IMG/VR virus record: IMGVR_UViG_3300046490_000013
Location: 1 to 37,483 of that record
DNA length: 37,483 nt
Strand: one strand, 5' to 3'
Origin: a virus
Lineage: Duplodnaviria > Caudoviricetes
How positions within the stretch are numbered: the stretch's first letter is position 1; each line of letters starts with the position of its first letter. A model generated the notes under the pieces. It was not told where the DNA came from. It ran no database searches and saw only the letters and a list, made by a program, of their open reading frames with translations. Shown here piece by piece: positions 1 through 37,483 of the stretch. The position numbers and the translations under genes are program-made.

Positions 1-87
1 AGCCAATTCCGACGCCGATAGATCCCAGGACTTTTCGCCGCCCAGGGGAGGGCCGGGCGCAGGCGCACGAACGCGAGAGTCGTTGGG

Positions 88-137
88 CCGCAAGCGGTAT
101 GGGAATATGCTTGTGCTGCAAGGTAATCCGCAAAGGA
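88..137 (+). promoter_or_regulatory. Three mini-hairpins with GCAA cores in the terminase small subunit leader
   Basis: CCGCAAGCGG (88-97), TGCTGCAAGGTA (114-125) and TCCGCAAAGGA (127-137); the last overlaps the purine-rich RBS region before ATG 148. Confidence 0.4.
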
Positions 138-147
138 AGAGGGCGAC

Positions 148-654
148 ATGCCACCAACACCCAAGCACCACAGCACACGAGCCGGCCACACCAAGGCCAG
201 CACGCGCGCCACACTGTTCGAGCCGGAACCCGACGAGATCGAGATCCCTGAGCTGCCGCCGATGCGTCTGATCGAGCGCAAGCGCAAGGGACGCGATGAC
301 GAGGGACTCGTGCAGACCGAGACGTACATGGTCGAGATCCCGTGGCGGCTGGAAACGCAGGAGTGGTGGGAGTCGCTGTGGAGCAGCCCGATGGCCGGTG
401 AGTTTCACGCCAGCGACCGGCACGGCCTGTACCGTCTCGCCGTCCTCATCGATGACTTCTGGCAGCATCCCTCGACGCAGGCGAACGCCGAAATACGTTT
501 GGCCCAAAAGGATTACGGCCTGACCCCGCTCGACCGCCGCCGGCTCGAATGGACTATCGCCAGCGCGGAGAAAGCCACCGACAGCCGGCCCGAACGGAAA
601 CCCAAGTCGGACAGGGACACTGACGGGCCTGACCCGCGCCTGCATATCGCCTAA
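148..654 (+). CDS. Terminase small subunit
   Basis: 168 aa directly upstream of TerL with TAATG overlap. WWxxLWxSPMAxE and AEIRL...YGLTPLDRRRLEW motifs typical of actinophage TerS. Confidence 0.85.
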   Translation: MPPTPKHHSTRAGHTKASTRATLFEPEPDEIEIPELPPMRLIERKRKGRDDEGLVQTETYMVEIPWRLETQEWWESLWSSPMAGEFHASDRHGLYRLAVLIDDFWQHPSTQANAEIRLAQKDYGLTPLDRRRLEWTIASAEKATDSRPERKPKSDRDTDGPDPRLHIA

Positions 655-2333
655 TGGCGACACTCATCGTCCCAGAGGTCGATCTCGCGATCCCCACGCT
701 GGGCGACCAGGTGGCCGAATTCATCGAGGACCGTTGCGTTTTCGGGCCGGGCAGCCTTCAGGATCAACCGGCGAGGCTCGACCCAGAGAAGCTGGGCATC
801 ATCTACCGCTGCTACGAGGTCTACCCGATGGGCCACCGGCTTGCCGGCACGCGCATCTTCGACCGCTGCGCCATCGAGATCCGAAAAGGCTTGGCCAAGA
901 CAGAGTTAGCCGCGTGGATAGCCTTCGCTGAACTCCACCCAGAATCTCCGGTTCGCTTCAACGGCTTTCACGAGGACGGCACGCTTCGCCAGGGCAAACC
1001 CGTTATGGCCCCGTACATCCCGATGATGGCCTCTGCCGAGGAACAGGTGCAGGAACTGGCTTTCGGCGTCCTCAAGTACATCGTGGAACACTCGCCGGAT
1101 TCCGACCTCTTCGACTGTTCCCTCGAACGCATTGTGCGCCTTGGCCGTTCGGGCAACAACGACGGCATGGTGGTCCCGGTGTCGAACGCGCCGGCGACGA
1201 GGGACGGCGCGAGAACAACTTTCGAGCATTTCGATGAGCCTCACCGTCTGATCCTCCCCAATGCCAAGCACGCTCACGAGACGATGATCCAGAACCTGCC
1301 CAAGCGTCAATTGGAACACCCGTGGGCCTTGTACACCAGCACCGCCGGTCAGCCCGGTCAGCAGAGTGTCGAGGAGGACGTGCGCGCCGAGGCCGAGGCC
1401 ATCGCAGAAGGCAAGGCTCCCAACAGTTCTCTGTTCTTCTTCAGCCGGTGGGCCGGTCCCGAATTCGATGACCTGTCGACCGTCGAGGCGCGCGTGGCTG
1501 CCATCGATGAGGCCACCGGCCCGTGCGGGGAATGGGGTCTGGGTCAGTTCGAGCGCATCGCAAAAGACTACGACCGCAAGGGGATTGACAAGAGCTACTG
1601 GGAGCGCGTCTACCTGAACCGGTGGCGCAAGAGCGGATCGCAAGCCTTCGACATGAAGAAGGTGAACGCTCTTGTCCGACATGAGACTGGCGGTGCCACA
1701 AAGGATCTGGGCAAGGCACACAGGATTCTGAAGGGCGCGTTCTGCACCATCGGCTTCGACGGCGCGCGGTTCCGCGACTCGACGGCGTTGGTACTCACCG
1801 AGATCGAGACGGGCCTGCAACAGATCCTGGGCCTGTGGGAACGCCCGACGAACCTGCCAGACGACGCCAAGTGGGAGGTCGACCACCAGGACGTGGATGG
1901 TGTTCTGCAAGAAGCGTTTTCGGAGTACGAGATCTGGCGTGCGTACTGCGATCCCCCGTATTGGGTTGAGACGGTGGCGGATTGGGTGGCCCGGTATCCC
2001 GATCAGATCATCGAGTGGTGGACGAACCGACCCCGCGCGATGGCGTATTCACTGAGGAACTACACCGAGGCGATAGACTCCGAGTCAATTGCGTTCGGCG
2101 GCAACGATGTTGCGGATCTCGTCCGACATATCGGGCACGCCGGGCGCAAGGACTTGAAGATTCGCGACGATGAGGACGTGCCCCTGTGGGTCTTGCAGAA
2201 GCAGGACGGCCAGTTGGCCAACAAGTTCGACGCCTGCATGGCCAGCGTGCTCTCGTGGGAAGCTCGAACGGACGCAATTCGAGAGGGCGCAAAGCCACGT
2301 CAGAAGGTAGGCGCACCGCGCCGGTTGTACTGA
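654..2333 (+). CDS. Terminase large subunit
   Basis: 559 aa. Walker A-like RKGLAKTE, Walker B-like FEHFDEPH, STAG coupling motif, RNase H-like nuclease motifs IGFDGARFRDSTAL and KFDACMA. Confidence 0.95.
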   Translation: MATLIVPEVDLAIPTLGDQVAEFIEDRCVFGPGSLQDQPARLDPEKLGIIYRCYEVYPMGHRLAGTRIFDRCAIEIRKGLAKTELAAWIAFAELHPESPVRFNGFHEDGTLRQGKPVMAPYIPMMASAEEQVQELAFGVLKYIVEHSPDSDLFDCSLERIVRLGRSGNNDGMVVPVSNAPATRDGARTTFEHFDEPHRLILPNAKHAHETMIQNLPKRQLEHPWALYTSTAGQPGQQSVEEDVRAEAEAIAEGKAPNSSLFFFSRWAGPEFDDLSTVEARVAAIDEATGPCGEWGLGQFERIAKDYDRKGIDKSYWERVYLNRWRKSGSQAFDMKKVNALVRHETGGATKDLGKAHRILKGAFCTIGFDGARFRDSTALVLTEIETGLQQILGLWERPTNLPDDAKWEVDHQDVDGVLQEAFSEYEIWRAYCDPPYWVETVADWVARYPDQIIEWWTNRPRAMAYSLRNYTEAIDSESIAFGGNDVADLVRHIGHAGRKDLKIRDDEDVPLWVLQKQDGQLANKFDACMASVLSWEARTDAIREGAKPRQKVGAPRRLY

Positions 2334-2349
2334 GAGACAAGGGATTCCG

Positions 2350-3915
2350 GTGACTGCACCCGACAACACGATTGCCACCATCGACGGCGGCGCGTCCCTC
2401 GTCGGTGAACCCAACGTCCCGGCCAAGACTCCAGAGGACTGGCTTCAGATCCTGGCACGCCGGCTCGACCTCCGACGCAACCACGTCAACCGGCTGCGGC
2501 AGTATGTGGACGGCAACGCCCCTCTGCCCGAAATGTCTGATGAGACAAAGGAAGCCTGGCAACGCTTCCAGCGCAAGAGTCGAACCAACTGGGGCGAACT
2601 GATCGTCTCGTCTGTGGTGGATCGCGTTGTGCCCAACGGCATTACGGTCAACGGCGACCCCAAGCACCCGAAAGCCAAACTGGCACAGAAGATCTACCGC
2701 GACAACCGGATGGACTCTGTCATCAAGGACTGGCTTCGAGCCGGCCTGACGTTCGCGCAGTCATACATGACGGCGTGGCGTGGCACCGACGGCAAGCCGG
2801 TGATCACTGCGGACTCACCGGAGACGTTCTGCGTCATCACCAACCCCCTCCAGAAGTGGCGACCCATTGCGGCACTGAGGGTTTGGCGTACAGAGGAACT
2901 GGCACGCGACTACGCGATGGTGTGGACCGACGGCGTGTGGACCCAATTCTCAAGGCCCACATACACATCGGTGGAGCACAAAGTCATCCCCACCCGGTGG
3001 CTCACCAACCTGGCCGAGGGATCATGGACGCGGATCGACACCGGAACCAGCATCGACATCCCCGTCGTTGTCTACAACAATCCTGACAGCGCAGGCGAAT
3101 TCGAGTACCACACCGACCTCATCGACCGCATCAACGCGGGAATCCTCGAACGTCTCGTCATCGTCGCGATGCAGGCGTTCCGGCAGCGCGCTCTCACGGG
3201 CGGAATGCTGCCAGAGAAGGACGAGCAGGGCAACAGCATCGACTACTCGAAGGTGTTCGCGCCGGCTCCAGGTGCGCTGTGGAATCTTCCCGCAGAGATG
3301 GAGATCTGGGAGTCGCAGCAGATCGACACCGGCCCGATCCTCAACGCAAGCAAGGATGATGTTCGCCAGTTGTCCGCTGTCACAAGGACTCCGCTGCCGA
3401 TGCTGATGCCCGACAGCGCGAATACCAGCGCGGAGGGCGCGAGGTCTGCGGAGAACGGCTACATCTTCCGATGCAAGGACAGGTGCAACGAGGCGAAGCT
3501 GGGCGCGATTGCGATCCTCGTGACCGCGCTCGCGATGGCGGGTGAGGAACTGGCCGACGACGAGACTCTCGATGTGAGTTTCGAACCGGTGGAACGGATT
3601 ACGCTCGCGGAGAAGTACACGGCGGCGTACCAGGCGAAGCAGGCCGGCGAGTCGATCAAGTCGATCCAGCGAAACGTGTTGGGGTACAGCCCAGATCAGA
3701 TCGCGCAGGACTCCATCGACCGCGCGCAGGATGCGTTGATAGCAGCCAGCTTTGCGCCGCCGCAGCAGCAAGCTCTGCCGCCGGGACAGAATCCGCAGAG
3801 GTCTGCGGAAGTGCAGCAGCGCAACGGATCTGCGCCGCCGGCTGCGAATGACCAACGGCCACAGAAGGTTCCGAGTCAGCGCGTCCCGGTGAAGCCGGCC
3901 AGTGGCAAGCCGTAA
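2350..3915 (+). CDS. Portal protein (SPP1 gp6-like) with Pro/Gln-rich C-terminal tail
   Basis: 521 aa after TerL. SRTNWGELIV, GEFExHxDLIDRIN and MQAFRQRA motifs of actinophage portals. Confidence 0.93.
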   Translation: MTAPDNTIATIDGGASLVGEPNVPAKTPEDWLQILARRLDLRRNHVNRLRQYVDGNAPLPEMSDETKEAWQRFQRKSRTNWGELIVSSVVDRVVPNGITVNGDPKHPKAKLAQKIYRDNRMDSVIKDWLRAGLTFAQSYMTAWRGTDGKPVITADSPETFCVITNPLQKWRPIAALRVWRTEELARDYAMVWTDGVWTQFSRPTYTSVEHKVIPTRWLTNLAEGSWTRIDTGTSIDIPVVVYNNPDSAGEFEYHTDLIDRINAGILERLVIVAMQAFRQRALTGGMLPEKDEQGNSIDYSKVFAPAPGALWNLPAEMEIWESQQIDTGPILNASKDDVRQLSAVTRTPLPMLMPDSANTSAEGARSAENGYIFRCKDRCNEAKLGAIAILVTALAMAGEELADDETLDVSFEPVERITLAEKYTAAYQAKQAGESIKSIQRNVLGYSPDQIAQDSIDRAQDALIAASFAPPQQQALPPGQNPQRSAEVQQRNGSAPPAANDQRPQKVPSQRVPVKPASGKP

Positions 3916-6823
3916 GTCTCGCAGCTTCGCCAACCCGGCCTACCGGGAAGATGTCCTCCGGTACTCGCCGGAAGAGGCGTACCGCAACGCCGTCCGAGAC
4001 GTGAATCACCGTGTGGTGCAATACGTTCAGCAGGCATACCGATCTGACCCGAGGTTCCTGACAAGCCAAGGTCATGTCGACCGGTTGACCGCGATGATGG
4101 CCCCGATGGTGCAGGCCGGCCAGGTGCAGGTTGCGGACCTGACCAACGCCCACCTGTCGACCCTGTTCGGCGTGAAACATCCACCCGCGCCCAACCTTTC
4201 GGAGTTCGCGCGCGAAGGAGTCACCGCCACAACGGAATTGGCCCGGCCGTTCTGGACGGCGATCAAGGCAGCGCAGGCAGGCAAGGACTTCGACGCCGCG
4301 ATGGCAGCCGGCGAGGCGAGGCTCACCAAGATGGTGCAGACCGACCTCCAGATGGCGAAGGTCCGACAGGCGCGAGACGTGTTGAAGGCAGGCGGAATTC
4401 AGCGGTATGCGCGGGTGACCGGCGGCACCGCGTGCTGGCTGTGCGAGATCGCCGCCACCCAGGTCTACTACACAGAGGATCTCCTGCCGATCCATCCCTC
4501 GTGCAACTGTTCAGTGCAGCCGATCCCCGACGGCGGCGAAGCGGAGATCCGCGACGGCTTCACTCCAGACGAGATCTTCCAGCATGCCACCGATCAAGTG
4601 AAGCTCATGGCTGGATTAGTGGAAAATGAAGCACCACTGGAGGATTACCAGAAGCTGGTCGAGGTCCGCGATCACGGCGAGATCGGCCCGATGCTGACCT
4701 GGAAGCACCAGAACTTCACCGGCCCAGGCGATCTGCCGGTTCCGCCGTCCAAGGAAGTACTGAATCACCAGGCCGGAATCGCAACTCCCGCAATGGAATC
4801 TGCGGATCGCCTTCGCATCAAGGCCGGCACCGACCCGGCCAGCACCGACCCGTGGTGGGTGAAAGAGGATATGCGCGAAGGTCAAGTGCCGCGCAGATTC
4901 GTCAACATCGAGATGGGCGCGCCCTACAAGTGGTATCCCGATTCCCCGTACACCACCAAGGAGGGGAAGTGGCTGGAGAACCGTCATCCCGGCCTCGTCA
5001 CCTCGTTCTCCAACATCGAAGATCCCACTGCCGTAAAGCAATTCGTCAACGGCTTCGACAAGATGGCGCAAAAATATCCCGAAGTCACGGTGACCGTGGT
5101 CAATTCTGACAATCTGTGGCAGGCCAACGCGCAAACGGAATATCACACGAGCGTCTCCACCGTTAATGGCAAGCTTCGCGGACTGGTGGAGAGCAAGGTA
5201 ACCCTGAACCGATCAGACTCAATTCCCGAGCAGGCCAAGAAGTTACGCGATACGGTGAAGGAATCTCCCAGCGTCTACGGTCAGATTTACCCGAACGGGA
5301 AGCACGACATCTTCTACGGGAACGCCGTCCATGAGTACGGGCACGTCATGGTTCACGCTGGTGACTACCAAGCAACGGAAGCGGAAGCCAAGCAGGTTCT
5401 CAAGCAGATGTGGAAGGCCCAGAAGGGAGAGCCAGGCGGCATCAAACTGTATGGCGAATGGTTCGAGTCGGCAGTCCCTTACAGCTACGCGAGAACCAGT
5501 ATCGGGGAGACGCTCGCCGAATGCTTCAAGGACGTAGAACTGAACGGCAGCAAGGCTTCTGACGTATCGAAGGCGATGCACAAGATCGTTGTCGACAACT
5601 ACAACAATCAAGTTCCGGTAATGGAACGCCGGAAGCCGTCCCGCAAGTCGCCGTCAAAGATCGTGGCTGAGAAGGAAGCAACGCGCGGCGAGAAGTATCT
5701 GGCCCAGTATCAGAAGAAGGCCGAGAAGTTCACGAAAGACGCAGAGGCGCAAGCGAAACGAGACGCCGCCGCAGCCAAGAAGGCAGCAGCAGCCGCAGCC
5801 AAAGCGGAGAAGGCAGCAGCCAAGGAAGCGCAGTTGGCAGCCGAGGCCGAGCTTCGAGGACCGCCGCCCGGTGAGACGCGCAAGTTGCTGCCCAACGGAG
5901 ATCCGTTGCCCGACAAGGCGGAACGTGTCTCCAACCTTCGCGCCCGAAAGCCCGAGCTCGTCGCCAACCAAGGTGCGCGCTACGAGGAACTGACCGATCA
6001 AGAGAAGATAAACGGAAGACGTTGGTACGCAGACCAATGCACCACCGCAGCCAACCAGGCCATCGATGGTGGGCATGGATTCACGCCGCTGCAAGGAGTT
6101 TCGGTCAACGGCGCGCTGTCGCCGCAGACCAAGTATCCGATCAACACGGCGCAAGGCGAGCGATACCTGAGTGTGCCGCGCGGAGAAGGTAATTCGGCCA
6201 TCCGCAAGATGCCGATCAGTGCCACGAACGCGATGGGAACCAACGCAGAGCGTGCCGACAGGCTTTCCACCGCAAAGACTTTCGATGAGATGCTGACCGC
6301 GCTCCACGAAAAGACCGACGCCAAGAAGTTGACCAACTACATCTCGTCGGCCTGGGTCAAGGCTCATCCAGAGGACATCGCTGACCGCGCAAAGCTTTTC
6401 ACCGTCGACACCTGGGCCGTCCGCACGATGGATCACTCGCAGCAAGAGATCCGCGACGTGTTGAAACTGCCGGCCGGCACCAGGCTGTCGGAGCGACAGG
6501 AGTCGCGCGGCGAACTGCTGCTCAGTTCGAAAAAGTATGGGACGCACTGGGAATGGAGCAAGGGCAAGGGGAAGTGGGTCGAGCTTCCCAACTATCGAGC
6601 GGTCGACATGATCGGTGACGACTACGATGTATTCCAAGAGGCCGGTGTCGAGGCGGCGTCGAAAGCATCTGAATTTGCAGGCACTTACGAGTCGCGGTTC
6701 AACGAGGCGACAGGGAGGTTCGAGACAGTGATGGTCGATGACAAGCCATCGAAGTGGCTGCCAGAGGACTACCAGGCCGCGCTGTGGGGCCAGATCGTTC
6801 CGGCGGCACCGCCCGGTGTCTGA
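3902..6823 (+). CDS. Capsid maturation protease / MuF-like minor head protein fused to a zincin-like domain and a C-terminal uncharacterised (possibly glycosylase-like) domain
   Basis: 973 aa between portal and scaffold. N-terminal ~280 aa has YARV...ACWLC...PIHPSCNC and ends HGEIGPML...FTGPGDLP. HEYGH at aa 477-481, ETLAE at aa 536-540, Ala/Lys linker, then WY...ALSPQ...K...TVDTWA...YQAALW. Confidence 0.85.
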   Translation: MASRKSRSFANPAYREDVLRYSPEEAYRNAVRDVNHRVVQYVQQAYRSDPRFLTSQGHVDRLTAMMAPMVQAGQVQVADLTNAHLSTLFGVKHPPAPNLSEFAREGVTATTELARPFWTAIKAAQAGKDFDAAMAAGEARLTKMVQTDLQMAKVRQARDVLKAGGIQRYARVTGGTACWLCEIAATQVYYTEDLLPIHPSCNCSVQPIPDGGEAEIRDGFTPDEIFQHATDQVKLMAGLVENEAPLEDYQKLVEVRDHGEIGPMLTWKHQNFTGPGDLPVPPSKEVLNHQAGIATPAMESADRLRIKAGTDPASTDPWWVKEDMREGQVPRRFVNIEMGAPYKWYPDSPYTTKEGKWLENRHPGLVTSFSNIEDPTAVKQFVNGFDKMAQKYPEVTVTVVNSDNLWQANAQTEYHTSVSTVNGKLRGLVESKVTLNRSDSIPEQAKKLRDTVKESPSVYGQIYPNGKHDIFYGNAVHEYGHVMVHAGDYQATEAEAKQVLKQMWKAQKGEPGGIKLYGEWFESAVPYSYARTSIGETLAECFKDVELNGSKASDVSKAMHKIVVDNYNNQVPVMERRKPSRKSPSKIVAEKEATRGEKYLAQYQKKAEKFTKDAEAQAKRDAAAAKKAAAAAAKAEKAAAKEAQLAAEAELRGPPPGETRKLLPNGDPLPDKAERVSNLRARKPELVANQGARYEELTDQEKINGRRWYADQCTTAANQAIDGGHGFTPLQGVSVNGALSPQTKYPINTAQGERYLSVPRGEGNSAIRKMPISATNAMGTNAERADRLSTAKTFDEMLTALHEKTDAKKLTNYISSAWVKAHPEDIADRAKLFTVDTWAVRTMDHSQQEIRDVLKLPAGTRLSERQESRGELLLSSKKYGTHWEWSKGKGKWVELPNYRAVDMIGDDYDVFQEAGVEAASKASEFAGTYESRFNEATGRFETVMVDDKPSKWLPEDYQAALWGQIVPAAPPGV

Positions 6824-7034
6824 CGATCCCGACTTCTGGTACACCGTCTCTCATTCGAGTGGCCGAATCTCCAAGTGCTACAACTGGTTCCAGGCGTACA
6901 ACGAACTGGCGGAACCCGGCGCGGTGGGCACCATCAAGCATCACGGCCATGTCATCGCCAGCCGGCACACCGACGGCAAGTGGATGTGGGCGGCGCGGTT
7001 CTGGGAACCTGGACTCGATGTGGAGGTCGAATGA
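6816..7034 (+). CDS. Small hypothetical protein (72 aa, MSDDPDFWY...)
   Basis: GTG at 6816 overlaps the upstream stop; ATGA overlap with the next gene; same frame as track ORF 6738..7034. Confidence 0.65.
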   Translation: MSDDPDFWYTVSHSSGRISKCYNWFQAYNELAEPGAVGTIKHHGHVIASRHTDGKWMWAARFWEPGLDVEVE

Positions 7035-7288
7035 TGTTGCTACGCCCACTCACTGATGAAGAGTTGCGCGTCTCCTTCACCATCGCGCTCGACGGCATCG
7101 TGGCCGGAAAGTGGAGCGCGTGCCCATCCGGCACCGGGTTGGACGATCAGACGATCAGCGTCATCAATGCCCTTGCCTCGCAACCAGATCCGAAAACGCC
7201 GGCCGACATCGCCGCGTGCAGAACAGAATTCGCGCGCCAACTCGACGGGACACACGCTCGCGAGGACGCAGAAAGCTATGCGGAGTGA
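7031..7288 (+). CDS. Small hypothetical protein (85 aa, MMLLRPLTDEELR...)
   Basis: GGAGG RBS, ATGA overlap upstream, GTGA overlap downstream; looks acidic and helical. Confidence 0.75.
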   Translation: MMLLRPLTDEELRVSFTIALDGIVAGKWSACPSGTGLDDQTISVINALASQPDPKTPADIAACRTEFARQLDGTHAREDAESYAE

Positions 7289-7500
7289 TCGAGTCGTACT
7301 GGGCTGAGACAGCCGACGGCGAACGCCACCAATGCGCCACGCCATCGGCTGCATGGGCGATCCTCATCAACCTGAGAAAGCAGGGAAGGATCGTGTGCCA
7401 GAACAGGATTGACGACAACTCTCCCAGCACATGGACCGTTATCGACCGCGACCCAGACGGCTACTGGTCAGAGATACCGTCTCCGATTACCGTTGTGTAG
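7285..7500 (+). CDS. Small hypothetical protein (71 aa, MIESYWAE...)
   Basis: GTGA overlap with the previous gene; same frame as track ORF 7111..7500; shares a residue pattern with 6816..7034. Confidence 0.65.
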   Translation: MIESYWAETADGERHQCATPSAAWAILINLRKQGRIVCQNRIDDNSPSTWTVIDRDPDGYWSEIPSPITVV

Positions 7501-7526
7501 CAACAGTTTTGGTACGCTCGTCACAG

Positions 7527-7589
7527 TTTCATCCGCAGAGGTGAAAGTACCAGTCCCGCAACGGGATTGGATCGGCGTAACGCTGGAGG
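7527..7589 (+). promoter_or_regulatory. Three tandem hairpins in the scaffold leader, the last overlapping the GGAGG RBS
   Basis: TTTCATC-cgcaga-GGTGAAA (7527-7546), CCAGTCCCG-caa-CGGGATTGG (7550-7570), TCGGCG-taa-CGCTGG (7572-7586); RBS at 7585-7589. Confidence 0.6.
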
Positions 7590-7598
7590 CGAATTCCC

Positions 7599-8222
7599 TT
7601 GTCCGATACCGCAACTGACACTCCTACCCCGGCCAACATGCCGGTCAGTCTGATCGTTGAGACTGACCCGGCGATCACCGAAACGCCCAGTGCGACAGAG
7701 ATTCCCGAGGCACCCGCCGACGGCACGATCACCGCAGACGAGCGTGAGGAACTGGCCAAGCTTCGAGCCATCCACAAGGATGAGCAGAAGTGGGAACGGC
7801 GCGCCAAGGAAAACTTCGAGAAGGCCAAGAGGCTGGACGAGTTGGAGATGGCGAAGAAGTCAGTCGAGGAACGATTGATTGCCGAGCGCGATCAAGCCCT
7901 CGCCACTGCGGAAACCGAACGGACAGAACGGCTTCGAGAGAAGATCTCGCGCGAGACTGGAGTCCCGCCGGATCGGATCACCGGAGCGACTGAGGATGAC
8001 ATGAGGGCAGATGCGGAGAACGCGCTCTCGTGGGCCAAGGAGTTCGCCAAGAAGACTGCCGGCCCACTGGGCGCACCCGCTGCCGCTGTGACCGGAGACG
8101 GCAAGGGACCACAGGCTCCCGCGCAGTTGAACAGAGACGACCTTAAACGCATGACCCCGCAGCAGATCATCGAGGCCGAGAAAGCCGGCCGACTTGACTA
8201 CCTGAAGGGTCTTAACTCCTAA
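7599..8222 (+). CDS. Scaffolding protein
   Basis: 207 aa, TTG start after GGAGG. Acidic Pro/Thr-rich N-terminus, coiled coil KWERRAKEN, C-terminal LKRMTPQQIIEAEKAGRLD; directly upstream of the capsid gene. Confidence 0.9.
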   Translation: MSDTATDTPTPANMPVSLIVETDPAITETPSATEIPEAPADGTITADEREELAKLRAIHKDEQKWERRAKENFEKAKRLDELEMAKKSVEERLIAERDQALATAETERTERLREKISRETGVPPDRITGATEDDMRADAENALSWAKEFAKKTAGPLGAPAAAVTGDGKGPQAPAQLNRDDLKRMTPQQIIEAEKAGRLDYLKGLNS

Positions 8223-8243
8223 CGGAGACAGGACAATACGATC

Positions 8244-9071
8244 ATGGCAATCACGCACTTTATCCCCGAGCTTTGGGCCGCTGAGATGCTCGAACAGTGG
8301 AACGCGGTCAACGTGTGGGCACCGCTCACCAACCGCCAGTACGAGGGCACCCTGTCGCGCGGCAACACCGTGCACATCACCGGCGTCGTTCCTCCCACGG
8401 TGAAGGACTACAAGGCCAACTCGCGGACCACGTCCGCCGAGGCGATCTCCGACACCACGATCAATCTCGTTGTGGATCAAGAGAAGTCGACCGACTTCTA
8501 TGTCGATGACATCGACCGCGCACAGGCCGCCGGCTCGCTCGCGAGCTACACGCAGGCTGCCGGATACGCGATGGCCGAGGACACCGATAAGTTCATCGCC
8601 AACCTGGCGGTGACCGGCGGCACCACGCTGACCGGATCGGCACCCACCACGGGCGACGATGCGTTCAACCTCATCCGCGATGCGCGCAAGCTGCTCAACA
8701 AGGCCAACGTGCCGTCCGATGGCCGCATCACCGTGGTCAACGCCGAGTTCGAAGCCCTTCTGCTGGGCGCGAATTCGAAGCTGACGACCGCCTACGCTGC
8801 CGGCGATGCGCCGTCCGCGGGTCTGCGGAACGCCACCATCGGCAACCTGCTGGGCACCCAGGTGATCACCTCGAATCACCTTCCGGCAGTGAACCATCCG
8901 CAGTTCGTGCAGTTCTCGATCCGCGCTCTGGCGTTCGTCAGCCAGATCGACCAGGTCGAGGCGATGCGTTCGCAGGACAAGTTCGCCGACCGCCTTCGTG
9001 CGCTGCATGTGTACGGCGGCAAGGTGATTCGTCCCGCCGGCATCGTCGTGTTCAACCCCAGCGGCTCGTAA
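8244..9071 (+). CDS. Major capsid protein
   Basis: 275 aa. MAITHFIPELWAA, GNTVHI, FYVDDIDRAQ and DRLRALHVYGGKVIRP motifs typical of one actinophage capsid family; follows scaffold. Confidence 0.93.
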   Translation: MAITHFIPELWAAEMLEQWNAVNVWAPLTNRQYEGTLSRGNTVHITGVVPPTVKDYKANSRTTSAEAISDTTINLVVDQEKSTDFYVDDIDRAQAAGSLASYTQAAGYAMAEDTDKFIANLAVTGGTTLTGSAPTTGDDAFNLIRDARKLLNKANVPSDGRITVVNAEFEALLLGANSKLTTAYAAGDAPSAGLRNATIGNLLGTQVITSNHLPAVNHPQFVQFSIRALAFVSQIDQVEAMRSQDKFADRLRALHVYGGKVIRPAGIVVFNPSGS

Positions 9072-9082
9072 GGTCTTGGGGC

Positions 9083-9667
9083 ATGGACGCTTTGGCCACC
9101 GTTGCCGATGTGGCAGCGGCTCTTGGCCTTGGTTTGGATGCTGACGCACTGACCGAGGAACAGCAGGCGCGGGCAATCCCCTTGCTGGCCAAGGTGTCCC
9201 GGCGTTTCCGGCTGGAAGCGCAGCGTCGATTCACGCCGGGCACTTACACGCACTACCTCAAGATCTTCGCGGGCGCAGTGAGGCTCGAAGAGATCCCTTC
9301 CGAGGTGATCAGCGTGGAAGTGCCTGGCGTGGACGATGTTTCGTACTCGCTGGTGCAGAACTGGATCACGTTCGATGACTACTGGCTGCCCGAGTACACC
9401 GGCAAGACCGCGGCGGTCACCTACAAGTGGACTGCTCTGGTGCCTGCCGATGTGGTGGCGACGGTGGCCGACATCGTGGCGCGCAATCTGACTGTCGACC
9501 CGAATTCCGTTGTCGCGCAGTCGAAAGCACTCACCGCGGGCCGGCAGTACAGCCAGGACGTGGCCGACTGGGTGTCCACCGGACAGGTGGGTATGAACGA
9601 CGACGACATCATGGTGGCGAAAAGCTACCGGTATCCCGCGCCGCCGTCGATTGTGTTGCACCCATGA
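9083..9667 (+). CDS. Head-to-tail adaptor
   Basis: 194 aa. LATVADVAAALG start and VPADVVATVADIVAR; follows capsid. Confidence 0.8.
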   Translation: MDALATVADVAAALGLGLDADALTEEQQARAIPLLAKVSRRFRLEAQRRFTPGTYTHYLKIFAGAVRLEEIPSEVISVEVPGVDDVSYSLVQNWITFDDYWLPEYTGKTAAVTYKWTALVPADVVATVADIVARNLTVDPNSVVAQSKALTAGRQYSQDVADWVSTGQVGMNDDDIMVAKSYRYPAPPSIVLHP

Positions 9668-10014
9668 CCTTTCCGACGCCGTACCTCGCCCAGCATTACC
9701 CGTACACCGGAGATCCCGCGGTGGTGGACGAGATCGGCAACGTGCTCGACACCTGGGCCGAAAGGCCGAAACCTGTTGCCATTCAAGGCTGGGAGACTAC
9801 GGTTACCGAGCGTCTGGGCAACAGCGAGCAGGGAGAGATCATCAACGCCGTCTGTCAGGCACCGCCTGACTGGGTGCCGGGAATCCATGATCGCGTCCAG
9901 TTGCCCGACGGCCTGCTCTACGAGGTCATCGGAATCAACTACTGCACCAACGGTTTTCACGGCTGGCGACCCGGTAACGAGATCCTGTTCAAGCGAGCGA
10001 CGGGCATCATCTGA
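9664..10014 (+). CDS. Head-to-tail stopper
   Basis: ATG at 9664 (ATGA overlap). MTFPTPY...DEIGN...DRVQLP...YEVIG...GFHGWRPG motifs. Confidence 0.8.
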   Translation: MTFPTPYLAQHYPYTGDPAVVDEIGNVLDTWAERPKPVAIQGWETTVTERLGNSEQGEIINAVCQAPPDWVPGIHDRVQLPDGLLYEVIGINYCTNGFHGWRPGNEILFKRATGII

Positions 10015-10430
10015 TGGTCAGGGCACCGCAGACCAACAGCATCGTCTGGGACGAGGCCGGCTGGGACGAGCTTCTCAAGGGAATCGTCAAGTCGCAGTTG
10101 GAACCTCGCGCCAAGCGCATCGCCGACGCCTGCAACGAACACGTCAAGGCTCATGCAGAGGCGACACTCGCGGCAGGCGACAACCTCGATGCTCCCAACA
10201 TCCTTGGCAAGCGCAAGGCGAACGCCAGCGAGGTGTCGGCTATCCGCAGGCTCGAACACGCGGGGCCGGCTGAAGGCAAGGATGACTACATGGTCGACAC
10301 GGAAGGCTCGAATCCGTTGAGACTCAACGACTATCGGGCTACCGTGATCACTGTGAGCGAGAGGGCGAAGGCGGATAACGCCCGTAGTCACACGCTCGTG
10401 ACGAATCTTCACCTGGGAGGTGGCGAGTAG
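10014..10430 (+). CDS. Neck / tail-completion region hypothetical protein
   Basis: 138 aa between stopper and terminator; RATVIT...A..DNARSHTL motif seen at this position in actinophages. Confidence 0.7.
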   Translation: MVRAPQTNSIVWDEAGWDELLKGIVKSQLEPRAKRIADACNEHVKAHAEATLAAGDNLDAPNILGKRKANASEVSAIRRLEHAGPAEGKDDYMVDTEGSNPLRLNDYRATVITVSERAKADNARSHTLVTNLHLGGGE

Positions 10431-10846
10431 TGGCCACCATCGACGTGCCCGACACAGGCTACTTCGAATACCTCCCGCTCGTCCTGCGCGACGAGCTTCT
10501 CACCCGTTTACCCTCCGATGTTGTTGTGGCAACGATGATTCCAGAGGTAGTGCCGCCGAGGCTGGTACTCCTGCTGAGCGTCCCTGCCAACGGAGATATG
10601 AACCTCGCCCTGTCGACCCGGCGTTGCATCATCGAATGCCGTGACAGGACAGAGGTTCTCACTGGCCGACTCGCCGAAAAGGTGCGCGGCTTCTTGGTGG
10701 ATGCAATGTATCGGCCTGGCAACGGTATTCGCGATGTGAACATCATCGGTGAACCAGCCATCTATGTAAACCCCGACGACCCGTCGAACACACCTCGCGC
10801 AACGCTCACGGTGGATGTATTACTGAGGGCTACCCACGCTCTCTAG
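10430..10846 (+). CDS. Tail terminator
   Basis: 138 aa directly before major tail; PDDP..PRATLTVDVLLR C-terminus. Confidence 0.75.
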   Translation: MATIDVPDTGYFEYLPLVLRDELLTRLPSDVVVATMIPEVVPPRLVLLLSVPANGDMNLALSTRRCIIECRDRTEVLTGRLAEKVRGFLVDAMYRPGNGIRDVNIIGEPAIYVNPDDPSNTPRATLTVDVLLRATHAL

Positions 10847-10876
10847 CCAAAATCCGCAGACCCCTGCGCTTTTGGT
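10846..10876 (+). promoter_or_regulatory. Stem-loop upstream of the major tail gene (attenuator or mRNA-stabilising hairpin)
   Basis: GCCAAAA-tc-CGCAG-accc-CTGCG-c-TTTTGGT; the inner stem is followed by a short T run. Confidence 0.5.
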
Positions 10877-10894
10877 CATCACGTCCTTGAAACA

Positions 10895-10920
10895 TGGCCG
10901 GTTCCAACGCCTTTGGAGGG
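10895..10920 (+). promoter_or_regulatory. TGGCCGGTTCCA box overlapping a small hairpin that includes the start of the major tail RBS
   Basis: Box at 10895-10906; TCCAA-cgcct-TTGGA (10903-10917) pairs into GGAGGG (10915-10920). Confidence 0.55.
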
Positions 10921-10927
10921 CAGAATA

Positions 10928-11521
10928 ATGAGTGGAACTTCCACCTTGAAGGTCTACGCGGCAGAACCGTTGGCCACTGGGTCAATTCGCGTTGCGCCGC
11001 TGGGCACCGCAGCACCGACCGATGCGACCTCTGTGCTTCCCGGCACCTGGATTGACCTGGGTTACGTCGGCGTCGATGGCTTCGTGGAGAAGAACGAGCG
11101 CAAGACCGACAACAAGCGGTCGTTCGGCGGCAAGATCGTGAAAGTGCTTCAGTCCGAATACAATGCGAGCATCGAACTGACTCTTCTGGAGTCGACCGAC
11201 GCCGACACGCTGAAGGCCGTTTTCGGCTCCAGCAACGTCACCATTGTCGCGGCCACCTCGTCGCACGGCATCCAGATCACGGTGAAGAAGAACAGCAAGC
11301 GTCTTCCTCACCAGTCCTGGGTCATCGATACCGCCGACACCGAGATCGGGGCGTCCTACCGCAATTACGTTGCGGACGGCAAGATTTCGACCGTCGGTGA
11401 CATCAAGATCGTGCACACCGACACCATCGAATACAAGATCACCATCGAGGCGTTCGAGCCGGCGGGTGGCGGCGACAACATCGTCACCTTCATCGATGAC
11501 GGCCAGAAGCTGGCCAGCTAG
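10928..11521 (+). CDS. Major tail protein
   Basis: ATG 10928 after GGAGGG. APLGTAAPTDA...DLGYVGVDG...FGGKIVKVLQSEY...IVHTDTIEYKITIEAF motifs. Confidence 0.93.
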   Translation: MSGTSTLKVYAAEPLATGSIRVAPLGTAAPTDATSVLPGTWIDLGYVGVDGFVEKNERKTDNKRSFGGKIVKVLQSEYNASIELTLLESTDADTLKAVFGSSNVTIVAATSSHGIQITVKKNSKRLPHQSWVIDTADTEIGASYRNYVADGKISTVGDIKIVHTDTIEYKITIEAFEPAGGGDNIVTFIDDGQKLAS

Positions 11522-11525
11522 CAAA

Positions 11526-11615
11526 CTCACGGGCGGGTGTCTCCTGTAACCACCTGGAACCGGCCACGATTCACCCGCCCGTGGGCCGGCTCCAGATCAA
11601 GAAGGGTCCGGTTCC
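11526..11615 (+). promoter_or_regulatory. Structured intergenic element: 12-bp GC stem with a large loop complementary to downstream and distant boxes
   Basis: CACGGGCGGGTG (11528-11539) pairs with CACCCGCCCGTG (11572-11583). Loop contains CCTGGAACCGGCCA (11553-11566). GGCCGGCTCCAG (11584-11595) and CCGGTTCC (11608-11615) follow. Confidence 0.7.
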
Positions 11616-11618
11616 GAA

Positions 11619-11924
11619 TTGTTCACTTACACAACCGAATTCGAGGGCGAAGAGGTCGACATCGTCCTGCGTCCTTTCGGTGAGATGCCCGGCAGGATCT
11701 CGCGCCTGCATCGCGGCGATGTCGAGTCCCAGATGTGGGAAGCGTTCGAGTGGGGTCTGAAGGACTCGAAACAGCTTGCCATCATTGACGAGATGCCGAT
11801 GTCGGAGATCACCGACATGCTGTCGAAGTGGCAGGTCGACGCCGGGACAGACCTGGGAAAATCGCGTCCCTCCTCGACTACATCGAGGACGAAGACCACA
11901 GGGGCGCGCTCGAAGCTGACTTGA
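11619..11924 (+). CDS. Tail assembly chaperone (short form, gpG-like)
   Basis: 101 aa between major tail and tape measure; contains the slippery site at ...DLGK. Confidence 0.88.
   Translation: MFTYTTEFEGEEVDIVLRPFGEMPGRISRLHRGDVESQMWEAFEWGLKDSKQLAIIDEMPMSEITDMLSKWQVDAGTDLGKSRPSSTTSRTKTTGARSKLT
11855..11861 (+). other. Programmed -1 ribosomal frameshift site GGGAAAA
   Basis: CTG GGA AAA TCG in the chaperone frame; the -1 frame reads GGG AAA ATC GCG (GKIASLL...) and stays open to 12304. This is the canonical G/GT slippery heptamer. Confidence 0.9.
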
Positions 11925-12304
11925 TCAAAGCTGGTCTGCGCCTTCGTGATTGCCCATCGCCGGGATTCACATGGCGCGACTTGCAGGTCTTCATCGAGTA
12001 CCTCGACAACGACTCGTGTCTGGTTGCCGCCGTGTACCCAGATCGCGCCGGCTGGACGAAGCAGAACATGCTGCTCGCGTACCTCATCGACACTGCCCGA
12101 ATTCACTTGTGGCTCAACACAAAAGACGGGCATGAGAGGCGCAACTTCCCCGAGCCGATTGACCGACCGGGCATCGTGAAACCCGAGCCGCGCAAGGGTT
12201 CTAAGGTAAAACCGTTGCCTCTGAGTAAGATCAGAGAGATTCACGGCGCACAGCCAACCGGTGTCGAGCGGAAACGCAAGCTAGAGGCGATCTTTCGCAA
12301 TTGA
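11855..12304 (+). CDS. Tail assembly chaperone, frameshifted C-terminal part (gpGT-like, fused to the 11619 start)
   Basis: GALEADLI..GLRLRD...FTWRDL..F...W...NMLLA...P.PIDRPG motifs; no separate strong start. Confidence 0.88.
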   Translation, partial: GKIASLLDYIEDEDHRGALEADLIKAGLRLRDCPSPGFTWRDLQVFIEYLDNDSCLVAAVYPDRAGWTKQNMLLAYLIDTARIHLWLNTKDGHERRNFPEPIDRPGIVKPEPRKGSKVKPLPLSKIREIHGAQPTGVERKRKLEAIFRN

Positions 12305-12318
12305 GAGGACGAGATCCG

Positions 12319-15300
12319 TTGGCCAAGAAGGGATCTGGTGGCACGGGCGGTGCCCACCTCGCGTCCGGTTACATCTCGCTGTCGGTCAAGTACGCATCGG
12401 CGATGGGTCAGATCGCCAGCGACTTCGACACCATCGACAAGCGCGCCAAGTCGACCGGCGAGAGCATCACCAAGAACCTCGTTGCCGGCGCGGACAAGGC
12501 GAAAGCCCAAGTGCAGGAACTGGGTTCGGCCTACGAGGCGCAGAAATCCAAGGTGGCCGCGCTCAAGGCCGAGGTTCAGCAATTGCAGGCCGTGCAGGAA
12601 CGCGCCGCCGCTGCGGAGAGGGCCGGTGCCGACGCCCGGCGGGTCTACGCGGAGCAGCAGCACGCCAATACCCAACGGTCAGTGACACTTCAGGAGCAGT
12701 TGAACGCAGCCGTCGCGAAGGTCCGCGACTCGATGGGCGGCAAGAAAGCCGACGGCGATGCCGTTGCCGCTGCGGTCAAGGAGAACGCCGCCGTCCAGGC
12801 CATCTACAAGCAGCAGGCTGCTCTGGAAGCCAAGCGCAAGAAGGACTTACAGGATGTCACCCGCGCTGAGAAGGAAGCCGGGGCGGCGCGTTCGGCATCC
12901 GCTGGCGATGGCGGCAAGGCGCAGCAGACTCTCAACGCAGAGCTTGCCAAGGGCAAGGAATTGCAGGAGCAGTACTCCAAGGCCGTTCAGGACGCCACCC
13001 GCAAGCAGGAGTTGGCCACCGTCGCGGAGCGTGACGCCGCAGCGCAGATGGAGAAGAACCGGACCCTTGGGCAGCGCATCGCGTCCGCTGTCGCCGGCCC
13101 GTTCGCACCGCAGCTTCAGCAGGCAGGTAGCAAGGCGGCCATAGCTTTTCGCAATGCCTTCAACCGCGACATGGCACCGGCGAAGGTCGAGTCTGAGCAT
13201 CACGCCAGGAACATCGCATCCGGTCTGCTGATGGGCATGACACCTCAGTTCCTGGGCGCAGCCGGCGCAGGGCTGGCTATCGGTGCGGCCTTCAAGAAAG
13301 GCTTCTCGATCAACGAGGATGTCGCGACGGCGCAGGTCAAGCTCGAAGCCTTGGGTCATTCGCAGGCTGAGATCAACACCATCATCGCCGATTCCCAAAA
13401 GGCTGTCGCCGGAACGTCTTACGAGTTCGCCGATGCGATGAACGCATCGGTGGTGGCGATGGCGGCTGGCGTCAAGCCCGGTCAGGAGATGGAGCGGCAT
13501 CTCAAGAACGTCGCGAATATCTCTGCGCTGACGGGTGATTCATACGATTCGGTGTCCGAGACGCTGAATCGAGTCAACGCCTACCAAGTGGTGCAGGCAC
13601 GCGACATACGACCGCTGATCTCGAAGAACATCCCTGTGCTGCAATGGCTTCGCGAGTATTACATCAAGCAGACCGGCAATCAGAAGATCTCCATCAACGA
13701 TATCCGCGAGATGATCACCAAGAAGATGATCTCAGCGGACGTGTTCGAACAGGTGCTGTCAGAGAACCTGAGTGGTGTCGCCGAGAAGGTGGGAAGCAAG
13801 ACCGTCGGCGGCGCGATGAAGAACCTGTGGAAGAACGTCGGCGAGGTCACCGCCGCGATGATCCAACCTGTATTCGGTTCCATCCCAAGCCTTCTCAACA
13901 AGATGTCGGCCGGGTTGGGCCACTTCGCCGAATACATCAAACCGAAAATGCAGGCAGCCGTCGACTGGATCAAGAGCGTCTGGGCCAAGGCGTGGCCTTT
14001 CATCTCCGCGCTGTGGGAGAACCAGAAGAAGAACTGGAACATCTTGTGGCAGGACGCAATCAAGGTGTTCGAGTGGTTCCACGAGCGGTGGTCGAAGCTG
14101 TGGCCGCAGATCAAGAGCTACATCGACAAGTTCGTCGCGATGTGGAAGGAGATGTGGCCTCAGTTGATGGATCACGTCAACCCGTTCCTCGCGGCATGGA
14201 AGAGGCTGTGGGACCAGTTGTATCCCATCGTGTCTCCCATCGTGAAAGCCATTGCGGCCATTGTTGGTTGGCTGGCCTACGAGTTCATCAAGCACATGCC
14301 GGCGATCACGCAGTTCGCGACGAATCTGATTCAGTGGATGGGCAACGCGCTGGAGTGGCTGCGTACCAAGTTCTGGCCTTGGCTGAAGGACTCGTGGAAG
14401 CACTTCGTTGAGGATGTGCAGGGCGCGATCAAGACGGTAAAAGACTTCTCGCAGGGCATCATTGACCGTTTCCAGATGGCGAAGGACGGCACCACCGCGA
14501 TCTTCAAGTGGTTCGGTGACCGCATTCAAGACCTGAAGGACGGGTGGACATGGATCAAGGAGCACAACCCATTCGGTGATTCCGGTGCCGGTGGCGTCAA
14601 CCTCACGTCCTCGTCCAGTCCGCTCGTCCAAGGTGCGCCCGGTCCCAACGTGGCGATGCCTGCCGGTCTGATCGATACCGAGGGCAAGCATTCCGGTCCA
14701 CAGGCGAGATACGTTGCGGGACTTGTCATGCAGCAGTTCGGCATCGATCACGTAGGCGGCGCGAGGGCATCGGGCACCGCGAAGAACACGCATGACACGG
14801 GCACGTCGATTGACATTCCTATCGGACCTAGCGCGGAGGAACGCGCCAAGGGCGACAAGATCAACCAATGGCTTCAGGACAACGCGAAAGCCCTTGGCAT
14901 CTACTACACCATCTGGAAGGACAAGGGACTCAACGCCGTTGACAATCCTTCCGGCGGTGCGGGTTCCACGTTCGACGTGTCAGGCCACCAGAACCATATC
15001 GACGTTCACTTCGATGGAAAGACCTTCGCCGCAACAGGTTCCAACGGGCAGAACTACAACATCGCGCCGGCGGCCTCGTCTCATGCGATGAGCGGTCAGG
15101 ACAATCAGCTTGCGGCGGCACTGAAGGCGCGCGGATTCACCGACAGTCAGATCACCGGACTGATCGCACTCAACAACGTCGAGACGGGCAACTGGGCGCA
15201 CCCAGAGTCCATCATGGGATTTACGAATCAGCAGACAGGGCCAGGCATTTCGGCTCACGTCGGAGGGTTCAAGGGGATGTGGGACCGTCGGCAGTCGAGC

Positions 15301-16935
15301 GGTGCGGTGGGCGCAGTCGGATCGGACGAGAGCGGACAGGACGCCAACGGAAATGTGGTGGACCCCAACAAGTTTGCGGCGTGGCTGCTGAAGATGGAGG
15401 GCTACAGCGCAACTCGTGACTGGCAGGGAAACCAGTACGCGCCCGGCCAGTTCTTGGCACCAAGTGCCTACTCCAACAAGGTGGCTGGTGCATACGGCCC
15501 AGCCGGCCCTCCGGTGCGCTCGATTCCTGTTGCGCTGTCAGACTTCTCGACCCCGATGCAGCCCGGTGACCCCGGCTATCGCCCTCCCGGCCAGTCCGCT
15601 CCCCAGACCCTGCCGGATGTGTTGCGCGGCAACGTGTCTCCGGTCTATCCGATCCCCGGCACCGGAACACCCAGTGCGCCACAGACATTGACCGATGTCT
15701 TCCCCATCGACAGCTTCAAGCCTGGCAATATCCTCCAGCCGCCGCCGGGACTGGACGAGGCGTACCAGGCAGACTTCCTGGCGCGCGGGGCGTTCGGCAT
15801 CGCACCGCCGTCCTACGGTGACAGGACTTCATTCAACGCGGGGCCGCAGCGTTCGATGATCAACCAAGTGCCGTGGGCGTTGGGTGTGAACGGCCCGACA
15901 TACAACATGCCGGGAAGCCTCGACTACGGCAACATGGATTCGGGCCTGGGACATAACGCAGCCAACCAGAATCTGCATCGAGGGATCAAGGGGCCGTTGG
16001 GAACTGCCAACGATCCTGTGGTCACCACAGACCCCAAGGTTGCCGACAACACCGACCCCAAGAACCAGCCAGGCGCACCCGACGGCCCTCCGCTGACGCC
16101 ACCTGACGCCGGAAGTTCAAGTGCCGCACCAGGAGCCGGCAGCGCGGCCGGGCAGGGTCTGGGTGGTCCCGCCGTCGGAACCGACGCCAACGGTAATCCT
16201 GTTGACGCGCAAGGCAATCCGGCTAAGGACGCCGCCACGGGCCTGGGCAATGTCGCCTCGAAGGCGTTCTCCGATCAGTTCGCCGGCACTCCGTTCTCCG
16301 ATCCGACGCAGTGGGCCGACGTGAAAAGTGCTGGGGCACTGCTGAGTTTCTTTGGCAGCATGTTGCAGGGCAACGCGGGATCTGGGCTGGGCGCGCTGTT
16401 CGGTCCCGGCAAGAAGGGCGCGACAGACAAGCAGGTCCGCGAAGCCGGCGAGAAGGTCACCGACACACAGACGGCAGTCGATGAGGCGCAGGCGAAGCTC
16501 GACTCGATGTCGGGTCCGCAGTTCACCGACGCGGAGCGTGCTGCTCAGAAAGCCAAGGTGGACAAGGCAATTCGCGAGCACGGTGACGCGGTTACAGACC
16601 AGTCCAGCCTGAAGGGATACACGCAGAGTCCGATCCAGAACATGCTGCCGGGATCGCCGGATGCCTCGCCCGGTGGGCCAACCGGTGGTGGCGCGGTGTC
16701 TCCCGGTGGAGGATGGATGGGTGGCGGTCTGCCGACGGGCCTTGTCCCGCAACCGAATCAGAATCAGACCGACATGCAGTGGGCCGACGGCAACAGCGGC
16801 GGGGATACCAACATCAACCTGACCACCAACCAGGAGGTCACCGGAGATCCGGTGCAGGCCAACGACATGGCGAACCGGCAGCAGTCCACTACTCTGCGCT
16901 CTCCACTTCAGACCATCAAGCCACTTGGATCATAG
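12319..16935 (+). CDS. Tape measure protein with C-terminal peptidase-like and lysozyme-like domains
   Basis: About 1540 aa; TTG 12319 preferred (GAGGA upstream), track start 12301. LASGYISL N-terminal motif, long coiled coil, Trp-rich amphipathic repeats, then globular inserts. Confidence 0.93.
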   Translation: MAKKGSGGTGGAHLASGYISLSVKYASAMGQIASDFDTIDKRAKSTGESITKNLVAGADKAKAQVQELGSAYEAQKSKVAALKAEVQQLQAVQERAAAAERAGADARRVYAEQQHANTQRSVTLQEQLNAAVAKVRDSMGGKKADGDAVAAAVKENAAVQAIYKQQAALEAKRKKDLQDVTRAEKEAGAARSASAGDGGKAQQTLNAELAKGKELQEQYSKAVQDATRKQELATVAERDAAAQMEKNRTLGQRIASAVAGPFAPQLQQAGSKAAIAFRNAFNRDMAPAKVESEHHARNIASGLLMGMTPQFLGAAGAGLAIGAAFKKGFSINEDVATAQVKLEALGHSQAEINTIIADSQKAVAGTSYEFADAMNASVVAMAAGVKPGQEMERHLKNVANISALTGDSYDSVSETLNRVNAYQVVQARDIRPLISKNIPVLQWLREYYIKQTGNQKISINDIREMITKKMISADVFEQVLSENLSGVAEKVGSKTVGGAMKNLWKNVGEVTAAMIQPVFGSIPSLLNKMSAGLGHFAEYIKPKMQAAVDWIKSVWAKAWPFISALWENQKKNWNILWQDAIKVFEWFHERWSKLWPQIKSYIDKFVAMWKEMWPQLMDHVNPFLAAWKRLWDQLYPIVSPIVKAIAAIVGWLAYEFIKHMPAITQFATNLIQWMGNALEWLRTKFWPWLKDSWKHFVEDVQGAIKTVKDFSQGIIDRFQMAKDGTTAIFKWFGDRIQDLKDGWTWIKEHNPFGDSGAGGVNLTSSSSPLVQGAPGPNVAMPAGLIDTEGKHSGPQARYVAGLVMQQFGIDHVGGARASGTAKNTHDTGTSIDIPIGPSAEERAKGDKINQWLQDNAKALGIYYTIWKDKGLNAVDNPSGGAGSTFDVSGHQNHIDVHFDGKTFAATGSNGQNYNIAPAASSHAMSGQDNQLAAALKARGFTDSQITGLIALNNVETGNWAHPESIMGFTNQQTGPGISAHVGGFKGMWDRRQSSGAVGAVGSDESGQDANGNVVDPNKFAAWLLKMEGYSATRDWQGNQYAPGQFLAPSAYSNKVAGAYGPAGPPVRSIPVALSDFSTPMQPGDPGYRPPGQSAPQTLPDVLRGNVSPVYPIPGTGTPSAPQTLTDVFPIDSFKPGNILQPPPGLDEAYQADFLARGAFGIAPPSYGDRTSFNAGPQRSMINQVPWALGVNGPTYNMPGSLDYGNMDSGLGHNAANQNLHRGIKGPLGTANDPVVTTDPKVADNTDPKNQPGAPDGPPLTPPDAGSSSAAPGAGSAAGQGLGGPAVGTDANGNPVDAQGNPAKDAATGLGNVASKAFSDQFAGTPFSDPTQWADVKSAGALLSFFGSMLQGNAGSGLGALFGPGKKGATDKQVREAGEKVTDTQTAVDEAQAKLDSMSGPQFTDAERAAQKAKVDKAIREHGDAVTDQSSLKGYTQSPIQNMLPGSPDASPGGPTGGGAVSPGGGWMGGGLPTGLVPQPNQNQTDMQWADGNSGGDTNINLTTNQEVTGDPVQANDMANRQQSTTLRSPLQTIKPLGS

Positions 16936-16948
16936 GGGCACAACGACA

Positions 16949-18109
16949 TTGACCAGCTCAACGAACTTCACCACGATCCAGCCGCACGCGCCGTCCTCGA
17001 CTGACTTCTACGCGCTGCCCGACAGGCTCACGGGCATGCTGACGAAGATCATCTATGTCGGAGTACCGGACCCAAAACTCAACGGGCAGAGGCGATTCTG
17101 GAACCTCGCGGGTAACCTGGCCGGCAAGGAGGGTCTGTGCCTCGCGCCTCATCTGTCGGGAATCATGCACACGCCGTTCCAGACCCTGGTGTCGGAGGGA
17201 CCGTACATGCGCGGTGCCCACTACGAACGCACCGACTGGCGCAAGCGCGAGATCAACATGGGTGTCATGGTGGGCGTCGAGTTCGAGCCTGCAACATCTT
17301 TCAGGTATCGCATGCTCGAAGAGCGTTGGTGGTCATCGTGGTCCGCTGAAGAGGACGGCTACCTTGGCGTGTTCACCCGAACGCATGGATGGCGTTGGCT
17401 GCGTGTGCGTTTGGCGGAAGAGCCGAAAGACGCGATGGAGTTGGACCCCACGGCGTTCGACAACAACTTCATGCAGTGGTCGATGACAATCATGGCGACA
17501 CAACCCTTTTGGAGAAAACGCAAAGAGATCCAGAAGTGGAACAACGCGGCACCGACGGCCACCATCTGGCAGACCATCCAAGACCTGCTCAACGACATCG
17601 TCGGAGAGTTCGAGGACATCATCGCCGGCACGCCTGGTGCCCATAACCTTGTGCCAGGCAAGGACATTGGCAAGGGCACCATCAAGATTTGGAACAACGG
17701 CAGCGAGCGAGCGTGGCCCAAGTTCCTGGTGAGCGCGCCCGGCCGCGCGTGGATTCAGGACGGCGACGGGCGCATGGTCCCGCTTCCCCTGCTGACCGGA
17801 CCCGACTACGCAGGCAATGGCGGCGACGGCTACATGCTCGTGGACACCGACCCGACGGCTCGCATGCTGACGTGTTCCACTGATCCCGTCGATCCGCTGT
17901 TCTTCCAATTGGCAAGGCGCAGCATGATTCTCGACTTCCTGCTGCATGACACTCTGGTGTCCACGCTGCCGGTGTGGCGTCGATCCAACCAGCGGTTCAT
18001 GGTGCCCTACGCGCCGCACACTCTGCATCACATCACGGTCTACCATTCAGATCCAACCGGCTCGATCACTTGCATCATGCCGCAGGAATTCGATAGAGCC
18101 TACGGCTGA
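16949..18109 (+). CDS. Minor tail protein (distal tail / Dit-like)
   Basis: First gene after tape measure. FWNLAG..AGKEG, HGWRWLRVRL and N.G...AWPKF motifs. TTG 16949 follows AGGGG; track start 16925. Confidence 0.85.
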   Translation: MTSSTNFTTIQPHAPSSTDFYALPDRLTGMLTKIIYVGVPDPKLNGQRRFWNLAGNLAGKEGLCLAPHLSGIMHTPFQTLVSEGPYMRGAHYERTDWRKREINMGVMVGVEFEPATSFRYRMLEERWWSSWSAEEDGYLGVFTRTHGWRWLRVRLAEEPKDAMELDPTAFDNNFMQWSMTIMATQPFWRKRKEIQKWNNAAPTATIWQTIQDLLNDIVGEFEDIIAGTPGAHNLVPGKDIGKGTIKIWNNGSERAWPKFLVSAPGRAWIQDGDGRMVPLPLLTGPDYAGNGGDGYMLVDTDPTARMLTCSTDPVDPLFFQLARRSMILDFLLHDTLVSTLPVWRRSNQRFMVPYAPHTLHHITVYHSDPTGSITCIMPQEFDRAYG

Positions 18110-18121
18110 GAGCGAGAACCC

Positions 18122-19942
18122 ATGAGCCGCACCAACATCTACATGCCTGAGATGCCCGACAAGGTCATCGCCGCCGACGGTGTGCCAGACCCCAAGGCGA
18201 GCGCACTGGAGTCCTACCGATACCTCGAAGCCCGGCGGCAGACGATCAACGACTCGATGCGCCAGCGTCCTCTACTTCGCCTGTGGGACAAGGACATGAA
18301 GTACATCGGCCAGATCGCTCAGGAGAAGAGCGTGCAGGTCGAGGAAGTCATGTCCGACTCCGGTGGCGCGAGTGTCGTTGTGCGGCGCGACAACTGGCTG
18401 TCCGACACGATCCTGTACGACCGTCGCTCAGTCGAGGATCTTCACCTGACGCTGGACCCGAATCCGACTGCGCCGCACTGGAAAACGCGCTGGGGGGGAA
18501 AGATTACTGCGGTCAACGCCAAGCGCGGTGCCGACGGCCTTCATACGGTCGAGCTTGAGGCCGTCTCAAATCGGGAGCATCTGAAGCACATCCTTTGTGC
18601 CGCAACACCTTTCAGCCCTCCTGAGTTTCAGCCGCTGAAGATGTGGATGCTGCCCTGGAACTGCCGCACCGCGCTGACGATCTCGCTCTGGATCAACCTG
18701 TGCCGGCAGTACGAGCCGTTCCTTTCGATCCCGACGAACATTCTAAATCCCATGTCCTGGTTGACAACTCGCGTCGGCGACATCTCGCCCCTCAATTGGC
18801 CTGTGCAGCCTCAGTACATCAATCCGTTGACCGACGGCAGCCGCACCGAGATCTTCACGTCTCGATGGAGTGACTTCCACACGTCGAGTTCTGACATGCT
18901 GGACGATGCAGGCTGTATCTGGAAAGCGTATACCTGGCTGGAAGAAGATGAGGAGTCTCCGCATCCCGAGCTAGCAAACATCGGGACAGACATCCCCGCG
19001 TGGCTTGGCGGGAACATCATTCACGGCATTGCTGAGCGCATGACCCGGCCCAGTCGCAACTGTGTAATTTTGGCGGTCGAGGATAAGAGCGGAATCACCG
19101 GTCCCACAGGCACTTTGATCGATGGGCCGATAAATTTGATCGCCTCAACAGCAGACGATCTGATCACCGACACGCTCATTCCCGAATACGACGTGAACGG
19201 AGACGGCCAGACAGACCCGCTTATAGCAAAGTGGTTTGGGGTTGCGCCGGCACCTCCGTGGGTGGTGTTCCGCGATGGTGACTACAGCGCAATTGTGGAG
19301 TCGCAGAGGTCAATTCACGGCTCGACCGCGAGAAGCATTGTGGTAGGCGGTCATTCGCCGGGTTGGCTCAACGAGTTGCAGACGTTCGGGATCAAGTACG
19401 GCTTGTCCCAGATCCAAACAGCAATGGCCGATGGACAATTCCACGTCGAGGGGCCGGCTCCAGTCGGATCGGGTTTAGAGGAATGTTATCAAGGCCAGCT
19501 CGATGATATTGCGTTCAGCTACCAGAGATACACAGATCCGTTGCGCGCCTTGCAAGCTGGAGACTATGCGTTCCTCGAACTGTTCGCCCAAGGATCGGGC
19601 GGATCGGCCTACACCGTGTCCGGTGAACTGGATATCCGTTCGGGACAATGGAAGTCGCGTCCGTTCACCGCGTTCAAGGTGTCGGTTCGAAACGGCTTCC
19701 CGTGGGTGGCTCAACTCGACTTCACGTTGGGCGACAGATGCGCGTTCGAAATGGCGAATATCCTTCATGTAGACCAAGTTTCGGCCATTCGCTACCTGTG
19801 GGATAAAGACTCGCCCGTTAGAGTTGAACTGGCCATCGGCACTAAATCGCAGGAGGACGACCCCGTGGGCAAGGCAGTTCGGTCACTCGCCGGCTTCTGG
19901 AACATGTTCGGCGCGTTCGCCGGATCGCAGAGCCTGTTCTGA
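18122..19942 (+). CDS. Minor tail protein (baseplate hub / Tal-like)
   Basis: 606 aa. RPLLRLWDKDM, RWGGKI, VVGGHSPGWLN and DFTLGDR motifs. Confidence 0.88.
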   Translation: MSRTNIYMPEMPDKVIAADGVPDPKASALESYRYLEARRQTINDSMRQRPLLRLWDKDMKYIGQIAQEKSVQVEEVMSDSGGASVVVRRDNWLSDTILYDRRSVEDLHLTLDPNPTAPHWKTRWGGKITAVNAKRGADGLHTVELEAVSNREHLKHILCAATPFSPPEFQPLKMWMLPWNCRTALTISLWINLCRQYEPFLSIPTNILNPMSWLTTRVGDISPLNWPVQPQYINPLTDGSRTEIFTSRWSDFHTSSSDMLDDAGCIWKAYTWLEEDEESPHPELANIGTDIPAWLGGNIIHGIAERMTRPSRNCVILAVEDKSGITGPTGTLIDGPINLIASTADDLITDTLIPEYDVNGDGQTDPLIAKWFGVAPAPPWVVFRDGDYSAIVESQRSIHGSTARSIVVGGHSPGWLNELQTFGIKYGLSQIQTAMADGQFHVEGPAPVGSGLEECYQGQLDDIAFSYQRYTDPLRALQAGDYAFLELFAQGSGGSAYTVSGELDIRSGQWKSRPFTAFKVSVRNGFPWVAQLDFTLGDRCAFEMANILHVDQVSAIRYLWDKDSPVRVELAIGTKSQEDDPVGKAVRSLAGFWNMFGAFAGSQSLF

Positions 19943-20445
19943 TGAGCATCCTCGATCAGTACCGGGAATCCTTGGAGCAGGCCAAGATCGGCGACAAGGA
20001 AAAGAACGAGGCACTGCTGGGCCTTCTTCTCGACCTCACCTACCCAGAGGCGAAGGACGGGACGCGCGTCGACCTCACGGCATTCAAGTCGATCATCGCC
20101 TATCACCTTGTACGGTGCGGCTGGAGGATGGACCCAGAGAAGCGAGAGATCAAGTCCCGCAAGGTGACCGCTCGCGGGATCTATGTCGACGCCATCGAGT
20201 GGGTGCCGATGAACTTCCCCGACGATCCGCTGGCCAACCTGGCCGACATGACGATGGCCGAGATCAACGCTCTGCCACCGGGCCTAAAAGCTGAAGCGAT
20301 GCAACGGCTTACGGGTGAAGTGCTGCCCGAGCTTCCCGACAACCAGGGATGGCACGTCGAGACGAGCATCCGCATCGAAGATGACCCCACCGAGCCTGAC
20401 GACGGCTTCGAGTGGACTAACGAAAGGCCAAGGGCCACAACATGA
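19942..20445 (+). CDS. Minor tail region protein (DUF2744-like)
   Basis: 167 aa. IAYHLVRCGWR...IK.R...WVP...PDDPL; conserved position after the hub gene. Confidence 0.75.
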   Translation: MSILDQYRESLEQAKIGDKEKNEALLGLLLDLTYPEAKDGTRVDLTAFKSIIAYHLVRCGWRMDPEKREIKSRKVTARGIYVDAIEWVPMNFPDDPLANLADMTMAEINALPPGLKAEAMQRLTGEVLPELPDNQGWHVETSIRIEDDPTEPDDGFEWTNERPRATT

Positions 20446-21524
20446 CAACTCCCGACCCCGGCGAAAGTATCTATCTAGGAAGCCTTTTCGCCAACCTGCA
20501 CTTCTTTGGTGTCGTGTCCGACCTGGACACGCCGGCCATGATGTCGTGCTCGATGGAGGCCAGCGGTGTCGACGGCACCGTCACGATGGACGCTCTCGTT
20601 GGGCCGCAAGGTGTCCCAGGTGAGCCGTGCCCAGTGATCAAGCTGGAGTACGGATCTCTGATCGACAACGTCGATGACCTGCCCATCGATTTGCAGAACA
20701 TCGACCTCGACATCGGGCGCACATGGTGGATCGGTAACAACGTCTACATCTGGGCCGGTGAAGACTGGATGATCCGCCAGATGGGCACGCCCGGTCCTCC
20801 CGGTCCTGTCCCGCACATCACGCCGAGCTTCGAACTGGTCGACACCGCGAACGAAATCGTCACCAGCGGAACGGCTTTGAATCCCGGCTGGCTCCTGAAG
20901 ATCAACAAGGAAGAGATACGCGGACCAGAGGGCAACGGAACCCGCATCCGCAACTCAGCCGACTACGACAACTCCATCGCGCCGGTCATGGGCGAAGCCA
21001 TCGTGTGGAACGGAACGCATTACGCGCCAGGGCAATTCGATCTGGTTGCCGTCCGCACCTACTCCGTCCCAGAGGCCGCGTTCACGTCGTTCACGTCGAT
21101 CACGTCGAGGCAGCAGATCGTCGCATTCGCTGTTCCCCCACAGCCTTTCGACTGGAAGCCCATCGTGTTCGGTCAGGTCCGCGTGGTGGGCGTCGAGCTT
21201 GATCTCGACCCTCTCATCATCGGCTGCGAGGTGCGCCTGGGCAACGTGGCATCCGGCACTCTCGTCGCTCGCGGGTTCGGCAACATCTCGACGTGGACGA
21301 CGATGGTTCCGCACTTCTCGACGCCGTCCTCGTCTCACGATGCGATCACTCCAGAAAACGCGACAGCCGTTGTGCCGGCGTACCATTCGGGCACTGAGGG
21401 CACGATCTACGCCAGCGTTTTCAACGACGGTTCGTTCGGCGCGTACAACTTCGACAAGCGCAACGCGCAGCTTCTGGTCATGGTGGTTCCCGTATCGAAC
21501 TACCAGACTTTCTCTGGGAGTTAG
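20442..21524 (+). CDS. Minor tail protein with short collagen-like segments
   Basis: 360 aa. GPQGVPGEP, GTPGPPGPVP, YSVPEAAF, PPQPFDWKP and LVARGFGN motifs. Confidence 0.85.
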   Translation: MTTPDPGESIYLGSLFANLHFFGVVSDLDTPAMMSCSMEASGVDGTVTMDALVGPQGVPGEPCPVIKLEYGSLIDNVDDLPIDLQNIDLDIGRTWWIGNNVYIWAGEDWMIRQMGTPGPPGPVPHITPSFELVDTANEIVTSGTALNPGWLLKINKEEIRGPEGNGTRIRNSADYDNSIAPVMGEAIVWNGTHYAPGQFDLVAVRTYSVPEAAFTSFTSITSRQQIVAFAVPPQPFDWKPIVFGQVRVVGVELDLDPLIIGCEVRLGNVASGTLVARGFGNISTWTTMVPHFSTPSSSHDAITPENATAVVPAYHSGTEGTIYASVFNDGSFGAYNFDKRNAQLLVMVVPVSNYQTFSGS

Positions 21525-21527
21525 CCC

Positions 21528-23741
21528 ATGCCAAGAGCTTTCGACACCGGGACGCTCGTCGCCCTGTATGACCCCAACCGGTCAGACATCAACATCAAGG
21601 ACATCCGGCCTCATCACGATCTGGCTGAGATGCTCCTTGAGGGCATCGAGTGGATGTTCGATGTCATCGTGTCGGAGTTGGGCAAGGTTCTGGGATTCGA
21701 CTTCACTCAGTTCCTGCTCGATGTCAAGAAGATCGTCACCAACGTCGAGCGTCTCTTTGGTGACCTGAATCCCCTTGGCGGAACATTCAATCCGATCGAT
21801 GCCATCGAGACGTTGATCAGCGTCATCCGCGACACTCTCGTCACTCTGCCGATTGATCTCATCAACGGGCTGCCTGCGTTCATCGCCAACGTGACGACCA
21901 ACATCGAGACTCTCTTCCAGGGACTCGTCGGATTCGTTGAGGGCATACCGATTCTGGGCCAGATCGTGGAAGCCATCCTGGGTATACCCGGCGATCTGGT
22001 GAACCTGGCGACGTGGGCCGTCGATGTCCTCACCGGGAAGTCACCTCTGTTCTCTGGCAACCTCTTTGGGCAGATCGAGGCCGGCATCATCGGACTCATT
22101 CCCGGCGCGCACGTCGCAGAGGTCAGCCCAAACCTGTTGACAGACGGCGACTTTCCCGATGCAGCGACCCTGGCTGGTGACAGCGTGTGGACGTGGGACG
22201 GCACGCAGGGCCACACCTACCACGGCTGCGCGAGCGTGGTCTGCGACGGCACCGTCAAGGATCTGTCCTCCGATCTGATTCACGTCGCCAAGGGTCACGT
22301 CCTGGCTGGGTCTGCGTGGGTCATGTGGAGCGGTTTGACGTTCACCGCAGGCACGCATCCGATCCGATTGAAACTCAGCCTGTACCAGAACACCGGAACA
22401 TCAAGCCGCCCAGCCTATTCACTGGTGGGCAACCCAGACCTGGCCTACGATTCCAGCGGCCTAGCCGGCTCAGGGTGGCGTCAACTGACGGGAACCTACA
22501 CAGTGCCCGACGGCGTCGACGCCGTGCGCCTGGTGCCGCATGTGGATGCCTCTGCGACACTGGGCACCGTCAAGTGGGATGACCTGTCGCTCGTCAAGAC
22601 CCAGAAGATGTCGCTGGGCATGCTCGACGGCCTGACCGACATCATCGGAGGGATCTGGTCTTTCCTGCAAGACCTCGTGGACGGCATCACGTCGGCGATC
22701 CGCTTGATCCCCATCGTCGGTGCCCCTCTCGCGGATGCCCTTACGGCACTTGAGGATCTGGTGGGCCTGACACACGGCACGGCGGTCACCGCTGACGGTG
22801 CGGTCAACGCCCACAACGATCTTCTGGGCAACCTGCTCAACTACCCCGAGCATGTCATCGGAGAACTGACCGACGACCTCATCCCCGGCATCGGCCAGAC
22901 CCTGACGAACATCTGGGCAGGACTCACCGGGCACACCGCCGACATGCAAGTGAGTCATGCTTCAGCGCAAGGGGTTCTGGAGCACAGCGCGGCGGCGATG
23001 ACGGCGGCGCAGGCCGAGATCACGCTGCTGAAGGCGAGCCTGACGGGCGGCACCTCGGCGCAGGATACGTTCAGCCGCACCGAATCCACTCCCGGCACCA
23101 ACTGGGCCTCGATGCCCGTCGGCTCGACCGTGTTCTACCCGCACACCGGACAGGGCCAGCCACAGACCGACGGCAACAACCTGTTCTGGAACGACTACGG
23201 CAACACCTCGAACACCAAGCTGCTGAGATGGACAGGGCCGGGCCAACATTCACTGGGCAGGTTCCAGGCCGTGTCCATCGTTCTCAGCAGCCAGGGCGAA
23301 GATCCTTTCCTGGGCAAGACATCCGGCGATCAGATCCTCGCGCGGGTGTCCGACGACGGCCTGAATTACATTCGCCTGCAAGCCAATGCGTATGTCGGCA
23401 ACTCCGGTGATCCCTCGCTGCAACTGTTCTACTGCGTCGGCGGCGTCGAGACGAGGCTGTGGTGGAAAGACGTTGGGCCGGTTCCCGGTTCGGGCGCAGT
23501 CCTCACTCTGCTCGCCGGCCTGAAGGGCTACAACGACCACACCTACTCGATCATCATCAACAACAACATCATCGATAAGGTGACAGAGAATTTTCCTATA
23601 TCCTGGTGCACCTCAACACCTTCCACGATGGGCTGGGGTCTGGGCATGACAGCCGGCAACAACTTTGGCGGATTCCTGGGGTTCGGCGAGCGGCAGGCGT
23701 GCCCCGGCAAGATCAACACCTGGACAGCGCAGGATCAGTAG
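21528..23741 (+). CDS. Minor tail protein with a central carbohydrate-binding-like domain
   Basis: 737 aa. Amphipathic helical N-terminus, PNLLTDGDF...VKWDDLS beta-sandwich-like segment, QDTFSR C-terminal domain. Confidence 0.8.
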   Translation: MPRAFDTGTLVALYDPNRSDINIKDIRPHHDLAEMLLEGIEWMFDVIVSELGKVLGFDFTQFLLDVKKIVTNVERLFGDLNPLGGTFNPIDAIETLISVIRDTLVTLPIDLINGLPAFIANVTTNIETLFQGLVGFVEGIPILGQIVEAILGIPGDLVNLATWAVDVLTGKSPLFSGNLFGQIEAGIIGLIPGAHVAEVSPNLLTDGDFPDAATLAGDSVWTWDGTQGHTYHGCASVVCDGTVKDLSSDLIHVAKGHVLAGSAWVMWSGLTFTAGTHPIRLKLSLYQNTGTSSRPAYSLVGNPDLAYDSSGLAGSGWRQLTGTYTVPDGVDAVRLVPHVDASATLGTVKWDDLSLVKTQKMSLGMLDGLTDIIGGIWSFLQDLVDGITSAIRLIPIVGAPLADALTALEDLVGLTHGTAVTADGAVNAHNDLLGNLLNYPEHVIGELTDDLIPGIGQTLTNIWAGLTGHTADMQVSHASAQGVLEHSAAAMTAAQAEITLLKASLTGGTSAQDTFSRTESTPGTNWASMPVGSTVFYPHTGQGQPQTDGNNLFWNDYGNTSNTKLLRWTGPGQHSLGRFQAVSIVLSSQGEDPFLGKTSGDQILARVSDDGLNYIRLQANAYVGNSGDPSLQLFYCVGGVETRLWWKDVGPVPGSGAVLTLLAGLKGYNDHTYSIIINNNIIDKVTENFPISWCTSTPSTMGWGLGMTAGNNFGGFLGFGERQACPGKINTWTAQDQ

Positions 23742-26700
23742 ATGGCGTGGTCCTCGAAACCCAGTGACCCGCAATGGGTTCCACGGGTGGGATGGTGGGC
23801 CAATCCGACATACCCCACAAGGCCGTTCCATCCTGAGTTCTACGACCCGCACGTCGAGCGTCACACCGACGGCGGAAGCGTCGGCACACTCACCGCGACA
23901 GCCCGTATCCTGCAACGTGTTTCGGTCACGCTGGGCGGCGACGGCGCGATGGCGTTGGGAAGCGTCAAGCAGATCCAGCCTGTCGCAGCACGATTCACCG
24001 GATCGGATGTCAGCCAGACCGGCACACTGATCATCGGCCTATCGGCGTGGTCGTACTCGATGACTCCGCGTCCCGCGAGCTTCGCTGCCGGTGGCCTGCT
24101 GTCGGCGTCGGCGACCCTGCCCGGTGACGGCCTGTCCGCGTCTGCCTTCCCGGGATTCAAGGGAAACGAGCTACAGGGCAGCACGGGAACGCTTGGCGGA
24201 ACGGCGATCTCGCAGATCTACGTTGCGACGGCGTTCTTCAACTCAGAGGGCACAACACTCTACTGGCCGATCACCGCGACGGGTGGACACATCGACGGGC
24301 TGTCAGCGGCCATCGGTGCCGGCCCCGCCACAGCCGGCGATGTCAGCAGCGGGCAACTGTCCGGTAGCTCGATCAGCCAGATCTATTCTCCTGCGCCGCA
24401 ATTCGCATCGTCTGGATCGCTGTCGGCGACGGCCAAGCCTGTGTACCTGCCGGTGGTTCTGATGACCGGGACGGGCGCGCTGACGGCGGCGTCCTACGGC
24501 CAGCGCAGCGGATCTCCCACCTTCAATTCTGTTGGCACTCTGTCGATGTCATTCACCGTGGGCTACTCCGCGCCCGAATACCTCGCTGGCGCAGGGCAAT
24601 TGGCCGGAACGAGCACCCAGAAGTACGCATCGACGTGGTCACTCGCGAGCCAGGGTTCCCTGTCGGCCACCGTCACCCAGTCCTACAGTGCCGCACCGCA
24701 ACTCACATCCGACGGCGCGCTCTCGTCGCTCATCAACTCCAGCGGCGACGGGCTGTTCGCGACGGCTGTCGGGCAGATGTTGACGGGCGACACCGCGACG
24801 AGCAACGGCAACCTGGCGGCGTCGGTGTCCCAGATCTACACGCGCCCACCGGCTTTGGCGGGAAGCGGCGCGCTGGCGTCGAGCCAGTTCATCTCGCTGG
24901 CGACGGCACCAGCGTTCTCCAGCACCGGCACTCTCACGACAACCGTTGTGCCGCAACGCAATGCGCTTCCCTCGATGTCGGGCGGCGGCACACTGACGGC
25001 AACCGCTGTCCCGCAACGCAATTCGGCTCTCACGCTCAGCGGATCGGGCGCGTTCACGCCGACAACCACCCAGGCATACGGTGCGCCGGTCACGATCAAC
25101 AGCACGGGCACGCTCGCCGCTGCGGCCTACGGAATCTATTCCTTCACACCACAATTCAACAGCCAGGGATTCTTCAACCCCGGCTACTATCCAGGCTCCG
25201 ACGGCCTGTGGGCGAGCGGATACCCCAAGTACAGCCGGCCTGACATCGAGGGGTCTGACGGCACGCTGGCCGGTGTTGCTCGTATGACTCTGATGAACGC
25301 CTCGCACTCGAACATCGTGTGCGATCCCGGCTGGGAGACGCTGGGCACCTCGACGGCCTACAAGCGAAGCGGCACAAAGTCTTACGTCATCATCGGCAAC
25401 GGCGTGAGCTACATCACCAGCGTGAATTACAACGTGTCGATGAACAGCAGCAGCGCGGCTTACGATGACTGCACGCCGGGACAGCAGACCTACGCAGAGA
25501 CGTGGGTGATGGGCGACCCGGCCAACGTGCAGGCCGTGGACGGCGGAACCACTTGGGGCGTAGGGATGTTCGCCGAATTCATCGACTCGACCGGAATCAA
25601 CTCCACCACCTGGGCGGGGCAGGCACTCCTGACCACCACCGCGCTGAACGGGATCTGGACGAAGATCGGATTCACCTACACGGTTCCCGCCGGGTACAAC
25701 AAGTGCCGCGTATGGTTCGGCGTCGGGCCGACATGCAACAACGGCGAGAAGTACTACTTCGATGACCCAATCCTCCAGCCTCTCAACCTGTTTCAGGGCG
25801 GCGGCACACTCGCGGCGACGACCTCTTCGAGATACCTGGCCACCGGGAACGCAAGCAGCGCAGGGTCACTCACGGCTTCCACTGTGCGGCAATACCTTTC
25901 GCCCCTCACGCTCACCGGATCGGGCGCGCTCGTGGCCACCGGCTCGCAGATGTATCTGTTCACCGCTCCTCTGACCGGAGCAGGCGCGCTGACGCAGACG
26001 AACACCCACCAGTACTACAACCTCACTGCCGCAACGCTTTCCGGTTCGGGCGCGATCACGGCCGGCACGGTTCCGAAATTCACCGCCGACTACCTCGAAA
26101 TGTGTGACGGCGGCGGCGATTACGAGAACACCGGCATCCCGATTTACTCATGGGGCGGCGGCGCGTACTCGACTGAGCAGGCGTACACCGGAACGCATAG
26201 CTGGAAGTGGACGGCGGGTGGCACATGGAACGGGCCGTTCCTGCGGCAGTCCTCCCAGTCGATCATCGCGCCGGGGCAGCGAATTGACTTGCGTACCAAG
26301 ATCAAACCGCACGCCTCGAACACCACCACAGCGGGATACCTCGCCATCGCGGCACGGTTCTACACCGCTGCCGACAACTCCACCTACACCGACTCATCGT
26401 GGGTGACCATCGCCAACAGCGCACTGTCGGCAGGATGGAACGACCTTAACAGCCTCGGCATCATCGCCCCGGCGGGTGCCCTGTCGGTGGAGTGCTGGGT
26501 GCTGTCATCCCCCGACTCCCCTTCTGCCAACATGTATTACATCGACGCCGCGTCGGTAAGGATCAACCCGCTGTTCGGCTACGGCGTCGGAAACCTCAGT
26601 GCCGCAACAGTTTTCCCGGCGCACGCTCCGCAGGCCGACGCATACTCGACGGCAGGCGCATACAGCTACACCATCCCGTGGTGGGCCGACGCGGTGGACA

Positions 26701-27812
26701 TCGTCTGCCTGGGCGGCGGCGGCGGCGGCAACAAGGGCGGGGCCATCATCACCGGCACGGGTGGCCTGGCTGGAGCATGGCTCACGGTCACGATGACACG
26801 CGGCAGTGGAATCCCTTGGGCCACAACCACGATCACAGGCACCGTTGGTTCGGGCGGCGGCGGTGACGCTGATGGAACAGCCACTACCGCTACGGCAACC
26901 GGCATGACTTCCCAGTCGGCTGCTGGCGGTGCCCACGGTTCATACACCGGGCAGAAGCTCGGACAGGGTGCTGGCACAAGGTCTTTCGATGGACAGACCT
27001 ACACTGCCGGTGGCGACAGCGGCTCGAACGGCACGTCTCCCGGTGGTGGCGGCGCGGGTGGTAACGCCGTGTACGGCGGCGGCGGTTCTGGAGCTACTGG
27101 TGAGGTGTGGTTCTACGCCTACCAGACGGGAGTCCACCCGTGGATGTCATCCCCGGCCCTGTCGGGCGGCGGCGCATTGTCCGCGACGGCATGGGCCACA
27201 CCCGCTTGGAGCGCGGCGGCTTTGACTGGCAGTGGATCTCTCACTGCCACAGCGGTTCCCGCCGGTGCCCACTACACCGACAACTTCAACCGGGCCAACA
27301 GCACCACATCGCTGGGCGCAGGCTGGACGAACCGTTCGTCCAACATGGGCATTTACAGCAACACCGCTTACTGCCCTGGCATGTACGTCCTTGGGGCAGC
27401 CACCTACGACACATCGCTGCTGACCGACAACATGAGTGTGTCCGTTACCGGCACCGGCAGCGTGTACCCCATGATGGGGTTTCTGGGATGCAACACCGTC
27501 GGGCAGGGAGCGTGCATCTATGTCACCGGGACCACGGTCTACATTATGTACCAAGACGTTTGGGCCAACATTGCCGTCACCTATCCGGTGACCAACACCG
27601 CACCAGCGAACAACAACGGCGACGTGTTCACACTGTCGCGAACCGGCAACGTCTACACCACGAAACGCAACGGAGTTGCATTCGGATCAACGTGGACCGA
27701 CTCTGGAAACATCGTGCCCCGCAACTCAACTCACCGACTGTGCGGTGTAGGGGCATACGGCTACGGAAGCGGGCTGCTGGTGGTCGACGCTTGGGCCGCT
27801 GATGACATCTAG
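23742..27812 (+). CDS. Large repetitive tail fibre / minor tail protein
   Basis: 1356 aa, Ser/Thr/Gly/Ala-rich. Many ~24-aa LxGxGxLxA...QxY repeats, two inserted CBM-like domains, a glycine-rich domain (YTIPWWADAVDIVCLGGGGGG) and a YTDNFNRAN C-terminal domain. Confidence 0.8.
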   Translation: MAWSSKPSDPQWVPRVGWWANPTYPTRPFHPEFYDPHVERHTDGGSVGTLTATARILQRVSVTLGGDGAMALGSVKQIQPVAARFTGSDVSQTGTLIIGLSAWSYSMTPRPASFAAGGLLSASATLPGDGLSASAFPGFKGNELQGSTGTLGGTAISQIYVATAFFNSEGTTLYWPITATGGHIDGLSAAIGAGPATAGDVSSGQLSGSSISQIYSPAPQFASSGSLSATAKPVYLPVVLMTGTGALTAASYGQRSGSPTFNSVGTLSMSFTVGYSAPEYLAGAGQLAGTSTQKYASTWSLASQGSLSATVTQSYSAAPQLTSDGALSSLINSSGDGLFATAVGQMLTGDTATSNGNLAASVSQIYTRPPALAGSGALASSQFISLATAPAFSSTGTLTTTVVPQRNALPSMSGGGTLTATAVPQRNSALTLSGSGAFTPTTTQAYGAPVTINSTGTLAAAAYGIYSFTPQFNSQGFFNPGYYPGSDGLWASGYPKYSRPDIEGSDGTLAGVARMTLMNASHSNIVCDPGWETLGTSTAYKRSGTKSYVIIGNGVSYITSVNYNVSMNSSSAAYDDCTPGQQTYAETWVMGDPANVQAVDGGTTWGVGMFAEFIDSTGINSTTWAGQALLTTTALNGIWTKIGFTYTVPAGYNKCRVWFGVGPTCNNGEKYYFDDPILQPLNLFQGGGTLAATTSSRYLATGNASSAGSLTASTVRQYLSPLTLTGSGALVATGSQMYLFTAPLTGAGALTQTNTHQYYNLTAATLSGSGAITAGTVPKFTADYLEMCDGGGDYENTGIPIYSWGGGAYSTEQAYTGTHSWKWTAGGTWNGPFLRQSSQSIIAPGQRIDLRTKIKPHASNTTTAGYLAIAARFYTAADNSTYTDSSWVTIANSALSAGWNDLNSLGIIAPAGALSVECWVLSSPDSPSANMYYIDAASVRINPLFGYGVGNLSAATVFPAHAPQADAYSTAGAYSYTIPWWADAVDIVCLGGGGGGNKGGAIITGTGGLAGAWLTVTMTRGSGIPWATTTITGTVGSGGGGDADGTATTATATGMTSQSAAGGAHGSYTGQKLGQGAGTRSFDGQTYTAGGDSGSNGTSPGGGGAGGNAVYGGGGSGATGEVWFYAYQTGVHPWMSSPALSGGGALSATAWATPAWSAAALTGSGSLTATAVPAGAHYTDNFNRANSTTSLGAGWTNRSSNMGIYSNTAYCPGMYVLGAATYDTSLLTDNMSVSVTGTGSVYPMMGFLGCNTVGQGACIYVTGTTVYIMYQDVWANIAVTYPVTNTAPANNNGDVFTLSRTGNVYTTKRNGVAFGSTWTDSGNIVPRNSTHRLCGVGAYGYGSGLLVVDAWAADDI

Positions 27813-27824
27813 GATGGAGCCAAC

Positions 27825-28934
27825 ATGGCAGGCACACTGAGCGGGTTCATCAACGGAGTCATCCAGGGATTCCCGTCTGGGCAAACCAGCAACGGCGTCC
27901 TGTATGCGACTGGCGTGCAACAGTTCCTGCGGAACGCGGCCCTCGGTGGTGACGGCGCGCTCGTGGGACCGACCGTGGCGCAACGACCCGCGCTTCCCGG
28001 CACATCCGGTGGCGGCACGCTGTCGAACACGGTGTGGCAGAACTACATTCAGAACGGGAACCTCAACGCCGCCGGCGCGCTCACGGCGACCCGCACGTCT
28101 CAGTACTACGCGCAGACCTCTGCGCTTTTGGCCGCCAGTGGCGCGCTCGCCTCGACAGCCGTGGGGCAGATGGCCACCAACGCCTACACCACGGGCGGCG
28201 GAACACTCACGGGCACAGCGCAACCCGCGCAGGTCACCATCGACGCGGTGAGTATCTCCGGTTCCAACTCAAGCAGCTTCTCGTATCCCTACACATGGAC
28301 GTGGACTCACCCGGCCAACACCGGCAACCGTGTCATCGTGGCCGTCGATATGTGGAACCAGGGAACACTGCCCAGTTTCACCGTCACCGTGGGCGGTCAG
28401 GGCACCACCTACCTCGGCTACTCGTCTCGTGCGGGATCGGGCATCGTGGCTCTATACGACTGCGCCGCACCGGCTTTGGGCGACCTCACCGTCAGCGTGA
28501 CCAGCACGTCGTTCAGCGGCACCACCTACTGCCTGTGCACGGCAGTGTCGCTCAAGGGTGTCACGGGTGTCGGCTCGACTGTCGCCGTGTCCTCTGCGAA
28601 TACGAACAGCATGAACCTGACGGTTCCCAGTGCGGTGCACGGTCTTTCGATTGCGTTCGGAGGATCGAACCACAGCAATTACAACAACAACATGGATCTC
28701 ACCGGCGGTCAAGGCCCCTACGGCAGCAACCAGACCTACATCCCCGGCGCGTATGGCCAGGCACTGTCTAGTGGCCAGACCGGACTCGACCAGGGCGCAC
28801 TGCAATTCGTCGGAACCGGATCGAACAACACGTTCAACTGGCGGTTCGGACATTACGGCGGTCAGTACGGCGACGTGTGGTACGCCGGTAGCACCCAGGC
28901 GTGGGGCATAGGAGTGCCAATCTACGGAACGTAA
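27825..28934 (+). CDS. Minor tail / fibre protein
   Basis: 369 aa. The same GxGxLxA repeats at the N-terminus, then a beta-rich domain (VTIDAV...TWTH...VIVAV). Confidence 0.75.
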   Translation: MAGTLSGFINGVIQGFPSGQTSNGVLYATGVQQFLRNAALGGDGALVGPTVAQRPALPGTSGGGTLSNTVWQNYIQNGNLNAAGALTATRTSQYYAQTSALLAASGALASTAVGQMATNAYTTGGGTLTGTAQPAQVTIDAVSISGSNSSSFSYPYTWTWTHPANTGNRVIVAVDMWNQGTLPSFTVTVGGQGTTYLGYSSRAGSGIVALYDCAAPALGDLTVSVTSTSFSGTTYCLCTAVSLKGVTGVGSTVAVSSANTNSMNLTVPSAVHGLSIAFGGSNHSNYNNNMDLTGGQGPYGSNQTYIPGAYGQALSSGQTGLDQGALQFVGTGSNNTFNWRFGHYGGQYGDVWYAGSTQAWGIGVPIYGT

Positions 28935-28981
28935 CGGCTATGCTTACCCAGGACTCAACTCACTGAGAAAGGTTGCCCTAC

Positions 28982-29332
28982 ATGGCAATTGCTGTAACCA
29001 CTACCAAGAACACGATGGCGACCTACTACGGAACCTTGGGCACCTACGTCGGGTTGGCAACGGGCGCACCGGGTTCCACTTCGACGCCGTCCAACGAAGT
29101 CTCTGGCGGCTCGCCTGCCTACGCTCGCAAGGTCACGGCCTGGGGCGGTGCCGCAGCCGGCGCGATCACGGGTGGAGCGGTGACCATCGACACTCCTGCG
29201 GCGACAGTCACCTACATCCTGTTGGCAAGTGCCGCTTCGGGAAACAACATGATCGACAACGCCTCGATCACCTCGGTGGTCATGTCGGGCCAGGGCCAGA
29301 TCGTCGTTACACCAACCTATACGCAAACGTAG
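28982..29332 (+). CDS. Small minor tail protein
   Basis: ATG 28982 after GAAAGG. YVGLATGAPG...NEVSGGSPAYARK..W motif of a widespread small tail protein family. Confidence 0.8.
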   Translation: MAIAVTTTKNTMATYYGTLGTYVGLATGAPGSTSTPSNEVSGGSPAYARKVTAWGGAAAGAITGGAVTIDTPAATVTYILLASAASGNNMIDNASITSVVMSGQGQIVVTPTYTQT

Positions 29333-29344
29333 TGCAGGTCAACG

Positions 29345-29360
29345 TGATACACTCTCGGAA
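29345..29360 (+). promoter_or_regulatory. Putative extended -10 promoter for a leaderless HNH transcript
   Basis: TG-a-TACACT (29345-29353), 6 nt, then ATG 29360; no convincing RBS. Confidence 0.5.
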
Positions 29361-29902
29361 TGAACCTGTCATGCACAGTCGAGGGATGTATCACCAAGGC
29401 GCGCAACGGAACCAGCCCGTACTGCGAGAAGCACTACTCACGATGGAGGCGTCACGGTGACCCGACCGTCGCGCTCAAGGATCACACGCCACCCGAAATT
29501 CGTTGGCAGACAAGCTATGTCATCGATGGCCGCACCCAGTGCTGGAACTGGACCGGCACCATGTCACGCGGATATGGCGTCATCTCCTGCGGTGCCAACA
29601 ACAATCGACCGGCTCACGTCTTCGTCTACGAGCAGGTTGTCGGCCCCGTCGGCGATGGTCTGGAGTTGGATCACAAGTGCCGAAACAAGGCGTGCGTCAA
29701 CCCTTCTCACATGGACCCGGTTCCACACGCCATCAATGTCCGACGTGGCGATGCCGGAATCGCCAACGCCAGCAAGACGCATTGCATCCACGGTCACGAA
29801 TTCACTCCCGCGAACACTAGACTCGTCAAGAACGGGCGCGAGTGCTGGACATGTCGGCGTCGTTGGAATCGCGAGATGATGAGAAGAAGGCGGGCCAAGT
29901 GA
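29360..29902 (+). CDS. HNH homing endonuclease (free-standing)
   Basis: 180 aa. N-terminal CTVEGC...CEKHYSRWRRHGDP, core CWNWTG...GYG...AH...LDHKCRNKACVNPSHM...N, C-terminal KTHCIHGHEF...RECWTC. Confidence 0.92.
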   Translation: MNLSCTVEGCITKARNGTSPYCEKHYSRWRRHGDPTVALKDHTPPEIRWQTSYVIDGRTQCWNWTGTMSRGYGVISCGANNNRPAHVFVYEQVVGPVGDGLELDHKCRNKACVNPSHMDPVPHAINVRRGDAGIANASKTHCIHGHEFTPANTRLVKNGRECWTCRRRWNREMMRRRRAK

Positions 29903-30315
29903 CGCAAGGACTTTCAGTGGAGGACACCGAATTCTGGTGGCACGAGAAGCCACCGGGCGGCGGCGGCGAGATCATCCTGTCCGCCGAGGTGTGGCCGACC
30001 TACGTCGGGTTCTCGACCGACCACCCGGGCGATGGCGTGCAAGCGAAGTGTGAGCCGGTGTTCCACCTCGACTACGAGCGAGGCCAGATCCATTGGACCG
30101 CAATGCCAAACGGCGAGGTCATCGGACGCGCGAGCGTGACCGTGCCCAAGGGTCTGATCTTCACCCACATGCTCTACCTGCACGGGCCGGGATCTCTGCC
30201 GATGCTGACGGGCTACCGCACTCTGCCTCACCCGGTGTGTCTCACCGAAAAGGGAACCATCGACATCGACCCAATCGTCTACGGAGACTGGAAGATTCAT
30301 GGCCAACCTGTTTGA
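29899..30315 (+). CDS. Hypothetical tail-region protein, probable distant paralogue of 28982..29332
   Basis: GTGA overlap with the HNH stop. TYVGFSTDHPG...EP...YERGQIHW...VTVP...FTHML pattern. Confidence 0.7.
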   Translation: MTQGLSVEDTEFWWHEKPPGGGGEIILSAEVWPTYVGFSTDHPGDGVQAKCEPVFHLDYERGQIHWTAMPNGEVIGRASVTVPKGLIFTHMLYLHGPGSLPMLTGYRTLPHPVCLTEKGTIDIDPIVYGDWKIHGQPV

Positions 30316-30640
30316 TCCGCCGGCTACAGCGGAGCTTCCCGTGTCACTGGGGCGCGACATCATCCTCACGTTCCGCAATAAGGTTCCCGGCTCGAATCCT
30401 GTTGAGTACGTTGACTATCCGCTCAACGTGGCGGTGAAACTCGTTGTGGGCAAGGGACTTTCGGCCATCGAGGCACCCGCCGACATTCGAGGACACGAAG
30501 CCGTCTGCCGCATCGAGAGCGCAGCAGCCGATACCATCAAGGCCGGCGCGCTGTGGCGTGTAATCGTCTCTACCGCAGACGATCTCATCGATGATGATGT
30601 GCCGATGAACGGGACGGTGGTGAGATTCGATGGAGCTTGA
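30299..30640 (+). CDS. Tail-region protein (LtfC / collar-like)
   Basis: 113 aa. LPVSLGRD...DYP...A...IES..AD.I..G...W...GTVVRFDG pattern of actinophage fibre-attachment proteins. Confidence 0.65.
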   Translation: MANLFDPPATAELPVSLGRDIILTFRNKVPGSNPVEYVDYPLNVAVKLVVGKGLSAIEAPADIRGHEAVCRIESAAADTIKAGALWRVIVSTADDLIDDDVPMNGTVVRFDGA

Positions 30641-30890
30641 GGTCATCGAGGGAACGCTGGCTGTCGACATCGAGGTGAGTCCTCCTGTCGCCGTGGACAT
30701 CTCGTCCTCGCCCGGCGAGGTGGCCGTCGGCCTGGTTCTCGTTCCCGGTGCCCACGGTCTGCCTGGGCGCGACGGCGTGGTGTGGTTCAGTGGGCACGGC
30801 GATCCTGACGAAACGTCCATTGCCGGAAGCCATCCCGGCGACTACTACCTCGACCTCGATAGCGGCACCGTCTCGAAGTTAGGCGATTAG
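30630..30890 (+). CDS. Short tail fibre adaptor with a C-terminal half-knuckle motif
   Basis: 86 aa. VPGAHGLPGRDG then WFSGHGDP...PGDYYLDLDSG. Confidence 0.7.
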   Translation: MELEVIEGTLAVDIEVSPPVAVDISSSPGEVAVGLVLVPGAHGLPGRDGVVWFSGHGDPDETSIAGSHPGDYYLDLDSGTVSKLGD

Positions 30891-30892
30891 AC

Positions 30893-31408
30893 ATGGCATG
30901 GACTCAGCAAGGCTCACTGAAGGGGCCGAAAGGCGATACCGGCTCGACCGGTGCCAAGGGCGACACAGGGGCAGCCGGCACACCGGGAACGCCGGGAACC
31001 AACGGCACCAACGGAACGAATGGTGTTGACGGCGCGAGTGTTTCGATAGCCGGTCAGGTGGCGACCTACGCGAATCTTCCCACCGGACTTGCCAATACGA
31101 ACGCAGATCGAGGCAAGGGCTACCTGGTCGACGCCGATGGCCTGCTCTACGTGTGGACGGGCACCGCGTTCCCCTCGAACGGCAACGGCGTGGAATTCCG
31201 TGGGCCGCAAGGGATTAAGGGCGACACCGGAAGTGCTGGGGCCGCAGGCACACCCGGTACACCAGGAACTAACGGGACGAACGGATCGAACGGGGCGCGA
31301 GGCGCGACGTGGTTCACGGGCGCGGGTGCGCCCAGCGGTGTAAGTGGTTCTGTCGCAGGCGATTTCTACCTCGACACCCAAACCGGCGCGTACTACCAGT
31401 TGAGCTAG
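30893..31408 (+). CDS. Collagen-like minor tail / fibre protein
   Basis: 171 aa. Two Gly-X-Y tracts (GPKGDTG...GTNGTNG) around VATYANLP...GYLVDADGLLYVW. Confidence 0.85.
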   Translation: MAWTQQGSLKGPKGDTGSTGAKGDTGAAGTPGTPGTNGTNGTNGVDGASVSIAGQVATYANLPTGLANTNADRGKGYLVDADGLLYVWTGTAFPSNGNGVEFRGPQGIKGDTGSAGAAGTPGTPGTNGTNGSNGARGATWFTGAGAPSGVSGSVAGDFYLDTQTGAYYQLS

Positions 31409-31417
31409 GAGTCGAGC

Positions 31418-32215
31418 GTGGCGTGGGTCCAGCAGGGCAGCCTCAAGGGCGCGGATGGCGTTGACGGCCAAGCCGTTTCGCAGGTCTTCGTCCAGTCTGC
31501 CGACCCGGAAACCACCAACCCCGACTACACCGGACCAGCCATCTGGTACGTCACCAACGCGGCGGGAGTCGTTGTCGCGCGCAAGGTTCGGGCGGGATCG
31601 TCTCCAGCCGGCCCGATCTCCAGCGAGTACAACGGCAACGTCCGCAACCCACTTGGCCAGTTACCCACCAGGATTGAGCCTTTCCCTCAGGTGATATGCC
31701 ACGGTGGCCTGACACTGCCGTCGGGCGACATGAGGATGACACTCTTCACGCCGTCGAGGAACCTCACGGTGAAACGCATTATCACGCTTGGTGTTTCGGG
31801 AACCAACCAGGCCGGGGCGACCGACTGCCGGGTGGCGATCTACCGGATGAACGACCTCGTGGCATGGCCTGCCAACGTGACCCTGCTCGCGCGCTCGGCG
31901 CACAAGGCGAACCGATGGGGCACCAGCGGACCCGACTACGCTTCCATCGTGGATGACGGTGCGGCAGTACCGAATACGATCTCGACCGTCGACCTCGTGA
32001 AGGATCAGTTGTACGCCGTCGCGTTCTTCACCGTCGGCCACACCGGGAACGCCAACGTGTCGTACCTCGCGACATACCGCAGCACCGCCGACTACACATA
32101 CCTTCCGCCACTGGGATGGTTCGGTGACACCGGATACTCGACACTGCCGCGCGTCCTCACCGGCGGCTACGCGGAAGCGTGGTCGTACCCCTGGTTCAGT
32201 CTGGAGCAAGCATGA
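31418..32215 (+). CDS. Minor tail / fibre tip protein
   Basis: 265 aa, AGGAG RBS. Starts MAWVQQGSLKG like the previous gene; C-terminal beta-rich domain (LTLPSGDMRMTLFTP). Confidence 0.75.
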   Translation: MAWVQQGSLKGADGVDGQAVSQVFVQSADPETTNPDYTGPAIWYVTNAAGVVVARKVRAGSSPAGPISSEYNGNVRNPLGQLPTRIEPFPQVICHGGLTLPSGDMRMTLFTPSRNLTVKRIITLGVSGTNQAGATDCRVAIYRMNDLVAWPANVTLLARSAHKANRWGTSGPDYASIVDDGAAVPNTISTVDLVKDQLYAVAFFTVGHTGNANVSYLATYRSTADYTYLPPLGWFGDTGYSTLPRVLTGGYAEAWSYPWFSLEQA

Positions 32216-32571
32216 GTTGGATCGATGTCGGCAGCCCGGCCGGACAGGGAGACGAAAACTCTTCTGTCCCAGTCGTTCTGAGCAACGACCAAGAAGCTCT
32301 GCTCAGCGTCATGGCGCAGGCTCTGCTGGCACTCGCGTCTGCCAAGGGCATCCTGTCGGACCTCCGCGTCTCGGTGATCAATACGCCGGCTACCACCGCT
32401 ACGGTGGCGCAGGGCACCGGCTCGAACCTGAAGTGCGAGACGGCATCGACCAGTGTCATCGGACAGTTGAATACCCTTGGCGCAGCACCGCTTTCACTGA
32501 ACAACGCGGTGCCCAACTGGCAGAACCAAACGGCCACACAGGCTTTCACGCAGAACATCGTCAGGAGCTAA
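32212..32571 (+). CDS. Hypothetical virion-associated protein (119 aa)
   Basis: ATGA overlap at 32212; same frame as track ORF 32179..32571. Confidence 0.7.
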   Translation: MSWIDVGSPAGQGDENSSVPVVLSNDQEALLSVMAQALLALASAKGILSDLRVSVINTPATTATVAQGTGSNLKCETASTSVIGQLNTLGAAPLSLNNAVPNWQNQTATQAFTQNIVRS

Positions 32572-32575
32572 ACGC

Positions 32576-34222
32576 ATGGCCGTGATCAACAAGAACCTTC
32601 CGGTCCTCGACCGCAAAGAATGGGGGATGATGACGCCGGCTCCCGTCACCACGGCGGCTGCGATGTTCGTCATCCCGGCAGGATCTGGGTATCCCGATCT
32701 CTCGATGTACATCACGTCGAACACGGTGGCCTACTTGTACTCTCACGCGGAGGACGGCTGGACGCAGATCCCGTCACCGGCACTGGCCGGAACATTCGGC
32801 GCGGGTGCGTGCGGCGCGTACAGCGCGTGGTCCCAAACCTTCACGGCCACAGGCGGTTCCACCACCACGGTCACCGTCGCCGCCGCGACATTCAACCTGA
32901 CAGCGGCGCACGTTGTCGGCTCGACCATCGAATTCCTCAGTGCGGGAACAGCTACCGGACAGAGGCGCGTGGTCAAGGCCGTCGACAACAGGGGCGGCGC
33001 GGGCACCATCACGCTGCTGCTCGACTACGCAGTGGCCACGGCGATCCTCAACACGCATACGTTCCGCCTGTCCTCGGGCCGCTTCTTCGTGATGGGTGCC
33101 GGCACAACGGCTTCCGGCTCGTGGAAAGCCTTCGACGTGGCCACCCAGACGTGGCTTGCCTCGTTGCAGACCACCGGCCTTCCTGCCACCAACGGCACCG
33201 ACTCCAAGTGCATCTGGAGCGGACGGCCACCGGGCGTACTGGCCAACGGACTCGCAACCGCTGGCAGCACAACGACTCTCACCGACTCGACGCAGAACTG
33301 GGCGACGAACCAGTGGGCAGGTTTCTACGTCCTCACCGTCTCGGGCACGGGCGCGGGTCAGTGCCTGAAGATCCTGTCCAACACCGCGACTGCGCTGACG
33401 TTCGCCACCGCGTCGGCACCGGACACCACCACGGTGTACCAGATTCGGGGCAACGCCGCGCTGGCCGTCGGGAAGGCAACCTCTGGCAGCGCAACGACTT
33501 TGGTGAACACGGGCAAGACGTGGACATCGGGCCAGTGGGTCAACTACCAGTTGAGAATCATCAGCGGCACGGGTGCCGGCCAGATCAAGAAGATCACCGC
33601 GTCCGACGGCACCTCTGTCACCATCGGATCTGGTGCGACACTGGACAATACGAGCGTCTACGAGATCGAGCCGAACGAGGATCTGATCTATTTCGCAGGC
33701 AACAACGCAGTGACGATGTACACCTACTCGATCTCCGCGAACACCTGGGCCACACTGTCTCCCGGCGTGGCTCGCGCAGCCGCACCGACGACGGGCATGT
33801 GCCTCGACTTCATCGGCTGGAGCGAGGATGTCCAGTGGGGCAACGAGTCAACCATTCAGGACGGGCGTTACATCGTCTCGCTGCGTGGCTCAGCCGGCGC
33901 GGCCATCGACCGATACGACATCGTCGGCAACACTTGGCTGGCGTTGACGTATCCCGGTGCGACAGAGACGTTTACGACCGGGTCGAGCGCATTCCAGTCT
34001 GGCCGTTTCCTCTACATCCGCAAGGATGCGACCAACAGATTCTTCAAGTTCGATCTCGTCGGCAACGTGATGCTGCCGTTCAACACCGACCTGTTCCCCG
34101 ACGGCGCAGCACTTCTCGGCCAGAAGGTGTGGGTCAAGAACCTCGATCAGACTGAGCAGATCCAGTGGCTCTACGCGCTCGCCAACACCGGCACCGCCCT
34201 TCGAAGGATTGGAATCGTCTGA
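32576..34222 (+). CDS. Tail-associated protein: Kelch/beta-propeller-like blades with inserted Thr/Gly-rich repeat domains
   Basis: 548 aa. Blade-like YTYSISANTW, DRYDIVGNTW and KAFDVATQTW; repeated ATxGSxTTL...WxxxQW...SGTGAGQ units. Confidence 0.7.
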   Translation: MAVINKNLPVLDRKEWGMMTPAPVTTAAAMFVIPAGSGYPDLSMYITSNTVAYLYSHAEDGWTQIPSPALAGTFGAGACGAYSAWSQTFTATGGSTTTVTVAAATFNLTAAHVVGSTIEFLSAGTATGQRRVVKAVDNRGGAGTITLLLDYAVATAILNTHTFRLSSGRFFVMGAGTTASGSWKAFDVATQTWLASLQTTGLPATNGTDSKCIWSGRPPGVLANGLATAGSTTTLTDSTQNWATNQWAGFYVLTVSGTGAGQCLKILSNTATALTFATASAPDTTTVYQIRGNAALAVGKATSGSATTLVNTGKTWTSGQWVNYQLRIISGTGAGQIKKITASDGTSVTIGSGATLDNTSVYEIEPNEDLIYFAGNNAVTMYTYSISANTWATLSPGVARAAAPTTGMCLDFIGWSEDVQWGNESTIQDGRYIVSLRGSAGAAIDRYDIVGNTWLALTYPGATETFTTGSSAFQSGRFLYIRKDATNRFFKFDLVGNVMLPFNTDLFPDGAALLGQKVWVKNLDQTEQIQWLYALANTGTALRRIGIV

Positions 34223-34455
34223 TGCAGCAGACAGTTTGCGACCGCTGTCATGTGGTGGTTCAAGTGGCGACCGTCGATACTCCGGTGGCCGACATGCTCA
34301 ACTCCGTTGTCCACATCGAGTCGGTCATACCAGATGAGTTGGTGCCCAAGGTGATTCAGGCTTACCAGCAGATCGGCCAGACCTACAAGCCTCTGTCCAT
34401 CGACCTGTGCCCGGCCTGTCGCATCGTGATGCGCGCCGCGCTGAATCCGCTGTAG
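34222..34455 (+). CDS. Small putative zinc-binding protein (77 aa)
   Basis: TGATG overlap; CDRC near the N-terminus and DLCPAC near the C-terminus. Confidence 0.7.
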   Translation: MQQTVCDRCHVVVQVATVDTPVADMLNSVVHIESVIPDELVPKVIQAYQQIGQTYKPLSIDLCPACRIVMRAALNPL

Positions 34456-34459
34456 CGCA

Positions 34460-35920
34460 ATGGCTTTCGTCACGCGCTACGGCAACACGATCAGCGAGGC
34501 CGGCTGGCGCATGGTCGATGAGGCTGAGTGTGAATGGTCTGTCATCCCAGGATCGAACGCGGTGAGCGTCCAACTCCGAAAAGGCGTTCCCACAACGATT
34601 CTCGTGGCGTTCCTCGCCCGGTTCAACAAGATCATCGAGCCTCTGCGCGATGCCGACACGGGCGGCTGGACCCTGGTCAACGACGTGGGAACCAGTAACC
34701 ATCTCGCTGGCTGCGCTGTCGACGCGAATTGGTCGAGCCATCCCTTCCATGTGGCCGGAACCTACGGCGACAAGCTCGGCGCGCTGCGCGAACTGCTGGA
34801 TTCCTTTGGGGGATCGGTCTTTTGGGGAGGTGACTGGTCAGACCCCATCGATGAAATGCATTTTCAAATGGGCTGGCCTGAAGGCGACAAGCGTTACGAC
34901 GCGGTGATCAGTAGCCTTCTGGGTGCGGTGCCGGAACCGACTGAGCCAGTGGACAATCGGACGCGCTACGCTCGCGCCATCATCGCGGAGGGTCAGCGTC
35001 GAGGGATCTCTGAGCGCGGCATCGAGATCGCCCTGGCCACCGCGCTGGTCGAGTCCAACCTGACGATGTACGCCAATTCGTCTGTGCCGCAGAGCCTCAA
35101 CATGCCGCACGAGGCCGTCGGCAGCGACCACGATTCGGTTGGCCTGTTCCAGCAGCGGTGCCCGATGTGGGGGCCGGTCGAGATCCTCATGGACGCAACA
35201 CAATCCGCCGGCCTGTTCTACGACAAGCTCGTCAACCTCGAAGACGACAACGGGAACCACGACGATTACAACGACACATCAGAAAGCCCAGGCTTCTACG
35301 CCTATCGGGTGCAGCGGTGCGCCGAGGAATATGCCTACCGATACGATGAACGCTTCGATGATGCTGTCGCGCTCTACAATTCAAATGTCTTCAAACAGAA
35401 AGATGAAGGGTTCCTCATGGCATTGTCCGACGCGCAGCAGCAGGAGATCTACGACGCGCTCTGCGGCCAGCGTGGCTCGCGCTCGCCGCTGCACAGGCCC
35501 GGCGAGGGCACCATCGGCAACATCGAGGATCTCGAAGCGAATACCGATGGCAGCGTGCACATCCTGGTGCAGTACCTGCTGGGTGTGATCCTGCGTAGCC
35601 CAAGGACTTTGGAGGAACTGCGCGCCGTCGCGTCGACCGACGATCCCAAACAGTCCGGTGGCCGGCAGATCGCGCAGGCGATGCTCAACCTCATCGATCT
35701 GCATGACCAGGCACCCGGCCCGAATGTGGTTGTGGCGCAGGCTCCGATCACGCCGGCTTCGAGTCCCGTTGTGCTGCAACCGATTGCGTCGAATCCGCAG
35801 ACCTCTGCGGTTGTTCCCGGCGGTACGCTCGGTGATGACTTTGGGAAGCTGCACACTCAGTTAAGCTCTCTCACAGAGGCTTTGGGCGAATTGTCCACGG
35901 CGTTCGTCGGCAAGAAGTAG
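34460..35920 (+). CDS. lysA: Lysin A: N-terminal M15-like peptidase, central lysozyme/transglycosylase-like domain, C-terminal domain
   Basis: 486 aa. SNHLAGCAVD...WGGDW...DEMHFQ zinc peptidase motifs; ALATALVES...DSVGLFQQR lysozyme-fold motifs; directly upstream of holin. Confidence 0.92.
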   Translation: MAFVTRYGNTISEAGWRMVDEAECEWSVIPGSNAVSVQLRKGVPTTILVAFLARFNKIIEPLRDADTGGWTLVNDVGTSNHLAGCAVDANWSSHPFHVAGTYGDKLGALRELLDSFGGSVFWGGDWSDPIDEMHFQMGWPEGDKRYDAVISSLLGAVPEPTEPVDNRTRYARAIIAEGQRRGISERGIEIALATALVESNLTMYANSSVPQSLNMPHEAVGSDHDSVGLFQQRCPMWGPVEILMDATQSAGLFYDKLVNLEDDNGNHDDYNDTSESPGFYAYRVQRCAEEYAYRYDERFDDAVALYNSNVFKQKDEGFLMALSDAQQQEIYDALCGQRGSRSPLHRPGEGTIGNIEDLEANTDGSVHILVQYLLGVILRSPRTLEELRAVASTDDPKQSGGRQIAQAMLNLIDLHDQAPGPNVVVAQAPITPASSPVVLQPIASNPQTSAVVPGGTLGDDFGKLHTQLSSLTEALGELSTAFVGKK

Positions 35921-35929
35921 GAGTTAGAC

Positions 35930-36187
35930 ATGCCCAAGATTCAAGGTTTCCAGGTTGCCGGCAAGGCATGGGTTGCCCTGTTCGGTTCGCTGCTCACGTT
36001 CTTCGTCCCACTGGCAGTTCAGTATTCGGCGTCCCTGCCTGCACCGTGGCCGTCGCTCATAGGTGTCGTTGTCGCGCTGCTCACCGCCGTCGGTGTCTAC
36101 CACGCGCCGTATCAGCCTGTCGCGCCGCGCAATTCAGCCGGCCCTAGCTCGCCTACCTCGTCCAGTAATCCCTGGCCCACCTCGTAA
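35930..36187 (+). CDS. Holin
   Basis: 85 aa, two hydrophobic segments (KAWVALFGSLL...; IGVVVALLTAVGVY), AGGAG RBS, follows lysin A. Confidence 0.85.
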   Translation: MPKIQGFQVAGKAWVALFGSLLTFFVPLAVQYSASLPAPWPSLIGVVVALLTAVGVYHAPYQPVAPRNSAGPSSPTSSSNPWPTS

Positions 36188-36193
36188 TCCCTT

Positions 36194-36223
36194 CCGCCGC
36201 AGCCGGTTCCAGGGCGACGGTGG
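36194..36223 (+). promoter_or_regulatory. Leader hairpin enclosing a GCCGGTTCCAGG box and pairing into the RBS region of the next gene
   Basis: CCGCCG (36194-36199) can pair with CGGTGG (36218-36223); box at 36202-36213; ATG at 36230. Confidence 0.45.
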
Positions 36224-36229
36224 TGAACA

Positions 36230-36724
36230 ATGGAGTTTCCCAGGTGGATTCGTAGGGTCGACCGGTATTTCGGGCAGGACGGCTGGAGTCTCGTCGCGTT
36301 CCAGCCGATCCTCTATTTCTTCTTGTGGGGCGCGGCAATTCGGCTGTGGATCGACGCCGACCCGCCGCCCAACTTCGATGACATCATCACCCAAGGCTTC
36401 TACCCGGTGTGGCTCTCGCTTGGGATCATCGGCCCTCCGCTCGCGCTGCTGTCCTGGTTCCTCATCCAAAAGTGTTACGGCAAGTGGACTTTCATCGGCA
36501 TGTGGGTGCGCTGGGCTGCCGACGTGACGATGTTCATCGCCGTGCTGACCTACCACCTGACCAACGTCGCCAAGGCTGCGACAGAGTCTCGCATCTACTC
36601 GCGCTACATCGTCGGCGCGACACTGGTGTTCATCTTGTGCCTCATCGTCCGCGATGCCTGGGTCATCTTCATCACCGAGCGTCTCGCGATGCGGATTCAT
36701 CGAGGTGAACAGTGGCCGAGTTGA
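36230..36724 (+). CDS. Four-TM membrane protein of the lysis cassette
   Basis: 164 aa with four hydrophobic stretches; follows holin. Confidence 0.8.
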   Translation: MEFPRWIRRVDRYFGQDGWSLVAFQPILYFFLWGAAIRLWIDADPPPNFDDIITQGFYPVWLSLGIIGPPLALLSWFLIQKCYGKWTFIGMWVRWAADVTMFIAVLTYHLTNVAKAATESRIYSRYIVGATLVFILCLIVRDAWVIFITERLAMRIHRGEQWPS

Positions 36725-37032
36725 TTCCCGCGCTGTTGACCGGTGGCCTGGGCGCGGCACTGGGTGGCATCGGAACCGCTGTGATACAAAGCTTTTCGGG
36801 CAAGGGAGTCTCGCGCGCCGAGGCGGCAGACCGGGTCACCAATGCCGCCGGTAACCTGGCCGACCGCCTCGACAAGGAGATCGCGCGCCGCGACACCGAG
36901 ATCCAGCGCATGCGAAAAGCGTTGTCCTCCTTGACCGAGGCCATCGAGGATCTGCTGCCGATGGTGCAGTCTCAGGAGATCCGCACTAAGACCCAGGCCG
37001 CGATCCACGAAGCGAGACTGGCTTTTCGATGA
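36712..37032 (+). CDS. Single-TM plus coiled-coil membrane protein of the lysis cassette
   Basis: 106 aa. N-terminal Gly-rich hydrophobic helix then heptad-like region; GAGGT RBS. Confidence 0.8.
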   Translation: MAELIPALLTGGLGAALGGIGTAVIQSFSGKGVSRAEAADRVTNAAGNLADRLDKEIARRDTEIQRMRKALSSLTEAIEDLLPMVQSQEIRTKTQAAIHEARLAFR

Positions 37033-37171
37033 TCACCACGTCGAGCAGGCCGCCCGATCCCGCGCACATTCCGCCGCCCTCACGTCTCCTGTGGTCGATG
37101 GCGGGTCTGTCTTCAGGCATCGGGCACCCGCACGTCGGGCACGAGCAGCGGTAGCTCCTGCCGTCCTTCAC
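36986..37171 (-). CDS. Small putative zinc-finger protein (61 aa)
   Basis: GTGA coupling to the upstream minus gene; CPTC...H...CAGSG pattern; 47-nt convergent overlap with 36712..37032. Confidence 0.55.
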   Translation of the reverse strand: MKDGRSYRCSCPTCGCPMPEDRPAIDHRRREGGGMCAGSGGLLDVVIIEKPVSLRGSRPGS

Positions 37172-37371
37172 AGGCTGCGCTCGATGGCCTTGATGCCCTG
37201 GTATTCGGCGAAGGCGATCAGTTCGTCGGCATCGCGAAAACCAAAGAGGCCGGCCAGGATTCGCGCGTCCTCCTTCGTAATGTATTGCGGGCCTGTGGGT
37301 TTCGGCCTGGACTTCGCGCCGGAATAGATGGGCCGGATGTCGCTGGTTCGGCGCAGCGGATGGGTGCCCAC
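37168..37371 (-). CDS. Small hypothetical protein (67 aa)
   Basis: TAGTG coupling upstream, GTGA coupling downstream. Confidence 0.65.
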   Translation of the reverse strand: MGTHPLRRTSDIRPIYSGAKSRPKPTGPQYITKEDARILAGLFGFRDADELIAFAEYQGIKAIERSL

Positions 37372-37454
37372 TAGCGCACCGCCGCCATGTAGATCAGCGT
37401 CAGTCCGCCGCCGATGAGCGCGCCCATGAGGACGCTCAGCAGGATGGTTTTCAT
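37371..37454 (-). CDS. 27-aa hydrophobic peptide MKTILLSVLMGALIGGGLTLIYMAAVR
   Basis: GGAGGAACC-ATG start on the minus strand; its stop overlaps the next start; too short for the ORF track. Confidence 0.65.
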   Translation of the reverse strand: MKTILLSVLMGALIGGGLTLIYMAAVR

Positions 37455-37483
37455 GGTTCCTCCAGGGTTGGTGTGGAGAAACG

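Follow-up and report, generated by a model that had tools for sequence, protein, structure and literature searches.

The tail gene region

The window (the whole stretch of DNA analysed, 37,483 nucleotides or 37.5 kb, with 62% G+C) carries the late genes of a siphovirus in the order terminase, portal, capsid, tail terminator, tail tube, chaperone and a long gene that is probably the tape measure. The tail features described here all lie on the + strand. The tail terminator gene (10430-10846; phrog_123, E 3e-7) is followed by the gene for the major tail (tube) protein (10928-11521), which encodes 197 amino acids from an ATG at 10928 and matches PF25681, phrog_117 and, by tblastn, annotated major tail genes. 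The tail assembly chaperone gene has a TTG start and encodes G (11619-11924) and, through a predicted −1 frameshift at the slip site GGGAAAA (11855-11861, in the −1 register), the longer product GT (11619-12304); phrog_1326 is matched in both frames, and DUF5361 is also matched in this gene. A preliminary description of this DNA had named the latter two genes as major tail and chaperone, and on these matches both identities hold.

The nearest tube proteins of cultured phages are those of mycobacteriophages Nebkiss and Gaia (57%), followed by LilSpotty and DS6A, and a nucleotide BLAST search of 10700-12200 against cultured phages returned 28 records, which match the tube coding region only. Two further observations concern the head genes: an ORF of 973 amino acids 3' of the portal gene (3902-6823), with weak VG15 and DUF7178 matches, would be an unusually long protein for the head-maturation region, and the leader of the probable scaffold gene (7520-7598) holds a short inverted repeat (7553-7570 region) 5' of a TTG start.

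Between the tube and chaperone genes lies a stem-loop (11526-11585) whose G+C-rich stem, P1, consists of 14 bp with one G.U pair (11526-11539 with 11572-11585), including a 12-bp core of exact reverse complements (11528-11539 and 11572-11583), and whose loop is 32 nt long. Within the loop, the element L (11555-11566), the mobile pairing strand, is the exact reverse complement of box A (10895-10906), a 12-nt sequence at −33 to −22 of the tube ATG; the match extends no further. Box B (11584-11595) lies directly 3' of P1, is complementary to L at 11 of 12 positions and could form either a pseudoknot or an alternative hairpin. Box C (11605-11615) overlaps the chaperone SD (11600-11606), the two together occupying 11600-11615; it matches at 8 of 8 positions at 11608-11615 and, as an RNA duplex, would extend into the SD and comprise about 10 bp, interrupted by one bulge. 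Every coordinate given for stem, loop and complements in the preliminary description checks in the sequence, and the partner that it had placed at the chaperone start is longer than stated, covering both SD and spacer. Since A, B and C pair with the same loop nucleotides, their pairings would be mutually exclusive, as had been proposed. Competition among them was judged by duplex energies alone, and those predicted in the window are −25.2 kcal/mol for A, −23.2 for B and −19.9 for C.

A 12-nt inverted match is not rare in the window taken alone, where inverted 12-mer pairs, counted at any distance, number 238 and where 5 of 911 tiles of 41 nt match the loop over at least 10 nt; the case therefore rests on relatives. 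Box C in the window itself has p=0.09 against shuffles, despite its significance in 45 of the 64 related loci described below.

Loci compared and methods

Tube homologues were gathered by scans of viral, genome and metagenome sequences and from 21 annotated phage records. This gave 174 loci with a tube gene, 153 of them with both flanks, which were reduced to 75 representatives at 90% protein identity, L5 being included among these as an outsider; L001-L006, which repeat other loci, and L154, which has no downstream flank, were left out. A stem 5' of the chaperone start is present in 64 representatives, a spacer shorter than 45 nt in eight, and the remaining three have no chaperone within the flank. 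Chaperone starts were taken from annotation (20 records and the window), from homology, or by hand from the SD and the N-terminus (28 loci and L126). In five loci the strongest helix was the L-B pairing and P1 was reassigned. In Kratio (L151) the annotated chaperone GTG (1268) lies inside P1, and an ATG 45 nt downstream has a good SD and fits the element better.

The significance of pairing was assessed against dinucleotide shuffles (p<=0.05). Because a MAFFT alignment of 19 whole loci misregistered the loop of the window clade, covariation was measured by comparing cognate with non-cognate matching, in place of a column-wise, R-scape-like statistic.

Covariation of the loop with its boxes

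Pairing with the loop is significant for A in 38 of 64 loci, for B in 49 of 63 and for C in 45 of 64, counts that overstate the number of independent events because the loci share ancestry. The longest perfect L-A run is bimodal, at 10-15 nt in 34 of 64 dereplicated loci and at most 8 nt in the rest, whereas 2.4% of the 4032 non-cognate L-A pairs reach 10 nt; the covariation of loop and boxes in relatives, put forward in the preliminary description as the check on its proposal, is thus borne out. The mean run in A-positive loci is 11.6 nt, compared with a mean of 5.9 and a maximum of 7.3 over 10,000 permutations. These 38 loci fall into 19 sequence classes that do not match one another, and in each clade box A is matched to that clade's own loop: GGCCGGTTCCA in the window clade, GGCCCCGGCTGC in Gaia-like phages, GGCCGGGTCCA in Horus, CAGGCCCAGCCA in Zapner, and GGCTCCTGGTCA in Birdsong and Lucky10. 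The classes are distributed over different branches of the tree, which was made by a quick method and is weak in its deep branches, and neighbours such as L017, L020, L022 and L033 differ by single compensated pairs.

Box A is the strongest loop partner in 33 of the 38 A-positive loci, with predicted medians of −29 kcal/mol for A, −23 for B and −21 for C. A occurs without C in L009, L010 and L020, and four of the 64 loci (L011, L082, L083 and L122) have the stem but no significant box. The spacer of L082, L083, L084 and L122 has a different, conserved two-hairpin form, for which neither the tube leader nor the chaperone SD offers a loop-box match.

A genome of 62% G+C, with as many inverted pairs as were counted above, could in principle produce chance complementarity around an ordinary intergenic hairpin, but this is refuted by the cognate versus non-cognate test and by the conservation of position and covariation across lineages, and we regard its probability as negligible. 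The comparison of loci indicates that the loop-box complementarity is a real, conserved and covarying RNA element.

Other potential targets of the loop

When the loop was compared with all 34-41 gene leaders of a genome, its best partner was the tube or chaperone leader in three of four genomes; in Horus the scaffold leader scores slightly above the tube leader. Zapner, LilSpotty and Horus (32-34 kb each) contain no loop complement of at least 10 nt beyond the tube and chaperone leaders, and neither the window nor three cultured phages have a capsid-gene counterpart of the element of at least 8 nt. A search of viral contigs with an 18-nt loop pattern gave four matches, two of them in relatives already known and two that arose by chance in DNA of no relation.

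The window holds a possible fourth box (36202-36213, + strand), a 12-nt perfect loop complement at −28 of a membrane-protein gene (phrog_5552) that follows the lysin. Its leader ranks second of 34 gene leaders and its relative position is the same as that of box A; the downstream gene has no relatives in viral contigs, and no box was found at its single distant homologue. This second 12-nt complement, before a gene of the lysis region, would suit a small RNA acting in trans, produced by excision of the stem-loop or as the end of a short transcript, that binds A, C and perhaps other leaders such as that at 36202; so would four Nocardia loci in which A matches an L lying 1-2 kb past the tube stop. 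Trans action appears very unlikely, however, given that B and C are cis neighbours of the loop, that the three cultured genomes above are free of such complements outside the two leaders, and that no promoter-like site was found on the + strand within 10300-12400.

Evidence for pairing in RNA

The internal mismatches of 144 duplexes, obtained with mismatch-neutral scoring, comprise 32 G.U, 4 A.C and 17 others (p=2e-6), or 25 G.U against 4 A.C when counted by distinct context, while the coding-region control gave 5 G.U, 7 A.C and 39 others. Among L5-like loci, 61 of 63 of which keep the loop, four of the positions of box C that face a loop G vary between C and T only, never A or G, and the position that faces a loop C is an invariant G. 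The excess of G.U over A.C and the restriction to C/T variation point to RNA of the coding strand and not to a DNA site.

Read as DNA, A, B and C are direct repeats and A and L an inverted pair around one gene, so that the boxes could be a protein operator or inversion or recombination sites, with the loop merely an inverted copy. A DNA site predicts G.U and A.C mismatches at about 1:1, where 32 and 4 were observed on the coding strand; moreover, the sequence varies over 19 classes, the inverted copy always lies in the loop of a strong stem, and none of the 20 annotated phage loci viewed has an inverted tube gene. We therefore consider DNA repeats highly improbable, and the sequence turnover over the 19 classes also argues against sequence-specific binding of the boxes by a protein. 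The loop-box pairings would almost certainly form in the late mRNA.

An intrinsic terminator was rejected as an identity for P1, since none of the 64 loci has a U-tract (at most four T in the 8 nt 3' of P1 in all 64) and the loop in the window is 32 nt; no terminator was called at P1 in the window. The late genes 1-32 of L5 appear to be read as one transcript (PMC5712189), which, together with the lack of a U-tract, suggests that P1 is not a plain terminator and that protein amounts are set after transcription starts.

The same features are compatible with a role of the pairings mainly in RNA processing or decay, in which P1 with B would protect a processed tube mRNA at its 3' end, and L-A pairing would close it and shield a cleavage site, as in hbs. 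In 53 of 64 loci the distance from the tube stop to the strong stem without U-tract is 2-18 nt, the window has a small 5' hairpin, and A lies outside the SD; a 14-bp pairing of the hbs 5' and 3' untranslated regions is reported to modulate RNase Y cleavage (PMC5737220). Such a role, which we judge unlikely, leaves unexplained why box C, with its tuned G.U pairs, is retained over the spacer and SD of the chaperone gene, and why the stem tracks the chaperone gene and not the tube stop after insertions.

Distribution of the core and of box A

The loci compared place the element in this phage and in many relatives infecting mycobacteria and their kin. P1 lies 28-67 nt 5' of the chaperone start in 62 of 64 loci, and box B ends at a median of −28 of that start (n=48). 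Insertion of genes 3' of the tube gene leaves the stem next to the chaperone, and A still matched, as in Horus (one small gene), L126 (653 nt) and the Nocardia loci L095, L097, L098 and L100 (about 1-2 kb). The ORF inserted into the tail operon of L126, between the tube stop (1776) and the chaperone start (+653), begins LLLSGGIDS, in the manner of a QueC-type nucleotide hydrolase. Copies of the L092 loop occur on other contigs.

Box A is absent from 26 of 64 lineages and from all 38 distinct L5-like leaders checked, and is therefore dispensable; 37 of these 38 leaders have a box B run of at least 7 nt. B and/or C without A are found in Gordonia phages Hexbug and Feastonyeet, Arthrobacter phages Renna12 and Ruchi, Microbacterium phage AvGardian and Rothia phage Spartoi, in L5-like phages, and in phages of clusters K and G. 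The element is absent from Lactococcus and Streptococcus phages and from Nadezda, all with short spacers, and inspection by eye found no recognisable box A in the eight short-spacer representatives. Because the stem follows the chaperone gene across insertions and B and C are more widespread than A, the device appears to be primarily a chaperone leader, with A extending its reach. This distribution identifies the chaperone leader (P1, B and C) as the core and A as an add-on.

Several loci depart from the common arrangement. L108 and L109 are close relatives without spacer and stem, of which L109 has a decayed box-A-like sequence and L108 has none, as if A erodes once L is gone. L012, L016, L018, L021 and L037 form an A-negative clade with its own upstream hairpin in the tube leader; the leader of L037 matches 11 nt just 3' of P1, and not the loop, a possible alternative long-range pairing. 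Box B is present in two to four tandem copies in L140, L141, L148 and the L5-like L206-L268, and these copies may tune competition with box C.

The tube leader and its RBS

The tube SD, GGAGGG (10915-10920), is separated from the ATG at 10928 by 7 nt. In the minimum free energy fold, a small hairpin (10847-10875) lies directly 3' of the tail terminator stop and 5' of box A, and a weak terminator-like match (10855-10868) falls inside it. The preliminary description had drawn a TCCAA/TTGGA hairpin (10903-10917) over the SD, which can be drawn but has a predicted probability of 0.0; pairing of 10883-10888 with 10916-10921 is predicted instead (P about 0.99, with individual pair probabilities of 0.98-1.0). 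The resulting SD-sequestering hairpin (10883-10921) contains box A in its inner stem and loop. Across loci, the predicted partner of the tube SD lies no further 3' than the end of A in 27 of the 38 with box A, compared with 5 of 37 others (p=2e-8), and in these predicted folds the hairpin that holds the tube SD around box A has the layout of a toehold switch.

Box A ends at a median of −25.5 of the tube start and at −22 or further 5' in all 38 loci, in a search that reached −15; the tube SD occupies about −13 to −8. Opening box A has a predicted median cost of 8 kcal/mol. The preliminary proposal that pairing with A opens the tube RBS finds support in the position of A within the SD-holding hairpin, but the modelled gain is weak. 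With A blocked, the median gain is 0.9 kcal/mol (at least 1 in 18 of 38 loci) and 10 of 38 loci shift in the opposite direction by at least 0.5; in a steric variant, in which pairs enclosing A are forbidden, the median gain is 2.2 kcal/mol, and reaches at least 2 in 20 of 38 loci as against 7 of 37 controls. In the window the tube SD is predicted to be paired with or without A blocked, as a short local hairpin still holds it.

The ten loci that model as less open with A blocked could instead indicate that L is a brake everywhere, lowering tube translation at A (by a standby-site block or by decay, as in icaR) and chaperone translation at B and C, perhaps with feedback through stabilisation by a tail protein. 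A and B are nearly equidistant from their start codons (−25.5 and −28), which would suggest one effect at both, and the icaR 3'-5' pairing is reported to repress (PMC3868564). A brake at A fits poorly with a tube protein that is the most abundant tail part, at about 192 copies in lambda (PMC5009743), and with the placement of A off the SD yet inside the SD-sequestering hairpin in 27 of 38 loci, a proportion of 5 of 37 at the control position; we hold this reading to be quite unlikely.

A separate motif, AACT(G/A)AATA, is present in 15 of 75 representatives (for example L181:8140 and L182:7490), where it lies within 90 nt 5' of the tube start, and is absent from the window. It is single-copy in the late regions of Zapner and LilSpotty, lies 5' of box A or of the SD, and is possibly an enhancer or a processing site.

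Comparison with known systems

In the MS2 coat-replicase (Min Jou) coupling, long-range pairing masks a downstream start and ties it to the upstream gene, as would be the case here; unlike the element described here, the MS2 pairing lies within the coding region and is opened by ribosomes. The antisense RNAs P4 CI and P1 c4 likewise have loop sequences with upstream and downstream complements, but are processed, trans-acting immunity RNAs. A frameshift-stimulating pseudoknot was ruled out, because such a structure lies a few nt 3' of its slippery site and the element ends about 240 nt upstream of the GGGAAAA at 11855.

In S. aureus icaR (PMC3868564) and B. subtilis hbs (PMC5737220), as is proposed for the phages, sequence behind a gene pairs with that gene's own leader; the hbs pairing is 14 bp, and both pairings span the whole coding region, as L-A would. 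Such a 3' element pairing across the gene is indicated by sequence in 38 of 64 loci, with covariation. The icaR type pairs over its own SD, which box A does not, ending at −22 or further 5' throughout, and it combines a translation block with RNase III cleavage. The phage element also differs from icaR and hbs in using as its 3' partner the loop of a hairpin, for which two more targets at the following gene would compete, and in lying in a polycistronic phage operon and covarying across many lineages.

The operator pseudoknot of E. coli rpmI-rplT (PMC1888825) is alike in its long-range pairing across a gene of a structural-protein operon, with nucleotides near the start sequestered; there the pairing is the binding site of protein L20 and has one partner, compared with the three alternatives that sequence comparison suggests here. 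In the repZ pseudoknot of IncI plasmids (PMC8383071), a loop and a box just 5' of the RBS control translation, and the putative L-B pairing resembles it, box B lying just 5' of the SD (median −28, n=48). Translation of repZ requires the pairing, and a separate antisense RNA, Inc, competes for the loop and acts as the switch (PMC8383071), whereas cis boxes would compete here, one of them 650 nt upstream.

Among actinophages, a cluster O mycobacteriophage hairpin after the major tail gene (PMC4351075) has the same position and stem length; it is described as having a T-tract and read as a terminator, in contrast to the large loop, lack of a U-tract and matching boxes of P1. The SAS/ESAS of cluster K mycobacteriophages (PMC3203893) are likewise short repeats at translation starts. 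They share one fixed 13-bp consensus at many genes, whereas the present boxes are lineage-specific, confined to two leaders and accompanied by an antisense loop copy; membership was rejected, as the sequence of the boxes changes from lineage to lineage and is unlike the consensus that PMC3203893 quotes. Fremin 2023 (PMC10690425) lists ten unnamed candidate structured RNAs upstream of Phage_TAC genes, within 25 bp, and one before DUF5361. The table entries give no loop-box pairing, and the two chaperone-side candidates whose hosts were checked are from Aeromonas and Lachnospiraceae; others on the list may overlap the present element.

Rfam 15 gave three matches in 7000-12500 of the window, each scoring well under the gathering threshold and lying outside the element, and none in 20 related loci. 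A description of the element was not found in the literature searched, which covered few subscription journals, in agreement with the preliminary description, which knew of no named element. Long-range translational control by 5'/3' pairing is thus known, and a loop with three alternative boxes across two genes appears to be new.

Proposed mechanism

Covering an RBS blocks initiation and, because box C overlies the spacer as well as the SD at its 3' end, L-C pairing should do so at the chaperone gene. Pairings of 8 nt are reported to block an RBS from hundreds of nucleotides away in B. subtilis (PMC12697547). It is likely that L-C would mask the chaperone SD and reduce the synthesis of G and GT, and that B, close by, would draw off L and so determine what fraction is masked; since B pairs with the shared nucleotides of the loop, is the first to be made and has its end near −28, it should compete with C. 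For A-positive lineages we lean slightly towards a step in which L docks on exposed A and invades the tube-SD hairpin, linking both genes. Given the cost of opening A and the long loop, the three partners may, on a rough estimate, be balanced.

Taken as a whole, the element is probably a translational switch in cis, in which L-C blocks the chaperone RBS and L-B or L-A frees it. If L does link the two genes in A-positive lineages, both RBSs would be more open there with L-A formed and more closed with L-C formed. Speculatively, a blocked chaperone RBS could also thin expression of the tape measure and minor tail proteins by polarity.

The preliminary description suggested that such exclusive pairings could set tube to chaperone stoichiometry, and they may do so. 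In lambda, the ratio of G to GT is 30:1 and the tail incorporates about 192 tube subunits (PMC5009743), and by analogy the purpose of the device would be to tune the tube against G/GT.

Significance for tail assembly in actinophages

A single long late transcript has to supply tube subunits by the hundred, chaperone in a measured amount and only a few tape measures. The G/GT frameshift accounts solely for the ratio within the chaperone pair, and the element would offer a covariation-backed mechanism one step above it. The phages concerned are easy to mutate (L5-like phages, clusters F, G and K, and Gordonia and Arthrobacter phages), and the natural sequence classes are ready swap and rescue controls. 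The tube-chaperone spacers of these phages, which are easily taken for terminators, probably are not.

Tentatively, the element may represent an undescribed kind of RNA device that is general among actinophages: a single hairpin loop, reprogrammable in sequence, would select one of three sites distributed over two genes. In many lineages its pairing would bend the mRNA across the entire tube gene, a span of up to about 2.8 kb where there are insertions, so that the RBSs of tube and chaperone switch together. Present in textbook phages, in L5 as the core and in cluster F in its full form, the device would act as a natural toehold switch and would meter the assembly of tails at a step above the G/GT frameshift. 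If this is true, a natural long-range, multi-target mRNA switch would join the short list of icaR, hbs, rpmI and repZ.

Follow-up and report, generated by a model that had tools for sequence, protein, structure and literature searches.

Introduction

Long-range translational coupling is exemplified by the Min Jou interaction of phage MS2 and by infC-rpmI-rplT of Escherichia coli; enterobacteria possess trans-acting small RNAs derived from 3′-UTRs, and plant RNA viruses use 5′-3′ kissing-loop bridges (3′CITE). In phages, a 12-bp stem-loop behind the major tail gene of cluster O mycobacteriophages, with a T-run after it, was read as a terminator in the available text of PMC4351075. According to the available text of PMC5009743, the G/GT frameshift of phage lambda sets tail-chaperone amounts, with a 30:1 ratio described as crucial, and both the tape measure and the major tail protein are bound by these chaperones. 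In Gordonia phages, lysis cassettes commonly encode proteins with four transmembrane segments alongside further membrane genes, as described in the accessible portion of PMC9671378.

We analyzed a 37,483-nt stretch of viral DNA, hereafter the window, in which a hairpin loop between the genes for the major tail protein (MTP) and the tail assembly chaperone (TAC) is complementary to boxes at both genes and to one distant box in the lysis cassette. As in the MS2 and infC-rpmI-rplT systems, a distant strand would mask a downstream start and link its use to an upstream gene, whereas here the masking strand would be the loop of an intergenic hairpin rather than coding sequence, with up to three competing partners. 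Like the enterobacterial 3′-UTR small RNAs, an exposed loop behind an abundant gene complements a distant leader; unlike them, the distant target is not conserved, and a separate RNA is hypothetical here. A loop behind a gene that pairs with the gene's own 5′ leader, with compensatory changes, also recalls the 3′CITE bridges, except that the message is a bacterial polycistronic phage mRNA, there is no cap-factor binding, and extra partners are found at the next gene. The hairpin has the same position as the cluster O stem-loop in the available text of PMC4351075, but it has a large loop, co-varying partners, and, in the window, no T-run. Chaperone amounts would be controlled as in lambda, and a slippery site is present in the window too; however, the lambda frameshift sets G:GT (PMC5009743, available text), whereas the tail element would act at initiation, setting TAC relative to MTP.

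A literature search on the element and its parts found no description, most subscription papers being outside reach. The available text of PMC10690425 does not contain the word "tail", and six of its supplement files contain no loop motifs; its model files could hold this RNA. The tail element is thus presented as a widespread, apparently undescribed RNA pairing element, a variant of long-range start-site masking. We favor, with modest confidence, the reading that the box flagged in the lysis leader is the complement of a conserved pre-TAC hairpin loop that serves as a cis RNA switch on tail-gene translation, the lysis copy being incidental.

Results

Genomic setting of the window

The window corresponds to the genome arm that carries the head, tail, and lysis genes of a mycobacteriophage-like siphovirus, with PHROG matches spanning it from terminase to lysin A. 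The closest cultured relatives of its major tail (tube) protein are found in Gaia, Nebkiss, LilSpotty, and DS6A (52–57% identity), and the runs best matching the window are peat metagenomes; the 18 runs listed include no RNA dataset, which carries no information on expression. The MTP gene (10928–11521, +) encodes 197 amino acids with matches to phrog_117 (E 2e-47) and PF25681. It is followed by the G/GT TAC gene (11619–12304, +), in which frame 1 ends at 11924, both frames match phrog_1326, and a slippery GGGAAAA at 11855–11861 would be the site of a putative frameshift. The lysis cassette contains lysin A (34460–35920), a holin-like gene (35930–36187), a membrane protein gene (36230–36724, +; 164 amino acids; phrog_5552), and an open reading frame 3′ of the latter (36712–37032). 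The membrane protein, here called 4TM, has four hydrophobic segments by eye and two by a crude scan.

Several other features of the map were recorded. The first gene (148–654) is at the place expected for a small terminase and carries a minor tail protein label (phrog_226); 3902–6823 encodes a 973-amino-acid head maturation protein that carries DUF7178 at its C terminus, an unusually long fusion; and in the 310 nt before the scaffold gene (7289–7598) no long ORF was called. A small open frame seems to occupy the gap 5′ of lysin A (34222–34455). The sequence GACGGTGGTGA occurs twice, at 30613–30623 and 36216–36226, each time directly 5′ of a start codon, and is probably a Shine-Dalgarno (SD) variant. 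Gene 10 of KJ567043.1 is labelled a tail assembly chaperone, yet it is a major tail protein (57% identity), as its RefSeq copy states.

A hairpin loop behind the MTP gene is complementary to boxes at the MTP and TAC starts

The initial annotation had drawn attention to a box in the 42-nt gap between the holin-like and 4TM genes. We confirmed that this box, GCCGGTTCCAGG at 36202–36213 (+; −28 to −17 of the 4TM leader), is the exact 12-nt reverse complement of 11553–11564, although its function is doubtful. A 10-mer within it was said to occur only here and at 10897; both exact copies exist, but two near copies at 11584–11595 and 11606–11617 had been overlooked. On both strands together there are three exact copies (10897+, 11555−, and 36202+) against 0.14 expected, a number reached in 0 of 100 shuffles, the figure being post hoc. 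Two of the three are part of the tail element, and with the two near copies at the tail locus, four of the five box or anti-box sites fall in a stretch of 730 nt at the MTP gene.

The center of the element is a hairpin, S1 (11526–11585, +; z −4.2), with a covarying 14-bp stem (11526–11539 with 11572–11585) and a 32-nt loop. The loop contains the anti-box, A (11553–11566, +), which is preceded by ACCACC at 11549–11554, kept in close relatives. Since the ATG at 10928 is the more likely start of MTP, the box in the MTP leader, B1, extends over 10895–10906 (+; −33 to −22) and pairs with A over 12 nt; B1 covaries with the loop in relatives. A predicted small hairpin containing the MTP Shine-Dalgarno lies 3′ of it (10909–10921, +), and many relatives have a similar one. 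B2 (11584–11595, +) is directly behind the S1 stem, overlapping its last 2 nt in the window, and has one mismatch to A here and none in the related locus L006. B3 (11606–11617, +), with eight Watson-Crick pairs, lies between the TAC Shine-Dalgarno and the TTG start.

Pairing of A with B2 would give either an H-type pseudoknot with S1 or an alternative hairpin; when the 5′ arm of S1 is left out, A and B2 form a simple hairpin of −23.7 kcal/mol. After opening costs, net pairing is −12.7 kcal/mol for B1 and −0.7 kcal/mol for B3. An intrinsic terminator was considered for S1 and rejected: the GC stem is present, yet no U-tract follows it in the window, and a T-run is found in some relatives, e.g., Gaia. 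No covariance model of Rfam 15 matched anywhere in the window with an E value of 1 or below.

Covariation of loop and boxes among phages

We collected 175 MTP loci including that of the window, of which 144, those with complete flanks, became 73 after reduction at 90% identity; 31 were left out owing to short flanks or partial matches. For each, the 95 nt after the MTP stop was compared with its own 70-nt leader, requiring at least 10 Watson-Crick pairs and no hairpin calling. Such pairing was present in 35 of the 73 non-redundant loci, with 27 distinct boxes. For comparison, shuffled leaders paired in 18 of 2190 cases, coding windows in 4 of 540, and cross pairs in 115 of 1190. In one of the 35 (L036) the pairing lies outside the loop, and the remaining 38 loci are without a 10-nt B1. 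The own leader was the best or tied partner in only 22 of the 35 rows, as related loci have boxes in common.

When 17 carrier loci picked by hand were aligned blind with MAFFT, pairing in the A:B2 helix was 88.7%; two-sided changes occur at 7 of the 9 pairs of this helix and at 10 of the 11 pairs of the S1 stem, so that two crossing helices both covary. The paired fraction of the whole structure was reached in 0 of 500 shuffles of this alignment, a control that ignores kinship. A separate blind alignment of loops and leaders gave a paired fraction of 0.73 against a permuted maximum of 0.67, with the window's class misregistered. At least 27 paired changes map onto the MTP tree of 31 selected loci, where their coincidence follows from the selection of the loci for complementarity; this tree and a register-fixed table of loci chosen in the same way show box variety only. 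B1, B2, and B3 all have their complement in the loop A, and all of these change together across phages. The proposal that the 3′ loop of the major tail message engages in RNA pairing is therefore strongly borne out by covariation for the MTP-leader copy and the two TAC-start copies, and not for the lysis copy.

A protein-binding repeat would co-vary too, and for that reason deviations of the copies from the perfect complement were counted. In the 53 of 73 loci with a pattern-recognized core, C>T deviations numbered 18 and G>A deviations 4 (p 0.003; kin are not independent, and three cores were mis-anchored). The C>T excess keeps G:U pairs, which favors RNA pairing and not a DNA operator. Recognition of all copies, in DNA or RNA, by a phage protein that co-changes with them, which the initial annotation had offered as its alternative, would account for covariation of copies within a genome, and mycobacteriophages are known to carry phage-specific repeats close to starts (PMC4351075, available text); however, the G:U-keeping deviations, the single antisense copy, placed in a hairpin loop, and the small number of copies, clustered as they are, make this explanation highly improbable. 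Known classes of DNA operator repeat (stoperator, SAS, and the cluster O repeat) were likewise rejected, the window having too few copies (three exact and two near) and the G:U bias being present.

The element in cultured phages

The element was found in 13 of 15 cultured phages examined, the ZoeJ loop having been assigned by hand. These phages, among them Gaia, LilSpotty, ZoeJ, Aroostook, Jabbawokkie, Horus, and BritBrat, are phages of Mycobacterium, Gordonia, and Rhodococcus, and the element also lies behind the MTP of another family (contigs G431 and G434). All 13 carriers have 7–12 nt of complement (B2 or B3) in the TAC leader, no more than 45 nt from the TAC start, and 8 of the 13 have an MTP leader complement of 11–15 nt. 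Natural rearrangements are informative. ReT1v-1 has a 2.1-kb tail-spike gene between MTP and TAC, and Horus has a small gene there; in both, the hairpin is still 5′ of TAC and a 12-nt match to the MTP leader is kept. Bipper, whose MTP and TAC genes overlap, lacks both the hairpin and the box, and in nine further loci without the element, several of which have a start codon close after the MTP stop, the best match was 5–8 nt. Across 34 loci, the S1 stem begins 2–40 nt after the MTP stop (median about 7), distances that are borderline for melting of the stem by a ribosome at the MTP stop.

The main rival to control of TAC is an effect on MTP itself. The element would then act mainly on the MTP message, A:B1 closing it into a loop and thereby protecting the message, guiding its processing, or causing ribosomes at the MTP start to be recycled or blocked, with B2 and B3 secondary. 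A:B1 is the longest and cleanest helix in the cultured phages that have it and survives the 2.1-kb insertion, and by eye the pyrimidine-rich 5′ half of many loops could cover the MTP SD. Against this, ZoeJ, Aroostook, Emalyn, and prophiGD11-2 have no B1, and DS6A has a short one, while the TAC-side copies persist; the hairpin, moreover, travels with TAC, not with MTP. We regard a role mainly on the MTP message as unlikely. The complete phage L008 (G003) has the loop and MTP-leader box without B2 or B3, so that TAC-side partners can be lost; as the reverse case, it suggests that both uses may exist. In Nocardia, MTP-like genes of six loci (L091, L094–L097, and L099) keep a leader box with no matching hairpin behind, and no chaperone start is evident in the 150 nt viewed; these are possibly prophage remnants.

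The copy in the lysis leader

The CCGCCG/CGGTGG hairpin proposed earlier for the 4TM leader (36194–36224, +) is indeed the predicted fold, with the box in its loop and the SD-like GGTGGTGA (36219–36226) covered by its 3′ arm, but its stability is not above that of shuffles (z −1.28; equally low in 55 of 500). The leader and its 12-nt match are identical in contigs of four of four runs, one of which is probably the source sample. By duplex energy, the box ranks first among 33 leaders of the window, at −29.5, barely past the coding background of −28.9 (3661 windows scanned). As in a small RNA with its seed in a loop, 12 nt of the loop, whose opening cost is 2.8 kcal/mol, are complementary to the 4TM start region. 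The loop ACCACC, kept in 9 of 10 listed loci of this box class, is the exact complement of the 4TM SD.

The box could be a real, lineage-specific target at which the 4TM leader is bound in trans by the abundant MTP message or by a trimmed form of the hairpin, tying lysis-protein synthesis to tail output; opening of the leader hairpin would activate, and extension of the pairing onto the SD would repress. The chance of a 12-nt match in a distal leader is about 0.2–1% per genome: it occurred in any of 31 distal leaders for 33 of 20,000 shuffled loops and in 2 of 635 foreign loop-genome pairs, and Markov models of order 2–6 gave 0.002–0.010. Net pairing after opening costs (−13.6 kcal/mol) is comparable to the −12.7 of B1, and the box has B1-like geometry and the first rank among window leaders, besides its place in a predicted loop and the SD complement in the adjoining ACCACC. 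Two orthologous cassettes have gaps of 3–4 nt in place of the 42-nt spacer, which was thus gained or kept in the window.

A second distal case may be gene 19 of Gaia, whose start region carries a 12-nt complement of Gaia's own loop (L243, 17693–17704) and looks like a duplicate of the TAC start region; no second leader match of this kind was seen in the 13 other cultured genomes (p 0.04 by the foreign-loop null). Gene 19 is a minor tail gene 3′ of two HNH genes.

Relatives did not share the match. In the 13 cultured carriers, 0 of 75 lysis-cassette leaders exceeded 8 nt, with position used to assign unlabelled genes; in five prophage contigs whose lysin could be placed there was no lysis-leader match of at least 10 nt, and contig G435 had none in its lysis leader. 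Contig G431, with its own loop, B1, B2, and B3 and an orthologous lysA-holin-4TM-orf36 cassette, is the only one with both element and cassette, and it is distant (39% identity in the membrane protein and a different MTP family); its holin-4TM junction is a 3-nt gap with no box and a best match of 4 nt. The proposed trans link to the lysis gene thus did not pass the check set in the initial annotation: the relatives compared, none of which shares both the same loop and the same cassette, keep no co-varying box in their lysis leaders. Close 4TM homologs are encoded on contigs of 27.7, 64, and 65 kb (P0122, P0125, and P0133, with 75%, 64%, and about 66% identity by their clusters).

Further searches did not change this. 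Searches for viral loci with the 4TM protein found 0, 1, and 0; a leader pattern search gave one match, by chance, inside a gene; and a 17-nt loop pattern gave 15 matches, the two at tail loci being already in the set. Among 401 Mycobacteriaceae genomes, three had weak 4TM matches, with no box upstream by eye, and four further runs contained one relative across lysin and holin and none over the leader among the pieces listed. The 4TM homologs of Marvin (gene 55), G005, and G028 have no box, and G432 has a 4-nt gap before 4TM; these are not covariation tests because G005 and G432 are without the element, the Marvin intergenic region is different-looking, and G028 has no MTP match. As a shared target, the gene after the large minor-tail gene gave matches of 6–8 nt in a few of about 24 genomes. 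Loop complements of 6–8 nt were also seen at starts in L252 (gene 18), L251 (genes 22 and 29), L248 (gene 19), and G024 (near 44660); these are small minor-tail or pre-lysin genes, and the matches may reflect common Met-Ala-Ala starts.

The window was chosen because of the match. An exact 12-nt duplicate of B2 at 19452–19463, inside a minor tail gene, indicates that such coincidences occur in the window; an extra core 12-mer is expected 0.05–0.14 times anywhere on the strand, and the one further leader match among some 30 genomes or fragments screened is within chance on the Markov figures. With the leader hairpin not significant, the duplex energy not beyond coding background, and no match in the relatives, a lineage-specific lysis target is possible but improbable, and the lysis copy is more likely a coincidence than a working link.

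Discussion

The loop likely tunes TAC translation. The TAC start region is complementary to an upstream strand, and this complementarity is conserved by covariation. Pairing of A with B3 would hide the TAC start, which would be released when A is taken up instead by B2 or, in phages that have it, by B1. B1 has the best net pairing among the tail sites of the window, so that TAC would be made mainly from messages with an intact MTP leader, and a message that had lost the leader would yield less chaperone. Chaperone output would be tied in this way to tail-tube output where MTP and TAC are about 95–135 nt apart and not abutting. The crucial chaperone ratio in lambda (PMC5009743, available text) provides a reason for control of the chaperone start. 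The weak net A:B3 pairing in the window is a point against such a switch, and it is from sequence that we infer the direction of the effect, masking or enhancing, on TAC or on MTP.

If the lysis copy worked, virion assembly would be linked to lysis through RNA, a connection of which we met no description. One phage loop would then be a multi-target regulator, acting on TAC translation in cis and on the 4TM leader in trans, 24.6 kb off, with lineages recruiting different distant targets, such as Gaia gene 19, and lysis timing would read out the amount of tail made; we consider this doubtful. For the tail locus itself, the hairpin behind MTP should not be presumed to be a plain terminator. The balance of tail tube and chaperone is known for the G/GT frameshift, we found nothing on its control at the chaperone start, and for this the tail element offers a concrete mechanism.
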